IMG/VR virus record: IMGVR_UViG_3300028571_000037 | Location: 1-54,681 of that record | Source of the DNA: a virus | Lineage: Duplodnaviria > Caudoviricetes | Strand: one strand, 5' to 3' | Length of the DNA stretch: 54,681 nucleotides | In this document: one piece after another, positions 1 through 54,681 of the stretch | How positions within the stretch are numbered: position 1 is the first letter of the stretch | Layout of the letters: every line of letters begins with the position of its first letter | The notes under the pieces: model-generated | The model's input: the letters and a program-made list of their open reading frames with translations, nothing else | The model's database searches: none | What the model was told of the DNA's origin: nothing | Made by a program: the position numbers and the translations under genes

Positions 1-1
1 T

Positions 2-211
2 TTGGTATTAGGAAATACACCAATTGAATCATTGGGAAACCTTGTATCAGTTGGGGGAAAGTTGGATTTGGAAGGAACACCAATTGAATCATTGGGAAAC
101 CTTAAGTTTGTTGGGGGGTATTTGGATTTGGAAAGAACACCATTATTTAAGAAGTACACCGAAAAACAAATCCGTAAAATGGTAAATGTTGGTGGTGATA
201 TCTATTTATAA
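2..211 (+). CDS. C-terminal part of a leucine-rich-repeat protein (22-aa repeat), truncated by the window edge
   Basis: Repeats such as TPIESLGNLVSVGGKLDLEG; C-terminal cap KKYTEKQIRKMV shared with the next gene. Confidence 0.85.
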   Translation: MVLGNTPIESLGNLVSVGGKLDLEGTPIESLGNLKFVGGYLDLERTPLFKKYTEKQIRKMVNVGGDIYL

Positions 212-214
212 GTT

Positions 215-889
215 ATGAAGATTGTAATATCCGAGAGCCAGTACAACAGGTTGATTGAAACCGAAGAAGAACAAAAAGTTCTTCATGTTCCTTCATTGAA
301 GTTTTTTAATGATGATTGGGATTTGTTGCAGAAATTTTTGAAACTGAAAGGAAATCCACTTTATAGTATTGGGGGGGATTTGTATTTGGAAGGAACACGA
401 ATTGAATCCTTGGGAAACCTGCAATCAGTTGGTGGGAGTTTGTATTTGGAAAATACACCAATCCAATCTCTCGGAAATCTAACATCAGTTGGTGGGAGTT
501 TGTATTTGGAAAATACACCAATCCAATCTCTCGGAAACCTTCAATCAGTTGGTGGGAGTTTGAATTTGGGATATATACCAATTGAATCTCTTGGAAACCT
601 AAAATCAGTTGGTGGGAGTTTGAATTTGTATAAAAATCCAATCAAATCTCTTGGAAACCTAACATCAGTTGGTGGGAGTTTGAATTTGTATAAAACACCA
701 ATTAAATCCTTAGAGAACCTGAAAAAAGTGGGTGAAAATTTAGATTTACGTGAATCAAAAATTAAGTCCCTCGGAGATCTTGAATTTGTTGGTGGCAATC
801 TGTTTTTGAGCAACACACCATTATCGAAAAAGTATACCGAAAAACAAATTCGTAAAATGGTGTATGTTCAACGTGGTGTGTATTTTTAG
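215..889 (+). CDS. Leucine-rich-repeat protein with ISESQ leader
   Basis: About 7 copies of a 22-aa SLGNLxSVGGSLxLxxTPIx repeat; TATTTAT at 203. Confidence 0.88.
   Translation: MKIVISESQYNRLIETEEEQKVLHVPSLKFFNDDWDLLQKFLKLKGNPLYSIGGDLYLEGTRIESLGNLQSVGGSLYLENTPIQSLGNLTSVGGSLYLENTPIQSLGNLQSVGGSLNLGYIPIESLGNLKSVGGSLNLYKNPIKSLGNLTSVGGSLNLYKTPIKSLENLKKVGENLDLRESKIKSLGDLEFVGGNLFLSNTPLSKKYTEKQIRKMVYVQRGVYF
378..825 (+). repeat. 66-bp tandem coding repeats (LRR units)
   Basis: aatcagttggtgggagtttg recurs with a 66-bp period; boundaries approximate. Confidence 0.85.
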
Positions 890-933
890 GTTATGAAGAT
901 TGCCATTTCGATTATTTGTCGTATCTTTATGAC

Positions 934-1188
934 ATGGAAAAAGAGAAATTATACAAGAATGTAAACGATGAGTTCCTATACCTATTCAATTGGGTTAGCG
1001 GAGGGTTTAACGATGTGTGGGCTCCGAATAAAAAGGAAGCTTACCGTCGTGTGGTAAATGACCGCAAAGAGTGGGAAGATAAGAATCCGACTTATAGTAA
1101 GTTGCGTCCTGACTACAAGTCAATGCGTCGTTGTACCTTTACCCAATACCAAAGTCAAAACCGTATGGGTTGGATGATGTCCATGTAA
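934..1188 (+). CDS. Hypothetical protein
   Basis: ORF; ATG at 934 preferred to TTG at 916. Confidence 0.7.
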   Translation: MEKEKLYKNVNDEFLYLFNWVSGGFNDVWAPNKKEAYRRVVNDRKEWEDKNPTYSKLRPDYKSMRRCTFTQYQSQNRMGWMMSM

Positions 1189-1194
1189 AATAAA

Positions 1195-1279
1195 GGGGGT
1201 ATCGCATAGTGGCTATTGCAGTTGACTGTAAATCAATCGCCTAACGGCATCGGAGGTTCGAGTCCTTCTACCCCCACCA
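1195..1279 (+). tRNA. tRNA-Tyr(GTA), CCA encoded
   Basis: Acceptor GGGGGTA/TACCCCC-A-CCA, anticodon arm GTTGA-CTGTAAA-TCAAT, long variable arm, GTTCGAG T-loop. Confidence 0.96.
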
Positions 1280-1343
1280 ATACGTTCTTCAACTTTGAAT
1301 AAAAAAATTTGATAAAGTTCATATCCTTAGTATTTATTCTATT

Positions 1344-1763
1344 ATGAACCTTCGTGAAACAATAAGGAAAGTGATCAAGGAAGATCAAAATATCAAAAAA
1401 ATTGATTTACTCCGTAAAGTCATAAAAAGAATCATCCCCGACAACTCGGTGTTCACATCAAGATATGACATACCATACGCTGACACGGGTGAGGTTGAGG
1501 TTTATATCGAATATAGTGTTACTCCTAAAACAGAAATTAATAAATCCTCAGAAGGATACTACACGATCAACCTACATCTCAATATAGAAAAACTAATGTG
1601 GAAAGGTCCATACGATGATGACTTTGAAAACGTTCCCGGTCTATATGATATTCCTGAATATATCTTCGAAGAACTGGGATATGAACATAGAAAAAGACTT
1701 GAAAAACTCGTTGGCGAGTTATACTTCGATCAGGATTACGATTACAAAGAAAAAGGAGTCTAA
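1344..1763 (+). CDS. Hypothetical protein with LRETIRKVIKE leader
   Basis: 139-aa ORF, TATTTAT at 1331. Confidence 0.8.
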   Translation: MNLRETIRKVIKEDQNIKKIDLLRKVIKRIIPDNSVFTSRYDIPYADTGEVEVYIEYSVTPKTEINKSSEGYYTINLHLNIEKLMWKGPYDDDFENVPGLYDIPEYIFEELGYEHRKRLEKLVGELYFDQDYDYKEKGV

Positions 1764-1854
1764 GACAATCCCTATAAGAAAGATTGTTAAAAAATTTTAT
1801 CAAATATTGATAAAGGAATCCGTTGGTGGTATATTGGTGTAGATAAAAACATAA

Positions 1855-1941
1855 GGAGGTTTGACAGAGTGGTCGAATGTATCTGATTTGAAATCAGACG
1901 TACCTGAGAGGGTACCCGGGGTTCGAATCCCTGAGCCTCCG
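1855..1941 (+). tRNA. tRNA-Ser(TGA)
   Basis: GGAGGTT/AGCCTCC-G acceptor, TCTGA-TTTGAAA-TCAGA, long variable arm GTACC...GGTAC. Confidence 0.96.
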
Positions 1942-1944
1942 CAT

Positions 1945-2450
1945 CGGTTGTTGTTCTTTGACATATAAAAAAAATATATAAAATATGGATACAATATCAT
2001 TTATTTTAGGAATATCTTCGGTGGTGGTTATCGCGATTGCGGTGGTTGCTGTTGTAGGATTTTTTAAGGTCATAAGCGTTGCAAAACATTTCAATAATTA
2101 CAGACAATACTTAGATGTAGAGTTAAGTAATAAAATAAAAGAAATCAGAGATGAAAATACTCAAGGAATTGAGTACTTACATCGAAGGATTGATAGTGCT
2201 GAGAGAGAATATTCCACACAAAATGACGAATTGAGAAGGAATATCGATCAGAAAAACCATGAAATCACTTCCCATGTTGATCTAATAAGTCAACACGGAG
2301 AAAATAATAAGAACGAGATTTATCGATATATCGATTCGAGATTCGATAAGTTCGAAAATAAATTAAACGACACAATCAAAAATGGTTGTGAACCGGTTAA
2401 AGAATCAACTAGCCGAAAGGCATAAATAAATCGTCGAGGGACAACAACCG
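1945..2450 (+). repeat. 18-bp long-range inverted repeat enclosing one ORF
   Basis: 1945-1962 pairs with 2433-2450 with 15 Watson-Crick and 3 G-U pairs. Confidence 0.8.
1985..2425 (+). CDS. Membrane-anchored coiled-coil protein
   Basis: N-terminal hydrophobic helix, then heptad-like charged region. Confidence 0.8.
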   Translation: MDTISFILGISSVVVIAIAVVAVVGFFKVISVAKHFNNYRQYLDVELSNKIKEIRDENTQGIEYLHRRIDSAEREYSTQNDELRRNIDQKNHEITSHVDLISQHGENNKNEIYRYIDSRFDKFENKLNDTIKNGCEPVKESTSRKA

Positions 2451-2624
2451 TTTGTTTATAACCCCACCACTAACTATTTATTGTGATGAAAACTATCAAA
2501 AATATCATCATAAAAGGAATCAAATCATTTTTTGAACTGATTCAGTATCATTAGTAGATAAATTTTATTGGTGATATCTTTTTTAGGTATTAACCATTTC
2601 GAGTTGCCATCGTTAACTTGAATT

Positions 2625-2882
2625 TTAGGATCTCATTGCAAAGACAATATTGTCTATTTTGGATAAACCAATTCCTAATGATCGCATAATATTATAGATG
2701 TCTTTCTTTATTTCATCAGATAAATAAATGTTGTCATATTTTTTGTTAACGATTGTAATTTTGTGTGTCACAAAATGTTTTGTATCAATATTCACTATAA
2801 TTTCCTCGATACCTGGATACTTTTTAAGTAAGACCCGATCGAGAATATTACTTATCATCTTTTTTTCTAATTGTGGATCCAT
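2625..2882 (-). CDS. Hypothetical protein
   Basis: ORF; start moved to MDPQLEKK behind a minus-strand TATTTAT. Confidence 0.65.
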   Translation of the reverse strand: MDPQLEKKMISNILDRVLLKKYPGIEEIIVNIDTKHFVTHKITIVNKKYDNIYLSDEIKKDIYNIMRSLGIGLSKIDNIVFAMRS

Positions 2883-3162
2883 CAAATTATAAATAATTTT
2901 AGTTTTCTTATTTGTTTTTTTTATTGTAAAAATAATTTTGATACCAACTTGATATAAGATTTGGTAGTTCAAAAATCCATTCCAAACTTCGGATACTAAT
3001 CAAAGTAATTGAAATTACAAAAAAAATAAAAAATAGTTGTTCCATGAATTTAGTTATAAATAGTCGTATAGTAAGAGTTGTAATTAGAAATTATCTCCTA
3101 TCATTCTAACTGTGTAGTAAATGTATAAAAATTTATTCTATATTACAAATATTTATAACAAC

Positions 3163-3531
3163 ATGAACTATATGATTACTGAAAATCAAATGGAATCTCT
3201 CATTAAGGAATTCAATCAAAGTCCCGAACAAAAGGTGTCTAATTATTTGACACGTGCCGTAAGGATTAAATTTCCCGTGGTCGATGAAGTTGAAGTACAA
3301 TTCGTGTTTACTCCCTCAGAGATACTGAAAAATCCAAAACGAAAAGACGTTGTTAAAGTGTTTATATATGTTGATCAACAACTAAATCCCGTAGAACGGA
3401 ACTCAGACAAAGTTTCTGAAAGTCAAATACAAGAATATACCCAAAAAATATTAGAAAAGTTTTTCGGTTTGATTGTTTTGTTCACTTCCTTTGATTCGAC
3501 AAAGTTTGAATATATCGATGGAAATTATTGA
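3163..3531 (+). CDS. Hypothetical protein with ITENQ leader
   Basis: MNYMITENQMESLIKE; TATTTAT at 3150. Confidence 0.8.
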   Translation: MNYMITENQMESLIKEFNQSPEQKVSNYLTRAVRIKFPVVDEVEVQFVFTPSEILKNPKRKDVVKVFIYVDQQLNPVERNSDKVSESQIQEYTQKILEKFFGLIVLFTSFDSTKFEYIDGNY

Positions 3532-3533
3532 TT

Positions 3534-4148
3534 ATGGGAAAAATTAAATTAAACGAAAACGAGCTTTCGCATTTGGTTCATCAAATATTGGAACAAAAAA
3601 ATAAACATGTGACTTGCGAGAGATGTGATTGGGATTGGGATATAACAGCAGATGATGAAGATCCGTATCTATGTCACATGTGTGGTCATAGAAATGATAG
3701 TAAAACTAAAAAAAGACTTAAGGAACAAGATGTTAATGAACCGAATCAATTCGTTGAAATAAATTTACAGGATTTAATAAATCAACGTAATCAAAATACA
3801 CCTACGGGACCCATTAAGATTTTGTTTGACAAATTATATAATAAAGAATTAGTTACAAAATCTCTTGATTTAGAAGTTTATTACAGTTTTAAGAATTTCT
3901 CACAAGGTCCTAAGTTAAATTCGTTTTCAAATCTTAAATATGACCCATCACAAAAATACATTAGTGGATCTGTTTCTATTACAAAAGTTCTATATAAAGG
4001 ACAGGATGTAACCGAGTTAGTAAAAATAATTACAAATGATGGTAGTTTAACAAAAAAAATGGTAAAAGAGTCTGCTTATGATGTATTTAGGTCCTTTGTT
4101 AAGAACTTGGGATTAGAAGTTGGTCAAATTAAAGTAATGTTGTTCTAA
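3534..4148 (+). CDS. Hypothetical protein with leader and zinc ribbon
   Basis: KIKLNENEL leader; CERC...CHMC. Confidence 0.8.
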   Translation: MGKIKLNENELSHLVHQILEQKNKHVTCERCDWDWDITADDEDPYLCHMCGHRNDSKTKKRLKEQDVNEPNQFVEINLQDLINQRNQNTPTGPIKILFDKLYNKELVTKSLDLEVYYSFKNFSQGPKLNSFSNLKYDPSQKYISGSVSITKVLYKGQDVTELVKIITNDGSLTKKMVKESAYDVFRSFVKNLGLEVGQIKVMLF

Positions 4149-4720
4149 TGGAAATAGAATTGTTATATAAATCTTTAGATAAGTTATTCGATCAGCTCCT
4201 TAAGAAAAGAATTGATTTGGATTACACCCTATCTATTGACGAAGGAGCAACTAAAATAATTGAAGAACCTATATTTAAATTAAATCTTATAGTCGATCCT
4301 GAAAAATATCATTGGAGTGGTACCGATTACGACCCGAGATACCACGACCAAATATTAAGGGTTGAAGACTATATTACAAATATTGTAAAATACTTGGGAT
4401 TATCCTTAGATAATTTTAGTTCTATGGATACCATTTTCGACCCCGAGAAAATAAAAGAATATTATTCAAGAATAATCCCTATGATACCACCTATATGGAA
4501 ATTGTTTCAAAAAAGTCAGAGATATCTCCAAGTACCTGATCTAAAGTTTGTCGAAATGAAAAAAAGATTAGACAGGGATTATGACCTAATCTTCCATTTG
4601 GATCCATCAACAGCTTCTAGGGTAACAAATAATTTCTCAGAAATATATTATCCCTTTTTCAACAGTTTCGGACTCAACGAACTTCCGATGGACAGCCATT
4701 ATATCGATTTTACTTTTTAA
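4148..4720 (+). CDS. Hypothetical protein
   Basis: 190-aa ORF with TAATG overlap. Confidence 0.8.
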   Translation: MEIELLYKSLDKLFDQLLKKRIDLDYTLSIDEGATKIIEEPIFKLNLIVDPEKYHWSGTDYDPRYHDQILRVEDYITNIVKYLGLSLDNFSSMDTIFDPEKIKEYYSRIIPMIPPIWKLFQKSQRYLQVPDLKFVEMKKRLDRDYDLIFHLDPSTASRVTNNFSEIYYPFFNSFGLNELPMDSHYIDFTF

Positions 4721-4722
4721 CT

Positions 4723-5271
4723 ATGAAAATTATTATAACAGAAAACCAACTACGAACTCTATCGGAGCAAATGTCGTCTGACGATCAATGTATCAAACCT
4801 GAGATTGACCAACTTAATTCAATATTTTCGGGTCTCGGAGAACTTTACGGTGGAGAATATGAAGACCAAGAAATTATCGATCAAACATCCGACCCAAAAC
4901 AAAAACAACTTTTGTCCCAAATCTTAAGTGGATTTAAAAATATGAATGTAAATCAACTCAGATATGAGTTGGAAAAGGTCATGACCTTAAAAAATCTTGA
5001 GGAACAGAATACACCATATATGGAACAAACAATCGAAATTGGTGGTGTAAAAGTTCCTAAAATCGCCGTACATGGAGTATTGGGTTTAATAGTCATTTCT
5101 ATTTTATCCACGTTGTTGAAAATGATCCCACAGAATCAATCAAGAGGTGGATCAAGATTGGCTTCGAGGGCTCAGGGGTGTCAAGGTGCAGGAGCCCGAG
5201 CACGTCTTGTAAGACGTAGAAGAAGACGTGAAACGTGGAGATCATTTCTAAAAAAACTTGGAATAAGATAA
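4723..5271 (+). CDS. Hypothetical protein: ITENQ leader, one TM helix, Arg-rich tail
   Basis: MKIIITENQLRTLSEQ; hydrophobic GVLGLIVISILSTLL; RRRRRR near C-terminus. Confidence 0.8.
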   Translation: MKIIITENQLRTLSEQMSSDDQCIKPEIDQLNSIFSGLGELYGGEYEDQEIIDQTSDPKQKQLLSQILSGFKNMNVNQLRYELEKVMTLKNLEEQNTPYMEQTIEIGGVKVPKIAVHGVLGLIVISILSTLLKMIPQNQSRGGSRLASRAQGCQGAGARARLVRRRRRRETWRSFLKKLGIR

Positions 5272-5332
5272 TTTTTTTATTATATATCAAATAACGATGT
5301 AAAATTGGGGTTTTTCGTGTTATATTTATAAT

Positions 5333-5473
5333 ATGGGAACAATTAAAATTTTATCAAACAAATTAATTCTTAAACACGAGGATGGAACCAAAGAAACACT
5401 CACAATTCCAAGACTCAATGACTTCAAAGTAAATCAAGTTTTTGTTAGATTCAGAGGAGAAATATACACTTAA
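5333..5473 (+). CDS. Small hypothetical protein (46 aa), not in the ORF track
   Basis: MGTIKILSNKLILKHEDG...; TATTTAT at 5323. Confidence 0.55.
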   Translation: MGTIKILSNKLILKHEDGTKETLTIPRLNDFKVNQVFVRFRGEIYT

Positions 5474-5497
5474 GAAATTTACTAATATTTATAATGG

Positions 5498-6088
5498 ATG
5501 AAAAAGTCCATTTTAATTACTGAAAAACAACTATCTAAGATTATTTCAATAATAAATGAACAATCTGAGCCAAATTTGTTATATAAAACCTTATATAATC
5601 CTGATACAAAAACAATTTTAGCTTCTTATTATTTAATTCAAGAACGACCTAATTCTTTCTTTGTTGCTAATCCAAAAGAATTCGTTAATAGGTCTGTTGA
5701 ATGGGGTGATGGTTCACAAGACTACAAAATTGGAATAGAACTTGTCGATCTTCCAAAATCACAAGTGGAAATCGAAGGTAACATTGATGGTTTTCCAAAT
5801 TTCAAAATATTTAAAATTCCATATTTCTTATTCAAGAAAGAACCTAAGTTATCAATTAGAAGATTCGAGGGTAACAAAAGAGCCTCATTGGACAATCAGG
5901 GATCCACTCTGAAGAAAATTAATGATTCAAAAGTTGTAGACGCATTTGAGGCTTTGGGAGGTGATTACAAAAAAATAAAAAATTATGTAAGTAGAATCGA
6001 AAATCCTATTTTACCAAAACCCGTGGATCCTTCGGTATATGGAAAAGAAGACAACCTATTTAAGAGTCCCATATACCAAGGATATTAA
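5498..6088 (+). CDS. Hypothetical protein with ITEKQ leader
   Basis: MKKSILITEKQLSKIISIINEQ; TATTTAT at 5486. Confidence 0.8.
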   Translation: MKKSILITEKQLSKIISIINEQSEPNLLYKTLYNPDTKTILASYYLIQERPNSFFVANPKEFVNRSVEWGDGSQDYKIGIELVDLPKSQVEIEGNIDGFPNFKIFKIPYFLFKKEPKLSIRRFEGNKRASLDNQGSTLKKINDSKVVDAFEALGGDYKKIKNYVSRIENPILPKPVDPSVYGKEDNLFKSPIYQGY

Positions 6089-6250
6089 AAAAACCTTAAT
6101 ATAAAAATGACCCTTACTATTAATATGGAATCACGGTTTATTAATTACGTCAGTGGTGAAAACAAAGTTGAGGCTAAAGATTGGATGCCCGAGTTGAACG
6201 TAAAACAGATTAAATCTAAATAATTTTTTTGATACTTGAGAAAACTCCTG

Positions 6251-6258
6251 TATATTTG
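6251..6258 (+). promoter_or_regulatory. Bacteroidota-type -7 promoter element TAnnTTTG (representative)
   Basis: Also + strand at 19461, 32501, 34526, 37286, 38114, 47260 and - strand at 10054, 23289, 32193, 44314, 46141, 51020, each just upstream of a gene or RNA. Confidence 0.8.
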
Positions 6259-6275
6259 TATTATAATTTATCAAC

Positions 6276-6545
6276 ATGTTCAGAAAACTATTATATATCG
6301 GTTTGATTTCCTTAGCTCTAACCCTTTTTTTTGTGATCTCAGGGATTAAGTTCATCCTTAGTGGTGTGGATATGTTTGGACCCGAGAAAGAGTCGCAAAC
6401 ACACGATTTTGTGATAAATGATACAACGAAAGTTCAGTTTGTTAGATACGACACCATCCAAGTCAAAATTAAGAAGACAATACCCGAAGTCAAAAATTTA
6501 GACACAGATTCAACCACTAAAATAATCACCGATTCCATCAAATAA
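6276..6545 (+). CDS. Small membrane or secreted protein
   Basis: N-terminal TM helix; promoter at 6251. Confidence 0.7.
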   Translation: MFRKLLYIGLISLALTLFFVISGIKFILSGVDMFGPEKESQTHDFVINDTTKVQFVRYDTIQVKIKKTIPEVKNLDTDSTTKIITDSIK

Positions 6546-6813
6546 TGTCATAACTGGCTTGAACGACACACCTTGTGTTCTTTCCATGGACGAATTCCCA
6601 AGCATTTTCCATAATCCACTCAATATTTTGTGGCCAATAGGTCACAGTTACCTCAGGGTCGGTGATATGAACAAATACTTCTACCTGTTCAGTCCGTAAA
6701 TGAGATAAATTAAAGACATTTTTGACTTCTATTCTTGAACCCTCCCCAAAAAAAAGTTCCAGAGTGGTTTTTTCTGAACGATTTACATATTCTTGTAAAA
6801 CTTTCTTTTTCAT
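6538..6813 (-). CDS. Hypothetical protein
   Basis: 91-aa ORF. Confidence 0.7.
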   Translation of the reverse strand: MKKKVLQEYVNRSEKTTLELFFGEGSRIEVKNVFNLSHLRTEQVEVFVHITDPEVTVTYWPQNIEWIMENAWEFVHGKNTRCVVQASYDII

Positions 6814-6930
6814 TCTTATAAATTTATGATTATTCTGAAATAACTACATATTTATTGCTAGAACTAGCAACTATATTAGTCTTTTTCTTATTTTTATTAA
6901 CTAGAATTTAAATTATAGTTAATTTAGAAC

Positions 6931-7185
6931 TTATAGGACCTTTTTTGACAAATTCCAACCCTGTCTCATTATGGGTGTCCTCTTAGTTTTTTGTTTTACC
7001 AAAAAGTAGACATCATATTTGAGATCGTATAATTTATCGGGATTTGGTGTCGTGTCTAATACAATACTCGCATCCATATAGACGTGAGACTTGTTTTTAT
7101 TGACACATTCTATCGAAATAGACGATAAAAATGGGTATTTATCCACTAACTCTTGAGGGTTGAACTTATTAAATGGACATATCAT
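6931..7185 (-). CDS. Hypothetical protein
   Basis: 84-aa ORF. Confidence 0.55.
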   Translation of the reverse strand: MICPFNKFNPQELVDKYPFLSSISIECVNKNKSHVYMDASIVLDTTPNPDKLYDLKYDVYFLVKQKTKRTPIMRQGWNLSKKVL

Positions 7186-7232
7186 ACCCCAATAAATATT
7201 ATCTTATATTTATTAAGTATAAAAAATGTAAA

Positions 7233-7493
7233 ATGATTAGATTAGTCGAACTTTTTATGAAGATAATGACTGATGGTACAGGAGTATCATCAAAACGATT
7301 CTCAGGTCTTGTAACCCTCCTAAATTTGATTGTATTGGCATATATTACAACAGTGAAAAATGGTCAAACACCCGAATATATTTTTGATACGCTTGCATTA
7401 TTGTCGGCATCTTTTTTAGGTTTGACTACCATTGAGAAAATTTTTGGAAAAAAGAAAATTGTGTCAGATGAGTCAACAGGAGAACAACATTAA
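7233..7493 (+). CDS. Small two-TM protein, holin-like
   Basis: DGTGVSSKRF motif, two hydrophobic helices, basic tail; TATTTAT at 7207. Confidence 0.6.
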   Translation: MIRLVELFMKIMTDGTGVSSKRFSGLVTLLNLIVLAYITTVKNGQTPEYIFDTLALLSASFLGLTTIEKIFGKKKIVSDESTGEQH

Positions 7494-7674
7494 TACAAAA
7501 TTCACTCGAGAATACGAGAGTGAGTTTTCACGTCAAATTTGGAAATATGATTTGTCAGTCACAAAAAATAGGCCCGTGTCTGTAACTATTCACACCAAAG
7601 ACAATACGGATTGGAAACCCAAGATGACAATTGGTGATTATGCAAAGTTGGCTAAAAAAGGAAAACTAAAGTAA
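7468..7674 (+). CDS. Hypothetical protein
   Basis: ORF from MSQQENN. Confidence 0.6.
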   Translation: MSQQENNINTKFTREYESEFSRQIWKYDLSVTKNRPVSVTIHTKDNTDWKPKMTIGDYAKLAKKGKLK

Positions 7675-8259
7675 TTTTTTTTCCAATTCTTCTTTGAGGA
7701 ATTTGATTTCAGATTCTGTTAGAGAATCCAAAAATTTGTTGAATCCCGAAGATTCATTTTTCAGTACTTTGACGAGTTCGACACTTTTAACCTCAATCAC
7801 TTCGCCGTCACTGTCAATAAGTTCACTATCGTCTCGATCGTAATCGTACAAATATAAATAATCTTCATTGTTCAATTCATATACATTAGATTCTAATTGA
7901 TCTTTTGTAAAATACCCATCTACCTGTAATTGACCAGTGTATTCGTGGGTTTCGGTTCTACGTTAAGAAACGTTTATTTGAAATAATTTTTTGCTTGGTG
8001 TAATAATATTTGACGAATTAAGAGTCCCATTTTTCAAATTTTCTTCATTCATCAAAAGTGTGTTCACGTAATAGAAAAATTGATCAACATCTTTAGGTAG
8101 AGAAAGATGTTTGTTAATACTATTATAAAATTTATAAACATCATCAGAAAAATTAGAGTTCCACGTCACGTCAATTGATTCAAATAATTCGTCATGATTT
8201 TTCATCCACTGAGAATAAAGAATTTTTGTGACCTTAACTAATTTATCACCCGTCAGCAT
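7666..8259 (-). pseudogene. Single ~197-codon gene interrupted by one in-frame TAA (7963-7965)
   Basis: Track ORFs 7963-8259 and 7666-7875 are in the same frame and the 29 codons between them are open (RRTETHEYTGQLQVDG...). Confidence 0.7.
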
Positions 8260-8262
8260 TTA

Positions 8263-8907
8263 TTATGCAATTTTTGGTGGTTTAGGAGATGATCCAGAAT
8301 TATAACCTCTGACTACTTTTAGAGCCAACTCACCAGTACCCCAAGGTGAAGATTTCAGAGCGAGTGCCGATTTTTCAGCACTATCACCTGTTTTAAGTGC
8401 ATTTATTATATTTTGATAACGACCATTTTTTATAGTCCTTACAGTTGCATCAATACCATCTTGACTACTCAGGTAATTTCTAACACCTGATTTACAACCT
8501 GAAACTCCTTTTTTCAAACAGTTATAAAATGTTGAACCAGGTTTTGATTGTGTTGTATTGAATGGATTGTTTCTTGCTGTACCACCCTCGGCTTGTCTCC
8601 ACGCATAAAAAAACTTCATATTCTCATCCGAGATGGGTGCACCAATTCCCTTGAGGATTGATTTATAAAACTCATCATCAGTTGTTGTTTTTGTCAGTGG
8701 AGTTACATTACCTGATACGTTAGTGGACTTAGTATCAAGATCAAAGTCCTGATCATCAAAGTCCTCGTCATCAAAAAGAGATGCCAAGGTACTTTTGATT
8801 ATACCTGACTTAATTGCTTGAGTTATACCAGCGGCAATTGGAGATTGTTCCATGAAAGACATCAGTTGTGTTTGTCTTTCCAATTGTTCGAGCAGAGATT
8901 TCTTCAT
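8263..8907 (-). CDS. Putative lysozyme-like/transglycosylase protein with LLEQ leader
   Basis: AWRQAEGGTARNNPFNTT and Y-x5-GIDATVRT motifs resemble the lysozyme superfamily; minus-strand TATTTAT upstream. Confidence 0.6.
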   Translation of the reverse strand: MKKSLLEQLERQTQLMSFMEQSPIAAGITQAIKSGIIKSTLASLFDDEDFDDQDFDLDTKSTNVSGNVTPLTKTTTDDEFYKSILKGIGAPISDENMKFFYAWRQAEGGTARNNPFNTTQSKPGSTFYNCLKKGVSGCKSGVRNYLSSQDGIDATVRTIKNGRYQNIINALKTGDSAEKSALALKSSPWGTGELALKVVRGYNSGSSPKPPKIA

Positions 8908-9071
8908 TTTAAATAAATACTATTATAAATATAAAACCCCCACGATTAAGTGAGGGTCTATATCAAGAAATTCTAACACCGAACCACCAAAGGTCAAACC
9001 TGATAAAAAAGTTCCCATCGTGAAAACCAAAACCGAATCTAATCATTCGATTTTTTTTATTCAGTGGGATT

Positions 9072-9758
9072 TTATTCCATCTCATCAGGGAACGTAATTT
9101 CGTTGGTTTCGGGATTCCAATCCACCGTGAATGGTTTCTGAGTAAATAGGTATCTTTCATCTAAAAGTGCCGCGTTGAAAAAATGGGTAGTCCCATCGAA
9201 CTTGTATCCGTATCCTGTGTGGATGTGTCCGAATACGTGGATTTTCGGTTTGAGGGATTTGATTCCCTCTGCCAACACCTCACAACCAAGAGGAACGCTA
9301 TGACCTTTGATTGTATCGAGATGACCCCAAGGTGGACCGTGGGTAATCAAGATATCAGTGTTATCAGGGATATTCTTCCACTTTTGTTGGAGTTCAGAAC
9401 CCATTCTTGGTAGATTGAATGCCCAATCGTAGAATTCGGGTTGCCAAGGTGATCCATATACTTTAACTTCACCGATAACCTCTGTGTTGTCTTGTAGATA
9501 GGTAACATTTGGATACATCTTAAGAAGTTCTCGACACATATCGGGACTTTCTTGGAATCCCCAATCGTGGTTACCTGCGATGAAGATCTTGTGGGTGTAG
9601 TTGTCCAAACCATTGAACCATTTCAGGAAGTCGGTGATTTCTTTTTCGTATCCCATACTTGAAATATCGCCAGCGTGAATCAATACATCTCCACCAGGTA
9701 ACGTGGCTGTCACCTGATTGTGTTTGGTATGTGTGTCGCTAATAAAGGTAATTTTCAT
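9072..9758 (-). CDS. Calcineurin-like metallophosphoesterase (MPPED/239FB-like)
   Basis: ISDTH, HAGD, AGNHD, THGPP, FGHIH motifs. Confidence 0.93.
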   Translation of the reverse strand: MKITFISDTHTKHNQVTATLPGGDVLIHAGDISSMGYEKEITDFLKWFNGLDNYTHKIFIAGNHDWGFQESPDMCRELLKMYPNVTYLQDNTEVIGEVKVYGSPWQPEFYDWAFNLPRMGSELQQKWKNIPDNTDILITHGPPWGHLDTIKGHSVPLGCEVLAEGIKSLKPKIHVFGHIHTGYGYKFDGTTHFFNAALLDERYLFTQKPFTVDWNPETNEITFPDEME

Positions 9759-9827
9759 TTCTCTGAATTTTGTTAAAGATACAAAAAAATTTTGTATAAA
9801 AAAAGATATGGTAAATACCTTTGGATA

Positions 9828-10049
9828 TTAAAAAAACAAACTTTGAGTTTTGTTATCTAACGACCTTTGAAACGATTCTTTGATTATTTCGTGGTGAAGG
9901 TAATCTTGATCTTCAAGACCTGTTGTGTTGCTATGTTTTGCCAATAGATTTTCGAATAACCTTTTTGTACTTTGAATGTGGTGATCATTGGTACAAGAGT
10001 TCAGAACTGAGAGTACCCATAAAAATTCTTTTGATAAATTATCTTCCAT
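9828..10049 (-). CDS. Hypothetical protein
   Basis: ORF from MEDNLSK, TATATTTG promoter upstream. Confidence 0.65.
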   Translation of the reverse strand: MEDNLSKEFLWVLSVLNSCTNDHHIQSTKRLFENLLAKHSNTTGLEDQDYLHHEIIKESFQRSLDNKTQSLFF

Positions 10050-10107
10050 AAGACAAATATAGGTCAATCATACTACAAATATCGGTCAATATTGTAAAAT
10101 GTTAATA

Positions 10108-10950
10108 TTATGACAATAATTTATAGTACTCTTTGAAATGCATTATTCTGTCTTTCAAACCAATCACACCACCGTTTACTCTTTTAGTAACAGCCGTTAC
10201 GGTAATATCATCAGATCCTTTATCGGCAATCAAGTTTAGTCCATTCTTAGAAAAAAACCATCCGGCAGATGCTAAAGCATAGTGTGTTGCCACCAAATCG
10301 GGATTTTTCACGGTATCCTCACCGATTGCCTTCGCAAATGCGGTATAATTTGCTTTACCAGTCAACTGAATATATCCACGACCTCTAAAGATGTATCCTT
10401 CTTTTGTTGATTCATCACCATTACCCATTCTACCGCCATAAACTTTTGAAGCGATCTTTTCAGGATTTCTTGCATAAGATTCGGATAAATTGCCAGGAAA
10501 ATATTTTGGAAATATTTTTTTCAAACCATCAGCAGAGTAATTTAAGTTTTCTTGAACCGCCTTGAAGTTTCCTGATTCATGTCCACATTGTGCTAAAAAA
10601 TGTGCCAACCGAAGTGGTGTATTAATTTGAAACTTTTCCATTACCGTTGGAATTTGGGAAATGACCGCATCGGGAATATGACCCTTGAGTTTTGACAAAT
10701 CGATATTACCTCCCTTAGTAATTACCTTATCTTCTGATATCGTTTCTTTAGCTACAATCGCTCCGCCGATTACACCAAGTTTTGTTAATGTTGCAGTTCC
10801 AGCAATTCCATCGGCAACTAAATTGTTTTTTACTTGCCATTCTCTTAGTTTGGTTTCAGTTCCAGCTCCGAATATACCATCAGATGTAAGTCCTAATTTT
10901 GCTTGAAGTTTTTTTACATCCTCTCCTTTGGATCCTTTTTTTAGTATCAT
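10108..10950 (-). CDS. Endolysin: peptidoglycan-binding domain plus GH19 catalytic domain
   Basis: LKKGSKGEDVKKLQ...DGIFG...DGIAG; RLAHFLAQCGHESG, ENLNYS, FRGRGYIQLTGK, RVNGG. Confidence 0.95.
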   Translation of the reverse strand: MILKKGSKGEDVKKLQAKLGLTSDGIFGAGTETKLREWQVKNNLVADGIAGTATLTKLGVIGGAIVAKETISEDKVITKGGNIDLSKLKGHIPDAVISQIPTVMEKFQINTPLRLAHFLAQCGHESGNFKAVQENLNYSADGLKKIFPKYFPGNLSESYARNPEKIASKVYGGRMGNGDESTKEGYIFRGRGYIQLTGKANYTAFAKAIGEDTVKNPDLVATHYALASAGWFFSKNGLNLIADKGSDDITVTAVTKRVNGGVIGLKDRIMHFKEYYKLLS

Positions 10951-10978
10951 GGTTATTATTTTTTTTTATAAATATTAT

Positions 10979-12169
10979 TTAAAATTGAATTCTACCCGAA
11001 TAACCCGGAACAATAAGATAAAAATTTTGTGTTCCACCTCGTAAAAGGTTTCCTGTTGTTATTGATGACAATCCAGGATATAAGGGACGAACGTTCGTTG
11101 TTGAATTTAATATGGACGTAAATTCAGTCGGAGTAAAATAGGATGATCTTGATATAGACCATGAATTAATCAATCCTGATTTTAATCCCAACAAAAGATA
11201 TTGATCAGATACGTTTATTCTACCATCATTATTTAAATCAAATCGATGAAATGTCAAACCGTTAGTTGAAACTAAACCGAATATAATATCTGAAACTCTT
11301 TTACCATCATTATTAGATAATTGTTGAGTTGGGGTAGGTGCGGTTACTTTTACTCTGAATTGAAAATTATTAATGTCTAATCCTGTTGATAGAAATTGAT
11401 ATCTTCCTTGTGAGTCCGTGTTTACCGAACGATTTAGAACAAAATCATTTGAGACAACCGATGGTGAAAATCTGTATTTTTGGGGTGTACTTATAGACCA
11501 CACACTCGCGTTTTTACCACCTACAGGAACAACTTTACTACCGTCAATATTTGTAAGACCTAATGTTGCTCCATTTGCACCACATTGAGGTTTGGTTTGA
11601 AAGTTTATATCAATAACATTTGTTGTCTCGTTTAAAACAATTTGGAACGTATGAAGGTTGGATCTACACCCATAATGTGGTACGTTATTGAAATTGAATA
11701 CAAGTACCCTGTTTGGTGCAGACCCTGTGGTGTAATAATTCATATTACCTGTATTCGGTAACAAATCTTCCCAATCTGCTAAAATAGTATTTTTCGGAGC
11801 ACCACCATTTGGTAAAAATTGTGCGGTATATCCGTTGGTCTGACCCGCAGAAAATCCAATCCAACCATTTGAACTCACATAAAACTGAGTGTAGTTGTTT
11901 CCAAAATAATTGAATGAGAAACCAATATTATAGGGACCCTGAACACAATCGTCACAACCTGTTAGTGAAGATCCACCTGTATAATTGTAATTTGAATATG
12001 TTGGTTGGGTAATATCATAATTTGATACTGATATGGTGTGAAGTTCAACAGGTATATTGGCAATACCCGTCTGATCAGCATCATACACATAACCTGAGAA
12101 CGTAAATTCTTGAGCATGAACAACACCGAACAAAAAGAATGATATTACTATCAACAATCTTTTCATCAC
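10979..12169 (-). CDS. Secreted protein with beta-rich domain and dockerin-like Ca-binding module
   Basis: Signal peptide (VVHA-QE); IGFSFNYFGNNYTQFYVSSNGWIGF motif; FDLNNDGRINVSD; C-half paralogous to the middle of 15485-17374. Confidence 0.75.
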   Translation of the reverse strand: MMKRLLIVISFFLFGVVHAQEFTFSGYVYDADQTGIANIPVELHTISVSNYDITQPTYSNYNYTGGSSLTGCDDCVQGPYNIGFSFNYFGNNYTQFYVSSNGWIGFSAGQTNGYTAQFLPNGGAPKNTILADWEDLLPNTGNMNYYTTGSAPNRVLVFNFNNVPHYGCRSNLHTFQIVLNETTNVIDINFQTKPQCGANGATLGLTNIDGSKVVPVGGKNASVWSISTPQKYRFSPSVVSNDFVLNRSVNTDSQGRYQFLSTGLDINNFQFRVKVTAPTPTQQLSNNDGKRVSDIIFGLVSTNGLTFHRFDLNNDGRINVSDQYLLLGLKSGLINSWSISRSSYFTPTEFTSILNSTTNVRPLYPGLSSITTGNLLRGGTQNFYLIVPGYSGRIQF

Positions 12170-12618
12170 ATTTTTGAAATACTAACTTCTAACGCTTTTT
12201 TTACCGCCGCTGCAAATGTAGATTTTTCAAACGGTAAGTTTTCATCTTTGAGTTCAGCAAAACTCGCCTTTACGGATAACTTAGCAGATCCCTCACCTGA
12301 ATATTCTACACCGTCTTTTACAACAATAACTTTCACAATCGTATTTTTCTTTTTGATCATAAAAGGTCCAATGTTTATACCCACAGTTGGTGACTCAATT
12401 GATGTAATTGCAACATTCACGGGTAAACCATCTTCACAGATAGAATACTTTTCTCCCATCAACTCCTCAGTCAATTGTTTGAGACCAAATACAAATTTCT
12501 TTGATGATAGATCTGGATTTTCTGTTAGGTTATCTACTTTGGAAACCGAATAACAATTTTGTGAATATAACACTGATGTTGACATCAACACCGATAAAAT
12601 AAAGAATAATTTTTTCAT
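12166..12618 (-). CDS. Small secreted protein, CsgG/TolB_N-like fold suspected
   Basis: Signal peptide; GEGSA...FEKSTFAAAVKKALE parallels GQGRA...FNKSTVGVSTKKALE of the CsgG-like gene. Confidence 0.6.
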   Translation of the reverse strand: MKKLFFILSVLMSTSVLYSQNCYSVSKVDNLTENPDLSSKKFVFGLKQLTEELMGEKYSICEDGLPVNVAITSIESPTVGINIGPFMIKKKNTIVKVIVVKDGVEYSGEGSAKLSVKASFAELKDENLPFEKSTFAAAVKKALEVSISKM

Positions 12619-14081
12619 AGTAATATTTTTCCTCCTGTTAATATCTGATAGTTTAGAATACTACCTTTTACTTGATAAGTACCACTAATACTTATGTTGT
12701 ACTTGAACGATTTAGAGATGGTGTAATCCCATGAACTAAACGGAACAATAAGAAGTCCCGAGTCCCACCACTTCCCATCGTAAAACTTAGTGAAGGGAGA
12801 ATACACACCCAAAAGTAATATATTACCAGATATTTTTTTGTTTGCGGTAAATGGAATAAAACCACCACCCACAGCAGATAAGTTTGTAAAAGGTTTTCCA
12901 GCTAATCCCCCGATAGTGAAATTCAATCCTCCCATAAGATTTACTTTACCAAATCTTTTTGAGTCCATAACCGTAGTGGTGTTGAAAATATTTCTTTTGA
13001 AATCCACCATAGATGAGTTGGCGAAGATCAATGTATTGGTTTTTGATCTGTTACTTCGTGCTCCGTAAATAGTTAGATTGGTATTGTTGATACTTGTTGT
13101 AAAGTTCAAAAGAAGACCCTTAGCAAACGTATTGTTAGTGTTTGACTTGGTCATTGACATAGTACCTTTGAATTGATTAGAACCATCCTCATTGCTTCTG
13201 AGAACAACTAAGTCGCCAGTCCCTATCAAAGATCCAACTTTTACACGTGATCCACCTTTACTACTTGATGATGAAGAAACATTACTGATTGATGCTGTGG
13301 TTCCACCTTGTCCTCCACCTGATGTTTCGTTTTGTTTTGTAGTACCACTATTTGTACCCGATTGGGTATTACTACCCCCACCTTGACCTGTATTCGTACC
13401 CGATTGGGTACTATTTCCTGTATTTGAAGAAGGAGGATTAGTTACAGGCTGCTTAGTCTGTCCACTTCCCCCTTGAGAAACATTACCTGATTCGTTAGGT
13501 GTTCCTCCTTCTTGATTACTTCCTTCGCTAGTTGAAGGATTATTAGATTCGTTTCCTCCTTGTTGAGATCCTCCACTCTGAGACGTTGAACCATTTGATG
13601 AATTTCCTTGAGAATTATTACTCGTTCCATTGGTAGTTGTGTTTTGTTGATTATTCGTAGAGTTTCTATTTCTACGAGGTCCATTACTCGATGATGATGT
13701 TGCATTTGAAACCGAGGTTGACAACGTATTAGTTGACATGGACGATGCGGCTGTAATTGACGTAAGTGTCGATATGATATTTTGTGTAATTATTTGGTTC
13801 TGTCCCGTCTGTGTTGCGGTCAATAATTCATCACAAGGTTGATTGGTTGATTGTTGTGATACTGTGTTTACCCAGTTTTCAAAAACACCATTTTGAAAAT
13901 CTGATTGAGAAAAAGTACCTAAAAATCCCAAATAGTTGATAGTTACACTTTGTCCTGATGAAATAAAAATAGTTTTAACGGTTTTGGAACAAGGGTCCAC
14001 ATAAGAATATGTGAACCCCTGCTGACCAAAAACTGAAGTTGTTATAAAAAATAATATTATTAAGAATATTATTTTATTCAT
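12615..14081 (-). CDS. Secreted protein: N-domain, S/G/N/Q/T low-complexity linker, C-terminal beta-barrel-like domain
   Basis: Start moved to MNKIIFLII (signal peptide); about 170-aa low-complexity tract; alternating beta-strand pattern ending ILTGGKILL. Confidence 0.7.
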   Translation of the reverse strand: MNKIIFLIILFFITTSVFGQQGFTYSYVDPCSKTVKTIFISSGQSVTINYLGFLGTFSQSDFQNGVFENWVNTVSQQSTNQPCDELLTATQTGQNQIITQNIISTLTSITAASSMSTNTLSTSVSNATSSSSNGPRRNRNSTNNQQNTTTNGTSNNSQGNSSNGSTSQSGGSQQGGNESNNPSTSEGSNQEGGTPNESGNVSQGGSGQTKQPVTNPPSSNTGNSTQSGTNTGQGGGSNTQSGTNSGTTKQNETSGGGQGGTTASISNVSSSSSSKGGSRVKVGSLIGTGDLVVLRSNEDGSNQFKGTMSMTKSNTNNTFAKGLLLNFTTSINNTNLTIYGARSNRSKTNTLIFANSSMVDFKRNIFNTTTVMDSKRFGKVNLMGGLNFTIGGLAGKPFTNLSAVGGGFIPFTANKKISGNILLLGVYSPFTKFYDGKWWDSGLLIVPFSSWDYTISKSFKYNISISGTYQVKGSILNYQILTGGKILL

Positions 14082-14352
14082 AAGTCTCTTCATCATTTTT
14101 TTTACCATGTTTTGCAGTAATAAACTTGTCCACGGACGCGATTCCAAATGAACCTAAAGTTATCACCATAAATCCATCGAAAATAAATTCATTTATTGGC
14201 ATTTCTTGTCCGTGGAATCCTGTCCAAATATCGACACCTAGACATACTACCATCATTATAAATGCGCCAAAACCAACAACAGATTTTTCATTAATATCAT
14301 TGTCGTCCATAAACATTCTCTTTAAAAAATTTGGATTTTCTTTCTTTTTCAT
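14074..14352 (-). CDS. Small two-TM membrane protein
   Basis: Two hydrophobic helices; layout resembles 7233-7493. Confidence 0.7.
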   Translation of the reverse strand: MKKKENPNFLKRMFMDDNDINEKSVVGFGAFIMMVVCLGVDIWTGFHGQEMPINEFIFDGFMVITLGSFGIASVDKFITAKHGKKNDEETYE

Positions 14353-14438
14353 TTTATTTTTATTTTATTTTTTGTTATGGTATAGTTACCTTTTTTCCTC
14401 ACAAGATGAGAGGAGTATAGATAGATTTATCTATGTTT

Positions 14439-15167
14439 TTAACTTCTTAATTTACCTTTTTTTATGAGTTTTTCCACCACTCTTACGGATGCGGTTTCTA
14501 AAGCCTTTTTTGTTGATACCCCTACGGTCGATTTATTGAAAGTTGGTCCTTCAATATCTCCTAAAGTTGTTGAGGTTTTTGTTGTGATAGCACGTCCCTG
14601 ACCTGAACCAGTGATGACCTCACCACTTTCAGCATCTACAAATCTAATTTGTAATCCCAATTGGGTTACTTGTTTGATTGTGACACCTGAGGTTTCTACA
14701 ACTTCATCTTCACCAACTGAAAAATCATAGACTTCTATGTAAACAAAATATTCAGCCAATTTAATTTTACCTTTTCCATCAACTTTGTTTTCGGTAAAAC
14801 CTTTATTGGACGCTTTGAATTGTTGTACCATTCTTTCTTTGATTTCTAACTTGTCTTCGGTAAAAACAAAACGACTAGTCTCTTCCAAATATTCCAAAAC
14901 AATATTGGTTACACCCATACCAACACGAGCGTCTTTTAGTTCAGGATACATTTCGTAAACCTCATCACTGATTCCGATTTTTAGAATTTGAATTGGTACT
15001 TGGATGGTATCTTCGTATGGTGGTAATGATTCAAGGGATTTCTTTTTCTCAAAGTTTGCCGTGTATTCCTCCGTCTTCACCGTTCCGATTTGTTGGGCGA
15101 AAACTTGGGTTGAAACCAAACATATTGTTAGAAAAAATAATTTACCAAGGTGCGTCTTCACTCTCAC
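14439..15167 (-). CDS. CsgG/HfaB-family protein
   Basis: Signal peptide; GMGVTNIVLEYLEETSRF, GKIKLAEYFVYIEVYDF, LQIRFVDAESGEVI match the CsgG-family pattern. Confidence 0.8.
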   Translation of the reverse strand: MRVKTHLGKLFFLTICLVSTQVFAQQIGTVKTEEYTANFEKKKSLESLPPYEDTIQVPIQILKIGISDEVYEMYPELKDARVGMGVTNIVLEYLEETSRFVFTEDKLEIKERMVQQFKASNKGFTENKVDGKGKIKLAEYFVYIEVYDFSVGEDEVVETSGVTIKQVTQLGLQIRFVDAESGEVITGSGQGRAITTKTSTTLGDIEGPTFNKSTVGVSTKKALETASVRVVEKLIKKGKLRS

Positions 15168-15459
15168 TTTTTTCTTCTTTTACAGGTTTTTCCACAATTG
15201 TTTTTTCTTTGATGACTGTTTGACCACCACCTTGATTTGAATTTGTTGATGAGTTATCAACATTTAAGATAATCGGTGCGGGTGCTTGTGTTTGTTGAGC
15301 AGGTGCTACTTCTTCAGTTTTCTCCTCCTCTTCAACACCAAAGATTTCGTTAAATTGAGTTGTGATGTAAGCACCAGCTGCTGTAGCAATTGTGGTTACA
15401 AGACCAATGACCGTTTTCTTGATCGTTGACATTCCACCTTCTTGAGATTCTTCTGACAT
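15142..15459 (-). CDS. Small single-TM protein
   Basis: KKTVIGLVTTIATAAGAYI helix, acidic/Gln-rich tail; overlaps the CsgG start. Confidence 0.75.
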   Translation of the reverse strand: MSEESQEGGMSTIKKTVIGLVTTIATAAGAYITTQFNEIFGVEEEEKTEEVAPAQQTQAPAPIILNVDNSSTNSNQGGGQTVIKEKTIVEKPVKEEKSESEDAPW

Positions 15460-15484
15460 AATTTTGATTTTTATTTTATTGGGT

Positions 15485-17374
15485 TTATTTGACTTTCAGA
15501 ATTTTTTTTCTGAAAAGTTTCTTTTCATTCTGTAAAACAGCTAAGTATTCACCAGTTGGTAGATATCCTAAATCGAATGTTCTTGTGTATTCACCGATGT
15601 CGTACTTGCCGTTCAATATATCAATTTGTAATCTACCATTTAAATCATAGATCCCTAAAGTAACATTACCTGGTTCAAAAATTTTGAACTTCAAAGTAGT
15701 TTCACCTTCTGTTGGATTTGGGAAAAGTACCATATCATTATATTCAAAATTACCATCGGTTTTGAAGATTTGTAAGATTCCGTCTGTTGGTGTAATTTTT
15801 AAGTCTTTTGATGAACGATTTCCAGCAAATTTACGAGTGACATATAGAGGTGATTTGTTCCAATTGACTTGAGTTGATTTAGCACGGAAAACTAATGTAA
15901 AAAATATCTCACCATCTTGTATCAAATTTTGATTGTTTGACGGATCATATCCTCCCCACTCAACAACATTGTCATTTGGGTTAATATATGAGACCCAGTT
16001 CCCTGGTTTTTGTTCGTTTACAAGTTCTACAAATTCTAACAAATCAGAGTCGTATTTCATAGCAACTTGGAGAGACCCAAGTTCTACCATTCCCGTTTTT
16101 AATTTTACAGGAATATTCACCAAGTCACCTTCATTTACCGCCAAGGTAGGAAAGTTTACTTCAATTGTCTCCAAGTCCATATCGTAATGAGTTGTTACAT
16201 CTATGATACGTTGGTTAGCGTTGTTTGGGTTCACAATTTCAATCGGAATCATACGAGCCATTTTGAAACCAGTACCATTAGCATCACCAGGTGAAGCTAC
16301 ATAATATGTAACTGAGTCCGGTTCATTACTACCAATTAACTTTGTGAAGTTTGTTTGACCAGGTATAGTACTCCTCAAGTTTGAAGTCGAACCATTAATT
16401 GTGTTATATTCTGTTTGACTAAAGAACAATACGTCGGATACTGAATTGACCCAAGATGTAAATCTTCCTGACACTCTAGCAAAAATCGAATAAACATCCG
16501 ACACAGAAATGGAGTTGTCACCGTTTACATCAGAAGTGTAGAAATCAAAACCTGAGGGTTGATTTACACCCAAGATAAATTTATTTACTTGTTGAGCATC
16601 TGTAGTTGTTACGATATTTCCATATCCCAAAGTATCACCCTTCACGTTGATTCTAACGTTCCATGCTGAAGTATCAACACTTACATTAGTAAAGTCCCAT
16701 CTTCCATCAACACCCGAAGTCGATGTTGCCACCGAAGACCAAGAAGATGAATTTTTTAGTGACTTTTCCAATACTACGGGAATATTTTTAGCTCCCAAAC
16801 CTGTTACATTTAAGAAACGACCTTTATAGGTAAACGTTTGTGGTAAAAATGCCCCACCAAAATTTTCTAATCCGAGTGTGTAATCATTACCTAATTGCGA
16901 AGTTGCTAGTTGTGTAAATGATGATCCACCCACAAAAGTCATTGAAGTTGGGTTCAGATACGTAGTTGACAAGGTTGAGTTATGATTGAGTGTTAGAGTA
17001 AACATCGATCCATTTGGTAAAGTAAAGTTTGGATCTGTACCCGTATAGGTCATTGTAATTGTTACATACCCCGCGGTGGGGTTATCCCTATATTGTAGAT
17101 AATTCGAGAAGTTTGTGTTTGACACAATAATTGAATCAACACCCGAAAATGCTGTTTGATCATAAAAAACCCTGAACTGTGTTGCCGTTACTTTATCTGT
17201 GGTGCTATTGTAGTAACATAATCCTATGTTAGTTTTACCATCAGAGTAAGAACCTAATTGATAAGTTTGGTCTAGTGTGATAAATGCACCTGAGTTTGTG
17301 GGTGTTGGACATGTTTGAGCCCGTGTAGTCAAGAATAAAAGAAACATTCCGACAGTCAAAATAACTTTTTTCAT
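15485..17374 (-). CDS. Cohesin- and dockerin-like protein with T9SS C-terminal sorting domain
   Basis: Signal peptide; cohesin-like QFRVFYD and GDLVNIPVKL...SLQVAMKYDSDLLEF; dockerin-like SDVNGDNSISVSD; CTD LFPNPT...IYDLNGR...LPTGEYL...KKILKVK. Confidence 0.85.
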   Translation of the reverse strand: MKKVILTVGMFLLFLTTRAQTCPTPTNSGAFITLDQTYQLGSYSDGKTNIGLCYYNSTTDKVTATQFRVFYDQTAFSGVDSIIVSNTNFSNYLQYRDNPTAGYVTITMTYTGTDPNFTLPNGSMFTLTLNHNSTLSTTYLNPTSMTFVGGSSFTQLATSQLGNDYTLGLENFGGAFLPQTFTYKGRFLNVTGLGAKNIPVVLEKSLKNSSSWSSVATSTSGVDGRWDFTNVSVDTSAWNVRINVKGDTLGYGNIVTTTDAQQVNKFILGVNQPSGFDFYTSDVNGDNSISVSDVYSIFARVSGRFTSWVNSVSDVLFFSQTEYNTINGSTSNLRSTIPGQTNFTKLIGSNEPDSVTYYVASPGDANGTGFKMARMIPIEIVNPNNANQRIIDVTTHYDMDLETIEVNFPTLAVNEGDLVNIPVKLKTGMVELGSLQVAMKYDSDLLEFVELVNEQKPGNWVSYINPNDNVVEWGGYDPSNNQNLIQDGEIFFTLVFRAKSTQVNWNKSPLYVTRKFAGNRSSKDLKITPTDGILQIFKTDGNFEYNDMVLFPNPTEGETTLKFKIFEPGNVTLGIYDLNGRLQIDILNGKYDIGEYTRTFDLGYLPTGEYLAVLQNEKKLFRKKILKVK

Positions 17375-17401
17375 TTTTTAAAATATTTTATAGATATAAA
17401 T

Positions 17402-17863
17402 ATGAAGAATTTTCTTGTTTTCTGTTTTTTTTTAGTACCATTATTTACTTTTGGACAAATTAGAGTATTGGATGTTGGTAACGGATGGAATGTTAAGGTT
17501 TGGTCCGCACTAGAAGTTATTAAAAAAACTGATTTAGAGAAGTATGATAGAGTGATTATTCATTGTAAGGAAATTGGATTCTGGAATGGAAACTTTTCTA
17601 CGATAGAGGATGGAAATAAAATTATACTGTCAAAAACAGAACTCGATTATGGTTCAATAAATAATATTGCTTGTACTATAGTTCACGAATCGCGTCATCT
17701 TATGTTGGAAAAATCACAAACCAAGTGGGATAAGGATTTCGAAGAATTTATGTGTTATGATTATGAGTTAAATTTTGCTATGAAGATCGATAATATAGAA
17801 AAATGGTTAATTGAACATATTATAGATACACGAAACAAATACGCGAAAATAATTAGTCTGTGA
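17402..17863 (+). CDS. Secreted putative zinc metallopeptidase
   Basis: Signal peptide, IVHESRH (HExxH), downstream EE; divergent from the cohesin operon. Confidence 0.65.
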   Translation: MKNFLVFCFFLVPLFTFGQIRVLDVGNGWNVKVWSALEVIKKTDLEKYDRVIIHCKEIGFWNGNFSTIEDGNKIILSKTELDYGSINNIACTIVHESRHLMLEKSQTKWDKDFEEFMCYDYELNFAMKIDNIEKWLIEHIIDTRNKYAKIISL

Positions 17864-17922
17864 CCATAAAAATGTAAGATTATAAAAACATTAACTATTT
17901 ATAAAAAATATCACAACACCAT

Positions 17923-18531
17923 ATGAAAGAGTTTATAAAATATATCTTGAAAGAAAATCTACCAAAAACAGGTATGATCCTGAAAGAAGGTGTTGAGACT
18001 TCACAGGGATTACAATATATGGTGGAAAATGGTTTGACATTGACCGACAATATCTACCGTCCCTACTCTGATGAGTATTTCAATCTTATAAACGAAACAA
18101 GGGATTTACATCAAAAAGGTTTGGTGAGTATATGTGAGGATGATAAGTGGTTCTTAGAAACAAATGTTGGTGAAACAGCGATCTTCGAAGGAGATATAGT
18201 ATGGTTAGACATTCCACACGAAATAGATGACGAGGTTTTAGTAGAGGCTGAATATCGTGGTAAAAAGGTAAAATTAAGTTCACCATTCAGAACATCGGGT
18301 GGTCCAAAGAAATTCGGTGTATATGTGAAAAATGATAAGGGTAATGTAATTAAGGTTAGCTTTGGAGATCCTAATATGAGAGTGAGAAATAACGACCCCG
18401 CTGCGAGAAAAAGTTTTAGAGCACGTCACAAGTGTGATCAGAAAAAAGATAAGACAAAAGCAGGTTATTGGTCATGTAATGTTGCCAGATACAGAAAACA
18501 ATTGGGAATAAAATCTTCATCTCCTTGGTAA
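17923..18531 (+). CDS. Phage protein with basic C-terminal domain
   Basis: ILKE leader; KKFGVYVK...SFGDP...SFRARHKC...AGYWSC motif familiar from large phages; TATTTAT at 17896. Confidence 0.75.
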   Translation: MKEFIKYILKENLPKTGMILKEGVETSQGLQYMVENGLTLTDNIYRPYSDEYFNLINETRDLHQKGLVSICEDDKWFLETNVGETAIFEGDIVWLDIPHEIDDEVLVEAEYRGKKVKLSSPFRTSGGPKKFGVYVKNDKGNVIKVSFGDPNMRVRNNDPAARKSFRARHKCDQKKDKTKAGYWSCNVARYRKQLGIKSSSPW

Positions 18532-18548
18532 TTGGTCTATAATTGATT

Positions 18549-18815
18549 ATGGATTTACCATTCTCACAAGAAAATATCGATGGAAAAATTTTGAGGACAT
18601 TTTCATCAGATGTTGATGATGAAGAACTCAAATGGCACTTTGACCTATGTGATCGAAAAGTAAAAGTGATCGAAGGTACAAATTGGGAATTACAGTTCGA
18701 TAATCAACTTCCTGAAAAACTTATCCCTAATAAAGATTTTTTTATCCCCAAAGGAATTTATCATAGAGTTATAAAAGGAGAAGGTGATTTAGTTGTATTG
18801 ATCCAAGAATTTTAG
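18549..18815 (+). CDS. Cupin-fold protein
   Basis: WHFD and FIPKGIYHRVIKG cupin motifs. Confidence 0.75.
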   Translation: MDLPFSQENIDGKILRTFSSDVDDEELKWHFDLCDRKVKVIEGTNWELQFDNQLPEKLIPNKDFFIPKGIYHRVIKGEGDLVVLIQEF

Positions 18816-19393
18816 TTATTCATTAAATATTTTTTATAATCACTATATGTTGGTTTTTCGTTTGCAAAATAGTACTTGTATGTATTACCTTTATGGGTAA
18901 TTGTTTTGGTAAAACCTGTGGGAACCAAAGCTCCTGTCATCAACTCGGGTTGTTTGGAATCAAAATGTACATCAATTCTTACCTTTACATCACCTGTCTT
19001 AGACAACTCCCTTTCGTGTGCCTCTAAAAATCTCCAAGTCCCACGGTTCAAATACTGATTCTGAAGAGCACAATTTAAGTAAGTGAAAGTTGTATATAAC
19101 ATTTCTTTGGTACAATTGAAGGCCGCTGCTGGTGCCAAGTGACCCTTGTCCCAAACATTATTTTCATAGTCCTTATTGTCTGAGGTCCAAATTTTAGTAT
19201 CCTTATAAAAATCCATACCCTCCCTTGATGCAGTCCCGTTGGGACATTTTATGTAATACTCCAACCATAATGGTTGTTCGTAAACCTCAGAATATTCACC
19301 CTTAAATATTGTTGTCTCAAACGGTACCCTTTCTCTTGTTTGACCAAAAAGTAAAACAGGTAACAGTAATAATAAAAAAATCATCTTTCTCAT
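18812..19393 (-). CDS. Secreted DNA/RNA non-specific endonuclease (NucA/EndA type)
   Basis: Signal peptide; DKGHLAPAA, N-x3-Q-x3-LNRGTWRFLE. Confidence 0.92.
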   Translation of the reverse strand: MRKMIFLLLLLPVLLFGQTRERVPFETTIFKGEYSEVYEQPLWLEYYIKCPNGTASREGMDFYKDTKIWTSDNKDYENNVWDKGHLAPAAAFNCTKEMLYTTFTYLNCALQNQYLNRGTWRFLEAHERELSKTGDVKVRIDVHFDSKQPELMTGALVPTGFTKTITHKGNTYKYYFANEKPTYSDYKKYLMNN

Positions 19394-19472
19394 CTTTATT
19401 AAATATAACTAATAATCCTTAATTTTTCCTTGAAAAAATTGTAGAACCAATTAGAATCAGTATATTTGTTTT

Positions 19473-19973
19473 ATGAAAACTAAACTATCACTTTTATTTC
19501 TTGTCTTGACCTTTTTGGTAAAGGGCCAGTCCGCATATTATGGTTACTACGGAGGTGGGACGTACAATAACGGAAGGACTGTAGATTTTATACTTGTACA
19601 AGGTGACACGTCTCTTATCACAACCTTCAATGGTCTCGACCGAAGGGACTTCGGTATTTATGTTGGTGTGAGATATGGTGGTTTATTCAGTGGGTCTCTT
19701 TTTTACACACCTTTCAACACCATAAACAGGATCGGTATCACCAAAGGATTTATGAACGACGGTGTTAGGGGTATGGCGGGTTTAAAAATACAACCTGACG
19801 GTAATTCATATAATCTATATCCCGAATTCGGTGTTATGTTACACCCTATCAGATTTATCACCCAAGATCCATTTTCATTCGATATCACTTTCTCGGCTCA
19901 TCAGTCTAATCAAAGTAGAGTGGGATTTGGAATATCTATTCCAATTCAATTTAGAAACAACTTGAGATTGTAG
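19473..19973 (+). CDS. Secreted/outer-membrane beta-strand protein
   Basis: Signal peptide, Gly/aromatic-rich strands; TATATTTG at 19461. Confidence 0.6.
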   Translation: MKTKLSLLFLVLTFLVKGQSAYYGYYGGGTYNNGRTVDFILVQGDTSLITTFNGLDRRDFGIYVGVRYGGLFSGSLFYTPFNTINRIGITKGFMNDGVRGMAGLKIQPDGNSYNLYPEFGVMLHPIRFITQDPFSFDITFSAHQSNQSRVGFGISIPIQFRNNLRL

Positions 19974-19985
19974 TATTTATAGTCT

Positions 19986-20903
19986 ATGGACAAAGTCAAC
20001 ATAGATAAACTCAATGATCTCCTTCAACAGAGAAAATTGTCAATTTGTGGTCCAATTTTTAAAGACTCAACAATTGATGAATGTTTTGATTATTACATTG
20101 AGGTTATAGGTATCGACCCAAAACTCAAATTAAAACTCAAGGTGATAAAAAGTGTTACGAATGAACAAACTGACACATTTTGGAATATAGTTGGAAGAAT
20201 TTTAAATCGTAAAGACCTTCACTTACATGAACTATTTAGAACACGAATTATACAACTCTTGAAAAATTTTGGTATCAGTGACTTCAATATAGACAAATGG
20301 GAATATATTGAACCTGAAAAAAACAATGACATGATTCAAGAACAAAAAGTATCAAGAAAATTTCTTAGAGATATTGTCCGTGATATTATCTTTAAGATAA
20401 AAAAAGATTATAAAAAACCAAAGACTTACAAATACAATAGAGTTGATCCTGGTTTTGGTAATCCTTTTGATATGGAAATAGTTATGAATAAAGGTAAGGA
20501 TTTCGATGGCAAATTCCTAAAACCTTATGATATGGAAGCTTTTTGGGATGATGATACAGAAACACTCGAGGTGTTTTTGAATATAGACCCAAGGACAGAT
20601 CAGTCCTTTTTATACAATTTGGTTGGAGAATTTAACGATGTTATATCTCATGAGCTCACTCACAAAAGACAATATGAAAGAGGTGACAAGATATCGAAAC
20701 GTAGAATCACCCGACCTGAGACATATTACACACAACCACACGAGATTGAAGCACAAATGGTTGGTTTCAAACGAAAGTCTAAACTAACAAAAAGGCCTAT
20801 GGAAGAGATCATTAGAGACTACTTCAATAAAAGACGTGCCAAGTATAATTTGAATGACAAGATTATAGATCGTATTGTAAAAAAACTAATGGAACATGGA
20901 TAG
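19986..20903 (+). CDS. Protein with C-terminal HExxH metallopeptidase-like domain
   Basis: ISHELTHKRQ...YYTQPHEIEA; TATTTAT at 19974. Confidence 0.7.
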   Translation: MDKVNIDKLNDLLQQRKLSICGPIFKDSTIDECFDYYIEVIGIDPKLKLKLKVIKSVTNEQTDTFWNIVGRILNRKDLHLHELFRTRIIQLLKNFGISDFNIDKWEYIEPEKNNDMIQEQKVSRKFLRDIVRDIIFKIKKDYKKPKTYKYNRVDPGFGNPFDMEIVMNKGKDFDGKFLKPYDMEAFWDDDTETLEVFLNIDPRTDQSFLYNLVGEFNDVISHELTHKRQYERGDKISKRRITRPETYYTQPHEIEAQMVGFKRKSKLTKRPMEEIIRDYFNKRRAKYNLNDKIIDRIVKKLMEHG

Positions 20904-21288
20904 GAGAAAGAATTTAGAAAAGACTCAAAAATTGTTGAAGTTCGCACTAGAAACTGGTTTAGGTGAAAAAAATAGTGTTAGTATAGATTTTGATTTTGAT
21001 GTTAATCAGTCAGGATCAATTGAACAGATAATGATTTTCATCTTACTCGATCTTGGAGGTGAAGGTTATTATGAGTTGAAAGATTTGGTATTTGAACTTA
21101 ACCGACAAAAACAAATTATTGAAAATGTGTTGAGTCACCCAAAATTACAATTTCAAAACGACGGATCTTTGGGAGCCAATAATGGTAAAATAAATGATTT
21201 GACGGAGGCTGGAATCCTGAAGATGAATATTGACCCTGACGATTTTAAGGTTGGTTGGCACTTACTGGTTGAACCAACCAAAGATTAA
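20896..21288 (+). CDS. Hypothetical protein
   Basis: 130-aa ORF overlapping the upstream stop. Confidence 0.75.
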   Translation: MDRRKNLEKTQKLLKFALETGLGEKNSVSIDFDFDVNQSGSIEQIMIFILLDLGGEGYYELKDLVFELNRQKQIIENVLSHPKLQFQNDGSLGANNGKINDLTEAGILKMNIDPDDFKVGWHLLVEPTKD

Positions 21289-21315
21289 AGATTCTTACTT
21301 TTCTTGGCGTAAAAT

Positions 21316-21933
21316 TTAGGACTTATCTAATATTTTTTTTACAATACCTTCTAATACTTCTGTGGATATGGTAAAAATACCTATTGATATAAGTCTTTTC
21401 GATAATATACTAATTTCCTGTGGTGAGAAATCTTGACCTTGTAGTGTCATGGTCAGATAACCAAGTAAAGGTATCATATAAGTGTAGGATATTATATCGG
21501 TAATAAGCGCACCGGTTTTTAGTGACGATAATAAAAAACGTTGAAATGATAATTGTAATTTTTTTGTTTGAGAAAGACCATCTTTGAATTCTTCATAAAG
21601 ACCTGCTTTCTTTATTCTATTCAAAATTTCGACCGTCATTTTTCTATTTTCATTAAAAATGATTGCAACAACCCCGATTACTAATAGAAGAATTTCGTCT
21701 TCGTTCAAACTAGTAAATTTACCAGCGAGATAATTTTCTAATGGACGAGCTAATGCACCTATTAATGACGAAAAAGTTAGTAATATCCTTAAGTTAAGTC
21801 CAAATTTTTGAAAAACCCTTTTAAATAGATCAGCTGAGTAGTCTTTCGTCTCGGTATAGATTCCTTTTAGAACATCAGAAACTCCCTCAGATATCAATAT
21901 TTTGGTTTGAGATTCAGTGATTAAAATATCCAT
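21316..21933 (-). CDS. Hydrophobic protein with ITESQ leader
   Basis: MDILITESQTKILISEG; several hydrophobic helices; minus-strand TATTTAT. Confidence 0.78.
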   Translation of the reverse strand: MDILITESQTKILISEGVSDVLKGIYTETKDYSADLFKRVFQKFGLNLRILLTFSSLIGALARPLENYLAGKFTSLNEDEILLLVIGVVAIIFNENRKMTVEILNRIKKAGLYEEFKDGLSQTKKLQLSFQRFLLSSLKTGALITDIISYTYMIPLLGYLTMTLQGQDFSPQEISILSKRLISIGIFTISTEVLEGIVKKILDKS

Positions 21934-21965
21934 AATAATAAATACTTCATTATATTTATTTGTGT

Positions 21966-22274
21966 ATGAATAAATTAAATCCAAAATTAGAAGTCGGAGA
22001 TAGAATTGTTTTAATTAGCATGGATGACCCATATAAAATACCATCGGGAACCGTAGGTACGGTAATGAATATTCAGAAAGTACCATTTTCGGACAGCTCA
22101 GACTACAACTATCTAATCGATTGGGACAACGGATCAAAACTTGCTTTGGAACCTGACTTAGATGTTTGGGTACTAAAGTCAGATTATGATAATAGAAAAG
22201 ATAAAAAAGTTGATGAGTCATATAGTATCTACGAGGAACTATATCATCAACACATTAAGAAGATTGTGAAATAA
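21966..22274 (+). CDS. DUF4314-like protein
   Basis: GDRIVLISMDDPY-IPSGTVGTV...WDNGSKLAL. Confidence 0.75.
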   Translation: MNKLNPKLEVGDRIVLISMDDPYKIPSGTVGTVMNIQKVPFSDSSDYNYLIDWDNGSKLALEPDLDVWVLKSDYDNRKDKKVDESYSIYEELYHQHIKKIVK

Positions 22275-22565
22275 TTATTCTACAATTTCGTAAGAATATT
22301 CACCATTGTCAATAACAGGGTTCAACTCTATGTCCAAAAACATGGGATAATCATCACCTTGTGAAGATCCCTTCATATTATAATCAAAATGTTCCAAGGC
22401 ATCTTCAACGGTTAACCCTTCATTGACTAAATTATCAATTATTTTGGGTACACTGTATAAAACGTGTCTTCCCATCGATTGTGAGACAACTCCGATAATG
22501 GCGTTATCGTGATCTGGTAAGGTCAAACAATCCTCACAAAAATCACTTAGTTGATACAGATCCAT
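22275..22565 (-). CDS. Hypothetical phage protein
   Basis: DNAIIGV...YS...EDALEHFDYN motif common in phages. Confidence 0.75.
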   Translation of the reverse strand: MDLYQLSDFCEDCLTLPDHDNAIIGVVSQSMGRHVLYSVPKIIDNLVNEGLTVEDALEHFDYNMKGSSQGDDYPMFLDIELNPVIDNGEYSYEIVE

Positions 22566-22776
22566 TATCGTATTTTGAGAAAGTTACCTCTAAATTGACC
22601 AATTTGTCATTAGCTGTCGCCAACTTTTCAACATATTTGTCCATTTCCTCCAAGATTTGAGGATGTTCACCGATACCTACAGCACTTGTAAAGTAGATCT
22701 CCAAGGTGGCACGAGCCTCAGCAATATCCGATTCGTATTTCTTTTTCAGTGCGGTATAAATAAAATATTCTTTCAT
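22543..22776 (-). CDS. Small helical phage protein
   Basis: VGIGEHP motif. Confidence 0.75.
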   Translation of the reverse strand: MKEYFIYTALKKKYESDIAEARATLEIYFTSAVGIGEHPQILEEMDKYVEKLATANDKLVNLEVTFSKYDNGSVSTK

Positions 22777-22821
22777 AGTATTTTTTTATAAATGATAAAC
22801 TTATTATAGGGTGTAATCAAG

Positions 22822-23262
22822 TTAGTTGTAAAATTTTTCAGCCAAGAATTTTAGTCGGTATCCTTTGACATATTCCTTTATCTGTGATTTGGGTAACCAA
22901 AATTCGAACTCACCGATAGAATCAAGTTTTTGAGTAACATGGTCACGGAAAGATAAAAGAGTTTCTTCTGATACCGGATACTTCAACCCGATGTGTTTAC
23001 TACAAGTGGGACCGATTCCAACAATCATACCCAAAGTAGTCTTTAAGGTAGCGTTGCAAATTCGGCAACACTTTCCATTTTGTTGAGTAAGTTTAGCACG
23101 AACACGAACCGCATCGGTGGTCATATGAGTGGTACTGATCAGATCAACCAAAATCGGGTGAAAGTTCAATCCAAGGTTTTTACGAATTTCTAAAGCGATC
23201 TTACGCTTTAATTTTACGGATTCGTTGTTGAGAGGAACACGGATTTCGATTTCGTTGGTCAT
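22822..23262 (-). CDS. Zinc-finger (DUF6011-like) protein
   Basis: CRICNATL...GIGPTC; TACCTTTG promoter at 23289-23296. Confidence 0.7.
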   Translation of the reverse strand: MTNEIEIRVPLNNESVKLKRKIALEIRKNLGLNFHPILVDLISTTHMTTDAVRVRAKLTQQNGKCCRICNATLKTTLGMIVGIGPTCSKHIGLKYPVSEETLLSFRDHVTQKLDSIGEFEFWLPKSQIKEYVKGYRLKFLAEKFYN

Positions 23263-23341
23263 GTTTTGAGGATTTGTTGTTGTATACCCAAAGGTAAGTC
23301 ATTTTTTTATATCGGCAAGGTATTTATAGTAAATTTATTAT

Positions 23342-24526
23342 ATGAACGCATTTTTTCTTTCAGTAAAAGCTGATGAACGTGAAAACATCTTATCACAACA
23401 CCGCAAAGTATATGACGGTTATCAGACTTTGAATCCAGCCGCGATGGATGCAATTCAACCTCTCTATACACAAGATTTTGCAAATGACAAAGAAGGATTA
23501 GTTGTGAATAATAAAGGTGAAGTAATGCCGTACACAAATATGGGAATAAATGAATCCAAATTAGACTTCTCACCCCTCGGTTATGCGAAACGAGTTATCA
23601 AAGGTGATATTTCTATCGAAGATGCGATGGAGGAATCAGGTTTACCCTTTATGTTAATTTCAAGATTGGTAAAAAAACTGACTGGTAAATCTCTTGAGAT
23701 CAGAGAAGAAGAAATGTGTGAACAATGTGATCAAGAAATGTCAGAGGAAAATGGTGATAAGATGACATTATCAATGTTGGGAGATGCGATTATGAATTCC
23801 CAAGAATTCCAAGATATATTTTCAATGATGGATCCCACAGAATTCGGTGACGAATTTGAATACACTGATAACGTATTATATAATGTCTTACAAGATTACG
23901 AAGGTGAACCATTTTATGATGATTTGTATGATTACTTGAGGGACAATTATTCCGAAAGTCTGTTCGACTCTTATTTGGTGACCGTTGGTGGTAATTACTC
24001 TGACGAAGATAACACCGAAGATATTGATTACGAAGAACTAGATGAGATCTATGCTGATGATATGGACGTATCTGACGAAGAATCAGCATATCAGTTTGTA
24101 TCCCACGGTCCCGATGATGTATACGGCACAATGAAGGATTATGATAGTGCTACGGGTTCCTACCACAAGATCGATTCTATGAAAGATGTCCAACAATATG
24201 ATGACAGCTCCGATATCAACAATATGTTTGGTGATCTATCCGATGGTATGGCTTTCTCTGACGAGGATCAATCCGATACATTCCAACACGATGCTGGTGA
24301 TGTAGATAGAGAAGGAGACTCAGGATTAGGTATGGATACCGAAAACGATATGGACCTATCAAAGGTTAAACCAGCATATGATTTTATGTCAGACGGTCCC
24401 GATGACCCCTATGGTGTTGAAGAAGAAGAAGACATCGAAGAAATGGTTGACGAAGACCTCAGGGAGTCATTCAAAGAAAAAAGAAAACTCGTTATGGAAA
24501 TGATGAGTAGAATGTCCAAGTTCTAA
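23342..24526 (+). CDS. Highly acidic protein with an internal duplication
   Basis: SAYQFVSHGPDDVYG and PAYDFMSDGPDDPYG; TATTTAT at 23321. Confidence 0.82.
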   Translation: MNAFFLSVKADERENILSQHRKVYDGYQTLNPAAMDAIQPLYTQDFANDKEGLVVNNKGEVMPYTNMGINESKLDFSPLGYAKRVIKGDISIEDAMEESGLPFMLISRLVKKLTGKSLEIREEEMCEQCDQEMSEENGDKMTLSMLGDAIMNSQEFQDIFSMMDPTEFGDEFEYTDNVLYNVLQDYEGEPFYDDLYDYLRDNYSESLFDSYLVTVGGNYSDEDNTEDIDYEELDEIYADDMDVSDEESAYQFVSHGPDDVYGTMKDYDSATGSYHKIDSMKDVQQYDDSSDINNMFGDLSDGMAFSDEDQSDTFQHDAGDVDREGDSGLGMDTENDMDLSKVKPAYDFMSDGPDDPYGVEEEEDIEEMVDEDLRESFKEKRKLVMEMMSRMSKF

Positions 24527-24532
24527 AACTAT

Positions 24533-24561
24533 ATCCCCTTTATAAACAAGGGGATTTTTTT
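24533..24561 (+). terminator. Rho-independent terminator
   Basis: ATCCCCTT/AAGGGGAT stem followed by a T run. Confidence 0.75.
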
Positions 24562-24572
24562 ATATTGGATAT

Positions 24573-25307
24573 ATGAAAATAGATTGTGTTTATATCATAT
24601 CTTTGGATTTAAGTCCTGAGTATATGACAGAATTAATCAATAGGGCTAAACAACTACCACTTTCCAAAGACACCAAAATTGTTATAAAAAAAGGTTTTCC
24701 AGGTATATCCTTAAAGTACAATCCAAACTCAGAATATCAGTTGTATAACAATTGGGACTTAACGGATTCGGGTAGTAAAGTATTTTTTTGGACTAGACCT
24801 GTGAAGTTTGGTGAAGCTGGTGGTATGATATCACACACACAATGTTGGGAAGACGCTTATAAACGAGGATATAATACAATTATGATTCTCGAAGATGATT
24901 TCACTCTCAATCATAAAATAGATTGGCAGATTTTTGATGGTTTGGGTAACTATTTTTGGGAGTTTTGTTTGTTATCACATAACTCGTTAGAAGATTATTT
25001 TACTGACATTCCAAAACCAGCATCTATTGGTGTGGATGGTTTTGTAAGGCCGACTTTTTTTTACAACACCCATACGTATATTATCAATAAAAGTGGAATA
25101 GAAAAATTGGTTGAATATTACTTACCAACCCTGAAGAAAAATATTATCGTCAGCGATGAATTTTTATCGGCCGTCACATCGTCTCATCCGAGGAAAGATT
25201 TGAGAGAGATGTACATATCGAATATATCAGCGATTGCTACAATTAAAAACTACACAGGACAATCAAGATCCGAAGGTATTGGTAACAGTTTGACTGAGAT
25301 AGAATAA
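24573..25307 (+). CDS. Glycosyltransferase family 25
   Basis: YIISLD, GEAGGMISH, MILEDD, THTYIINKSG, DEFL. Confidence 0.85.
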   Translation: MKIDCVYIISLDLSPEYMTELINRAKQLPLSKDTKIVIKKGFPGISLKYNPNSEYQLYNNWDLTDSGSKVFFWTRPVKFGEAGGMISHTQCWEDAYKRGYNTIMILEDDFTLNHKIDWQIFDGLGNYFWEFCLLSHNSLEDYFTDIPKPASIGVDGFVRPTFFYNTHTYIINKSGIEKLVEYYLPTLKKNIIVSDEFLSAVTSSHPRKDLREMYISNISAIATIKNYTGQSRSEGIGNSLTEIE

Positions 25308-25814
25308 TTAGTCACGATATCCTCCCACGAGCATTTTGACTTCTTTTTCGTCAATATTCTGTTTACTCAACCATATTTTTTTTGTGTCGTAGACATCAAA
25401 TTTGATATGATTGAAAAATAAGAATAATGTACCTCTATTTGTATCGTATGTGATGGGATCCATATTAGTTTCGTAAACATATTTTTCCATCAAGACTGGT
25501 CCAAATGGTAATAACTTTCTTACGTCTTCCATAACCTCAGGTTGATAAAATTCGTTGGTCACCGAAATTGAGATAATATCTTCAAGTCCAAAGTCTTGAT
25601 TTTTGACGTATTTTACGAGTTCTGTTATGTATAATTCTTCCTCTACCAATACTAATTCTATGGGTTTTGTTGAATTGGTCAAAAACTCAATATCAATTTC
25701 TTTTTTATAAAAGATAACAAACTTATCAACGGTGTCGGTATATTTTTCGATTCTTTTTTTTAGACTGATTCTATTGTCGTGATAGAAAATACAGTCAATT
25801 ATTTTGTTTAACAT
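25308..25814 (-). CDS. Possible divergent GT17-like protein
   Basis: KIIDCIFY...VDKFVI N-terminus resembles GT17, but no clear DxD. Confidence 0.4.
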   Translation of the reverse strand: MLNKIIDCIFYHDNRISLKKRIEKYTDTVDKFVIFYKKEIDIEFLTNSTKPIELVLVEEELYITELVKYVKNQDFGLEDIISISVTNEFYQPEVMEDVRKLLPFGPVLMEKYVYETNMDPITYDTNRGTLFLFFNHIKFDVYDTKKIWLSKQNIDEKEVKMLVGGYRD

Positions 25815-25868
25815 ATTTGTAATACTTTATTTATCTAATAATAGTCTTAATTTTTTAAAAAAAAAGAT

Positions 25869-26468
25869 ATGACATATTCTGATCCATTTATTAATCACTA
25901 TTCGGAACAAAACTTAGATTTTATGAACTTTTATGTCTTTAGTGAATTATTCACGGAAGAGGAGGTAGAGAACATTATAGAATTGGGTAATAGTTTGACT
26001 ATGAGAGAAGGAAAAATTAACGGAGGAAAAAATGATCTCAATACCGAAATTAGAAAAAGTGAAATCGGGTTTTTCGGGGTTACAGATCAGACAAGATGGA
26101 TTTTCGATAAGATTGCTGAACACGTTCTTATAGCAAACAAACAAATGTGGAACTTTGATCTGATCGGTTTCGGTGATAGTATTCAATTTACAAAATATTA
26201 TGGAGATGGTGGACACTATGACTGGCATGCTGATATTGGGGAAAGTGTTCCTCATCGAAAAATTTCTGTTGTAGTACAATTGTCTGATGAGGACGAATAC
26301 GAAGGTGGTAACTTACAATTCAACGTTGGAAGATACTACCCTCAAGCACCAAAAAAGAAAGGTACTATGGTGGTTTTTCCAACTTATATGTTACATAGAG
26401 TATCTCCTGTTGTCGATGGAACTAGGATGAGTTTGGTATCATGGGTTTCGGGACCCAATTTTAAGTAA
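25869..26468 (+). CDS. 2OG-Fe(II) oxygenase (PKHD/prolyl-hydroxylase type)
   Basis: WHAD, YEGG, HRVSPV, RMSLVSW. Confidence 0.93.
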   Translation: MTYSDPFINHYSEQNLDFMNFYVFSELFTEEEVENIIELGNSLTMREGKINGGKNDLNTEIRKSEIGFFGVTDQTRWIFDKIAEHVLIANKQMWNFDLIGFGDSIQFTKYYGDGGHYDWHADIGESVPHRKISVVVQLSDEDEYEGGNLQFNVGRYYPQAPKKKGTMVVFPTYMLHRVSPVVDGTRMSLVSWVSGPNFK

Positions 26469-26866
26469 TGATTGAAAGAATAGAACCCACTGAAATTATT
26501 GGTAAACTTTCTGAACATAAAAAGTTTATGTGGATCTGTTATTTAAAAAATAGTAATGCTTTAGCAATCAGACCAACTTGGGATCCAGCACCATCGGGTG
26601 CTGAAAGTGTAATACTTTTAGTACACGACGAGTTTCCTAACTTGATTGTATTCGAAAGTTACATAGATGAGGCGTATGACCAGGTTAAGGAATTTGGTGT
26701 TATTGAATCAGATATTATTTATAGAAACAAATTGAGACCAATCATGATGACATTTAAAAATGGTTGGATAAATAAAACTTCAGGAAGTAATTGTTATTGT
26801 ACTGAAACGTTTGTAGACCTGATTATTGATCTACATCCTGAGTTCTTAAACACTTTATCTATTTGA
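26468..26866 (+). CDS. Hypothetical protein
   Basis: 132-aa ORF, coupled by TAATG. Confidence 0.7.
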   Translation: MIERIEPTEIIGKLSEHKKFMWICYLKNSNALAIRPTWDPAPSGAESVILLVHDEFPNLIVFESYIDEAYDQVKEFGVIESDIIYRNKLRPIMMTFKNGWINKTSGSNCYCTETFVDLIIDLHPEFLNTLSI

Positions 26867-27575
26867 ACCAACCTGTGTAGGTAAATCTGAGTTCAGGTGT
26901 TCCTGGGCTCACTGGTGATACAAAATGCCACTTACCCTTATCTTTTGGTAAGTAAAATAAAGTAAGGGTATTGAAAGTCGGTACTTCGATCCTCTCGACC
27001 TTTTCTCTTTTGTCATCCATAAAATGAAGTAGTCCACCATATTCGGGTAACCAATTTTTAGAGAGTTGATATACAAATCCTAAAGTACCATTAGGTGAAT
27101 CAACATGTGGGGATAGGTAATCTCCGATGCCGTAACAAGCAGCAAAAACTTCATCACTATCGGTGTATTTTGTTCCTGTAGATTGTGATATAAAATTTAA
27201 ACATTCTGAATCTACTAGCCATTTTCTCAAATTACACTCGGTACACAAACAATCCTCAAAATGATTATCTTTTGTTCTAAAGAAATTATAAGCAAATTTA
27301 CCCTCAGAAAAGGATTTTAAACTAATTTCATAGTTTTTACGGATTTCATTATAGTTTTCCTCGATATTTCGAACAAAGGAGGGACCAGTCTCGTTTTCTT
27401 GGGGAAAAGTAGACACTTCCCACCATTCAGAAGGCATTTCTTCACTAAACCACGAATAAAGTTTTTCAGCAATTTCTGGTTCCATGAAATTTTCTATTAC
27501 CACTACTTTATTTTTCTTGAATTCTTTTTTTACCAATTCAAGGTTTACCGATTTGTTTATAATTTTTTCAAACAT
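26859..27575 (-). CDS. 2OG-Fe(II) oxygenase
   Basis: LSPHVD, YGGLLHF, HFVSPV, RFTYTGW. Confidence 0.9.
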   Translation of the reverse strand: MFEKIINKSVNLELVKKEFKKNKVVVIENFMEPEIAEKLYSWFSEEMPSEWWEVSTFPQENETGPSFVRNIEENYNEIRKNYEISLKSFSEGKFAYNFFRTKDNHFEDCLCTECNLRKWLVDSECLNFISQSTGTKYTDSDEVFAACYGIGDYLSPHVDSPNGTLGFVYQLSKNWLPEYGGLLHFMDDKREKVERIEVPTFNTLTLFYLPKDKGKWHFVSPVSPGTPELRFTYTGWFK

Positions 27576-27578
27576 TTT

Positions 27579-28157
27579 TTAGTTTTCTGTGTTGAAGAAG
27601 AAGACCTGAAATAATCTACCATTCTCTTTATTGGTTCCAAAGTAATCCAAAGATACGTGGAAATTATTTGACCTGTATAGTATTAACCTGTTGAATACAT
27701 TACCTATTTTGTCTACCATTTCCCATTTTGTATAATCTTGACTGTCCATAGATATTATTTTATAAATAGGGTCATCATCCTGACCTTCGTAATTTTTCCA
27801 TGTTGAAATGTTCGTTTCCTTATGTTTGAAAAGACCGGTACCTGATGATAGAGGTGCGTCGGGTGTAAGATAACAAACTCCAGCCCAATCTGTGTATGAG
27901 TCAGTATGTATCCATGATCTGTCTTTAGAGGTCGTGTATTGGAAAGAACCAGTGTATTCTCCACCCCAATTAGTTACTTTACCAACGGTTGGTTCTAATA
28001 CTTTTTGAATAAGGTCCTTGATGTTATCATTTAAAAAAGATTTGGTTCTCTCACCAGGAAAATTACCTCTGACTTTATACTCTTGTTGTAGTGCAAAATC
28101 TCTAACTTCGTGTGGATTTGAATAAAAATCATCAATAACTAAGGAATTAACTCTCAT
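27579..28157 (-). CDS. 2OG-Fe(II) oxygenase-like (DUF6445-like)
   Basis: VIDDFY-NP, WIHTD, AGVCYL, FNRLILY, H, RLFQVFF. Confidence 0.85.
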   Translation of the reverse strand: MRVNSLVIDDFYSNPHEVRDFALQQEYKVRGNFPGERTKSFLNDNIKDLIQKVLEPTVGKVTNWGGEYTGSFQYTTSKDRSWIHTDSYTDWAGVCYLTPDAPLSSGTGLFKHKETNISTWKNYEGQDDDPIYKIISMDSQDYTKWEMVDKIGNVFNRLILYRSNNFHVSLDYFGTNKENGRLFQVFFFNTEN

Positions 28158-28239
28158 TTTTTTAATTTTATTTTAATAATATAATTACTTTTGATAAAGA
28201 AAATGATATTTGTTGTATATAAACAATCAAATTGTAATT

Positions 28240-28557
28240 ATGGAAGTTAAGGAAATTGTACAAACTATCATTAGAGAACCTGTTTTGGAAGTTCATTTCA
28301 GAATGGATGTTGATGGTGACGATGTTATTCGTATCAAAGAATTTATCATAGGGGAAATTAACGACTATGGTTACGAAGTTTTTACCGAAAACTTAAACAT
28401 TTTCGACTCAATTGTATGGAGTGATGATAATTACGAAGATGATGGTTTTGCAGATATTGATAATGAACCGATGGAGGTAGATGAAGAAGAACTCATAATT
28501 TTTATGAATGAATTTTTTGTAATATCCGATGATATTCCTGAACCAGAATTTTTTTAG
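28240..28557 (+). CDS. Acidic hypothetical protein
   Basis: ORF from MEVKEIV. Confidence 0.75.
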   Translation: MEVKEIVQTIIREPVLEVHFRMDVDGDDVIRIKEFIIGEINDYGYEVFTENLNIFDSIVWSDDNYEDDGFADIDNEPMEVDEEELIIFMNEFFVISDDIPEPEFF

Positions 28558-28571
28558 AGGTATTTATTATT

Positions 28572-28802
28572 ATGCGACAAAAGACAATCGGGATGGAAGT
28601 ATTGATTGATATGTTCCAAAAGTTATCCGAAAACCCCGTTGAAATGGGGGAACAAGAAGATGGCGATGGTGGTGGGGGTAAAAGTCCCACAAAACATTTT
28701 GATTTATATAAACCTGTACGAGGTGCCGCAAATCAAATTGGAAATACTAAGTGGAGTGATTCATATACCCTAAAAAGGGGTGTGGCTAACACTTTATTTT
28801 AA
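28572..28802 (+). CDS. Small protein with duplicated RG-AN motif
   Basis: VRGAANQI / KRGVANTL; TATTTAT at 28561. Confidence 0.7.
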   Translation: MRQKTIGMEVLIDMFQKLSENPVEMGEQEDGDGGGGKSPTKHFDLYKPVRGAANQIGNTKWSDSYTLKRGVANTLF

Positions 28803-28829
28803 TAATGATATTTATATAATAAAAAAACC

Positions 28830-30386
28830 ATGAAAAAGGTAAATTTGGAAGATGGAAACGCTTCTTTGAATAAGGTTCTCCTAATGATGAAATACGATAC
28901 GAGTAAGACTCTTAACGAAAATAAAGTTTTATTACAAGAACAAGAAATCCCAAAAGGTTACAGAAAAATCGTTGGTCAAGATTTTGTTCGTGGACCCAAA
29001 GCAGAAAAAATCAAACAAGGACTTCTCGAGTTACAAAGTGTTGAAGATTTTGCGGCACTAAATAAGTTTCACAAAGCTGCAGTTGGATTCGAAATTCCGA
29101 GGTTGTTGCAAAATGAATTGGGTGTTGGTGATGTTTTAAGAGCAAAACAAATTCAGGACCATCTGAAAAAAATCGGCGTTCAGATGACATATGGGTTGAA
29201 GGGACCTGCGAATGTAGACGGTTCATCAATCAAACTTAAATATATAAGAAAAACCGCTGAACCAAAACCTGAAGATACCAAAGTGCAACCCAAAACCACA
29301 AAACCACAATTTGTTGAAGGACCTACGAAAGAAGAAGTAAAATCTGGAAAAAAACTTCTTAAATCAGGTATGAAAGGTGAATTTGTAAAAGAGGTACAAT
29401 CTGTATTGAATGCACTGTCATCAGAACAAGGAAACTCTAATTTTTTTGTTGGTAAGGTCGATGGATTATTCGGTGGTAAAACAAAAAAGGGCTTACAAAA
29501 CTATCAAATTTCTGCAGGACTTAAATCCGATGGTGTTTTAGGAAAAGACACATTCGCTCTTCTTTTTAGAGACAAGACCGAACCATTGGCAGTTGCCAGT
29601 AAGAATACAAAATCAATTCTACCCACACGACCCGAATCAGGAGTTCAACGGGTTCCAACACTACCAACTCAAAACGCTCATGTAGATCCACAACCTGTAA
29701 TAAGAGAAAGTCTCAAAAAGAACCTCAAGACAAAATTAGTTGAAAAAACTCAAGAAAAAGAAAATCTTCTTATTGAATCAAAAATTACTACAAACAGATT
29801 CAAACTTATCTCAGAGGGTCTTGTAATTGAAACCGATGACGATAAAATCAGATTCGTTGAGACTGTCATCCAAGAAACAAATTACTTGGTGTCACAGGGA
29901 TATACCTCTAAGTCAATAAACGAAGGTTTATTTAGTGCTTTAGGAGGTTTATTCGGGGGATCTTTGAAAGCTATACCCGCCGTATTTGGCGAATATATCG
30001 CGAAGTGGCTTACTAAAACTTTAGGGGTTCCGCAGGGGTCGTTTATCGAAGGTGCTATTATGGCTTTGGTAGGTAACCTAAACATTGCTGATTACGATAA
30101 ATTTTTCACGGATTGTAGATTTGCTTCCAATAAAATCGCAGATTCATTAATTGAGGGATATCTTATTCAAATGCAGAACAAAATGAATTCAACTTCACAA
30201 GGAGCTTCAGGATTTATCGTATCGGCACTTCGTAACGCAGTTGCTGAAAACTTCTTGGAAGACAAAGAAGGTATCATTCAGATCTTACAAGACAAAATCG
30301 GTGATTTTCTATGTCCTAAACTGGCCAAAGTATCAAATGTAATCGCTGATAAAACAGAAGAAATTAAAGACAAGGCGGTAGCCTAA
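28830..30386 (+). CDS. Large protein with central peptidoglycan-binding domain, probably virion-associated
   Basis: LKSGMKGEFVKEVQ...VDGLFGGKT...DGVLGKDT; several LxE motifs; TATTTAT at 28809. Confidence 0.8.
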   Translation: MKKVNLEDGNASLNKVLLMMKYDTSKTLNENKVLLQEQEIPKGYRKIVGQDFVRGPKAEKIKQGLLELQSVEDFAALNKFHKAAVGFEIPRLLQNELGVGDVLRAKQIQDHLKKIGVQMTYGLKGPANVDGSSIKLKYIRKTAEPKPEDTKVQPKTTKPQFVEGPTKEEVKSGKKLLKSGMKGEFVKEVQSVLNALSSEQGNSNFFVGKVDGLFGGKTKKGLQNYQISAGLKSDGVLGKDTFALLFRDKTEPLAVASKNTKSILPTRPESGVQRVPTLPTQNAHVDPQPVIRESLKKNLKTKLVEKTQEKENLLIESKITTNRFKLISEGLVIETDDDKIRFVETVIQETNYLVSQGYTSKSINEGLFSALGGLFGGSLKAIPAVFGEYIAKWLTKTLGVPQGSFIEGAIMALVGNLNIADYDKFFTDCRFASNKIADSLIEGYLIQMQNKMNSTSQGASGFIVSALRNAVAENFLEDKEGIIQILQDKIGDFLCPKLAKVSNVIADKTEEIKDKAVA

Positions 30387-30448
30387 GTAAATTGTGGGTT
30401 AGATACCCATAATCTAAACCAACAAAAGAAGGGGGGTGGTTTATCTAA

Positions 30449-30476
30449 GAAAGGGGGTTGAAAAACCCCCTTTTTT
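30449..30476. terminator. Bidirectional terminator
   Basis: AAAGGGGGTT-gaaa-AACCCCCTTTTT between convergent genes. Confidence 0.8.
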
Positions 30477-31149
30477 ATGTCCTTTTGATAACTATTTCAT
30501 CGATGATCCCGTAGTCTACAGATTCCTGTGCTGACAACCAAAAATCTCGTAACATATCCTGTTTCACTTGTTCGGGGTCTTTATTACAGAACTTAGCCAA
30601 TAGAGTGATCAATATCTCATTAGTTTTTTCCCATTCGATGAAGTTAATACGAGCGTCTTGAATGTTACCTCCAGCACCACCTGAGGTTTGGTGTAACATA
30701 GTCTTTGAAAACCTGAGTGATGATCGTTTGCCTTTAGTTCCAGCACCCAACAAAACAGATCCCATAGACGCTGCCATACCTGTATTCACAGTTTTGATAT
30801 CACATTTGATGTAATCCATCACATCTACCATAGATAACCCTGATTTCACCGAGCCTCCTGGAGAATCAATATGCATTGTGATATCCAAATTATCCACCGA
30901 GTCGAGATACATAAGTTGAGCTTGGACAACAGTTGACATCGCATCATTTACGGGACCTGCGACCCACAACAAACGTTCTCTCATCAAACGAGAGAAGATG
31001 TCCATTTGTGTGACCCTCATTTCTCGTTCCTCTAAGATATAGGGTGTCATAGAGGCACTGACCTGTTGGTCGTAGTAGTGTAGGTTCATCGAGGACAGAC
31101 CATGTTCACTAATGGCGTACTTCTGAAAATCATTCATATTTGGGTTCAT
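30475..31149 (-). CDS. clpP: ATP-dependent Clp protease proteolytic subunit
   Basis: DIFSRL, IDSPGGSV, GMAASMG (Ser), MLHQ (His), RDFWLSA (Asp), YGIIDEI. Confidence 0.97.
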   Translation of the reverse strand: MNPNMNDFQKYAISEHGLSSMNLHYYDQQVSASMTPYILEEREMRVTQMDIFSRLMRERLLWVAGPVNDAMSTVVQAQLMYLDSVDNLDITMHIDSPGGSVKSGLSMVDVMDYIKCDIKTVNTGMAASMGSVLLGAGTKGKRSSLRFSKTMLHQTSGGAGGNIQDARINFIEWEKTNEILITLLAKFCNKDPEQVKQDMLRDFWLSAQESVDYGIIDEIVIKRT

Positions 31150-31151
31150 AA

Positions 31152-31541
31152 TTATCCTTCGTGGTTTATAATGTTAGAGTTAGCAAAGATAAGGTAAAGT
31201 CCAATAGATACCAATAATAATTTCAAAGCCAAACCAAATGAATTCGTTTGGTCAAACACAGTAGATAATGTTTGTAGGGAAAATAGTGATACAGTCAATA
31301 CACTCGCCTGTTGGGGATGTAGTGATGAAAAACGTTTGTACATTGTAACGAGACTAAACCAAATTGCTCCACCCGATACTATGATCCCTAAGATAAGTAA
31401 AATTGATAAAACTTGACCGATTCCGACTCCGATAAATGTTCCACCGATAAATGCGGTGATGGCCGCCAGTATTTGACGTAAAAAATAGTTGGTACCGTTG
31501 ATGGTTCCTGAAAATTGAAAATATTTTTTTAGTTTGTTCAT
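31152..31541 (-). CDS. DUF805-like membrane protein
   Basis: FQFSGTI...YF, KRF, four hydrophobic helices; start moved to MNKLKKY, downstream of the tRNA. Confidence 0.7.
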   Translation of the reverse strand: MNKLKKYFQFSGTINGTNYFLRQILAAITAFIGGTFIGVGIGQVLSILLILGIIVSGGAIWFSLVTMYKRFSSLHPQQASVLTVSLFSLQTLSTVFDQTNSFGLALKLLLVSIGLYLIFANSNIINHEG

Positions 31542-31564
31542 AGGTTTTGGATTATAAATGTTAG

Positions 31565-31650
31565 TACCACCTGCCGGAATCGAACCGGCACGGACCCTTC
31601 GGTCCATTTGATTTTAAGTCAAACTTGTCTACCTGTTTCAACAAGGCGGC
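31565..31650 (-). tRNA. tRNA-Leu(TAA)
   Basis: GCCGCCT/AGGTGGT-A acceptor, TTTGA-CTTAAAA-TCAAA, variable arm GGACC-gaag-GGTCC. Confidence 0.95.
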
Positions 31651-31681
31651 AACTTGTATAATTATAATAACTTAATTTGAG

Positions 31682-32173
31682 TTAGACAAATGAAACTTTG
31701 AAATCATCCCAAAGTGTTCCTACATCATTGGATAGAACAAAAGAGAAGATACTTGGTTCATATGGTTTTTGTTGAGGTTTCATACCTGCTTCCTCGGGTG
31801 TACGACTACCTTTTTTTATATTACAAAAATGACAACAGGTCACAAGGTTACTCCAAGTATTCTTACCCCCTCGTGATTTGGGGATTACGTGGTCTATTGT
31901 GAGATTTTTTTTACCACCACAATACACGCATTGGTTATGGTCTCGAGCATATAGACGTTTTCTACTGAGTTTCAGATGAGATGCTATATACCTAACGTAA
32001 CTCAAAAGACGTATTATCAAAGGTCTGGTAAACTCCCCGACGCTTGTCACAATCTTTTTGTTATCCTCACGAAGTACCTCAGCCTTCCCTTTTATTACCA
32101 AGATAAAACCCCTTCGGGTGCTTGTGACATTCAAGGGTGTATAATCTGAATTCAACACAAGTACCTTATCCAT
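31682..32173 (-). CDS. HNH endonuclease
   Basis: VLVLN-Y-PL, RD-CVYCG, TIDHVIPKSRGG, WSNLVTCC-CN. Confidence 0.93.
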   Translation of the reverse strand: MDKVLVLNSDYTPLNVTSTRRGFILVIKGKAEVLREDNKKIVTSVGEFTRPLIIRLLSYVRYIASHLKLSRKRLYARDHNQCVYCGGKKNLTIDHVIPKSRGGKNTWSNLVTCCHFCNIKKGSRTPEEAGMKPQQKPYEPSIFSFVLSNDVGTLWDDFKVSFV

Positions 32174-32352
32174 ATATTAAATTTTCTATAAACAAAAATA
32201 CACAAAATTTTTCACTAAGATATAGTATTATATATTTTCTTCAGGTTCACAACTGGTGACTCCGATATCTTATTGGACATTACTATAAATAGTTATGATA
32301 AGGGTTTGTCTTGTGATTTTTTGGTTGTATCTTTACCGAGGTAATACAATCT

Positions 32353-32425
32353 GCCTCCGTAGCATAATGGATAATGCAACACACTTCTAATGTGTCGATT
32401 GCTGGTTCGAGTCCAGTCGGAGGTA
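32353..32425 (+). tRNA. tRNA-Arg(TCT)
   Basis: GCCTCCG/CGGAGGT-A, ACACA-CTTCTAA-TGTGT. Confidence 0.95.
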
Positions 32426-32512
32426 CAAAATCGATATCTTGATATGGTATAATTCTGCCAATCAATATCGATTATTCTTGTTTTTTTAATTTGTTTGGCA
32501 TACATTTGCGCT

Positions 32513-33109
32513 ATGAAAATCTTATTCCTTGATAATGACGGTGTCATCTGTTTAAATAATAATTGGGGTTCTCGTCACAAAAAACAAAAAAAGTGGGGAG
32601 GACGAAAACTATCTATGTCATCGAACGAAATTCCAATTCAATACCGATTTGATAACTTTGATACAAAGGCTGTCAAAGTATTGAACGAAATCTTGGAACA
32701 GACTGGTGCTGAAATCGTTGTTAGTTCAGATTGGAGGTTTCACGCTACTTTGGAAGAATTGGGTGAATACTACCTATCCCAGGGAATTGTAAAAAAACCA
32801 ATTGCTACCACCGATATGTTCAAAGACATTTTCCCCCGAGAATGGTCCGCTTTGAGATTTCGAGCAGATTTGGAATTGGAAAGAAGTATGGAGATCCAAC
32901 ATTGGGTTGATAATCATCCTGAGGTAACACATTGGGTTGCTGTTGATGATTTGAATATGAGTGTTGAGTTCTTGGGACCAAGATTTGTTGCCTCAAATGG
33001 TACAGATGGTCAAGCTGGCCTCAAAAACTTTGTGTTGACACCTTCGGATAATCAAGGTATCAAACAATCGGGAATAAAAGATAAAATACTAAGATACTTA
33101 TTACTATGA
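32513..33109 (+). CDS. HAD-family protein (Swiss-Army-Knife RNA-repair type HAD domain)
   Basis: ILFLDNDGV, IVVSSDWR, R-EI-W, VAVDD. Confidence 0.85.
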   Translation: MKILFLDNDGVICLNNNWGSRHKKQKKWGGRKLSMSSNEIPIQYRFDNFDTKAVKVLNEILEQTGAEIVVSSDWRFHATLEELGEYYLSQGIVKKPIATTDMFKDIFPREWSALRFRADLELERSMEIQHWVDNHPEVTHWVAVDDLNMSVEFLGPRFVASNGTDGQAGLKNFVLTPSDNQGIKQSGIKDKILRYLLL

Positions 33110-33696
33110 TTATTATAGACGACTTTATACAAGATTTAGATTTTTTAGATAAAATCTCTGAGGATAAATCTTTTTGGGAACACGGTTACCGTTGGTATGA
33201 CGGATGGTGGAAATCTCCGATGGAAGATTTGAGACACGAACTGATCTATAAACTGTGGGGGGAAAATTCTCCACATCATAATGTTCAGGTTGCAGGTTTT
33301 GAACATTGGATTGGTGATTTTGGTCCCGATAACAAAGATTCTATGTTGAATATGGATTGGTCTTTGAAACCCCATTTTGATAAGGATGAAACACTTTGGG
33401 GTAAAAACAAAGAAATGGTCGGACCAAAAATTGGTACGGTTTTTTATCCTTGTCGTGAAATTGATGAAATCGAAGGTGGTATGTTATATATTTGGGATAA
33501 ATATGAGCATGCTAACTTGAGTCCTCAAGGTTGGGTAACTAACCTAACTCAAGAACCTCAGATTATAAGTCCAAAATTCAACAGATTAATTATTTTTGAT
33601 GCTTCCAAACTTCACGCAGTATCCTATGTAAAATCGGGACGAAGAAGAGCTATTGCGGTAAACTTATGGGAAAATAAACCAGAAGAATTCAAGTAA
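33106..33696 (+). CDS. 2OG-Fe(II) oxygenase
   Basis: PHFDKD, EGG, FNRLIIFD, HAV, RRAIAVN. Confidence 0.85.
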   Translation: MIIIDDFIQDLDFLDKISEDKSFWEHGYRWYDGWWKSPMEDLRHELIYKLWGENSPHHNVQVAGFEHWIGDFGPDNKDSMLNMDWSLKPHFDKDETLWGKNKEMVGPKIGTVFYPCREIDEIEGGMLYIWDKYEHANLSPQGWVTNLTQEPQIISPKFNRLIIFDASKLHAVSYVKSGRRRAIAVNLWENKPEEFK

Positions 33697-33848
33697 TCCA
33701 TCTTTCAATATGAATTGTATTGTCTGTGGAAAATCGACTGATCGAGTGGAGGAAGATCATATTATAAATGGATCACACCTATCGTGTTTATTAGATAATG
33801 AGGAACTTGACAAGACGATAATTTAGTGTATTTTTCTAAAAAAAGAAA

Positions 33849-34490
33849 ATGGCTAAATATTCTCTCCTTGTCAATGGAACCGGTTTCGATGGTTCCGCCC
33901 ACGTTCTAAAATCTGAAGAAGTTCAGAAAATCCGAGATTTCCAAGAAGAAGCGGGTTACAACGCATTGTATGAAATGTATTCTGACCTTCCCGAACTTTT
34001 GGAAAATTATGACCATTATGACACCAACTATTGGGTTACTTCAACCGCTATGGCAACACCAAGACTTCACTTTGTTCTCGTGGATGAAGAAGAAAAGATT
34101 GTTTGGGATGTAAAACCCGAAGAATTTTCTGAAGTAAATTCCGAAACCACTGGTTTCAAGTTCCCTGAAGACGCTGAAGATCATGTCAAAGAGATTGATG
34201 CTTATCCACACGAAGGTAAGGAAAATATCTTGTTGGTTTATGAGGAGACCAAAGGTACTATGATTGATTTCGTTGTTGAAAGTGACGAAGCACCCAAACC
34301 TATTGATTTCTCATTTACCGTTCAAAGTTTGGAAACTCCTGAATATGAAATAGAATTGGTTGATAAAGTGTTCTTCAAGGGCACTCAACTTGAATCAGTA
34401 TATGAACAAGAAAACTACACAGGTAAAGGTTTAACTGTTGCAATCTATACTATGGAGGACTTGGATAGTGATTCGGATTCTGAAGAATAA
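33849..34490 (+). CDS. Acidic hypothetical protein
   Basis: 213-aa ORF. Confidence 0.8.
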   Translation: MAKYSLLVNGTGFDGSAHVLKSEEVQKIRDFQEEAGYNALYEMYSDLPELLENYDHYDTNYWVTSTAMATPRLHFVLVDEEEKIVWDVKPEEFSEVNSETTGFKFPEDAEDHVKEIDAYPHEGKENILLVYEETKGTMIDFVVESDEAPKPIDFSFTVQSLETPEYEIELVDKVFFKGTQLESVYEQENYTGKGLTVAIYTMEDLDSDSDSEE

Positions 34491-34537
34491 TTTAAAATAA
34501 GGTAGGAATCTTATTTTTTTTTATTTACCTTTGAATT

Positions 34538-35185
34538 ATGAAAATAGATAGAAAAAAATTAGAGTGGTATCTAAAGAATATCCGAACTAACAGTAAGGAT
34601 CAGGAGATCACCGATGAGGAATTGGTTGATCAACTTGCTACATGGATCGAGAGAAATCCTAAATGTGTCGATGTAAAAGGTGTAAGTGACCATGGTCGTT
34701 TTTACTATTCAACCGTTGGTTATGGTGTCTTCTCTTTGATGGGTGAGAAATACCGTATGGGTAGGGTTGAAATCTTCGACAGTGAAGATGAATCAGGGTA
34801 TGCTGTTAGTGAAGGTATCTATACAATGCCCCACGTTGCTGCAAACCAATTCGAAGACTTCATCAATTCATTGCAAACTGATCTGCCAATAAACATCGAA
34901 ATTGGATCTCACGAATGGTGTGAGAAAGAATGTGCCACAGATCTTGGTTTCGAAACACCTGCCCAGATGAGGGACCCTGAAAAAATCAAAGAGTTCCAAA
35001 AAAAGAAAAACGATGAGTATGCGATAGAACGTGGATTCAAAGATTTTGATGAGTTGTGGGCAAATAGCAAATTCGGTGGTAAAGCAAAAGAACAAGAATT
35101 TATACAAATAAATCAAGATAACCCAATAACAAAGGGTAGTACTGCTTTGATAAGAAACCCAAATAGAAATGAAATTTCGGAATGA
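34538..35185 (+). CDS. Hypothetical protein
   Basis: 215-aa ORF; TACCTTTG at 34526. Confidence 0.8.
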   Translation: MKIDRKKLEWYLKNIRTNSKDQEITDEELVDQLATWIERNPKCVDVKGVSDHGRFYYSTVGYGVFSLMGEKYRMGRVEIFDSEDESGYAVSEGIYTMPHVAANQFEDFINSLQTDLPINIEIGSHEWCEKECATDLGFETPAQMRDPEKIKEFQKKKNDEYAIERGFKDFDELWANSKFGGKAKEQEFIQINQDNPITKGSTALIRNPNRNEISE

Positions 35186-35206
35186 TTTCGGAATGATTTC
35201 GGAATG
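35174..35206 (+). repeat. 11-bp tandem repeat x3 (ATTTCGGAATG)
   Basis: Three exact copies spanning the stop codon of 34538-35185. Confidence 0.9.
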
Positions 35207-35240
35207 ATGAACTTAAACACCCAAGAAATAAAAAAAAATT

Positions 35241-35564
35241 ATGCAAAATTTTATTAATAAAAAAGTATTAGTAACTACACAAGGTTGGTTCTATGGTAAA
35301 GATGGACGTTCATATAAGGGGGTTCATGGAACATTAAAAGCAATTCACGAAGCGGGTAAAACACTTGGATTTATTCCCAACCGAGCACACGCTAACTGGT
35401 TTATAGAAATCGGTGAAATGGTAATTATGGGATGTCAAGTAATGTATATTGTTGAATGTGAAACCATAAACACTGGTAATGTTACCGATTGGACAACTGA
35501 GGCTCAAAGTGAAACTGGCATAAAGGAATATCAACGTCCAACAGCTATTTATGTGGTATCTTAG
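35241..35564 (+). CDS. Hypothetical protein
   Basis: 107-aa ORF. Confidence 0.78.
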   Translation: MQNFINKKVLVTTQGWFYGKDGRSYKGVHGTLKAIHEAGKTLGFIPNRAHANWFIEIGEMVIMGCQVMYIVECETINTGNVTDWTTEAQSETGIKEYQRPTAIYVVS

Positions 35565-35594
35565 AATTACCACTAACTTTCAAGACCAAATTAG

Positions 35595-35798
35595 ATGAAT
35601 AGTCCAATCACAGGTAAACCGATGAAGTTTATATTTGATGAGCATAAAGCTACAAGTAATAAGACAGGTGATGTAACTTTTAGAATCTACTATTGGTTGT
35701 GTCAGGACAGTGGTGAAAAGTTCATTTTAGACAGAGATGAAATTAATTTAAACAATAATTCGGAAATAATCCGAGTTACTAAACACAATTTTGCATAA
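35595..35798 (+). CDS. Hypothetical protein
   Basis: SPITGKPM...LCQDSGEKF, degenerate zinc-ribbon-like. Confidence 0.6.
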   Translation: MNSPITGKPMKFIFDEHKATSNKTGDVTFRIYYWLCQDSGEKFILDRDEINLNNNSEIIRVTKHNFA

Positions 35799-35881
35799 TA
35801 TACTTGATTGATTTATTGTGCAACATATGGATCACATCCTTATAATGTCTTATAAAAGTAAGAAAACAAATACAAATTATT

Positions 35882-36235
35882 ATGGCACACCCGTTACAAC
35901 ATGCAAAATCTTCGGTAAATAAATTCGGAGGAAAACCCGAAGACTATATTCACCTTCACAATTGGTTAGACGAAACAAAGGCGTGGTTTGGACATTCATT
36001 TCATAGAATGTTTCGTCATCACTCTGAAGGTATCTTTGAGATGGAAAAGATTTTCGGTCCTGAGTTCAAAAACAGTGATGGTAAAACAGTGTATACTCGT
36101 TACGTTGGTGAACAACACGTAAGAGAAGATTGTAACAACTATATCCCAACAGCCAAAGAATGGATTGATGGATTGACCGCTGAAAAAAAACCTATGTGGA
36201 TGATCCGTACTATGGAATTAAACATTAAAGATTAG
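35882..36235 (+). CDS. DUF6915-like protein
   Basis: HPLQHAKSS..KFGG, HR..RHHSEGIF, EQHVRED. Confidence 0.8.
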   Translation: MAHPLQHAKSSVNKFGGKPEDYIHLHNWLDETKAWFGHSFHRMFRHHSEGIFEMEKIFGPEFKNSDGKTVYTRYVGEQHVREDCNNYIPTAKEWIDGLTAEKKPMWMIRTMELNIKD

Positions 36236-36246
36236 TATTTATCGTT

Positions 36247-36927
36247 ATGACACAAAAGGAAAAAATCTTATTTAAAATGATGAGTTCATACATTCAGAAA
36301 ATGGGTTGTGATAGTGCCGAAATGATGGGTGAATATTGGGACGACGAACTCTTTAGTGACCGAAATTTTAATTGTAAAGGTGGTGGAACATATAAATTTC
36401 CATTTGATGCAAGTGATGTTATAAACGGTTGGGTGGATAGTTTAGATTTAGATATCAATTCATACGAGGACGAAGGTCTGAATTCAGTGTGGTTAGAAAT
36501 CAGTCCAAAAGATAATAGTATATCAGTAATTGCCGGTTTTTCTGAAACCCAATTGGGGGAAGAGCAACTAATTGTTGAAACACTATCTGATAAGTGGGGT
36601 GTTGAGGGGCTAAAAAAAGAACTTGAAAAAGAATTCGGAGATTTCAAATTAATCGAAGTTCAATTCAATGGTTATGGTGACTCAGGTGGTTTGGAAGGTA
36701 TAAAAGTTGACGGTGAAGAATATGGTTCAGACCAAATTCCATATTCATTAAAGAACGTACTTTATGGTATGTTGGGTGAATTCGGAGGATGGGAAATTGA
36801 TTCAGGATCTGAAGGATTTTTCGATATAGATTTGGAAAATGATAAAGTTGTATTACATTTTCATTGGAACGAACAAGTTGATAGACCTGAAACACTACAC
36901 CGAGAAGAAATTGAAACTAAAATTTAA
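36247..36927 (+). CDS. DUF6878-like acidic protein
   Basis: V-FNGYGDSG...GWEIDSGSEG motif; TATTTAT at 36236. Confidence 0.7.
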   Translation: MTQKEKILFKMMSSYIQKMGCDSAEMMGEYWDDELFSDRNFNCKGGGTYKFPFDASDVINGWVDSLDLDINSYEDEGLNSVWLEISPKDNSISVIAGFSETQLGEEQLIVETLSDKWGVEGLKKELEKEFGDFKLIEVQFNGYGDSGGLEGIKVDGEEYGSDQIPYSLKNVLYGMLGEFGGWEIDSGSEGFFDIDLENDKVVLHFHWNEQVDRPETLHREEIETKI

Positions 36928-36942
36928 CTTATACAGAAATAA

Positions 36943-37174
36943 ATCAACAAAGTTCTGTCGCTCTACGGAGAGGAAACTCAGGACATCACACGCTTAAGGT
37001 GGGAGATATAAGTCAACAAACTTATAATGGTTAGTTATAAGTCCTTATCCTTATATCACTTTACCACCGAGGATGCAACCCAAAACAGTCCATGACGGTG
37101 AGCTGGTCGGACAAGGTGGGGGCAAATAGACTAATGACAGATTAAATACAGAATCTTGGTTATACTTTGTTGAT
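36943..37174 (+). ncRNA. rnpB: RNase P RNA, compact (232 nt)
   Basis: P1 36943-36953/37164-37174; P2 TCTGTC/GACAGA; P3 CTC-tacg-GAG; GAGGAA followed by P4 AAC-T-CAGGA pairing with TCTTG-GTT inside ACAGAA..TTAT; P5 CATC/GATG followed by CAA; AGA-nn-AATG before P2 3-prime. Confidence 0.88.
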
Positions 37175-37180
37175 ATAAAC

Positions 37181-37252
37181 ACCTCCTTAGGTTAATGGAT
37201 AAACCTCTTCACTACGGATGAAGTATTGGGAGTTTGAATCTCTCAGGGGGTA
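37181..37252 (+). tRNA. tRNA-Arg(ACG)
   Basis: ACCTCCT/AGGGGGT-A, CTTCA-CTACGGA-TGAAG; T-loop reads TTTGAAT rather than TTCGAAT. Confidence 0.88.
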
Positions 37253-37304
37253 CAAAAAAATACTTGGATATTCAAAAATTTGGTGTATCTTTGTATAACA
37301 AAAT

Positions 37305-37376
37305 AGCGGGGTAGAGCAGTGGTAGCTTACGAGGCTCATAACCTCGGGGTCGGGGGTTCGAGTCCCCCCCCCGCAA
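37305..37376 (+). tRNA. tRNA-Met(CAT), initiator-like
   Basis: A1:A72 mismatch over GCGGGG/CCCCGC, CGAGG-CTCATAA-CCTCG; TATCTTTG promoter at 37286. Confidence 0.9.
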
Positions 37377-37449
37377 CAAAGTAGACCTTCAAAAGGGCCC
37401 TTCCGTATCTGCGTGAACGGCATGTTGGGCCCGGGTCTACCTCTTTCAA

Positions 37450-37523
37450 GCAGAAGTAGCTCAGTTGGTTAGAGCGCAAAACTGTTAATTTTGATGTCCT
37501 TGGTTCGAGTCCAAGAGGGGGAG
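37450..37523 (+). tRNA. tRNA-Asn(GTT) with unpaired acceptor stem (chimeric)
   Basis: D, anticodon (CAAAA-CTGTTAA-TTTTG) and T arms intact, but GCAGAAG cannot pair with AGGGGGA. Confidence 0.75.
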
Positions 37524-37661
37524 CACCGTTACTTGAACTAGCACTAGGAAAGTAACAACCATTGGATGAAGCTAGCATCTCGAATGGTCCTGTAGGTTGA
37601 CAAGTAAAAAGTCCTACCAGGTAGAGTAGGTAATCCGTATTCGGATAAGCTCTACCATTTT

Positions 37662-37734
37662 GCGAAAGTAGCTCAGTTGGTAGAGCATGACCTTACCAAG
37701 GTCAGGGTCGCCGGTTCGAATCCGGTCTTTCGCT
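37662..37734 (+). tRNA. tRNA-Gly with anticodon ACC
   Basis: GCGAAAG/CTTTCGC-T (U73, Gly identity), TGACC-TTACCAA-GGTCA. Confidence 0.92.
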
Positions 37735-37777
37735 CTAATGATAAATATTAATTCAGATATTTATTATTTGTAAAAAT

Positions 37778-37878
37778 AGTCGGGTGGCTGAAATGACAAA
37801 GGCACATTCACTTCGGATGGTGAACACAAGACCTGAAAAGGTTGTTCTCAATTGTAGGTGGGATTCCTACCCCGACTA
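37778..37878 (+). ncRNA. tRNA-like RNA with non-canonical anticodon region and T-loop
   Basis: AGTCGGG/CCCGACT-A acceptor, TGGCTGAA D-arm start, GTAGG-TGGGATT-CCTAC T-arm, long GAAA-capped extra arm. Confidence 0.65.
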
Positions 37879-37885
37879 TCGTATG

Positions 37886-38069
37886 GGTTGGTAGTAATAT
37901 GCGTAGGTCGACGATATGGGAGAGCATATCGCAAGGGTACACACTAAGGATAAGTCGTTTATTTCGGGACTCACGTCCGATTGTATGAAAAGACTCGTCT
38001 CTCTAATGGTGTGTGAAGCCGAATCAGTGAGTAAGGTCAGATTCCTGATAAAGTCGATCACTATCAACC
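37886..38069 (+). ncRNA. Unassigned multi-stem structured RNA (~184 nt)
   Basis: Closing helices GGTTGGTAGT/ACTATCAACC and GGTCGAC/GTCGATC, several internal stems, T run after; GC-richer than flanks. Confidence 0.6.
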
Positions 38070-38170
38070 TTTTTTATTTGTATAATATTTGTTGAACATC
38101 TGTTAAAAAATGTTATCTTTGGATCAAGATTTGTTATTACTGAATGTGCAACTAAAAAACTAATTGAAAG

Positions 38171-38395
38171 ATGAAAGCTATATTAGAATATGATTTACCC
38201 GACGACGAACATGAATATAGGATGGCCATACAAGGTGCTAGCGTTCATTCGGTTCTATGGAAAATGGATCAATACTTACGATCCAAAGTAAAACATTCGC
38301 CAGATTCTACATCTGACGACACTTACAAAGCTTATGTTGAATGTAGAGAAACACTTCATGGGTTTATATCAGACCACAACGTTTCATTTGACTAA
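38171..38395 (+). CDS. Small phage protein
   Basis: MKAILEYDLPDD...DQYLRS; TATCTTTG at 38114. Confidence 0.8.
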   Translation: MKAILEYDLPDDEHEYRMAIQGASVHSVLWKMDQYLRSKVKHSPDSTSDDTYKAYVECRETLHGFISDHNVSFD

Positions 38396-38489
38396 TACAA
38401 TATATGATTTATAATTCACATATAATAAGGGTATGTCTTCTTTGTGTTTATGATTCTTATTTTGATAAAAATTTTTAAAATCTTGTATT

Positions 38490-38669
38490 ATGAGTTATGT
38501 GATATTTAAAGAAGGTAACTTGGATGGGAAAAAAATAACTGTCCTTGTAAATGATAGTGAGGGTATTGCTATTGAATTTGAAACGTTCGAGTCGGCACAA
38601 AACACCGCAGAATTGTTCGAGAATAATTCCCTCTCAGGAAATAAATATTTTGTAAAAGAGATACGTTGA
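38490..38669 (+). CDS. Small hypothetical protein (59 aa), not in the ORF track
   Basis: MSYVIFKEGNLDGKKITVLVNDSEG... Confidence 0.6.
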   Translation: MSYVIFKEGNLDGKKITVLVNDSEGIAIEFETFESAQNTAELFENNSLSGNKYFVKEIR

Positions 38670-38854
38670 TGAACTTGGATCTATCGAATCAGAAGTATAA
38701 CAAATTTCAAGGTACATCACCTGAAGGATTTGTTTTGGTTCCATATGAAATGATTCAAGAGTTAAAAAACTTTGATACATGGGTGGAGTTCAAAAACTCA
38801 GATATGGATTGGATCGAAAAAAAATCAGCAGAAATTTATTCAAAGACTAATTGA
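38669..38854 (+). CDS. Hypothetical protein
   Basis: TGATG coupling to the upstream ORF. Confidence 0.6.
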   Translation: MNLDLSNQKYNKFQGTSPEGFVLVPYEMIQELKNFDTWVEFKNSDMDWIEKKSAEIYSKTN

Positions 38855-38855
38855 G

Positions 38856-39011
38856 ATGGTAGACAAATTTGTATGTATCATTTGTAGTGTACCAGCAACC
38901 ACCAAAATTTCGGTTAATATGGGAAGTGACTTTTTGTTGTCCTGTTCTGACGAAAGTTGTAAACGGGTTATTAGATCACAGATACAGGGAGCATTGAAAA
39001 ATCAAAATTAA
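38856..39011 (+). CDS. Small Cys-rich protein
   Basis: MVDKFVCIIC...CSDESC. Confidence 0.5.
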   Translation: MVDKFVCIICSVPATTKISVNMGSDFLLSCSDESCKRVIRSQIQGALKNQN

Positions 39012-39034
39012 AATTATAATATTTGTAAAAAATT

Positions 39035-39106
39035 GCCGATATAGCTCAGTGGTAGAGCCACTGATTTGTAATCAGTAGGTCCTTGGTTCAAATCCGAGTA
39101 TCGGCT
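39035..39106 (+). tRNA. tRNA-Thr(TGT)
   Basis: GCCGATA/TATCGGC-T, ACTGA-TTTGTAA-TCAGT. Confidence 0.95.
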
Positions 39107-39127
39107 CAAAATATAAACTAATTCTAA

Positions 39128-39256
39128 ATGAGTAAATTTGATTGGAGACACGCAGACCTCGAAGGTGATGGAAAACCTAAAGGACGTGATGTTAAAAAAG
39201 AAATAAAACTTCCTAAGTTGACCAATAAAAAAAATAAAGGTAAAAATAAAGAATAA
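39128..39256 (+). CDS. Small basic protein (42 aa)
   Basis: MSKFDWRHADLEGDGKPKG..., Lys-rich tail. Confidence 0.5.
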   Translation: MSKFDWRHADLEGDGKPKGRDVKKEIKLPKLTNKKNKGKNKE

Positions 39257-39424
39257 TGGAATCCTACCAAACTGACTGTAAATTGGATGAACTTAAAACT
39301 AACCTGTTATTAAACGATCCACTCGATTCTTTGAAGAAAGAAATACAAAAAAAAACCGATGAACCGTTTATTTGTCCTTGGGATAATAATTTGGGAGATA
39401 TAACATATTTTCGATAATATCAAC

Positions 39425-39497
39425 GGACGAATAGCTCAGGGGTAAGAGCAGGATGCTTATATCATCAAGGCCGAGGGTTCGATTCCCTCTTCGTCTA
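39425..39497 (+). tRNA. tRNA-Ile(TAT)
   Basis: GGACGAA/TTCGTCT-A, GATG-CTTATAT-CATC, GAGGG-TTCGATT-CCCTC. Confidence 0.88.
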
Positions 39498-39561
39498 CTA
39501 ACCCATATAAAAGTTTGATAATATTTTTTTTTCTTATATTTAAACTAATTATTATAAAGTT

Positions 39562-39651
39562 ATGAAAACAATTATTCAGAATATTATTGATCCACAACAC
39601 GGAGTCATTTGTCAAAAATGGTTTCTGGGTGGTGTATGTTCGGGAGTTTGA
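39562..39651 (+). CDS. Candidate attenuator leader peptide (29 aa)
   Basis: MKTIIQNIIDPQHGVICQKWFLGGVCSGV; its last codons contain the antiterminator strand. Confidence 0.7.
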   Translation: MKTIIQNIIDPQHGVICQKWFLGGVCSGV

Positions 39652-39713
39652 AATAAACTAAATAAGCCTTTATAAAGGAAAACCCCGAACTCATATGAGA
39701 CTCGGGGTTTTTT
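39638..39713 (+). terminator. Terminator with mutually exclusive antiterminator
   Basis: Terminator AAAACCCCGA/TCGGGGTTTT plus T run; GTTCGGGAGTTT (39638-39649) pairs with AAACCCCGAAC (39680-39690) with one bulge. Confidence 0.78.
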
Positions 39714-39723
39714 GTTTTTATAA

Positions 39724-39735
39724 GTTCTTTGAAAT
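39724..39735 (+). promoter_or_regulatory. boxA-like element GTTCTTTGAAAT
   Basis: Same motif after tRNA-Ser (1953) and just upstream of the tmRNA (44205-44216, minus). Confidence 0.55.
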
Positions 39736-39755
39736 GTTGGTTACCATATACAGTC

Positions 39756-39917
39756 TTACTTCTTAGAGAAGATAGACCAAAGAGTTCCCGATAAAGCAAC
39801 TACACCACCAATAAGTTCGTTTAGAAGGGATTCCTCAATAACACCTTGGATTACCAAGATACCACCTACGAAAGTAAGAACGTGTCTTACGATTCCTTGA
39901 ATTTGTTCTTTTGTCAT
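39756..39917 (-). CDS. Putative holin (53 aa, two TM), not in the ORF track
   Basis: MTKEQIQGIVRHVLTFVGGILV...WSIFSKK; RH-LT-GG and W-S-KK pattern of small phage holin-like proteins; minus-strand TATTTAT upstream. Confidence 0.7.
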   Translation of the reverse strand: MTKEQIQGIVRHVLTFVGGILVIQGVIEESLLNELIGGVVALSGTLWSIFSKK

Positions 39918-39976
39918 AATAGAAAATTTTAATTAGATTTATTCATTATAAATATCTAACTTTGTAGTCATAAGAC

Positions 39977-40050
39977 AGGCATTTAGCTCAGATGGTTAGA
40001 GCACCTCGCTGATACCGAGAGGGTCGGAGGTTCGAATCCTTCAGGGTGCA
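39977..40050 (+). tRNA. tRNA-Ile(GAT) with mismatched acceptor stem (chimeric)
   Basis: D, anticodon (CTCG-CTGATAC-CGAG) and T arms intact; AGGCATT versus AGGGTGC has three mismatches. Confidence 0.75.
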
Positions 40051-40055
40051 CACAT

Positions 40056-40130
40056 GTTGGCCGTAGCTCAGTAGGTTAGAGCGTCTGATTGTGGTTCAGA
40101 AGGTCGTGGGTTCGATTCCCATCGGTCACC
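40056..40130 (+). tRNA. tRNA-His(GTG)
   Basis: G-1:C73, TCTGA-TTGTGGT-TCAGA; T1:C72 mismatch. Confidence 0.92.
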
Positions 40131-40135
40131 CAAAT

Positions 40136-40209
40136 GGTCCTGTACCCAAGTGGTTTAAGGGGGTGCTCTGCAAAAGCATTATTCATCAGTTCGAATCTGA
40201 TCGGGACCT
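40136..40209 (+). tRNA. tRNA-Cys(GCA)
   Basis: GGTCCTG/CGGGACC-T, GTGCT-CTGCAAA-AGCAT. Confidence 0.95.
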
Positions 40210-40215
40210 CAAAAT

Positions 40216-40286
40216 TACCCTCTCGTCTAATGGCAGTACAAGCGGTTTTGGTCCGCTGAATTGGGGTTCGAGTCCCTGGGGGGTAA
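40216..40286 (+). tRNA. tRNA-Gln(TTG)
   Basis: TACCCTC/GGGGGTA-A, AGCGG-TTTTGGT-CCGCT. Confidence 0.93.
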
Positions 40287-40291
40287 CAATT

Positions 40292-40355
40292 GCGTCCATA
40301 GTGTAATGGTATCATCACGGTCTCCAAAACCGTTGTTCTAACTTGGAGTCCCACA
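40292..40355 (+). pseudogene. tRNA-Trp(CCA) with decayed or replaced 3-prime end
   Basis: GCGTCCA, D arm and ACGGT-CTCCAAA-ACCGT present; no paired T arm and no TGGACGC acceptor strand. Confidence 0.75.
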
Positions 40356-40491
40356 TTATACATTACCTACAAAAAATAACAGAGTTATATTTTATATATC
40401 GAACTAATTACACACTATTTTACATTTTATGGTCAAAAAAAAGTAATAACTCTATCTAATATAATATTTATTGAATTATACTTGTATTCGA

Positions 40492-41118
40492 ATGGAATTT
40501 ACAACAGTACTTACTACATTAATCACAGCTGTTTCATCGGTCTTTGTTGCTCTTATCACCGCAGGGTACTTTAGAAGATTACATGACCGAAACGTTGAAA
40601 ATAAATCAAAAAAACTTTTGATGGTTCAAATCCAAAAAGATGAACTGATACATTTTACACTCAGGGAGATACGTAGGAAATACAATTCGGATAGGGTTTA
40701 TATTTTACAATTTCACAACGGAGGTATTTTTTATACACAGTCTCCAATGCAGAGAGCATCTGTCACCTATGAAAGAAATTCAGATGGTTTGGAGAGAATA
40801 ACAGATAGATTTCAGAATATACTAATATCAAACTATAATTGGTTATTGAAAGAAACAATTGAAAACAGGTTTTTTTTCAATGACATAGATCAACAGATTG
40901 AAGATCTACCAACCAAAAGTTTACTAAAAGCATACGGTAACTACGCACACGCAACGGTTCCAATTTACGACAACTCACAACAACTTATCGCTACTCTATC
41001 CCTTAGTTGGGTATTTTCAGAAATTCCAACAGATTGGATAGAAGACGATAAATTTTCGATATATTTCAAAACATCATTGTTTACGGATGCAAACTCATTG
41101 AAAACCCTTCTAGTATGA
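40492..41118 (+). CDS. N-terminal TM plus GAF-like domain protein
   Basis: Hydrophobic N-helix; DRVYILQFHNGG...SVTYE...VPIYD...IATL pattern. Confidence 0.65.
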   Translation: MEFTTVLTTLITAVSSVFVALITAGYFRRLHDRNVENKSKKLLMVQIQKDELIHFTLREIRRKYNSDRVYILQFHNGGIFYTQSPMQRASVTYERNSDGLERITDRFQNILISNYNWLLKETIENRFFFNDIDQQIEDLPTKSLLKAYGNYAHATVPIYDNSQQLIATLSLSWVFSEIPTDWIEDDKFSIYFKTSLFTDANSLKTLLV

Positions 41119-41396
41119 TTGACTTTTGGGATATAGAGTTTGATTCAGAAAATGAATTTTTAAACAACGACTTTATCGATGGTATTATCAAATTAGGTTT
41201 TGTAAAAAAAACAAATTTTATTTATGTAAAAGAAGTTGTTAATTATTTTGGTGATGTCGTGTCCGATGGTCTTTTGATTGATTTGGAACAAAAGAAAATT
41301 TACTATCATCCCGAACCAAACTGTGTTGTGAATTATGAGTTACCCGATCCTGATATAACTAAGGTAGACTTTTTTATCCGAAACAATATTATTTGA
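41115..41396 (+). CDS. Hypothetical protein
   Basis: 93-aa ORF. Confidence 0.65.
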   Translation: MIDFWDIEFDSENEFLNNDFIDGIIKLGFVKKTNFIYVKEVVNYFGDVVSDGLLIDLEQKKIYYHPEPNCVVNYELPDPDITKVDFFIRNNII

Positions 41397-41409
41397 TATT
41401 TATAATACT

Positions 41410-42054
41410 ATGAACTTAGTATATCCACTACAGGGTAAATCCTACAAATCAACTTCCGACTTTGGAAAAAGATGGGGACGACAACATAAAGGGGTCGACC
41501 TACAAGCCGAATCGGGTACAAGGGTTGTAAGTGTCTTAGACGGGAAAGTTGAAAAATCGGGAGATTTCAACGACGGATATGGTGGACAGTTGTTGATAAG
41601 ACACGACACCCCCGAGGGAATTTTTTACTCGAGATATGCTCACCTTAGAAAAACGTATAAACGAACAGGTGAAACTGTAAAGGCTGGTGAAAAAATCGGA
41701 GAAAGTGGTGGTGGAGAAAATGATGCTAATAAAGGTAGATCAACTGGACCACACTTACATTTTGAGTTTTTAGGTGAAGGACTCAAAGCTCTCGACCCTG
41801 AACAATTTTTAAAGGGTGGTGCAGTAGTTGCCGCAGGTACAAAAGGATCAGAAGATTCTAAGGGTGATACCGACACATCAAGATCTGTAGATACACCAAA
41901 TGTTGTAGATAAAATTATGAGAGGTGTGGCAAGAGTTATGACACCGATCGGAGCAATAACTTCGATAAAAGGAGCTTCGACTCCAAAAAATGAATCTATA
42001 ACCAACAAACCTTTATTAGAGGAAATAGATAGAATAAAAGAATTACTAAAATAG
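41410..42054 (+). CDS. M23 family peptidase
   Basis: HKGVD, YAHL, STGPHLHFE; C-terminal LLEEIDRIKELL; TATTTAT at 41397. Confidence 0.93.
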   Translation: MNLVYPLQGKSYKSTSDFGKRWGRQHKGVDLQAESGTRVVSVLDGKVEKSGDFNDGYGGQLLIRHDTPEGIFYSRYAHLRKTYKRTGETVKAGEKIGESGGGENDANKGRSTGPHLHFEFLGEGLKALDPEQFLKGGAVVAAGTKGSEDSKGDTDTSRSVDTPNVVDKIMRGVARVMTPIGAITSIKGASTPKNESITNKPLLEEIDRIKELLK

Positions 42055-42065
42055 TATTTATCATT

Positions 42066-42365
42066 ATGGAAAACTTAAAAAAAATATTAAGAGAAAATCT
42101 TATCAAACATCTAAACGAAGCGGATAAGAAAAAAGACGATGTTATCGTACCACAGGGATGCTTCGGTGGACCAAAACACGGTGTGGGCGCCTTGGTATCA
42201 ATTGTTGAACTACTAATGAGTGAAAAAGATAGTGATGGTTTGAAGGCCGTAAACGATCTAAAACAGTTCTTAAAGGGAAGTAGTAAGGTAGACCCCAAAG
42301 TCGTCGTACAGATCCTTAGAAAACACAACAAACCACAATTTATACCATTCACTGGTTGTTTGTAA
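42066..42365 (+). CDS. Hypothetical protein with ILRE/LNE leader
   Basis: TATTTAT at 42055. Confidence 0.75.
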   Translation: MENLKKILRENLIKHLNEADKKKDDVIVPQGCFGGPKHGVGALVSIVELLMSEKDSDGLKAVNDLKQFLKGSSKVDPKVVVQILRKHNKPQFIPFTGCL

Positions 42366-42386
42366 AATACAAAACGATTTAAATAG

Positions 42387-42413
42387 AAAAAACCCCTTTT
42401 TCAAGGGGTTTTT
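42387..42413. terminator. Bidirectional terminator
   Basis: AAAAACCCCTT/AAGGGGTTTTT between convergent genes. Confidence 0.8.
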
Positions 42414-42428
42414 AGTTTGTAAAGAATT

Positions 42429-43154
42429 TTATAAATTTTGCCAAGATTTTCCTATGATAATGTTTCTGATACAACCTAAAGTAACATTGAATTTGTTTGC
42501 AAACTGTTGATAAGTATGACCTTGGTTTCGGTCAAAATTTTTTCTTATCCATATAACATCTTCTTTACCAAACTTTGCCGCTGGTGTTCTTCCTTTTCGT
42601 GACTCCTTTAATTTCAATAGATGTTCATCGGAAAAACCACCTTTATCTTGCCATACCTGTTGTAATTTTTTACCCGCCACATTCTTTTGTTCTTGAGTCC
42701 ATTTGTTACCAAAGTTCGGATTTTCTTCACCCATCATAATCCCCTTTAATCCATTGTTCCAAGGAACAAAATCCTTTTTAGCGTCTTTCATTTTCTGAAT
42801 GACTTCAGGATTTTGCATTGCTTTTTTTGTTCCTACAGAAACATTTTGTTTTCTTTCTTCAGTGACTATTACCCCTTGACTACCTTCACCACCATCAGTC
42901 AAATTTACCAATGAACCTAATCCCAAATCGCGGCGACCTAATTGTTTGATTTCAGATTTTTCCCATTCACAGGCCTGCTCCCATGTGATATTTTCTTTTA
43001 TAATTTCAATGCTATAACCCACCTTATTTACTATATGGTGCCAATGTGGGTTTCGGCTGTCTTCTGAATAAGGACGTTCACGATCACCAATTCCCACGTA
43101 AAATACCTCTTGAGTATCCATTCTATAGTGTTTGTATCCAACCTTGTTATTCAT
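42429..43154 (-). CDS. GIY-YIG-like homing endonuclease with NUMOD-type repeats and C-terminal HTH
   Basis: YKH...FYVGIG-R, E-I, LVNLTDGGEG, PWNNG, GEENPNFG. Confidence 0.8.
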   Translation of the reverse strand: MNNKVGYKHYRMDTQEVFYVGIGDRERPYSEDSRNPHWHHIVNKVGYSIEIIKENITWEQACEWEKSEIKQLGRRDLGLGSLVNLTDGGEGSQGVIVTEERKQNVSVGTKKAMQNPEVIQKMKDAKKDFVPWNNGLKGIMMGEENPNFGNKWTQEQKNVAGKKLQQVWQDKGGFSDEHLLKLKESRKGRTPAAKFGKEDVIWIRKNFDRNQGHTYQQFANKFNVTLGCIRNIIIGKSWQNL

Positions 43155-43221
43155 GTTACGAATTTACGAAAAAAAATCCATCTCCACCAAACTTTTTACA
43201 TCTCCACAGATATTTATTATT

Positions 43222-43758
43222 ATGGAAAGTACAGGAAGAAAACTAGGTATTTGTAAATGTGATAATTGTGGAATTGAATTTCGAAAACCACAAAGTGAAA
43301 TAAATAGAAACCAAAAACTAAGTAGAAAAAATTTTTGTTCAAGAACTTGTGTAGGAAAAAACAACACAAAAAACTTACCAAAAAATATTGATGGCTATAA
43401 AATTTCAACACACTCAGCAAATAAAAAAGATGAATATACCCCTTTTAGATATCATTATAGGAACATAAAAAAAAGGAATAAAGATGTTACAATTTTTTTA
43501 CAAGACCTGAGAAAAGTTTGGGAGCAACAAAAAGGTATTTGCCCTTTTTTGAACATTGAACTTACTCTCAGTGGTTATTCAAGAATTGAAAAAAATCCGA
43601 TTTATTCGGCTTCAGTAGATAGAATAGATTCCACCAAAGGGTATGTTATAGATAATATACAATGGATATCAAGATCAATAAATTTGATGAAGAACACAAT
43701 GACAAACGATCAAGTGAATGAAATATTAAGTTTGATAAAAAATAATAAAGGGACGTGA
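43222..43758 (+). CDS. HNH-like endonuclease with N-terminal zinc finger
   Basis: CDNCG...FCSRTC; SVDRIDSTKGYVIDNIQW...NLMK; TATTTAT at 43211. Confidence 0.8.
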   Translation: MESTGRKLGICKCDNCGIEFRKPQSEINRNQKLSRKNFCSRTCVGKNNTKNLPKNIDGYKISTHSANKKDEYTPFRYHYRNIKKRNKDVTIFLQDLRKVWEQQKGICPFLNIELTLSGYSRIEKNPIYSASVDRIDSTKGYVIDNIQWISRSINLMKNTMTNDQVNEILSLIKNNKGT

Positions 43759-43773
43759 GTCCCTTTATTATTT
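43741..43773. terminator. Bidirectional terminator between the endonuclease and the tmRNA
   Basis: AATAATAAAGGGAC-gtga-GTCCCTTTATTATT perfect 14-bp stem. Confidence 0.8.
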
Positions 43774-43788
43774 TGGAGATAAACTCCT

Positions 43789-44201
43789 TGGTGGAGGTGA
43801 GCGGAGTCGAACCGCTGTCTTGCTCAGTTTACCCATAAAGGACTACATGCTTAGGTCAGGGTTTGTCGTACCCTCCGAAATATTTGATTCCTTTTTTTTC
43901 CATCGTTATCAACAACTATGGGGTGTTCACTCAAAACCGGCAGAACACCAAACATTACCTCCATTCCTTTTAAGATAGAAACCACACCATAAGGACTTCT
44001 GTTTCAAGGTATATGTCCCCCTCGACCCATTGTTATTATAGCCTAAGCTACAGTAACTCCCTCGGTTTGGATTAGACCCAAAGCCTCAAGTGTTGCGAAA
44101 GTATCGCCTTTTGATTTTTGCTTCCATAGATTAAAGTGATAGGAAACATCTCACTGCATGCCCCGTATGACTAACTCTGCCAATCAATACCCGGCACCCC
44201 C
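43789..44201 (-). ncRNA. ssrA: tmRNA (413 nt)
   Basis: 5-prime GGGGGTG pairs with CACCTCC-ACCA (G3:U70); GAC-AGCGG-TTCGACT-CCGCT T arm; GCATG/CATGC helix; tag ORF 44108-44043. Confidence 0.95.
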
Positions 44202-44217
44202 ATAATTTCAAAGAACT

Positions 44218-44306
44218 GATGAAACAACTTTCGCCCCCTGTATAGACATTACGTCAGATGCTCAAGGTCAGCCTTGACTGTTAAGGGAGCCACCTGTTGT
44301 TTCACC
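44218..44306 (-). ncRNA. Unassigned structured RNA (89 nt) upstream of the tmRNA
   Basis: GGTGAAACAAC/GTTGTTTCATC, GCTCCCT/AGGGGGC, TCAAGG-ctga-CCTTGA; starts just after a TATATTTG promoter. Confidence 0.6.
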
Positions 44307-44365
44307 AACATTACAAATATAAATACAATTTTATTGATATGAAACTATTTATAATAAAAAAAACT

Positions 44366-44734
44366 ATGAAAAAGAATGTTATAAGGTTAACTGAGTCTGA
44401 TTTGGAAAAAATCGTCAGAAAGGTTATTGAAGAACAAAGTGCTGGTGTTGCATTTGGTGCAGAGGGTAATGGTCTGAAGGTAAAAAAAGAGGATAAAGGA
44501 GAAGAGATGTTTGCCAAGGCGGACATTATGAGTAAATATCTTGATTCGAGGGACAGAGAGGTCAAGGGTGATATCGAGTTTTCCGAAAAGAAGGAATTCG
44601 GTCCTGAGGACTACGATTCTTTTATGGAATATATCAACAACTGTGACACTAGATGGTGTCTTACCACTAAGAAATTTTATGACAAATATGCTGAAAGGGG
44701 TAATATCACAGTTGGTAAAGGAAGAAGAAAATAA
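44366..44734 (+). CDS. Hypothetical protein with IRLTESDL leader
   Basis: MKKNVIRLTESDLEKIVRKVIEEQ; TATTTAT at 44346. Confidence 0.8.
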   Translation: MKKNVIRLTESDLEKIVRKVIEEQSAGVAFGAEGNGLKVKKEDKGEEMFAKADIMSKYLDSRDREVKGDIEFSEKKEFGPEDYDSFMEYINNCDTRWCLTTKKFYDKYAERGNITVGKGRRK

Positions 44735-44777
44735 AAACGTTTTATTTTTATCAAACTATTTTTGATAAAATCTCTGA

Positions 44778-45875
44778 GTGAAAAAGGTTATAAGGTTATC
44801 TGAATCGGATTTGGAAAGAATTGTAAGACGAGTGATTTCGGAACAAAATGGTTTCGAAATTATTAAGGGTAGTACATCTTCGGAACCAATCAGGAGTAAT
44901 GCGTTAAGTATTTACGGGTTACCTGTTAACGAAAAAAATTCAAATAGTGTTTGGGAGTTAGTTGGTTGGGAAGATTCTATAGTACCTACGTTTACTAAAA
45001 CCAAAAATTTGTCATTGTTCAAACCTGTTGGAAGGGGGAACGAACCAACAGATTTTATAGAATTTATTGTTTATCCAAAAATCAGAGACGGTGAGAAAAA
45101 AAGTTTTAGGTTAGATCAAAAGGGCACTTTGAAGGCTAACATCTACTACAATGAAAAAGGTGTTCTATGGAGAGTTTTGAAGGTAAGGGGATCGGGTAAT
45201 GGATTATTGGCCTTGGGTCGGGCACTTAAGACGGATTCAACTCCGAGTTTTCCTAATCAAATTATCATTACGATGGGTTCTGAAACTCGAGAGAGTTCTA
45301 TGTTTAGTTGGAACCCCAAAAACATCAATTCAATACAGACAGGTTTGAACACTATTCTCAGACTAATTGCCGCCTCAATTCTTACTAAATCTAATCTTAA
45401 GAGTCAGGATCCGATTTTTAAGAAATATGTTGGTCTATCCAATCAGGATATTTCCAAGAATGTTGGGGAAATTATTAAGACATTGGATGATAAATTTACG
45501 AATGGATCGTATGATAGATCAAAATTAGGTGAAATTGATGTGACACCGATTGTCAGTTTTTTAAACTCATTACCAAAAATTTCTATGAATGATTTGGATA
45601 AAGATGACAATTACTTCCAAAATGTTTATGGGAAGAAGATGGATCCGTTTTTTCAGTTTGTGGTAAATGAATATAAAAAACGTATAGGTATGTTTTTAAA
45701 AGATGTTTCACCTGATAACTACACTCAGCTCATCTCGGCAGTAAATCCAAAAGGGGATATGTCAATCGGGAATTCGATTATGAAACATGTATCTGGTACC
45801 AAATATGGACAGATGGTACCAGGGACCAGTGCAGGACAGACCACTACAAAAGGTGAGTATGAGCTAGGAAAATAA
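44778..45875 (+). CDS. Hypothetical protein with IRLSESDL leader
   Basis: MKKVIRLSESDLERIVRRVISEQ; GTG start. Confidence 0.82.
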   Translation: MKKVIRLSESDLERIVRRVISEQNGFEIIKGSTSSEPIRSNALSIYGLPVNEKNSNSVWELVGWEDSIVPTFTKTKNLSLFKPVGRGNEPTDFIEFIVYPKIRDGEKKSFRLDQKGTLKANIYYNEKGVLWRVLKVRGSGNGLLALGRALKTDSTPSFPNQIIITMGSETRESSMFSWNPKNINSIQTGLNTILRLIAASILTKSNLKSQDPIFKKYVGLSNQDISKNVGEIIKTLDDKFTNGSYDRSKLGEIDVTPIVSFLNSLPKISMNDLDKDDNYFQNVYGKKMDPFFQFVVNEYKKRIGMFLKDVSPDNYTQLISAVNPKGDMSIGNSIMKHVSGTKYGQMVPGTSAGQTTTKGEYELGK

Positions 45876-45893
45876 GAGGTTGGAAAACCTCTG

Positions 45894-46115
45894 TTATTTG
45901 ATGTCTTCGTAGTTGTCGTATGAGTAAAAGTATTCAACTTGGCCTTCATCTCCAATCACCATAACAGTGTCGTGAACCACTCTCAGAGTATCGTCGATCC
46001 AAATTAGGTTACCTTGTGTGGTGTCCACTTCCGATGAATTTGACTCAATAGAATTGTTTGGTGTGTTACAAGAGAACAAAGTAAGTGGGAGTAGGACAAT
46101 CAAAAAATTTCTCAT
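45894..46115 (-). CDS. Small lipoprotein
   Basis: MRNFLIVLLPLTLFSC lipobox; TATATTTG at 46141-46148. Confidence 0.7.
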   Translation of the reverse strand: MRNFLIVLLPLTLFSCNTPNNSIESNSSEVDTTQGNLIWIDDTLRVVHDTVMVIGDEGQVEYFYSYDNYEDIK

Positions 46116-46187
46116 ATTGTTTTTAGTTTTTTTCATATTTCAAATATACAACAAAAATTCAATATCTTCATGGTATTTATTAAAAAC

Positions 46188-47240
46188 ATGAAACTATCTG
46201 AATTTTTATTTGAGCAAAATAAGGACCCTAATTCGGTGGTCCTTATTTTACGTGATTATTTGAGTGGTGATGCCACCAAGGATGAAGTGATGGAGGTTAT
46301 ACCAGAAATTAAGGAAATAAAAGGTAATGGTGCTCTTTTAGAATTTGATGATTATTGGGACCTCTTTTCCGAAGATTCGTCTACCGATGGTTATATCGAT
46401 GATATTTTAAACGATAGAGGTTCGTGGATTTATGAGGATCAGGAATCTGAAGATTGGGATCAAGGATATGGTTTTTACAATTTTTCTAAAGAGGAACAAG
46501 CAAGGCTTAATCAAGTAATGTCACTCATTTATCCCGAATTGAGACAATCACCTTGTGATTTCGATGATTCTTCAAATTGTACCCGTTATATTTCTGATTT
46601 TATTTCTGAAGAATTTTCTCAACAATTATCGAATATTTTTTATAGTATTACTGAATCTAAAAATACTAAAATACTGGAAGAACTAAAAGAAGAACTATTT
46701 TCCGAATACTCTTTGCCACTTCCCAAAGGTTTATTACAAATGATGGTTATCGAACCATATGAATCATTTGTTGTTACCATACCACAATTATTGAATTTCA
46801 TCCAACAAAATAATAATGATTCAGAAGATCTTGTTGATATAATTAAAAAATATAATTATGAGGTTGGTTATTATCCTAATTGGGAGGATGGATTTTATGA
46901 ATATGGTGGTGATTGGGACGATACGGATTTTCGAAAACGTGTTGATAGATTGTTGGAGGATATGGAAAACTCCATAATGAATGGTGAAGAACCATTTAGT
47001 AAATACACTAAAGTCGGGAACTTTTTTAGTCTATTAAAAGACTTCGGGGTTACCGTTGGTCGATATAAAGAATTCCCCGAAAATTCCGTTTACGGCCGAT
47101 TTCGTATTGTGAAGTTTTTGCACGAGGAAGATAAGGTGTTTGTTCAAGTAACAAAAAAACCAAATGAATTCCAATATGTTAACTATAAACTCCCCATCGA
47201 GGACGTTAAGAATCTATTGACTACATATAGTCTTTTTTGA
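46188..47240 (+). CDS. Acidic hypothetical protein with LSE/LFE leader
   Basis: MKLSEFLFEQ; TATTTAT at 46174. Confidence 0.82.
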   Translation: MKLSEFLFEQNKDPNSVVLILRDYLSGDATKDEVMEVIPEIKEIKGNGALLEFDDYWDLFSEDSSTDGYIDDILNDRGSWIYEDQESEDWDQGYGFYNFSKEEQARLNQVMSLIYPELRQSPCDFDDSSNCTRYISDFISEEFSQQLSNIFYSITESKNTKILEELKEELFSEYSLPLPKGLLQMMVIEPYESFVVTIPQLLNFIQQNNNDSEDLVDIIKKYNYEVGYYPNWEDGFYEYGGDWDDTDFRKRVDRLLEDMENSIMNGEEPFSKYTKVGNFFSLLKDFGVTVGRYKEFPENSVYGRFRIVKFLHEEDKVFVQVTKKPNEFQYVNYKLPIEDVKNLLTTYSLF

Positions 47241-47356
47241 TTTTGTAACATTTTTTTTGTATATTTGTTGAGGACTAATCTTATGGATGAATATAGATTT
47301 GGTATATATCAATTGTATGTCCTTATAATATATTGTAATAAAACACTTTTGGAACA

Positions 47357-48178
47357 ATGAAAGATTTAGAATTTTTAAAGGAACTAATGTCTGTTCGGAC
47401 CTCCACATATTACGAAGAACTTATGGTACAATTCATCTGTGAATGGTTGGACAAGGAAGGTATCCCATATGTCGTTGATGAAATGATGAATGTGTATGCG
47501 ACCAAGACCACAGAGGGGTTTGAAGAAAAACTTTATCCCTGTATGGTGGCACATACCGATACGGTCCATCATTTTGAAGACGAAATTTTGGTAAAAGAAC
47601 AGATGTTACCAAATCGTCAAGGAGATAATAAGTTGTCATTGAAAGGATATAACCCTCAGGGAAACCCTGTCGGGATCGGTGGTGATGATAAATGTGGTGT
47701 TTTTGGGGCTTTAATTTCCCTTAGGGATTTACCTCATCTTAAAGCGGCATTTTTTGTTTCCGAAGAAATTGGTTGTTTGGGGTCGAGTGCTGCTAGTCCC
47801 GAGTTTTTCTCGGATGTTGCTTATGCAATTCAACTCGATGCTCCGAGTAATTATATGGTAACGGAGGTGTGTTCAGGTATTCGTTTATTCGATCGTGAAT
47901 CAGATTTTTATAAGACAGTGAACGAAGTTTTATCGGAAAAATTTGAATATCATGAATTTCAAGTTCATCCATATACAGATGTTTCTCAATTGAAAAAGAA
48001 ATTTAACTTTTCTTGTATAAATTTTTCGTGTGGATACTATAATTATCATACAATCAATGAGTATGTAGTGGTTGAAGATTTAGAAAACTCAATTCATACT
48101 GCTCAAGAAATTATAAACAGATTAGGATATACAAAACACGAATATGAAGCTCAAGGATACCGTAGGAATTTTTCCTGA
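47357..48178 (+). CDS. Zinc peptidase, M20/M28/M42 clan
   Basis: AHTDTVH, GGDDKCG, SEEIG, QLD, TDV, GYYNYHT. Confidence 0.9.
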   Translation: MKDLEFLKELMSVRTSTYYEELMVQFICEWLDKEGIPYVVDEMMNVYATKTTEGFEEKLYPCMVAHTDTVHHFEDEILVKEQMLPNRQGDNKLSLKGYNPQGNPVGIGGDDKCGVFGALISLRDLPHLKAAFFVSEEIGCLGSSAASPEFFSDVAYAIQLDAPSNYMVTEVCSGIRLFDRESDFYKTVNEVLSEKFEYHEFQVHPYTDVSQLKKKFNFSCINFSCGYYNYHTINEYVVVEDLENSIHTAQEIINRLGYTKHEYEAQGYRRNFS

Positions 48179-48746
48179 AACTTTAAGTAAATCTTTTTGT
48201 AATGAATTGATTGATATTTTTAAAAAGAACAAACAATATCATTATCAAGGAATCACAGCATCTGGTTACGATAGTGTATACAAGGAAACCACCGATTTCA
48301 ACTTATTGGACAACCCAGAATTAAGTGAGTATACAAATCACATTACTAAAATGTCGAATGAAAAAATTAACGAATACTTGGAAAGATTTCCGGCTAACTC
48401 AGAATTCAACACAGCCAACTATCTTTTCAGGTTGGGAACCTACTACCCTGTTTGGCAACTACAAAAGTATAAAAAGGGTGAAGGACACTTCAAAGCCTAT
48501 CATACTGAGGGAGAATATTGGGAATTTCACAACCGAATATTTGCGGTAATGTTTTACCTAAATGATGTACCTGAGGGTGGTGAAACAGAATTTTTACACT
48601 TGGATATGATGATCAAACCGAAACAAGGTACTTTTTTAGTGTGGCCAGCACCTTGGCCTTATGTTCATCGTGGACATGTACCGATATCCAACAACAAATA
48701 CATTCTTACGACATGGCTCAATCGAAATGAAAAGATTGGGATATAA
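48144..48746 (+). CDS. 2OG-Fe(II) oxygenase
   Basis: YHTE, MFYLNDV-EGGETEF, HRG, KYILTTW. Confidence 0.92.
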   Translation: MKLKDTVGIFPETLSKSFCNELIDIFKKNKQYHYQGITASGYDSVYKETTDFNLLDNPELSEYTNHITKMSNEKINEYLERFPANSEFNTANYLFRLGTYYPVWQLQKYKKGEGHFKAYHTEGEYWEFHNRIFAVMFYLNDVPEGGETEFLHLDMMIKPKQGTFLVWPAPWPYVHRGHVPISNNKYILTTWLNRNEKIGI

Positions 48747-48799
48747 AATATTTTAGAGGTCGGAAGACCTCTTTTTTTTGCCTTAACATTTTTGAACTT

Positions 48800-48988
48800 A
48801 TGAAACTAAACGAAATAGAAAAGAAAATTACAGATATCGAATATGAATTATTTATATCAATACGTCAAGGTCATCGACCAAGTATCGGAGACCAATATCA
48901 CAATTTACGTGTTGAGGTAAACATCCTACGATGTATGTATTTTGGGTATGATTCAAAGTTCTGTAAAAAAACAAAAGAGGGTCTATGA
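48800..48988 (+). CDS. Hypothetical protein
   Basis: 62-aa ORF between two terminators. Confidence 0.55.
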   Translation: MKLNEIEKKITDIEYELFISIRQGHRPSIGDQYHNLRVEVNILRCMYFGYDSKFCKKTKEGL

Positions 48989-48996
48989 CCCTCTTT
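48974..48996. terminator. Bidirectional terminator
   Basis: AAAGAGGGTC-tat-GACCCTCTTT between convergent genes. Confidence 0.75.
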
Positions 48997-49000
48997 CTAT

Positions 49001-50995
49001 TTATTTGATGACAACTTTTTCATCCTTTACTGTGAGAAGGTATCGAGTTCCTTCTTTCACCGTATCAGAAAGAACAGATTCAGATATCAAATCTTCAACT
49101 TCATCTTGAATTGCTCTTTTGATGGGTCGAGCTCCGTAAACTTGGTCAAACCCTACTTTAGAAATGTGTTCAACAATTTTGTCATCAAAAGTAAAAGATA
49201 ACTTAAGATCATTCAAACGTGAGATCAATTTATTCAATTCAATTGATACGATTTTTTTCATAGATTCTTGATCTAAAGAATTAAATACAATTGTTTCATC
49301 AATACGATTTAAAAATTCTGGTGAAAAATAGTTTTTCATTTCCTTCTTGATGATTTCCTTTTTCTGTTCCTCTGATGAATAAGAAGATCCACCGAATCCG
49401 ATTCCTGTACCGAAATCTTGAAGTTTTTTGGCACCAAGATTAGAGGTCATTATTATCAGGGTGTTCTTGAAGTTGATCTTGCGACCCAAAGAATCAGTCA
49501 AATGACCTTCGTCTAACATCTGAAGTAAGGTGTTGAAGATTTCTTTGTTTGCCTTTTCTACCTCATCGAACAGAACAACTGAGTATGGTTTGTTCTTAAC
49601 TTGCTCCGTAAGTTGACCACCTTCATCGTATCCAACATATCCCGGAGGAGCTCCGATCAAACGTGATATTGTATGTTTTTCTTGGTATTCAGACATGTCA
49701 ACACGGATAAGATTGTTGGAAGATCCGAATATTTGTTTTGCCAATTGTTTTGCTAAGTGTGTTTTACCAACTCCAGTGGATCCCAAAAATATAAATGAAC
49801 CGATTGGTTTATTAGGATCTTTAATACCCAAACGATTTCGTCTCATTGCCCGAGCAATTTTGGTTACCGCTTCATTTTGTCCAATCACTTCTTTATTCAA
49901 AAAGTCCTCAAGACCGATAAGGGCGGTTCTATCATCCAAAGACAATTTATTTACGGGTATTTTGGTCATCGATGCTACAACTGTCAGAACAAGATCAGCG
50001 TCAATAGGTTTTCTATTTTCAGATTGTTCTTTTTCGAATTTGATTTTTTCCTTTTCGAGACGTTCCAAAAGTTTCTTCTCCTTATCACGGATCTGAGCCG
50101 CTTGTTCGTAGTCCTGCTTTTTGACGACATCCAATTTATGTTGTTTTAATTCAACCGCCTTTTGTTTCAATACATCGATTGATTCGGGCATCTTAACCTC
50201 TACTTGACTACGAGCACCTACCTCATCCAAAATATCGAACGCTTTGTCGGGAAACTCACGGTCGGTGATATATCGATCTGCAAGATTCACACACATCTCC
50301 AAGATTTCTTGGGTATAAATGACTTTATGGAAGTCTTCGTAACGAGATTTAGATTGTTCTAAGATTAATAGGGTCTCTTCCTTTGATGGTGAGTCGATAC
50401 TGACCTTCTGAAAACGACGTTCGAGAGCTCCGTCTTTTTCAAAGTTGGTACGGTACTCGTTTAGTGTTGTTGCTCCGATACATTGGATCTCACCACGAGC
50501 CAATGCGGGTTTGAATATGTTCGATGCGTCCATAGATCCTGAAGCATTACCAGCTCCTACGATTGTGTGGATCTCGTCAATAAAGACGATAATCTCCTTG
50601 TTTTCAGATAATTCTTCGATAATGACTTTCATACGCTCTTCGAATTGTCCACGATATTTGGTACCAGCAACAATAGAGGTCAGATCCAATAAAACAATTC
50701 GTTTATCACGAAGGTTCCGTGGACAATCTCCCTGAACAATTTTGTTGGCCAAACCCTCGACAATTGCGGTTTTACCACTGCCAGGTTCACCGATTATGAT
50801 GGGATTGTTTTTTTTCCGACGAGATAGGATTTGTGCGATTCGATTGATTTCCATCTCACGACCTATTACAGGATCCAATTTACCTTCAAAGGCCATTTTA
50901 TTTAGGTCTTTAGAGAAATTATCCAATACTGGTGTTCCACTTTGTTTTTGACGGGATTTAGATCCTTTGTCATTTTCGTCCATAGATTCGATCAT
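49001..50995 (-). CDS. clpC: Clp ATPase (ClpC-like, two AAA+ modules, UVR middle domain, no N-domain)
   Basis: [34 protein letters not shown] pore loop, [14 protein letters not shown] loop (GIGFG). Confidence 0.93.
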
Positions 50996-51175
50996 ATTAT
51001 AAGTTTTAGAATTATACCCCAAATATACAATTATTTTTCCAAATACCTAATACTGACATTTTGACATACAGGTTTTTTATCGGCTTGACAAAATGTCATA
51101 TAAAATATATATTTATGTATTGGCACATTATTTATGGATAATTTACCAAAATAAATTATAAAATCAAAATTAACT

Positions 51176-51637
51176 ATGTTCGAAAGAAGAATCTTTTTAG
51201 GAGACCTGTTCAATCAACTCAATAATAAATTTCTTAACAATTCCCTATTTGAGAAGTTTGATATTCCCCTAAATGACAACTCAGAGAAAAATAAAAAAGA
51301 AGATTTCAATACGGAAATTTTTAAAACTGACGATGGAAGAATTATCATTAGTAGTTTTATTCGTACATCAGGGTTCGATGATGATATGTTGACAACCATG
51401 TTTGGATCAAAAGAAAAATCAAACTCCGAAATTACCACATTAGAAAAACAACTCCAAAATGCGATTTCCAAAGAAGACTATGAACTGGCGATTAGTCTCC
51501 GTGATAAAATCAACAAATCCAAAAATACACAAGCAGAAATCAACACACTTGAGGTTGAACTTAAAAAAGTTATTTCTGAACATAACTTCGAAAGAGCAAT
51601 CGAAATTCGTGATCAATTGAAAAAACTAAAGATGTAA
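51176..51637 (+). CDS. Protein with two UVR (UvrB/C) motifs, candidate ClpC adaptor
   Basis: LQNAISKEDYELAISLRDKI and LKKVISEHNFERAIEIRDQL; divergent from clpC. Confidence 0.85.
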   Translation: MFERRIFLGDLFNQLNNKFLNNSLFEKFDIPLNDNSEKNKKEDFNTEIFKTDDGRIIISSFIRTSGFDDDMLTTMFGSKEKSNSEITTLEKQLQNAISKEDYELAISLRDKINKSKNTQAEINTLEVELKKVISEHNFERAIEIRDQLKKLKM

Positions 51638-51848
51638 TATTTACCATTATGGTGAACATCATTATTTCGGTTGTTTTATTTGGAGGAGCGGTCATACTTT
51701 TGGTTTTTTCAAAGACTCAAAAAAAAGATTGTGGGTGCGGATCCTGTACTTGTTCTAACAAGTAAAAAATTATAAACCCCCTGCGTTAGTTTGGGGGTTT
51801 TTTATTTTAATATTTGGTATTGTCAAGTTTTTGTTGTTACTTTGTTGT

Positions 51849-52304
51849 ATGGAAAAATATATTACACACAATATCGATTGGCAAAAAGCATCGGAGGCTT
51901 TCGAATTACCAATTGATTTGTTAATTGAATTTTTTAACGATGGTAGGGTGATTGGTAGACTTGGTGAATTTATAGATAAGCATCATACACAGTCTTTACG
52001 TCAAAATGAAAATTGTAGTTTTGACAATCTTACTATAGAAAATAAGAGAAGGGAAATTCGTTCGTGTCGTAATAGTGTTTCTTTCGCTGCGTCAAAAGAA
52101 GTAGGAAGTGGAAGAAAAGTAACTAAGAAGGGATTTGAAGAAAAACTCAACAACGTAGATGAATTTGCAGTGATTGATAGCAGACAAATCAAACAAGGAA
52201 AACTTGAATTTCTCCTTTTAACAACAGATGAAGTTCGAAATCTTCCTTTGGGTAAAAATAAAAATATGAGTAGTGATAAATTTTGGGCTACCGTTGAAAA
52301 ATAG
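51849..52304 (+). CDS. Hypothetical protein, possible PD-(D/E)xK nuclease
   Basis: E...FD...REIRS spacing; directly upstream of a methyltransferase. Confidence 0.5.
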   Translation: MEKYITHNIDWQKASEAFELPIDLLIEFFNDGRVIGRLGEFIDKHHTQSLRQNENCSFDNLTIENKRREIRSCRNSVSFAASKEVGSGRKVTKKGFEEKLNNVDEFAVIDSRQIKQGKLEFLLLTTDEVRNLPLGKNKNMSSDKFWATVEK

Positions 52305-52329
52305 ATATTTTTTTGTATAATTATTACAT

Positions 52330-53157
52330 ATGGAACTAAACAAAATTTATCACGAAGATTGCTTGGCTACAATGGGTAGAATGTTAGAGAATACCGTGTC
52401 ACTCACGGTTACATCGCCACCTTACGATGACTTAAGAACATATAATAATAAGATTAAAGGGTTATCAACTGACTATAATGGTTATTCATTTGACTTTGAG
52501 AATATTGCGAGAGAGTTATATCGTGTTACCAAACTTGGTGGTATTGTTGTATGGGTTGTTGGAGATGCTACACATAATGGTTCGGAAACAGGAACCTCAT
52601 TCCGACAAGCATTATTCTTCAAAGAGATTGGGTTTAATATTCACGACACAATGATTTATATGAAGAATAATTTCTCAAATCCGTCATCAACAAGATACCA
52701 TCAGATTTTTGAGTATGTGTTTGTATTATCCAAGGGAAAACCTGCAACTTTTAATCCTATCAAAGACAGGAAGAATGTATATGGTGGACAGGTAGGTTCG
52801 TGGGGTAAGAATACTGTCAGACAAAAAGATGGTTCTATGAAGGAGAACACCAAGAAGATGATAGAAGAGTATGGGCAACGATATAATGTTTGGACATATA
52901 AGACTTCTAAGAATGGACAGGAAGATGAGGTTGCATACGAACACCCAGCAATATTCCCAATTGATTTGGTTAAGGACCATATTACATCTTGGACAAACGA
53001 GGGGGATATTATTTACGACCCGTTTATGGGAAGTGGAACAACCGCAAAAGGAGCCATGTTGTTGAATAGACAATGGATTGGTTCTGAGATAAATGAAGAG
53101 TATGTGGATATATGTGACCGAAGGTTAGGAACGATTCAAACGGAAATGAATCTATAA
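52330..53157 (+). CDS. DNA methyltransferase, N4-C/N6-A beta class
   Basis: TSPPY precedes DPFMGSGTT; HPAIFP; GSEIN. Confidence 0.95.
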   Translation: MELNKIYHEDCLATMGRMLENTVSLTVTSPPYDDLRTYNNKIKGLSTDYNGYSFDFENIARELYRVTKLGGIVVWVVGDATHNGSETGTSFRQALFFKEIGFNIHDTMIYMKNNFSNPSSTRYHQIFEYVFVLSKGKPATFNPIKDRKNVYGGQVGSWGKNTVRQKDGSMKENTKKMIEEYGQRYNVWTYKTSKNGQEDEVAYEHPAIFPIDLVKDHITSWTNEGDIIYDPFMGSGTTAKGAMLLNRQWIGSEINEEYVDICDRRLGTIQTEMNL

Positions 53158-53271
53158 AATAGACCCCCACTCAAAAGGTGGGGTTTTTTAGTTTCTACAC
53201 GTATTAGACCAACCCTATGAATAAAACCTTTCCTGGTTGACTTGGGGTTTTTTATTTTTTATAATTGAGTT

Positions 53272-53538
53272 ATGTATAAAATTAACAAAGAAAAAGAACA
53301 AGAGGTAGTAATTTCGACTATTGAAACCAAGGAATACCACTTGGTGACTCAAGAGGGTTTGGAGTTTATTGTTAGACAAGAAGATGCATGGGAATGGGTT
53401 ACCTACTATACCAATTTAAGTGAAGATGGTAAAACTATTTCTAAAGTATTCAGAGAATTAAAATGGACAACACCCCCTGATCCAATTATAGATTTTTTTA
53501 ATAATATTGATCAACATCTCAATGACGCAGGAAAATAA
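53272..53538 (+). CDS. Hypothetical protein
   Basis: 88-aa ORF. Confidence 0.7.
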   Translation: MYKINKEKEQEVVISTIETKEYHLVTQEGLEFIVRQEDAWEWVTYYTNLSEDGKTISKVFRELKWTTPPDPIIDFFNNIDQHLNDAGK

Positions 53539-54190
53539 GATAAGACCGAATCTATGGCAGAGATTTCTTCTGTATTGGAAATTCGAATATCGTTACTACC
53601 CACGAAACTTTGTCCGTGGAGTTAAAAACCTAATTAAATGGGGTCCGATAATTTGGAAAGACCGTGATTGGGATGATAGTTTTTTGTTTGAAATTATCAA
53701 ATTCAAAATCTCAAATATGTCGGAGTCACATGGTAAAACTATGACTTATGTGGGTTCGCAGCGCAATGTAGAGATTATGGACACAATCGTTCGATTGATT
53801 GATAAATTCCAAACGGAGCATTATCAGCATGAATTCTTAGACTATATTGATGACGAGTATTCATTTGTACAAATCGAAGGAACAGATTCTTTTGAAATGA
53901 AAACTGTAAATCTTCGTAATGACTTAGACCAATATTTCGCAAAATATCCCCTTTTGAAAAAGCGTGCTACAAACCATCCGTTTTATCAAAAAAATCCAAG
54001 TGATAATAGTATGGGAATGTCTATGGGGAAGGTACAACACGATAGGGCAAAACGTCTTATCTTTGAACTTCTAAATCGTAATGTAGAAAAATGGTGGGAA
54101 TAATAAGAGTTAAAATGGACAACACCACCAAACCAGATTATAGAATTTTTCAATAACATTGATCACCATCTTGATGATGTAGAAAAATAA
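53455..54190 (+). repeat. 84-bp diverged direct repeat (53455-53538 and 54107-54190)
   Basis: Ungapped ELKWTTPPDPIIDFFNNIDQHLNDAGK* versus ELKWTTPPNQIIEFFNNIDHHLDDVEK*. Confidence 0.9.
53522..54103 (+). CDS. Phage hypothetical protein
   Basis: W-PIIWKDRDWD...WWE motif typical of large phages. Confidence 0.8.
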   Translation: MTQENKIRPNLWQRFLLYWKFEYRYYPRNFVRGVKNLIKWGPIIWKDRDWDDSFLFEIIKFKISNMSESHGKTMTYVGSQRNVEIMDTIVRLIDKFQTEHYQHEFLDYIDDEYSFVQIEGTDSFEMKTVNLRNDLDQYFAKYPLLKKRATNHPFYQKNPSDNSMGMSMGKVQHDRAKRLIFELLNRNVEKWWE

Positions 54191-54248
54191 CATACATAAT
54201 ATCCTCACATAATGTGGGGATTTTATATTTATTGATAAATTATACCAT

Positions 54249-54623
54249 ATGTGGCAAGCAAACATCACAATCAACAATAATACAGGATACAACTTAACTA
54301 TAGATGGTGTAGGACCTTGCAACACAACAATAGTACCTAACTCATCATTTAGTTGGTCATCAACAGAGGTTCATAACACAAAGAGTTTATTGTTTTGGGT
54401 GCAACCAAACGTATGGTACATGCAAGGTAACCTGTCCTTCGGTCCCGAAGCTGGCGTTTATGTGGACCGTGGATGGATGGCTGACAATGACCAAACCATA
54501 GAGATGTTGGCAAACGCAAATGGTAAGGAATGGACTCAGACATCAAACGGAGGGGAAACTCTCTTACAGTGGAATGAATTTGAAAATGGGGGTGATATAA
54601 CACTAACCTTCAACAATCAGTAA
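54249..54623 (+). CDS. Beta-rich hypothetical protein
   Basis: 124-aa ORF; TATTTAT at 54226. Confidence 0.75.
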   Translation: MWQANITINNNTGYNLTIDGVGPCNTTIVPNSSFSWSSTEVHNTKSLLFWVQPNVWYMQGNLSFGPEAGVYVDRGWMADNDQTIEMLANANGKEWTQTSNGGETLLQWNEFENGGDITLTFNNQ

Positions 54624-54681
54624 TAGAGACCCTTTTAATACAAGGAGTTTATTTATTCTTTTTATTATATTTATCTAAATG

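What the first reader, a model, noticed from the sequence alone, without database searches (positions are those of the whole stretch)
36943..37174. Compact phage RNase P RNA with rewired P4 and reduced specificity domain
Seen: catalytic-domain helices P1-P5 are present. P4 is AAC-U-CAGGA/UCUUG-GUU, compared with canonical AAG-U-CCGGG/CCCGG-CUU, so the substitutions keep pairing and the bulged U. Only 84 nt lie between the P5 strands, folding mainly as one extended arm (GGTGG/CCACC, GATATAAG/CTTATATC, ACTTATAA/TTATAAGT), and I see no clear P8/P9 cruciform or CR-III motif. Established: bacterial RNase P RNAs are usually well over 300 nt, and the S-domain reads the tRNA T-loop. Inference: a minimal ribozyme with relaxed T-loop recognition, consistent with the neighbouring RNAs that have odd T-loops (37181, 37778).
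Basis: partly seen in the sequence, partly recalled or inferred. Interest (0 to 1): 0.8.

Follow-up and report, generated by a model that had tools for sequence, protein, structure and literature searches.

The report
Phage-encoded miniature RNase P ribozyme gene
A large uncultured freshwater phage carries, directly in front of one of its own tRNA genes, a 232-base cut-down copy of RNase P RNA (the ribozyme that trims the front end of new tRNAs) that keeps the whole catalytic half and has replaced the tRNA-elbow-reading half by a dispensable hairpin.

Summary
Window 36943-37174 (+) is an RNase P RNA homologue. Infernal matches the archaeal RNase P model end to end at exactly these coordinates, at 44.4 bits, below the 84-bit curated cut-off. 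Wider scans missed it.

It belongs to a family of at least 70 distinct sequences in large phage contigs and metagenomes. P1-P7, P15-P17 and both pseudoknots (P4, P6) are kept by compensatory changes. On 37 aligned members, 88.7% of cells pair against 76.4% in shuffles, 0 of 500 shuffles as high.

The region between the P7 strands is not a reduced specificity domain. It is a hypervariable insert, 17-26 nt in 23 of 37 members, and it differs between RNAs with 96-99% identical cores.

The gene usually ends a few bases before a same-strand tRNA. No RnpA gene was found in 16 records.

Most likely it is an active, S-domain-less ribozyme that uses the host protein subunit to mature phage tRNAs. Activity is inferred, not shown.

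I found no paper describing it. Earlier agents of this scan noted the same family on other genomes.

The parts
36943..37174 (+). whole RNase P RNA gene (232 nt)
   Evidence: RF00373 full-length match, 44.4 bits, at exactly these coordinates; P1 closes the molecule
36943..36953 (+). P1 5' strand; pairs with 37164-37174
   Evidence: 11 bp in the fold; P1 sequences differ completely between family members yet still pair (script table)
36954..36959 (+). P2 5' strand UCUGUC; pairs with GACAGA 37136-37141
   Evidence: Compensatory change in the relative G001 (GGUGUC/GACACU); 4 of 6 pairs change on both sides in A2
36961..36970 (+). P3 mini-hairpin CUC-UACG-GAG
   Evidence: Register chosen by covariation; 86.9% of cells paired; P3 is 50-600 nt larger in other members
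36970..36983 (+). CR-I GAGGAAA plus P4 5' strand AAC-U-CAGGA (36975-36983, bulged U 36978)
   Evidence: P4 is 99.3% paired, with 2 pairs covarying. Invariance of the CR-I letters is by construction, because they were part of the search pattern.
36984..36987 (+). P5 5' strand CAUC; pairs with GAUG 37072-37075
   Evidence: 99.3% paired; 4 of 4 pairs change on both sides
36992..36996 (+). P6 pseudoknot 5' strand GCUUA in J5/7; pairs with UGAGC 37099-37103 in the P17 loop
   Evidence: 100% paired in 37 sequences; 2 pairs with changes on both sides
36998..37002 (+). P7 5' strand GGUGG; pairs with CCACC 37064-37068
   Evidence: 100% paired; one pair G-C 28 / A-U 9
37003..37063 (+). hypervariable arm in place of the specificity domain (helices 37005-37012/37050-37057 and 37020-37027/37035-37042)
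   Evidence: Folds as one hairpin. Absent (17-26 nt) in 23 of 37 members, and of unrelated sequence in members with 96% identical cores.
37076..37078 (+). J5/15 linker CAA
   Evidence: Last A invariant, the other two at least 90% conserved in A2. Its role at the cleavage site is recalled from bacterial RNase P work, not tested here.
37079..37121 (+). P15 (37079-37081/37119-37121), P16 (37088-37091/37109-37112), P17 (37094-37096/37106-37108) and the GGU motif 37115-37117
   Evidence: P15 98.2%, P16 85.1% and P17 99.1% paired, all with pairs changed on both sides. G, G and U are invariant or at least 90% conserved.
37128..37136 (+). CR-IV-like joining region AGACUAAUG before the P2 3' strand; no P18 hairpin
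   Evidence: AG....AU invariant in A2. 7 of 37 members have extra hairpins here.
37148..37161 (+). CR-V ACAGAA plus P4 3' strand UCUUGGUU
   Evidence: 92 of 105 pattern matches have this element pairing at least 7 of 8 with the P4 5' strand
37175..37253 (+). 6-nt spacer and tRNA-Arg(ACG) 37181-37253, the likely first substrate
   Evidence: ARAGORN. In 44 of 68 family loci with room, a same-strand tRNA starts 16-20 nt after the P4 3' strand.

Best explanation
This is a phage-encoded RNase P RNA of bacterial type-A ancestry.

It keeps the complete catalytic domain:
- helices P1-P5 and P15-P17;
- the P4 and P6 pseudoknots;
- the CR-I, CR-IV and CR-V joining regions;
- the J5/15 linker CAA;
- the GGU motif that in bacteria binds the tRNA 3' end.

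It has lost the specificity domain. What lies between the P7 strands is a dispensable, fast-changing hairpin.

It is transcribed with the phage's tRNA array, as the 5' leader of tRNA-Arg(ACG). RNase P cleavage at that tRNA's 5' end, first by the host enzyme and later by the phage enzyme, gives the RNA its 3' end.

The mature RNA most likely binds the host's RnpA protein and trims the 5' leaders of the phage's many tRNAs, and perhaps its tmRNA. It would recognise substrates through the acceptor end only.

Shown: homology, structure under selection, phage location and linkage to tRNA genes. Inferred: catalysis, the protein partner and the order of processing.

The confidence of 0.65 is for the whole mechanism. 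That it is a genuine RNase P RNA homologue under selection I put above 0.9.
For: Homology:
- Full-length Infernal match, with similar sub-threshold matches in relatives (34.3, 47.2 and 25.1 bits).

Family:
- 105 pattern matches were examined. 92 have a P4 partner strand, giving 70 distinct cores of 143-307 nt.
- 13 IMG/VR phage contigs of 14.6-225 kb carry it, one of them complete with terminal repeats.

Selection on structure:
- 88.7% of cells pair against 76.4 +/- 0.5% in shuffles, with 0 of 500 shuffles as high.
- Slid controls give 33-47%.
- 34 of 52 pairs show changes on both sides.

Functional motifs outside the search pattern are conserved: the GGU, the CAA linker, AG....AU and ACAGAA.

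Context:
- 61 of 70 loci hold same-strand tRNAs.
- 44 of 68 loci have a tRNA starting 16-20 nt after P4.

Plausibility:
- The E. coli and P. furiosus C-domains alone cleave substrates. They need a P6-like contact and do not need P18 (PMC5839562, abstract).
- The phage family keeps P6 at 100% pairing and mostly lacks P18.

RNA-library contigs from three studies cover parts of the gene. One 151-nt contig is identical over 37111-37261, spanning the RNA's 3' part, the spacer and the tRNA.
Against: - No activity data exist.
- The score is below every Rfam RNase P cut-off.
- The RNA-library contigs cannot show ends or strand, and may come from DNA in the library.
- No RnpA gene was found in 16 records, so the protein partner is a guess. 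Most of those records are fragments.
- 23 of 68 loci have no tRNA within 40 nt downstream, so the leader arrangement is common but not universal.
- 13 of 105 pattern matches lacked a P4 partner; some are cut by contig ends and others are chance.
- P1 (65.6%) and P2 (82.4%) pair less well in A2, because MAFFT shifted these strands in 12 rows. Their support rests on my script, which found P1/P2 in 57 of 70.
- Members were fetched with a sequence pattern, so conservation inside that pattern proves nothing.
Confidence: 0.65

Rival explanations
1. RnpA sponge or decoy. The RNA folds like the catalytic domain only to capture the host's RNase P protein. This would starve host tRNA maturation or redirect the protein, with no catalysis of its own.
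For: No phage RnpA was found, so any protein must be the host's. The only earlier viral precedent I found, an orthopoxvirus RNase P-like RNA, was inactive in vitro and was discussed as a possible decoy (PMC3001073, passages).
Against: A decoy needs only the protein-binding surface. Here the substrate-side elements are also kept under selection: the GGU motif, the J5/15 CAA linker, the bulged U in P4, ACAGAA, and the P6 contact that C-domain catalysis depends on. The tight link to a downstream tRNA fits an enzyme of tRNA processing.
Confidence: 0.1
2. Cis-only element. The RNA acts just once, as a self-cleaving leader that frees the tRNA behind it, and has no role in trans.
For: 44 of 68 loci place a tRNA 16-20 nt after the P4 3' strand, about 3-7 nt after P1. 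Tethered RNase P-tRNA constructs that cut themselves have been made in the laboratory (recalled, not checked in a paper here).
Against: 23 of 68 loci have no tRNA within 40 nt, yet they keep the same structure. Loci with none in the fetched DNA include L027, L041, L050, L067 and L068. A 6-nt tether from the end of P1 may be too short to reach the active site (inference).
Confidence: 0.1
3. Decaying pseudogene or chance resemblance. A fragment of a host rnpB gene picked up with tRNA genes and now without function.
For: It is below all Rfam cut-offs. The specificity domain is missing.
Against: 70 distinct versions keep ten helices through changes on both sides. Cores down to 59-60% identity to the window still pair. 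Only 4 matches turned up in the genomes of 185,579 prokaryote species: two on 530- and 635-bp contigs and one with no P4 partner. So this is not ordinary host DNA.
Confidence: 0.03

Closest known systems
Bacterial type A RNase P RNA (rnpB / M1 RNA; Rfam RF00010)
   Same: The catalytic-domain plan is the same: P1-P5, the P6 pseudoknot from J5/7 to the P17 loop, P15-P16-P17 with GGU in the internal loop, a 3-nt J5/15 linker, CR-I/IV/V, and a P2 of 6 bp. The type A RNA of a Flavobacteriales MAG shares the CR-I...GGACA and ACAGAAUCC.G.UUA ends. It has no hairpin between P15 and the AG....AUG region, and it has a small hairpin between the P2 and P4 3' strands, as some phage members do.
   Different: There is no P8-P14. 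The window RNA is 232 nt, and the smallest members are 193-201 nt by my script, against 340 nt in that MAG. It is encoded by phages. RF00010 gives no match at E <= 1 on the window. The P4 sequence is AAC-U-CAGGA, not AAG-U-CCGGA.
Archaeal type T RNase P RNA of Thermoproteaceae (Rfam RF02357; PMC3579882)
   Same: It is a natural RNase P RNA that keeps the catalytic domain and lacks most of the specificity domain, and it was missed by the older Rfam models (abstract and section 5).
   Different: Type T has a 3-bp P2, a 2-nt P5/P15 linker and a shortened P15, keeps stubs of P8/P9/P10, and is a cellular archaeal gene with archaeal proteins. The phage RNA has a 6-bp P2, a 3-nt linker, no P8/P9 and a bacterial-style P6/P15-P17.
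Engineered C-domain-only RNase P RNAs (Eco CP RPR, Pfu C-domain; PMC5839562)
   Same: These show that a catalytic domain without the S-domain still cleaves, that it needs a P6-like contact, and that P18 is then dispensable (abstract). This is the feature set the phage family conserves.
   Different: They are laboratory truncations with reduced efficiency. The phage RNAs are natural, diverse and under selection.
Orthopoxvirus RNase P-like RNA (described in PMC3001073)
   Same: It is a virus-encoded RNA with some resemblance to RNase P RNA (passages).
   Different: It comes from a eukaryotic virus. It showed no pre-tRNA processing in vitro and had only a small effect on host RNase P. No tRNA-array context or covariation-supported full catalytic core is described in the passages I read.

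Membership tests
RNase P RNA (Rfam clan CL00002, any type) | P4 helix formed by CR-I and CR-V, with a bulged U | tested here: met
   36975-36983 with 37154-37161; 99.3% paired and two pairs covarying in 37 sequences; 92 of 105 pattern matches have the partner strand
RNase P RNA (Rfam clan CL00002, any type) | P1-P2-P3 closing helices and P5 in the standard order | tested here: met
   Folds; P5 has 4 of 4 pairs covarying; P1/P2 found in 57 of 70 by script
RNase P RNA (Rfam clan CL00002, any type) | Score at or above a curated Rfam gathering cut-off | tested here: not met
   44.4 bits against 84 for RF00373. No RF00010 match at E <= 1. No RNase P hit among the 150 listed of 169 gathering-level matches in 19 family loci; the 19 unlisted score under 48.2 bits.
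RNase P RNA (Rfam clan CL00002, any type) | Endonucleolytic removal of pre-tRNA 5' leaders | not testable with these tools
   Needs a cleavage assay
Bacterial type A (RF00010) | P6 pseudoknot and P15-P16-P17 with a GGU motif | tested here: met
   P6 100%, P15 98.2%, P16 85.1% and P17 99.1% paired, with covariation; GGU at 37115-37117 conserved
Bacterial type A (RF00010) | Specificity domain P8-P14 with CR-II/CR-III | tested here: not met
   61 nt between the P7 strands fold as one hairpin. 23 of 37 members have only 17-26 nt there.
Archaeal type T (RF02357) | 3-bp P2, 2-nt P5/P15 linker and shortened P15 (PMC3579882, section 5) | tested here: not met
   P2 is 6 bp and the linker is CAA, 3 nt. 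cmscan kept RF00373, not RF02357, as the best clan member.
Archaeal type A (RF00373) | P8/P9 cruciform and P10-P12 arm; archaeal host | tested here: not met
   The Infernal alignment forces the arm onto P8/P9 with mispairs. A window protein carries a Por_Secre_tail domain, which I recall as typical of Bacteroidota. Stray copies sit in Bacteroidota MAGs.

The most novel reading that the evidence does not exclude
Large phages carry their own lineage of natural, specificity-domain-free RNase P ribozymes. The ribozyme is made as the 5' leader of one of its own substrates, so that it releases itself. It keeps phage tRNA (and tmRNA) maturation running independently of host rnpB expression, possibly even without any protein subunit. 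It tolerates inserts in P3 and P7, including a homing-endonuclease gene. If so, tRNA 5' processing would be one more core translation function that viruses encode. It would also give a natural minimal bacterial-type RNase P for mechanistic work.
Probability: 0.35. Interest if true: 0.85.

Novelty: new variant of a known kind. Interest (0 to 1): 0.8.

Why it matters
RNase P RNA is regarded as a strictly cellular (and organellar) gene.

A phage-borne family would add tRNA 5' maturation to the translation functions that large phages bring with them, alongside tRNAs and tmRNA.

These RNAs are natural experiments in how little of the ribozyme is needed. The catalytic domain with P6 is kept, while the specificity domain and usually P18 are gone. 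This matches what truncation studies found in the test tube (PMC5839562, abstract).

At 193-240 nt they may be attractive for structural and kinetic work.

They also show a blind spot of standard annotation. None of the copies I scanned reaches an Rfam cut-off.

Tried and rejected
**Pattern and model searches**
- my first collection pattern (CR-I, a gap of 140-170, then CR-V) was mis-specified. It had one N too many before the final TTA, so it would not have matched the window itself. Its 13 hits look like coding or chance sequence. This says nothing about the family.
- the gene upstream (36247-36927) has one relative (79% identity) in IMG/VR. There the RNase P RNA is not next to it but 9.7 kb away, so that gene is not a linked partner.
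- finding the RNA ends by constrained folding with 130 nt of flank over-extended P1. An anchor-based script did better. It still failed for 8 of 70, and it latched onto an upstream tRNA arm in 5 of 70.
- a further script for those cases was unreliable, and I do not use it.
The MAFFT alignment misplaces P1-P3 in 12 of 37 rows.

**Searches that found nothing**
- blastn of the window RNA and of the L022 RNA against 50,697 GenBank phage records found no match. This is weak, because short conserved cores fall under the E-value limit. An earlier agent's note of a copy in a cultured phage was therefore not confirmed here.
- looking up that note by words found nothing.
- CCA-adding-type enzyme genes are in 2 of 5 records and not in the window. 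No conclusion drawn.

**Reads**
- No RNA-library contig covered 36800-36931.
- Depth over the tRNAs is dominated by other organisms' tRNAs.
- Neither point is used as evidence.

**Literature**
- Searches found no paper on a phage-encoded RNase P RNA.
- Subscription journals are not in the library.

**Not used**
- Complex prediction, structure prediction and the protein homology searches.

Full report
**What is there**

The window is a whole IMG/VR virus record of 54,681 bases, which CheckV estimates as 23% complete. It is therefore a fragment of a phage of roughly 200 kb or more. It holds 12 tRNA genes by ARAGORN, and 13 tRNA hits and a tmRNA by Rfam.

The finding lies in a 1.2-kb stretch without convincing ORFs. 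This stretch begins 15 nt after the stop codon of the ORF at 36247-36927 and is packed with tRNAs.

**Checking the observation**

The standard Rfam scan of the window found no RNase P, nor did an E-value scan of 1.6 kb. With only 258 bases given, so that the filters are lax, Infernal reported one strong match. It is RNaseP_arch (RF00373), model positions 1-288, at 36943-37174, with 44.4 bits and E = 1e-11 against a gathering score of 84.

RF00010 found nothing at E <= 1. So covariance-model support exists, but below the curated cut-off.

**Relatives**

The neighbouring protein led to a related phage contig. Its record holds a 263-nt homologue (34.3 bits), again directly before a tRNA-Arg(ACG). 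The two RNAs are 89% identical, and the differences are informative:
- P2 changes from UCUGUC/GACAGA to GGUGUC/GACACU.
- The G-U pair in P4 becomes G-C.
- A 31-nt hairpin is inserted between the P2 and P4 3' strands.

My first collection pattern was faulty (see Tried and rejected). A second pattern found 4 real homologues. A pattern spanning CR-I, P4 and J5/7-P7 then gave:
- 14 stretches in IMG/VR;
- 86 in metagenomes;
- only 4 in one genome each of 185,579 prokaryote species.

Of those 4:
- Two are 530- and 635-bp contigs in Bacteroidota MAGs.
- One has no P4 partner strand.
- One lies in a mixed bin that also holds a bacterial and an archaeal RNase P RNA.

Of 105 pattern matches, 92 have a downstream ACA[GA]AA followed by an 8-nt strand that pairs at least 7 of 8 with the P4 5' strand. 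They give 70 distinct cores of 143-307 nt.

The carrying IMG/VR contigs are 14.6-225 kb. One of them, at 183,648 bp with direct terminal repeats, is rated 100% complete.

**Structure under selection**

I aligned 37 of the 70 distinct members (A2), choosing those with a short P3 and ends that my script found reliably. I counted my helix map on this alignment, including both pseudoknots.

| Measure | Observed | Control |
|---|---|---|
| Cells forming a standard pair | 88.7% | 76.4 +/- 0.5% in shuffles; 0 of 500 as high |
| Same, partners slid by 1-3 columns | | 33-47% |
| Covariation score | 0.352 | 0.151 in shuffles |
| Pairs with changes on both sides | 34 of 52 | |

Per helix:

| Helix | Cells paired | Covariation |
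|---|---|---|
| P4 | 99.3% | C-G 28 / G-C 9, and A-U 26 / G-C 9 / C-G 1 |
| P5 | 99.3% | 4 of 4 pairs covary |
| P6 | 100% | 2 pairs covary |
| P7 | 100% | |
| P15 | 98.2% | C-G 19 / A-U 10 / U-A 7 / G-C 1 |
| P16 | 85.1% | |
| P17 | 99.1% | |
| P1 | 65.6% | |
| P2 | 82.4% | |
| P3 | 86.9% | |

P1, P2 and P3 score lower because MAFFT shifted these strands in 12 rows. An anchor-based script found a P2 of at least 5 of 6 pairs, with an adjoining P1 of at least 8 pairs, in 57 of 70. The strand sequences are quite different from member to member.

Caveat: the members were fetched with a sequence pattern, so the invariance of GAGGAAA, UC, GGA and UUAAGGU is by construction. The covarying positions were free (N) in the pattern or lie outside it.

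**What is kept and what is lost**

Conserved outside the pattern:
- the J5/15 linker CAA;
- GGU in the P16/P15 internal loop;
- AG....AU before the P2 3' strand;
- ACAGAA.

From my recall of bacterial RNase P work, these are the elements that contact the cleavage site, the tRNA 3' end and the catalytic metal ions.

The region between the P7 strands is another matter.
- 23 of 37 members have only 17-26 nt there.
- L055 and L081 are 134/136 identical in the core, but have 62 and 16 nt in the arm columns.
- L070 is 131/137 identical to the window, with an arm of unrelated sequence.

So the window's 61-nt arm is a recent, dispensable insert, not a slimmed specificity domain. The family as a whole is S-domain-free.

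Other variable sites:
- P3 ranges from a 3-bp stem with a UACG loop in the window to about 50 nt.
- Seven of the 37 aligned members have hairpins before CR-IV, several with GNRA-like loops.
- Seven of the 37 have a hairpin between the P2 and P4 3' strands.

**Context**

Of the 70 loci, 61 hold same-strand tRNA genes and only 2 hold opposite-strand ones.

Of 68 loci with at least 120 nt of downstream sequence, 45 have a same-strand tRNA starting within 40 nt of the P4 3' strand. In 44 of them it starts at 16-20 nt, a few bases after P1. The tRNAs are Lys 26, Arg 7, His 5, Trp 5, Thr 1 and Leu 1.

Several members also abut a tRNA upstream. In L022 the flanking tRNAs end 6 nt before the RNA and begin 5 nt after it.

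The ribozyme is thus normally the leader of a tRNA, and RNase P cleavage would define its own 3' end.

**Partner and host**

No RnpA (PF00825) was found in any of 16 records, including the complete one, while the control genomes gave a match.

A window protein (15485-17374, minus strand) has a Por_Secre_tail domain. I recall this domain as typical of Bacteroidota.

The stray copies in MAGs are in Algoriphagus and Flavobacteriales bins. The Flavobacteriales bin also has its own normal type A RNA (196 bits). That host-phylum RNA shares the end motifs. It lacks a hairpin before AG....AUG, and it has a small hairpin between the P2 and P4 3' strands, like some phage members. This hints that the phage gene came from such hosts.

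**Expression**

The DNA occurs in lake-water and sediment metagenomes of several studies.

In RNA libraries kept as contigs, pieces of 62-148 nt lie within the gene in X18. One of 141 nt lies there in X20. One 151-nt contig in X15 is identical over 37111-37261, spanning the RNA's 3' part, the spacer and tRNA-Arg.

This is a weak hint. Contigs show neither ends nor strand, and DNA may be present in such libraries.

**Mechanism and rivals**

The best reading is an active, C-domain-only RNase P RNA that uses host RnpA to mature phage tRNAs.

Truncation work gives direct plausibility. C-domains alone cleave, they depend on a P6-like contact, and they do not need P18 (PMC5839562, abstract).

A pure protein decoy, a cis-only leader and a dead relic are less likely, for the reasons given under Rival explanations.

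**Comparison with known forms**

It works like, and descends from, bacterial type A RNase P RNA, but it fails that family's S-domain criterion and its Rfam cut-off.

It parallels archaeal type T in having lost the S-domain, but it fails the type T hallmarks: a 3-bp P2 and a 2-nt linker (PMC3579882, section 5).

**Novelty**

Six literature searches found no report of a phage RNase P RNA.
- One paper notes that megaphage genomes gave only tRNAs and a tmRNA with Rfam (PMC8172020, passages).
- The only viral precedent I found is an inactive orthopoxvirus RNase P-like RNA (PMC3001073, passages).

Blastn found no copy in 50,697 GenBank phage records.

Earlier agents of this scan described the same or sister families on other genomes. 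These are unreviewed notes, not independent evidence.

Noticed in passing
L025:11118-11675 (minus strand); the same arrangement in L118: In two family members the P1/P2 5' strands lie 663 nt upstream of CR-I. A 185-aa ORF with an HNH-type motif sits inside the P3 loop, and its end runs into CR-I. The ribozyme gene is therefore interrupted by a nuclease gene.
   Followed up: partly
window 37457-37515: Rfam tRNA match covering model positions 8-63 only (48 bits). ARAGORN does not call it. The flanks do not form a normal acceptor stem by eye.
   Followed up: no
window 36996-37003 and 37113-37120: The 8-mer AAGGUGGG occurs twice in the RNA, once at J5/7-P7 and once at the GGU loop-P15 (noticed when a script anchor hit the wrong copy). 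Whether the first copy has a role is unknown.
   Followed up: no
window 15485-17374 (minus strand): 629-aa protein with a C-terminal Por_Secre_tail (type IX secretion sorting) domain, E = 1.3e-8. This is a hint that the host is a Bacteroidota bacterium.
   Followed up: no
window 43789-44201 (minus strand): Phage-encoded tmRNA, 73.1 bits, full length. It would also need 5' processing by RNase P.
   Followed up: no
G015 (genome holding L035): C270:674-1053, C323:157-467, C179:4362-4726: A MAG labelled Altiarchaeales holds a bacterial type A RNase P RNA (260.6 bits), an archaeal one (75.8 bits) and a phage-type one (21.7 bits). The bin looks mixed.
   Followed up: no
G008:C1:25872-26330 and 90214-90612; G010:C1:30353-30886: Two of five family-carrying phage records encode PolyA_pol-family (CCA-adding-type) proteins. 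The window does not.
   Followed up: no
window 37181-37253: The tRNA-Arg(ACG) right after the ribozyme has the T-loop UUUGAAU instead of the usual UUCGAAU (alignment). The same tRNA follows the ribozyme in relatives.
   Followed up: partly
L016:1713-1743 (G001), also L074, L091, L044, L073 and others: A hairpin of 20-40 nt is inserted between the P2 and P4 3' strands in some members. A small hairpin sits at the same site in the Flavobacteriales MAG's own RNase P RNA.
   Followed up: partly

Follow-up and report, generated by a model that had tools for sequence, protein, structure and literature searches.

A conserved, covarying RNA family, named in no database, occupies slots within the tRNA arrays of viral contigs

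The DNA considered here (the window, 54,681 nt) is an IMG/VR viral record (IMGVR_UViG_3300028571_000037), so the 184-nt element at 37886-38069 on its + strand is phage-borne. Letters and coordinates agree with those of an earlier note on this DNA, which had described the element as an unassigned multi-helix RNA ending an RNA island. It is preceded on the + strand by a 100-nt tRNA-like RNA (37779-37878) and a 7-nt spacer (together 37779-37885), which stand in place of a flanking tRNA and lie outside the family described below, and it is followed by the predicted T run (38070-38075). The element does end the island locally, but further tRNAs are found from 39035 on. ARAGORN misses odd tRNAs in this window. 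The + strand of the element has a folding energy of -59.0 kcal/mol, whereas its shuffles average -44.4 (sd 3.96; z -3.68) and none of 200 folds as well; for the - strand the value is -43.5 kcal/mol (z -2.23), equalled by 5 of 200 shuffles. The fold comprises a long closing helix (P1), an asymmetric loop, a second helix (P2) and a junction carrying the hairpin P3, P4 (P4a and P4b) and a variable P5. About 55 nt are nearly invariant among relatives, mostly at the junction, including GCGUAG, the GGAGAG loop, CGCAAGGGUACACAC, CUCUCUAAUGGUGUGUGAAG and GAUUCCUGAUAAAG.

Comparison with Rfam 15 (4,227 models, including ROOL, GOLLD, raiA, ribozymes, riboswitches, tRNA, tmRNA, RNase P, 6S, SRP and YrlA) gave no match on 37886-38069 when the whole window was searched at gathering thresholds, and none on the element when 37380-38250 was searched with permissive filters at E<=10, in keeping with the earlier statement that it fits no known RNA family. 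Family members in three other loci (L123, L020 and L143) were likewise without a match at E<=5, while a fourth (L154) returned RsaF at 20.6 (threshold 60 bits) and rli42 at 17.8 (threshold 80 bits), which is noise. A tRNA or tRNA-like identity was rejected, as ARAGORN and Rfam call the neighbours and not the element, and the fold supported by covariation is not a cloverleaf. A literature search found no description of the family, and two conserved 13-14-mers occur solely in unrelated papers. The closest published material is a set of 8,495 covariation-supported, unnamed candidate structured RNAs from IMG/VR, some of them tRNA-like (Fremin et al., 2023; PMC10690425), which resembles the family in data source and in kind of object. 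The portions of that text compared here contain no motif like the family's; since the comparison was by description, the family may overlap with the 8,495 candidates (PMC10690425). Set apart in this manner, by text descriptions, from the candidates of Fremin et al. (PMC10690425), the family appears to be undescribed, and it is widespread.

Homologues were sought with motif scans and with a covariance model (R1) built from 12 seed sequences, the window among them. The family so defined consists of P1, P2, P3 with its GGAGAG loop, P4 and the junction blocks CGCAAGGGUACACA and GAUUCCUGAUAAA. On the window, R1 scores 146.4 bits (E 5e-33) over the whole model length, partly by construction because the window is a seed sequence. 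All 100 IMG/VR sources searched match, at 68-146 bits for full-length matches (three are cut by locus ends); the homologues amount to 75 distinct sequences, and the 98 non-seed loci score 68-145 bits at full length. Of the 119 metagenome loci, the first 100 were searched with R1 (L261-L279 being left out), and 85 of these match, as do four of nine pattern hits in 185,579 species genomes. Members are 125-187 nt long and abundant in freshwater, marine and gut metagenomes, with relatives on viral contigs of up to 508 kb. A motif scan lengthened by one N recovered 14 real members with a 7-nt P3 strand alongside 8 chance hits, and the scan without this extra N recovered 3 real members among 7 hits. 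Because all homologues were retrieved through invariant motifs, the sample leaves out divergent members and part of the invariance comes from the search itself; the invariance of each block was checked in the set retrieved by the other pattern. The expectation that relatives would be found in numbers and that their pairs would covary was borne out, and together with the Rfam result these covarying relatives on viral contigs support the element's proposed status as a candidate new class of phage noncoding RNA.

Outside these sets the family is seldom met. Neither blastn of 37740-38110 against 50,697 phage records nor a search of the same number of deposited phage genomes with a typical member (E<=10) returned a copy; the latter gave short hits in 15 records, which are attributed to chance because they cover at most 23% of the query, lie inside protein genes and have E>=0.5. 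An exact 22-mer of the window has no match in IMG/VR. With the flanking proteins as anchors, the only real relative recovered was L002/G001, and 11 loci encoding homologues of the 74-aa downstream protein contain neither tRNAs nor the element. Pattern hits in Methanocorpusculum, Burkholderiales, Flavihumibacter and one Bacteroidales MAG fall in coding sequence with no model hit and were discarded as chance. In a survey of Bacteroidales, one of 151 genomes matched, namely the centre genome itself; the family is thus rare in the cells searched. Its carriers are uncultivated phages whose hosts are probably Bacteroidota, the host assignment being based on the four genome hits (three of them MAG contigs, possibly mis-binned phage DNA) and one T9SS domain.

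Covariation was computed on the 75 distinct homologues in an alignment fitted to R1, with shuffles and slid helices as controls. Support was obtained for P1, P2, P3 and P4b: of the 32 pairs, 26 have changed in both partners. The share of paired cells is 94.2%, as compared with 73.8% in shuffles and 33-50% in the slid controls, and the covariation score of 0.543 (vs 0.179) was reached by none of 500 shuffles. RNAalifold, run independently, recovers P1, P2 and the core of P3. G-U pairs are common in the helices of the family, in keeping with the + strand; for example, P2 pair 24-201 is GC in 38 sequences and GU in 28. Frames of 59 aa (+ strand) and 63 aa (- strand) overlap the element, yet homologue lengths differ by hairpin-sized indels and the changes are compensatory in pairs, which is not a coding pattern and upholds the earlier judgement that there is no credible open reading frame. 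Thus, with a fold that outdoes its shuffles and homologues that are conserved and covarying, the 184-nt stretch is a real, strongly conserved folded RNA whose family is named in no database.

Five of the six helices that the earlier note had proposed are kept in relatives. Both closing helices stand in full: P1 (GGUUGGUAGU, 37886-37895, paired with ACUAUCAACC, 38060-38069) changes on both sides in 10 of 10 pairs with 95.3% of cells paired, and P2 (GGUCGAC, 37906-37912, paired with GUCGAUC, 38053-38059; the two 3' strands together span 38053-38069) does so in 7 of 7 pairs with 97.8% of cells paired and differs from its counterpart in G001 by one G-C to A-U swap. Between their 5' strands lies the asymmetric internal loop AAUAUGCGUA (37896-37905), which contains the nearly invariant GCGUAG. 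The hairpin P3 (GAUAUG-GGAGAG-CAUAUC, 37913-37930) corresponds to the proposed CGATATG/CATATCG stem; covariation extends to all six pairs in the model, with 82% of cells paired, and is clean in the inner four (e.g., pair 36-43: UA 48, CG 13, GC 11), while the outermost C-G pair of the proposed stem competes with P2 and a pseudoknot. Its loop, GGAGAG (37919-37924), is invariant as read in the set retrieved via the 3' pattern only. J3/4 (CGCAAGGGU, 37930-37938) includes the invariant junction strand AAGGGU and leads into P4a (ACACACU, 37939-37945, paired with GGUGUGU, 38008-38014), the CACACTA/TGGTGTG stem of the earlier note; here 97.9% of cells are paired, and the helix is nearly invariant in relatives, with a single C-G to U-A swap, in L037. 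The P4 internal loop AAGGAUA, P4b and a distal extension occupy 37946-37998. P4b (AGUC, 37953-37956, with GACU, 37992-37995) covaries at both pairs (GC 34/AU 23 and GC 53/AU 3/UA 1), is GNRA-capped in mid-sized members and is absent from the shortest. The distal extension (37957-37991) is lineage-specific and includes the proposed UCGG.AC/GUCCGA stem, which is kept in an 87%-identical relative with one-sided changes only and is absent from most family members.

The 3' half of the junction begins with a CUCUCU block (37999-38004), followed by the 3' strand of P4a and J4/5 (GAAG; together 38008-38018), which are nearly invariant in the set retrieved via the 5' pattern only. P5 (38019-38039) is a variable insert of 9-33 nt in the family (58 distinct inserts), usually a short hairpin and often GNRA-capped. 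J5/2 (GAUUCCUGAUAAA, 38040-38052) is an invariant junction strand outside the search pattern: it is identical in 54 of 66 distinct metagenome sequences that reach it in full, and 11 of the remaining 12 differ by one or two letters. The sixth proposed helix, ATCAG/CTGAT, is not supported: its CUGAU strand falls within the invariant block GAUUCCUGAUAAAG, the segment containing the proposed partner varies in length, and one of the pairs is broken in the 87%-identical relative.

The fold also contains a pseudoknot, PK1, and a candidate second one, PK2. PK1 joins GCG of the P1/P2 loop (37901-37903) to CGC of J3/4 (37930-37932) in three pairs, two of which covary: pair 19-53 is GC 62, GU 5, AU 3 and other 3; pair 20-52 is CG 63, UA 5, AU 3 and other 2; and pair 21-51 is GC 72 and other 1. 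In the metagenome set, four distinct variants carry ACG opposite the pattern-fixed CGC, giving an A.C mismatch. PK2, a putative loop-loop pairing of GGAGAG in P3 with the CUCUCU block as its candidate 3' strand, has 98.0% of cells paired, with one-sided variation at four of six pairs and both-sided change in two cells; as the variation is mostly one-sided, it is a weak candidate. RNAalifold offers an alternative in which CUCU pairs with AGGG of J3/4. The candidate partners of this AGGG are UCCU (38043-38046) or CUCU (37999-38004), and all of the columns concerned are invariant; a further candidate pairing, AGGA with UCCU, likewise falls on invariant columns.

The genomic position of the family is as distinctive as its fold. 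Its genes almost always belong to tRNA arrays and share the orientation of the tRNAs, mostly sitting flush with one on each side: P1 usually begins 0-2 nt behind the end of the upstream tRNA, and 3-7 nt separate the element from the tRNA that follows (borders from ARAGORN and the model are accurate to 1-2 nt only). Among distinct contexts from IMG/VR, an upstream tRNA lies within 5 nt in 55 of 85 (at 0-1 nt in 44 of 85), the next tRNA downstream is at most 10 nt away in 65 of 88 (mostly 4-5 nt), and a close tRNA on one side or the other in 72 of 84; the corresponding metagenome counts are 39/79, 58/71 and 60/69. Many loci lack a flanking tRNA on one side, and 12 of 84 contexts (IMG/VR) and 9 of 69 (metagenomes) have none on either side. 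Gaps between tRNAs in the same arrays have medians of 54-63 nt, and about 40% are at most 10 nt. Neighbouring tRNAs share the strand of the element in 1024 of 1026 and 781 of 783 cases. The tRNA-like RNA upstream in the window, called a tRNA by neither ARAGORN nor Rfam, is kept together with the element in G001 and constitutes a family of its own, elsewhere mostly stand-alone. This separate family, the slot in tRNA arrays and the pseudoknots had not figured in the earlier note.

The flush position between tRNAs suggests excision by tRNA-processing enzymes, and the element is probably co-transcribed with the tRNAs and released by the enzymes that mature its neighbours. An RNase Z-type cut after the discriminator of the upstream tRNA would generate the 5' end, RNase P acting at the next tRNA would leave a 3-7-nt tail at the 3' end, and P1 would then shield both ends. 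In the window, the tRNA-like RNA would take the upstream role and the U6 run (38070-38075), possibly the end of the transcription unit and a feature of this lineage only, would end the unit. A U run follows P1 in the window, G001 and L131; most relatives lack it and have a tRNA next instead. A terminator scan called no + strand terminator at 38069, the U run there is preceded by a stem enclosing a domain of 164 nt, and assignment as an intrinsic terminator (a short G+C-rich hairpin and U run) was rejected. In four of four metatranscriptome runs (four studies), picked for containing words of this stretch, short contigs of 198-257 nt lie almost wholly within 37773-38038; such contigs do not mark RNA ends, and because RNA libraries can contain DNA they are a hint of expression only. 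Positions 37741-37771 and 38082-38300 are not covered in these runs, which does not imply absence of transcript. Rare stand-alone copies, followed by a hairpin and a T run, occur in two Bacteroidales genomes, that of Dysgonomonas with a TAnnTTTG-like box upstream, and one bacterial copy has HicAB on one side and the PADLOC candidate PDC-M29 on the other, a neighbourhood of defence type.

Neighbouring protein genes were surveyed by clustering 838 ORFs from 110 sources, all of which contain the RNA, so that arrays without it do not enter the comparison. The commonest family near the arrays is RNaseH_like (PF04308; 29 of 110 sources), followed by HNH (20), HAD_SAK_2 (15, the window included), a family without a Pfam match (15) and Metallophos (11). 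No protein family occurs in more than 29 of the 110 sources, and the set shows association neither way. RNA-repair-type genes (HAD_SAK_2 and Metallophos) are found near some arrays.

Several known systems offer points of comparison. The species 1 and 2 RNAs of phage T4 (rnaC and rnaD) are stable RNAs without known function that are matured with tRNA precursors. Like the element, they are small non-tRNA RNAs flush with a tRNA cluster on the same strand: in the T4 record (AF158101), rnaD begins 1 nt after tRNA-Arg and rnaC 6 nt after rnaD. With filters off, R1 run on the T4 tRNA region leaves rnaC without a match and reaches no more than 4.1 bits (a local match, E 9.6) within rnaD, which indicates no homology; moreover, rnaC has a canonical T-arm sequence, looks tRNA-like and so has more in common with the tRNA-like RNA upstream in the window than with the 184-nt element, and T4 infects Enterobacteria whereas the hosts of the family are probably Bacteroidota. 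The likeness is therefore one of context (flush, same strand, phage tRNA cluster) and not of membership. ROOL, at about 580 nt, and GOLLD are many times larger than the family RNA, and the element has no Rfam match to either. Both are described, in the portions of the source used here, as structured phage or prophage RNAs "often near tRNA islands", pseudoknotted and with no known function or protein partner (PMC12286853), in which respects, as structured phage RNAs near tRNAs with pseudoknots, they resemble the family. The same portions report that GOLLD members often exceed 800 nt and that both RNAs form 8- to 14-mer cages by cryo-EM (PMC12286853). The geometry of the family, including the tRNA-like element directly upstream in the window, is also that of tRNA punctuation. 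In mitochondrial transcripts and MALAT1-mascRNA, RNase P and RNase Z cuts at tRNA-like structures set the ends of non-tRNA RNAs; these cases are eukaryotic or organellar and concern mRNAs or lncRNAs, whereas processing in the phage family is deduced from gene position. Finally, YrlA (RF02553), a structured bacterial Y RNA-like RNA with a tRNA-like module, is linked to RNA repair and quality control, and the RNA-repair-type genes near some of the family's arrays recall it; YrlA has no match on the element, and weak YrlA hits in the loci fall on tRNAs.

As to function, the prevailing view of phage tRNA arrays is that they mainly supply tRNAs resistant to the anticodon nucleases of the host. Taken overall, the explanation we lean towards is an undescribed phage RNA family that occupies a slot in tRNA arrays, is excised and acts in trans. 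More tentatively, the mature RNA could act in trans as a folded object and not by antisense pairing. Its invariant junction might bind a conserved macromolecule that takes part in tRNA metabolism or in host defence directed at tRNAs, and so serve as a decoy, inhibitor or scaffold, a function that would agree with the part in counter-defence now proposed for these arrays; the choice of binding partner is a guess. Mimicry of, or antisense pairing with, rRNA was rejected, as the element has three shared or complementary 9-mers with Dysgonomonas 16S and 23S rRNA against 4.7 in shuffles (235 of 300 as high). A new RNA class with an activity of its own, such as a ribozyme acting on tRNAs or tRNA ends, or a high-affinity trap for a host defence nuclease or an immune signalling nucleotide, is rather unlikely; if it were so, Bacteroidota phages would load such an RNA into their arrays and host tRNA enzymes would deliver it in tRNA-like amounts.

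The first form of such an activity, a new ribozyme that either cleaves itself at its own border, thereby maturing the abutting tRNA, or cleaves, ligates or repairs tRNAs, is quite improbable. A compact pseudoknotted fold with about 55 near-invariant junction and loop nucleotides and freely covarying helices is the pattern of a ribozyme core, the 5' end abuts the upstream tRNA as a cut at the element's own 5' edge would have it (the 44 of 85 IMG/VR contexts at 0-1 nt), and end-healing-type enzymes (HAD_SAK_2, Metallophos) lie close by in some loci. However, none of the known ribozyme models matches, cuts by the host's RNase P and RNase Z would be enough to account for the ends, the stand-alone copies in bacteria lack a tRNA that could be matured, and a 2',3'-cyclic phosphate left on the upstream tRNA would hinder CCA addition. 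HDV-like ribozymes have a nested double pseudoknot in which the 3' strand of P1 is internal, unlike the nested P1 seen here, which joins the two termini of the element; membership among HDV-like or hatchet-type 5'-edge ribozymes was rejected on this ground and for want of an Rfam match. Equally doubtful is an aptamer-like sponge, an abundant RNA expressed from a tRNA promoter that sequesters a small molecule, for example a nucleotide signal of immunity or stress. Riboswitch aptamers similarly combine an invariant multi-strand junction with peripheral hairpins that vary, P1 closes the ends with no expression platform, and the copy between HicAB and PDC-M29 would fit, but that neighbourhood is a single case, gene context suggests no ligand, no riboswitch family matches, and we know of no natural RNA sponge for small molecules.

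It is very unlikely that the element is only a cis element of the array (a terminator, processing spacer or precursor stabiliser) with no function as a free RNA: its place between tRNAs would suit a spacer and the U run in the window, G001 and L131 a terminator, but neither needs 55 invariant nucleotides, a pseudoknot or a covarying three-way junction, most loci have a tRNA 3-7 nt downstream and no U run, and stand-alone copies have a separate terminator while none is called at 38069. A decayed or expanded tRNA, another remnant kept by linkage (an intron fragment or mobile-element RNA) or a small coding gene can hardly be credited, despite the tRNA slots and the overlapping 59- and 63-aa frames, given that the search at E<=10 returned neither a tRNA nor an intron nor any other match, ARAGORN is silent, selection acts on pairs and not codons with lengths varying from 125 to 187 nt via hairpin-sized indels, and the RNA stays conserved on contigs whose most widespread protein family reaches 29 of 110 sources.

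The family bears on what phage tRNA arrays contain. In a broad set of uncultivated phages, these arrays hold at least one non-tRNA passenger, and there are three in this window. The passenger described here has an invariant pseudoknotted core of the kind seen in ribozymes and aptamers, and to our knowledge orphan RNAs with such conservation are rare; ROOL, GOLLD, OLE and raiA are earlier orphan RNAs that repaid study. As the family is small, with its shortest members measuring 127 nt, abundant and easily synthesised, tests of structure, ligand, partner and cleavage are feasible. The family thereby reopens a 50-year-old question, namely why stable non-tRNA RNAs, such as T4 species 1 and 2, reside in phage tRNA clusters.

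In the window, the 184-nt element (37886-38069, + strand) is the last RNA of a local cluster that it closes, as the earlier note had described, and six T follow it directly. The cluster runs from tRNA-Arg and tRNA-Met through a tRNA matched by Rfam only (37457-37515, +), a second unassigned element of about 132 nt (~37528-37659, +), a tRNA-Gly called by ARAGORN (37662-37735, +) and a 100-nt tRNA-like RNA (37779-37878, +), which a 7-nt spacer separates from the 184-nt element. The + strand, which the note had favoured, folds at -59.0 kcal/mol (z -3.68; none of 200 shuffles equally good), compared with a weaker fold on the - strand (z -2.23).

Neither a direct blastn against deposited phage genomes nor a search with an exact 22-mer gave a match, and a close relative, G001 (in locus L002), was reached via a flanking protein. 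The two share a ~300-nt unit of tRNA-like RNA plus element at 87% identity, a likeness that does not extend into the flanks; among the changes within the unit is a G-C to A-U swap in P2, the inner closing helix. Loop and junction motif scans of IMG/VR at two spacer settings yielded 14 and 3 further members, which have the 184-nt element in common and not the tRNA-like RNA, and a 3'-half pattern yielded 115 stretches. R1, a covariance model built from 12 sequences with the structure set by hand, matched once in every one of the 100 IMG/VR sources searched, which comprised the window, L040 and 98 new loci and gave 75 distinct element sequences. Of at least 119 metagenome stretches retrieved by a 5'-half pattern, the first 100 were searched with R1 and 85 matched; of 9 pattern hits from a scan of 185,579 species genomes, 4 matched. 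Members are 125-187 nt long; no copy was found in 50,697 deposited phage records, and the sole match among 151 Bacteroidales genomes was the centre genome.

These homologues bear out most of the proposed fold. In the IMG/VR alignment, which was fitted to R1 and is thus biased toward the modelled structure, 94.2% of cells are paired, compared with 73.8% after shuffling of columns and 33-50% with partners slid by 1-3 columns; two-sided changes occur in 26 of 32 pairs, and the covariation score (0.543 vs 0.179) was equalled in 0 of 500 shuffles. RNAalifold, run independently on the metagenome set, recovered P1 (the outer closing helix), P2 and the core of P3, and this result and the slid controls speak against an artefact of the model-fitted alignment. 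All pairs covary in P1 (10/10), P2 (7/7), P3 (6/6, the two outer ones poorly paired) and P4b (2/2), and P4a (ACACACU/GGUGUGU) is nearly invariant. Five of the six helices named in the earlier note hold in relatives; ATCAG/CTGAT does not. The hairpins P4b and P5 differ between members or are absent from some, frequently bearing a GNRA cap, and a 35-nt extension of P4b is restricted to the window's lineage.

A 3-bp pseudoknot, PK1, joins GCG in the P1/P2 loop to CGC in J3/4, the junction between P3 and P4 (middle pair: CG 63, UA 5, AU 3, other 2; outer pair: GC 62, GU 5, AU 3, other 3), and in the metagenome set four ACG variants lie opposite a C fixed by the search pattern. A candidate second pseudoknot, between GGAGAG of the P3 loop and CUCUCU of the P4 internal loop, is 98% paired with a two-sided change in only two cells; RNAalifold offers CUCU with AGGG as an alternative. 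The near-invariant blocks are GCGUAG, GGAGAG, CGCAAGGGUACACA, CUCUCUAAUGGUGUGUGAAG and GAUUCCUGAUAAAG, the invariance of each being verified in the set retrieved via the opposite half of the molecule.

ARAGORN was run on every locus, giving 89 distinct IMG/VR and 81 metagenome contexts. In IMG/VR, 1024 of 1026 tRNAs share the element's strand, and 80/84 contexts have a tRNA within 1 kb; the upstream tRNA ends ≤5 nt away in 55/85 (0 nt in 28, 1 nt in 16), the downstream tRNA starts ≤10 nt away in 65/88 (4 or 5 nt in 48), and both neighbours are close in 44/84 and at least one in 72/84. The metagenome values are similarly 39/79 upstream, 58/71 downstream, 30/69 for both, 60/69 for either and 68/69 within 1 kb. 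Since the median gap between tRNAs in the same arrays is 54-63 nt, the element is packed tighter than the tRNAs themselves, and the near-flush upstream gap leaves no room for an encoded CCA after the upstream tRNA. Past P1, the loci share no conserved 3' tail. The element is a conserved RNA gene, folded with a pseudoknot, which lies on the tRNA strand and takes up a slot in tRNA arrays. The G001 array holds another non-tRNA passenger, a near-threshold freshwater-1 RNA (L002 6877-6939; 69.1 vs 72 bits, E 8e-15).

The tRNA-like RNA has an acceptor-type stem (GUCGGG/CCCGAC), a T-arm with a non-canonical loop (GUAGG-UGGGAUU-CCUAC) and two covarying inner hairpins (CAUUC/GGAUG and GAGAACA/UGUUCUC); it lacks a conserved anticodon and draws no call from ARAGORN or Rfam. 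It is a family of its own, and it occurs alone, followed by a T run, in loci L158, L114/L141 and L160. At the end of locus L159, a normal tRNA has the tRNA-like RNA's 3' half fused behind it, and the start of the main RNA comes next, a chimera that suggests recombination within arrays. The ~37528-37659 element, flanked by tRNAs on both sides, is 80-88% identical in L188, L027, L024/L026/L034 and L117, where the main RNA also lies one tRNA beyond it, and is covered by one RNA-library contig (X19 record 24). The tRNA-Gly has anticodon ACC per ARAGORN, and an A at position 34 of this tRNA is unusual in bacteria. Two Rfam tRNAs, 37457-37515 (+) and 39979-40050 (+), score 48.0 and 48.2 bits and were missed by ARAGORN; the acceptor stem of the former is odd because its match spans model positions 8-63 only.

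The stretch also occurs in DNA runs, sampled from lake water and sediment. Each of four metatranscriptome runs, drawn from four studies and chosen for containing words of the stretch, includes a short contig confined almost wholly to the tRNA-like RNA and element (37840-38020, 37773-38021, 37847-37998 and 37787-38038; 87-93% identity, G001-type variants); the spacer 37741-37771 and the downstream gene are not covered by any of the four. These contigs, which show no RNA ends and come from libraries that may carry DNA, hint at a stable RNA.

Two Bacteroidales genomes, Dysgonomonas sp. 521 and a Tannerella MAG, have copies that stand alone, each with a separate hairpin and T run behind it, at loci L146 (6714-6881, -) and L153 (1501-1665, +). 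The Dysgonomonas copy lies downstream of a DUF5053 gene and is itself preceded by a TAnnTTTG-like box, and the Tannerella copy lies between a HicA/HicB pair and the PADLOC candidate system PDC-M29 (PDC-M29A/B), with an AriA-like ATPase. The remaining two genome hits come from a Schleiferiaceae and a Crocinitomicaceae MAG; tRNA-like sequence flanks both, and the contigs may belong to phages.

The window record itself (54,681 nt, viral in IMG/VR, estimated completeness 23%) carries 13 Rfam tRNA matches, 12 ARAGORN tRNAs and one tmRNA, and one of its proteins has a T9SS sorting domain, which points to Bacteroidota as host. The full-length tmRNA (43789-44201, -; 73.1 bits), a ClpP protease (30475-31149, -) and a ClpB/ClpA-type double AAA ATPase (49001-51022, -) together make up a set for translation rescue and proteolysis. 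Genes for a HAD_SAK_2 protein (32495-33109, +; E 1e-22), a 2OG-Fe(II) oxygenase (33106-33696, +) and an HNH endonuclease (31682-32173, -) lie upstream of the RNA cluster, some 5 kb away. HAD_SAK_2 is the HAD domain found in RNA-repair proteins of the 'Swiss Army Knife' type, and it lies near the element RNA in 15 of 110 sources.

Rfam 15 gave no match to the element, whether gathering thresholds or permissive filters at E≤10 were applied, and no description was found in literature searches that included motif words. By context, the nearest known kind are ROOL and GOLLD, RNAs of unknown function that phages carry near tRNA islands (PMC12286853); they are unrelated to the element. By position, the nearest are the T4 species 1 and 2 RNAs (rnaC, rnaD), which sit flush beside tRNA-Arg in the same arrangement but are unrelated to the family; species 1 resembles the window's tRNA-like RNA in being tRNA-like. 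We rate the element, proposed in the earlier note as a candidate phage ncRNA class, as a new RNA class, one that may figure among the unnamed candidates of PMC10690425.

The element is probably co-transcribed with the tRNAs and released when the RNAs next to it are cut to maturity. P1 would close off the released RNA at either end; in the window, the tRNA-like RNA would provide the upstream cut site and U6 would end the unit. As to what the free RNA does, a ribozyme and a small-molecule sponge are both improbable, a purely cis role is more doubtful still, and a coding gene or tRNA decay is very unlikely. Some weight for action through the invariant junction comes from three observations: the conserved strands are consumed inside the fold, complementarity to host rRNA shows no excess, and the RNA is also found outside arrays. 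No partner gene was found travelling with it, which speaks against a firm claim. Tentatively, the free RNA may use this junction to bind a conserved macromolecule involved in tRNA metabolism or in tRNA-directed defence.

What the first reader, a model, noticed from the sequence alone, without database searches (positions are those of the whole stretch)
39562..40355. Ribosome-sensing attenuator positioned to control a phage tRNA cluster
Seen: an unannotated 29-codon ORF (MKTIIQNIIDPQHGVICQKWFLGGVCSGV) ends 27 nt before a strong terminator. Its last codons (39638-39649) pair with the 5-prime arm of that terminator (39680-39690). A boxA-like motif follows, then tRNAs Ile, His, Cys, Gln and Trp. 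The peptide contains all five amino acids (5 Ile, 3 Gln, 2 Cys, 1 His, 1 Trp), nearly all upstream of the antiterminator. Established: in trp/his-type attenuation a ribosome reaching the stop codon masks the antiterminator, while an upstream stall frees it. Inference: the phage makes these tRNAs on demand when host tRNAs are uncharged or cleaved (for example by anticodon nucleases). I know attenuators for biosynthetic operons, not for phage tRNA arrays. Caveats: the peptide uses 16 of 20 amino acids, so the match may reflect a broad sensor or chance, and an antisense holin gene lies in the read-through region.
Basis: partly seen in the sequence, partly recalled or inferred. Interest (0 to 1): 0.9.

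Follow-up and report, generated by a model that had tools for sequence, protein, structure and literature searches.

The report
Leader-peptide attenuator before phage tRNAs
A tiny translated "test" gene, a switchable transcription stop and a ribosomal-RNA-type anti-stop signal sit in front of this lake phage's tRNA genes, as they do in dozens of related phages, so the phage probably makes its own tRNAs only when ribosomes run short of them.

Summary
There is a 29-codon ORF (39562-39651) and a strong terminator (39679-39716). The ORF's 3' end pairs with the terminator's 5' arm. A boxA-like motif and an antisense holin gene follow. Of the five tRNAs named, only His, Cys and Gln are intact: "Ile" is an Ile/Val hybrid and "Trp" is a remnant.

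Comparison supports the reading. I found 72 unique modules in viral contigs with the order short ORF, terminator, box, tRNA array. 68 of the 72 have a 22-49 codon ORF that stops 19-40 nt before the stem.

- **Antiterminator:** the in-ORF copy of the 3' arm changes together with the terminator and is read in different frames, so it is conserved as RNA.
- **Leader-array match:** leaders contain 97% of the amino-acid kinds of their own array, against 79% when arrays are permuted (0 of 20000 permutations reach it).
- **The box:** it is the 16S-23S spacer boxA of Bacteroidota, and it lies 0-13 nt after the U-tract, so it can only be transcribed by read-through.

The window's copy is intact but its array is eroded, and a second promoter-like box precedes the remaining tRNAs. 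Nothing here is experimental. My searches found no paper on this. This scan has noted the same thing on other DNA before.

The parts
39425..39498 (+). tRNA-Ile (anticodon TAT) just upstream of the leader. No terminator lies between it and the leader, so upstream transcripts also meet the attenuator.
   Evidence: ARAGORN; Rfam 62 bits
39514..39542 (+). Promoter-like element of Bacteroidota type for the leader: TTTG at 39514-39517, a 17-nt spacer, then TATATTTA at 39535-39542 (one mismatch to TAnnTTTG).
   Evidence: Coordinates. L057 and an RNA-library contig of a relative have the perfect TATATTTG. L055 has TTTG-N19-TATCTTTG. A TAnnTTTG box lies within 90 nt upstream of the ATG in 42 of 67 modules, against 7.5% of random 90-nt windows. 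The consensus itself is recalled from the literature.
39562..39651 (+). Leader ORF of 29 codons plus TGA: MKTIIQNIIDPQHGVICQKWFLGGVCSGV
   Evidence: It is conserved in L055, L056, L057 and L058, where every varying codon changes the amino acid and one 3-nt indel keeps the frame.
39638..39649 (+). Region 2, the antiterminator strand: a near-copy of the terminator's 3' arm inside the last four codons.
   Evidence: Duplex with the 5' arm at -15.3 kcal/mol. The 7-bp helix 39638-39644:39684-39690 is the MFE of the nascent RNA. Covariation.
39679..39719 (+). Intrinsic terminator: stem AAAACCCCGAACUC / GAGACUCGGGGUUUU followed by a U-tract. On the opposite strand it also lies downstream of the convergent holin gene.
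   Evidence: Folds. It is the only strong + strand hairpin with a T-run in 36-41 kb. Pair counts.
39724..39740 (+). boxA-like element GTTCTTTGAAATGTTGG, matching 15 of 17 bases of GTTCTTTGACATATTGG.
   Evidence: The consensus box is found in at least 120 bacterial genome stretches, nearly all Bacteroidota by record title. 57 of 81 copies lie 20-198 nt upstream of a 23S gene.
39756..39917 (-). Holin gene of 53 aa, antisense to any read-through transcript.
   Evidence: Pfam PF23987 Phage_holin_10, E 9.5e-16; 94% identical in L002.
39957..39964 (+). TAACTTTG, a candidate second promoter (-7 box) 14 nt before the tRNA cluster. No TTTG lies at the canonical spacing.
   Evidence: conserved in L055.
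39979..40050 (+). Hybrid tRNA: the 5' half of Ile(GAT) joined to the 3' half of Val. The acceptor stem is mismatched, so it is probably not functional.
   Evidence: Rfam 48 bits; not called by ARAGORN; alignment with L055. The acceptor mismatches were counted by eye.
40057..40287 (+). Intact tRNA-His(GTG) 40057-40131, tRNA-Cys(GCA) 40136-40210 and tRNA-Gln(TTG) 40216-40287.
   Evidence: ARAGORN; Rfam.
40292..40345 (+). Remnant of tRNA-Trp(CCA). The 5' two thirds are kept; the T arm and 3' end have diverged.
   Evidence: Alignment with the intact Trp gene of L055. Not called by ARAGORN or Rfam. An independent DNA contig covers 40120-40427 without a difference.

Best explanation
The stretch 39514-39740 is a ribosome-dependent (leader-peptide) transcription attenuator followed by a boxA element. 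It is one member of a widespread module that precedes tRNA arrays in phages of Bacteroidota.

Proposed working:
1. Host RNA polymerase starts at the TTTG / TAnnTTTG-type promoter and transcribes a 29-codon leader.
2. If the ribosome translates smoothly to the TGA, it covers the last codons (region 2). The terminator then folds and transcription stops at about 39716.
3. If the ribosome stalls earlier for want of a decodable aminoacyl-tRNA, or does not translate at all, region 2 pairs with the terminator's 5' arm and the polymerase reads through.
4. The boxA RNA that emerges next recruits NusB/NusE-type factors, as in rRNA operons. This makes the polymerase processive across the untranslated tRNA array.

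What is shown (computationally):
- the parts and their conservation;
- covariation of both helices;
- identity of the box with the rrn spacer boxA;
- the match between leader composition and the downstream tRNA set.

What is inferred: translation of the leader, stalling as the signal, Nus binding, and the physiological trigger.

In this window the switch is intact but its cargo is eroded. tRNA-Phe, which follows the box in the sister lineage, is gone. Ile and Val are fused, Lys is lost and Trp is truncated. Read-through must cross an antisense holin gene to reach His, Cys and Gln.
For: **1. Close relatives.** The ORF, region 2 and the terminator base are kept. All 9 varying codons change the amino acid, none is a purely synonymous difference, and a 3-nt indel keeps the frame (counted by eye). 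In the sister type (L055, L056, L058) tRNA-Phe starts 24-25 nt after the box start. After the holin come Ile, Lys, Val, His, Cys, Gln and Trp. The conserved core QHGVICQKWF holds all 8 of those amino acids.

**2. The wider family.** The pattern 'T-run + box' matched 115 viral stretches; 80 loci were listed and more were laid in /data.
- 138 hits gave 98 with a terminator, and 72 of these are unique.
- 68 of 72 have an ATG ORF of 22-49 aa. The distance from stop to stem has median 25 nt and range 19-40 nt.
- All 60 modules with at least 1 kb downstream have a same-strand tRNA within 2.5 kb, and 56 of 60 have at least three.
- The first tRNA starts within 130 nt of the box in 58 of 70 modules.

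**3. Antiterminator.**
- Own-arm duplex -12.35 kcal/mol, against -7.89 for other arms and -6.47 for shuffles. In 42 of 59 modules no more than 5% of shuffles do as well.
- The core is 100% paired over 150 cells, and one pair is AU in 12, GC in 12 and GU in 1 sequence. Slid controls give 8.7-58.7% paired.
- The terminator is 97% paired, with 3 pairs changed on both sides.
- The same GTTCRGG is read as G-S-E, S-S-G, C-S-G or K-F-R in different families, so it is conserved as RNA.
- In 50 of 68 modules region 2 lies under a ribosome sitting on the stop codon.

**4. Leader against array**, 22 peptide clusters.
- Array amino-acid kinds present in the own leader: 0.974, against 0.792 permuted (0 of 20000).
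- Leader residues that have a tRNA in the array: 0.503 against 0.381 (0 of 20000).
- At codon level: 0.425 against 0.314 (0 of 20000).
- The result is robust to three other definitions of the array.

**5. The box.** It is the rrn spacer boxA. It lies 0-13 nt after the U-tract, which leaves no room for a promoter in between.

**6. Window folds** behave as the model needs.
Against: **No experiment.** The only RNA-library contigs that touch the stretch come from a 90-95% relative and cannot show strand, ends or that they are RNA.

**Window-specific points.**
- Only 3 intact tRNAs lie downstream, so only 6 of 28 leader residues (His, Cys x2, Gln x3) match them.
- The leader uses 16 of 20 amino acids, so the match in this window alone is weak.
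- A holin gene lies antisense in the path.
- A conserved TAACTTTG box directly precedes the tRNAs and could drive them on its own.
- The boxA has 2 mismatches to the consensus.

**Points about the family.**
- All modules were retrieved through the T-run + box pattern, so the presence of terminator and box is by construction. The ORF, the region 2 match and the tRNAs are not.
- About half of leader residues do not correspond to array tRNAs.
- 56 of 175 codons of multi-codon amino acids are not readable by the array anticodon under strict wobble. This includes GTC/GTT for Val(TAC) here.
- In 18 of 68 modules the best complement lies outside the footprint of a terminating ribosome.
- Modules are related to each other, so permutation counts overstate independence. 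With only 11 loose clusters the coverage test still gives 4 of 10000.

**Structure.** At equilibrium the terminator wins (-21.2 against -14.6 kcal/mol), and no region 1: region 2 helix is predicted. The switch would have to be kinetic, and it would be 'on' when the leader is not translated, unlike trp.
Confidence: 0.72

Rival explanations
1. The attenuator is real, but it reads general translation capacity or a nascent-peptide arrest rather than the supply of the specific tRNAs encoded downstream. Any loss of coupled translation (few ribosomes, global shut-off, or an arrest motif such as the recurrent H...W-F) leaves region 2 free and opens the array.
For: No region 1: region 2 helix is predicted, so an untranslated leader already favours the antiterminator. 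Leaders are unusually diverse in amino acids, for example 19 kinds in 36 residues in L010. Several unrelated-looking families share [KQ]-H ... W-(x0-3)-F (seen by eye). Only about half of leader residues match the array.
Against: Leader composition follows the array far better than permuted arrays do, at both residue and codon level. Leaders with no Trp or Phe serve arrays without those tRNAs. Examples: the MKNLHII...MV family with Leu/Met/Gly/Ala arrays, and L121 and L090, rich in Asn, Asp, Glu and Tyr, with Glu/Asp/Tyr/Asn arrays.
Confidence: 0.15
2. The ORF is an independent small-protein gene with its own promoter and terminator. The terminator merely ends that gene, the upstream tRNA unit and the convergent holin gene, and the tRNAs are driven by their own promoter at 39957.
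For: A promoter-like element lies before the ORF and another (TAACTTTG) before the tRNAs. The terminator lies at a convergent junction with the holin gene. In L022, L065 and L154 a TAnnTTTG box follows the box. At equilibrium the terminator is the stable fold.
Against: Peptide sequences are not conserved between families, while ORF length, stop-to-terminator distance and the in-ORF copy of the terminator arm are. The copy is read in different frames. No varying codon among the 5 close sequences differs only synonymously. The peptide has no Pfam match. A boxA RNA element placed 0-13 nt behind a terminator could not be transcribed if the terminator were unconditional. In the sister type tRNA-Phe follows the box with no room for a promoter.
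Confidence: 0.07
3. The ORF and the pairing are chance features of an AT-rich intergenic region that holds a bidirectional terminator.
For: A 29-codon open frame has roughly a 1 in 10 chance in DNA of this composition (my estimate; no call). The fold of 39600-39720 is not exceptional, z -1.59.
Against: The same architecture recurs in 68 of 72 unique modules, with covariation.
Confidence: 0.02

Closest known systems
Leader-peptide (ribosome-mediated) transcription attenuators of amino-acid operons: trpL, hisL, leuL, pheL, and the multivalent thrL and ilvGMEDA leaders (textbook knowledge, recalled; a comparative survey by Vitreschak and colleagues, 2004, is recalled and was not read here)
   Same: A short translated ORF carries codons for the controlled amino acids. 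An intrinsic terminator follows. A mutually exclusive antiterminator has its upstream strand at the ORF end, where a terminating ribosome masks it. Multivalent leaders sample several amino acids, as here.
   Different: The controlled genes are tRNA genes of a phage, not biosynthetic enzymes. Regulatory codons are mostly single and of many kinds rather than tandem runs. No region 1: region 2 anti-antiterminator is predicted in the window. A boxA follows the terminator. No Rfam leader family matches.
pheST (pheM leader) attenuation and T-box riboswitches of aminoacyl-tRNA synthetase genes (recalled; T-box papers appeared only in the listing)
   Same: Parts of the translation apparatus are switched on by read-through of a terminator when charged tRNA is short.
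   Different: A T-box binds the uncharged tRNA directly and needs no ORF. pheM controls a synthetase gene. Here the product is the tRNA itself, so the loop answers a lack of tRNA molecules rather than of amino acid.
rrn-type boxA / NusB-NusE processive antitermination. I saw the abstract starts of PMC3177189, PMC4807359 and PMC10250234 in the listing, and passages of PMC2800207.
   Same: The box after the terminator is the same 17-mer as the 16S-23S spacer boxA of Bacteroidota. It precedes a long untranslated RNA operon, as in rrn operons. Phage lambda nut sites also use a host-type boxA (abstract start of PMC2800207).
   Different: It sits directly behind a conditional intrinsic terminator and in front of tRNA arrays of a phage. 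Binding of Nus factors was not tested. The window's copy differs at 2 of 17 positions.
The silent tRNA array (trn operon) of Anabaena sp. PCC 7120, induced under translational stress. I saw passages of PMC8421152. For PMC10272220 I saw the abstract start, and a term search of its text.
   Same: An accessory tRNA array is kept off and turned on when translation is impaired.
   Different: [quoted passage not shown] The words attenuat-, leader peptide and terminator do not occur in PMC8421152, nor attenuat-, leader peptide, uORF or stall in PMC10272220. Its supplements were not seen.

Membership tests
Leader-peptide transcription attenuator | Short ORF with a start codon close behind a promoter and upstream of the regulated genes | tested here: met
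   ORF 39562-39651; promoter-like element 39514-39542. 68 of 72 modules have such an ORF.
Leader-peptide transcription attenuator | Intrinsic terminator between the leader and the regulated genes | tested here: met
   Terminator 39679-39719, -17.9 kcal/mol plus U-tract; 97% of cells paired across relatives.
Leader-peptide transcription attenuator | Alternative antiterminator helix that shares a strand with the terminator and is supported by covariation | tested here: met
   39638-39644:39684-39690. Own against foreign arms -12.35 against -7.89 kcal/mol. One pair is AU in 12, GC in 12 and GU in 1 sequence, and 150 of 150 cells are paired. The 25 sequences were chosen for a GTTC-type region 2, which favours pairing but not the covariation.
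Leader-peptide transcription attenuator | Upstream antiterminator strand placed where a ribosome at the stop codon masks it | tested here: met
   In the window it lies -12 to +1 relative to the stop codon; 50 of 68 modules overlap a -15..+14 footprint.
Leader-peptide transcription attenuator | Leader codons correspond to what the regulated genes supply | tested here: met
   Family-wide: 0.974 against 0.792 and 0.503 against 0.381, 0 of 20000 permutations each; at codon level 0.425 against 0.314. In the window alone the match is weak: 6 of 28 residues for the 3 intact tRNAs. In the sister type all 8 array amino acids lie in a 10-residue core.
Leader-peptide transcription attenuator | Tandem runs of regulatory codons and a region 1 : region 2 pause / anti-antiterminator hairpin, as in trp and his | tested here: not met
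   Codons are mostly single and of many kinds. The two ATT ATT pairs of the window are not kept in the sister type. No 1:2 helix appears in the folds.
Leader-peptide transcription attenuator | Read-through depends on ribosome stalling in the leader | not testable with these tools
   This needs reporters, Term-seq or in vitro coupled transcription-translation. The RNA-library contigs are uninformative.
rrn-type boxA antitermination element | Sequence identity with the host group's rRNA-operon boxA | tested here: met
57 of 81 copies lie 20-198 nt upstream of a 23S gene, 9 cannot be told and 15 lie elsewhere. Four contigs were checked with Rfam. The window matches 15 of 17 positions.
rrn-type boxA antitermination element | Lies in the transcript ahead of a long untranslated RNA operon | tested here: met
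   It lies 0-13 nt after the U-tract, and the first tRNA follows within 130 nt in 58 of 70 modules. In the window tRNA-Phe is missing and the holin gene comes next.
rrn-type boxA antitermination element | Bound by NusB-NusE and confers resistance to termination | not testable with these tools
   Established for E. coli rrn and lambda nut (abstract starts). Not tested for Bacteroidota or for this phage.

The most novel reading that the evidence does not exclude
The leader is a rewritable gauge of the tRNA pool. As arrays gain or lose tRNA genes the leader's codons are re-spelled. The window type and its sister type differ only by amino-acid-changing codons, and their arrays differ too. Read-through does two things at once. 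It replenishes exactly the tRNAs that are short, for instance after host anticodon nucleases or phage-induced tRNA decay. By running antisense through the holin gene embedded in the array, it also postpones lysis until translation capacity is restored.
Probability: 0.12. Interest if true: 0.9.

Novelty: new variant of a known kind. Interest (0 to 1): 0.8.

Why it matters
Why phages carry tRNA genes, and when they use them, is an open question. If this reading holds, it gives a built-in answer. Each array is expressed on demand, gauged by a test peptide spelled in the amino acids that the array decodes.

It would extend leader-peptide attenuation from amino-acid and synthetase genes to tRNA genes. 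It would also show a phage combining attenuation with the host's rRNA-type boxA antitermination signal.

The leaders give a sequence-level read-out of which tRNAs a phage treats as limiting. The hypothesis can be tested directly with reporters. The identical boxA and the promoter type also point to Bacteroidota as hosts of a large set of uncultured lake and sediment phages.

Tried and rejected
**Searches that found nothing or could not run**
I used a degenerate DNA pattern of nine of its residues instead.
- tblastn of the peptide against the first 54 loci found only L002. More distant leaders are not recognisable by peptide sequence.
- Phage records (INPHARED) gave only tRNA matches to 39000-41200. 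They gave none to a leader of the commonest family or to the 518-aa ORF 28830-30386. No cultured relative was found.
- Rfam has no family for the leader. The weak ohsC hit over the terminator (E 0.58, 26.7 against 50 bits) is dismissed.

**The box as a promoter: rejected.** Its spacing to the U-tract TTTG is 0-13 nt, not 17-21. It has no TA at the -7 positions. It occurs once per module. It is the rrn spacer boxA.

**Promoter consensus.** TAnnTTTG alone is not enriched in the window: 89 found against 74.65 expected, and 4 of 100 shuffles reach 89. The two-part motif is enriched: 9 against 3.15, 0 of 100 shuffles.

**Bacterial copies of the box.** The 15 copies not next to a 23S gene have no tRNAs downstream and show no phage-type module.

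**Sequencing runs.**
- Two RNA libraries hold small shares. Their contigs come from relatives 90-95% alike.
- One 256-nt contig covers 39502-39756, that is, from about 12 nt upstream of the promoter-like element through the terminator and box. Contigs show neither strand nor ends, and DNA can be present in such libraries, so I draw nothing from it.
- Parts without RNA cover are likewise no evidence.
- The DNA contig 39300-40043 reaches only about 30 nt past the Ile/Val junction, under the 31 nt needed to count as bridging.

**Papers.** A resemblance of the core HGVICQKWF to the TnaC leader is recalled from memory only; it was not tested and is not used. I looked for the E. coli boxA sequence in PMC3177189 and PMC2800207 and did not find it as text. 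Likeness to the E. coli box is therefore recalled, not shown. Literature searches found no paper on attenuation of phage tRNA genes. Subscription journals and supplements were not searchable.

Full report
**What is in the window**

The window is an IMG/VR virus record of 54,681 bases, estimated 23% complete, so it is a fragment of a large phage.

- The 29-codon ORF 39562-39651 exists as described. Its stop codon lies about 28 nt before a hairpin plus U-tract at 39679-39719. That hairpin folds at -17.9 kcal/mol and is kept in the MFE of the region.
- The ORF's last codons are a near-copy of the terminator's 3' arm. They pair with its 5' arm at -15.3 kcal/mol as a duplex.
- When the RNA is folded only up to the terminator loop, as it is while the 3' arm is still inside the polymerase, GUUCGGG 39638-39644 pairs with CCCGAAC 39684-39690. 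With 39634-39663 masked, as under a ribosome on the stop codon, the terminator forms.
- At equilibrium the terminator wins (-21.2 against -14.6 kcal/mol). No helix that would sequester region 2 is predicted. The switch must therefore be kinetic, and it would be open when the leader is not translated.
- Downstream come GTTCTTTGAAATGTTGG (39724-39740), a 53-aa holin gene on the other strand (Pfam Phage_holin_10, E 9.5e-16), a TAACTTTG box (39957-39964) and the tRNA cluster.

**The tRNAs**

ARAGORN finds His, Cys and Gln only. Rfam adds 39979-40050 at 48 bits and nothing for Trp. Alignment with the nearest relative explains this.
- The window's 'Ile' is the 5' half of tRNA-Ile(GAT) fused to the 3' half of tRNA-Val. 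The fusion deletes tRNA-Lys.
- 'Trp' has lost its T arm and 3' end.
- The tRNA-Phe that follows the terminator in the relative is absent.

Independent DNA contigs from another lake sample cover 39300-40043 and 40120-40427 without a difference. A metagenome contig, L057, shares the Phe-less arrangement. The arrangement is therefore not an assembly accident, although the Ile/Val junction itself is bridged by only about 30 nt.

**Close relatives**

A degenerate pattern for nine residues of the peptide found one viral contig and three metagenome contigs.
- Two leader types exist. The window and L057 have MKTI[IV]QNIIDP[QH]HGVICQKWF[LQ]GGVCSGV. L055, L056 and L058 have MKTLVYNI[ND]QPQHGVICQKWFQRGVLCSGV.
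- Every varying codon changes the amino acid, and a 3-nt indel keeps the frame. That fits neither a protein under purifying selection nor a random frame.
- In the sister type a perfect TTTG-N19-TATCTTTG promoter precedes the ORF. tRNA-Phe starts 24-25 nt after the box start. Beyond the antisense holin lie Ile, Lys, Val, His, Cys, Gln and Trp.
- The invariant core QHGVICQKWF contains all eight of those amino acids.

**The wider family**

More distant loci found through the holin showed the same order upstream of their tRNA arrays: promoter, short ORF, terminator, the box TTCTTTGACATATTGG, then tRNAs.

A scan of viral contigs for 'T-run + box' gave 115 stretches. I extracted 138 hits, of which 98 have a terminator and 72 are unique. 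The ORF, the region 2 match and the tRNAs were not part of the retrieval pattern.
- 68 of 72 have an ATG ORF of 22-49 codons. It ends 19-40 nt (median 25) before the stem.
- A TAnnTTTG box lies within 90 nt upstream of the ATG in 42 of 67, against 7.5% of random windows.
- All 60 modules with at least 1 kb downstream have same-strand tRNAs, and 56 of 60 have at least three.
- The first tRNA starts within 130 nt of the box in 58 of 70.

**The antiterminator**
- The last 12 codons plus the stop pair with their own terminator arm at a mean -12.35 kcal/mol. The figures are -7.89 for other modules' arms, -6.47 for shuffles, and -1.55 for the 42 nt upstream of the ATG. In 42 of 59 modules no more than 5% of shuffles do as well.
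- On an alignment of 25 of the 30 GTTC-type sequences, the 6-bp antiterminator core is paired in 150 of 150 cells. One pair is AU in 12, GC in 12 and GU in 1 sequence. Slid controls give 8.7-58.7% paired.
- The terminator is 97% paired, and three pairs are changed on both sides.
- The same position thus changes in region 2, in the 5' arm and in the 3' arm.
- The region 2 nucleotides are read as G-S-E, S-S-G, C-S-G or K-F-R in different families. They are conserved as RNA, not as peptide.
- In 50 of 68 modules region 2 lies within -15..+14 of the stop codon.

**Leader against array**

I used 22 peptide clusters taken from 54 modules.
- 97.4% of the amino-acid kinds of an array occur in its own leader, against 79.2% with arrays permuted.
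- 50.3% of leader residues have a tRNA in the array, against 38.1%. Both results are 0 of 20000 permutations.
- Codon by codon under strict wobble, the figures are 42.5% against 31.4% (0 of 20000). 119 of 175 codons of multi-codon amino acids are readable by the array's anticodon.
- Other definitions of the array give the same result. With 11 loose clusters the coverage test gives 4 of 10000.
- Examples: MKNLHIITLLGADLEAGDITMVMV precedes Leu, Met, Gly, Ala. MRNYMNICDYRNINMNINECEDYISTTG precedes Glu, Asp, Tyr, Cys. MKTLLDILLVSLMAVALLWDDDAEEVRKVGFIEGDRG precedes Asp, Glu, Val, Leu, Ala, Trp.
- The modules are related to one another, so these counts are not probabilities of independent events.

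**The box is boxA**

Nearly all are Bacteroidota by record title, such as Pedobacter, Mucilaginibacter, Chitinophaga and Bacteroidales.
- In four rrn contigs it lies in the 16S-23S spacer, after the spacer tRNAs and before the 23S gene.
- Of 81 copies in 80 loci, 57 lie 20-198 nt upstream of a 23S 5' end. Nine are too near a locus end to tell, and 15 lie elsewhere.
- That is the classical place of the spacer boxA. In E. coli this element is the NusB-NusE site that nucleates the rRNA antitermination complex (abstract starts).
- In the phage modules it begins 0-13 nt after the U-tract. It works as RNA, so it can only be made by polymerases that have passed the terminator.

This is the strongest argument that the terminator is conditional and that leader and array form one transcription unit. 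It also suggests Bacteroidota hosts, as do the promoter boxes: the two-part motif occurs 9 times against 3.15 expected.

**Mechanism proposed, and what remains inferred**

A ribosome that reaches the stop codon masks region 2, and transcription ends. A ribosome held up earlier, or absent, leaves region 2 free, and the polymerase reads through. It then acquires a boxA-dependent modification and transcribes the array. Translation of the leader, stalling as the signal, Nus binding and the trigger are all inferred.

In this window the unit is intact but its cargo is eroded. Read-through must cross the holin gene in antisense. The conserved TAACTTTG box may let His, Cys and Gln be made independently. 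The attenuator here may be partly vestigial, or it may act mainly on transcripts coming from the upstream tRNA-Thr and tRNA-Ile(TAT) unit.

**Comparison and novelty**

The module works like the multivalent leader-peptide attenuators of amino-acid operons and meets their structural criteria. It lacks tandem codon runs and a 1:2 hairpin. It controls tRNA genes, and it is joined to a boxA.
- Five literature searches found no account of such control of phage tRNA genes.
- The nearest case in print is the stress-induced tRNA array of Anabaena. It is regulated through promoter repeats, and its text does not mention attenuation. Supplements were closed.
- After I had reached this reading, the search of earlier findings showed that this scan has reported the same kind of module on other genomes. 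These include a marine Bacteroidota phage and Caulobacter phages. Those notes agree with my reading but are not independent evidence.

**Verdict**

It is a new variant of a known kind of control. Confidence in the attenuator reading is 0.72.

Noticed in passing
window 43789-44201 (- strand): The phage carries a tmRNA gene (Rfam RF00023, 73.1 bits, E 1.4e-26), with a TATATTTG box upstream at 44314-44321. ARAGORN did not report it in the window. A relative (L024) has a tmRNA directly beside its holin gene.
   Followed up: partly
window 39979-40050 and 40292-40345: tRNA decay by recombination. One gene is an Ile/Val hybrid made by a deletion between the two anticodon loops, which also removes tRNA-Lys. 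tRNA-Trp is truncated at what looks like a rearrangement breakpoint: in the relative, the leader-to-Trp block lies about 9 kb upstream of the Thr / Ile(TAT) / GAF-like gene region, whereas in the window it lies between tRNA-Ile(TAT) and the GAF-like gene.
   Followed up: yes
holin loci L002-L046: In 13 of 44 holin loci scanned, the small Phage_holin_10 gene lies among tRNA genes of the opposite strand. Transcription of the array would be antisense to the holin, a possible link between tRNA expression and lysis timing.
   Followed up: no
L004 rc 2110-1960; L060, L144, L149, L158, L168: In some modules a single tRNA gene sits between the terminator and the box, flanked by a repeated ...ATATTGG / ...AAATTGG. 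It looks as if tRNA genes are inserted at the 3' end of the box.
   Followed up: no
window 37380-38100: A partial tRNA match (37457-37515, Rfam model positions 8-63) lies in relatively G+C-rich sequence that looks structured and has no long ORF. No other Rfam family matched. It could be an interrupted tRNA or an unknown RNA.
   Followed up: no
window 42429-43154 (- strand): A 241-aa ORF with a NUMOD3 motif (Pfam E 4e-5), as in homing endonucleases, lies next to the tRNA/tmRNA region.
   Followed up: no
L154, L088, L120, L142: Single contigs carry two different leader / terminator / boxA modules, each in front of its own sub-array and each with a leader of different composition. For example, in L088 a Ser/Gln/Val/His... 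array and a Thr/Leu/Glu/Asp/Gly/Ala array.
   Followed up: partly
L207, L248 (bacterial genome loci): In two Bacteroidales contigs the same boxA lies about 100 nt behind a TTG...TATATTTG promoter and a structured leader. This is perhaps the leader boxA of an rRNA operon; it was not checked.
   Followed up: no
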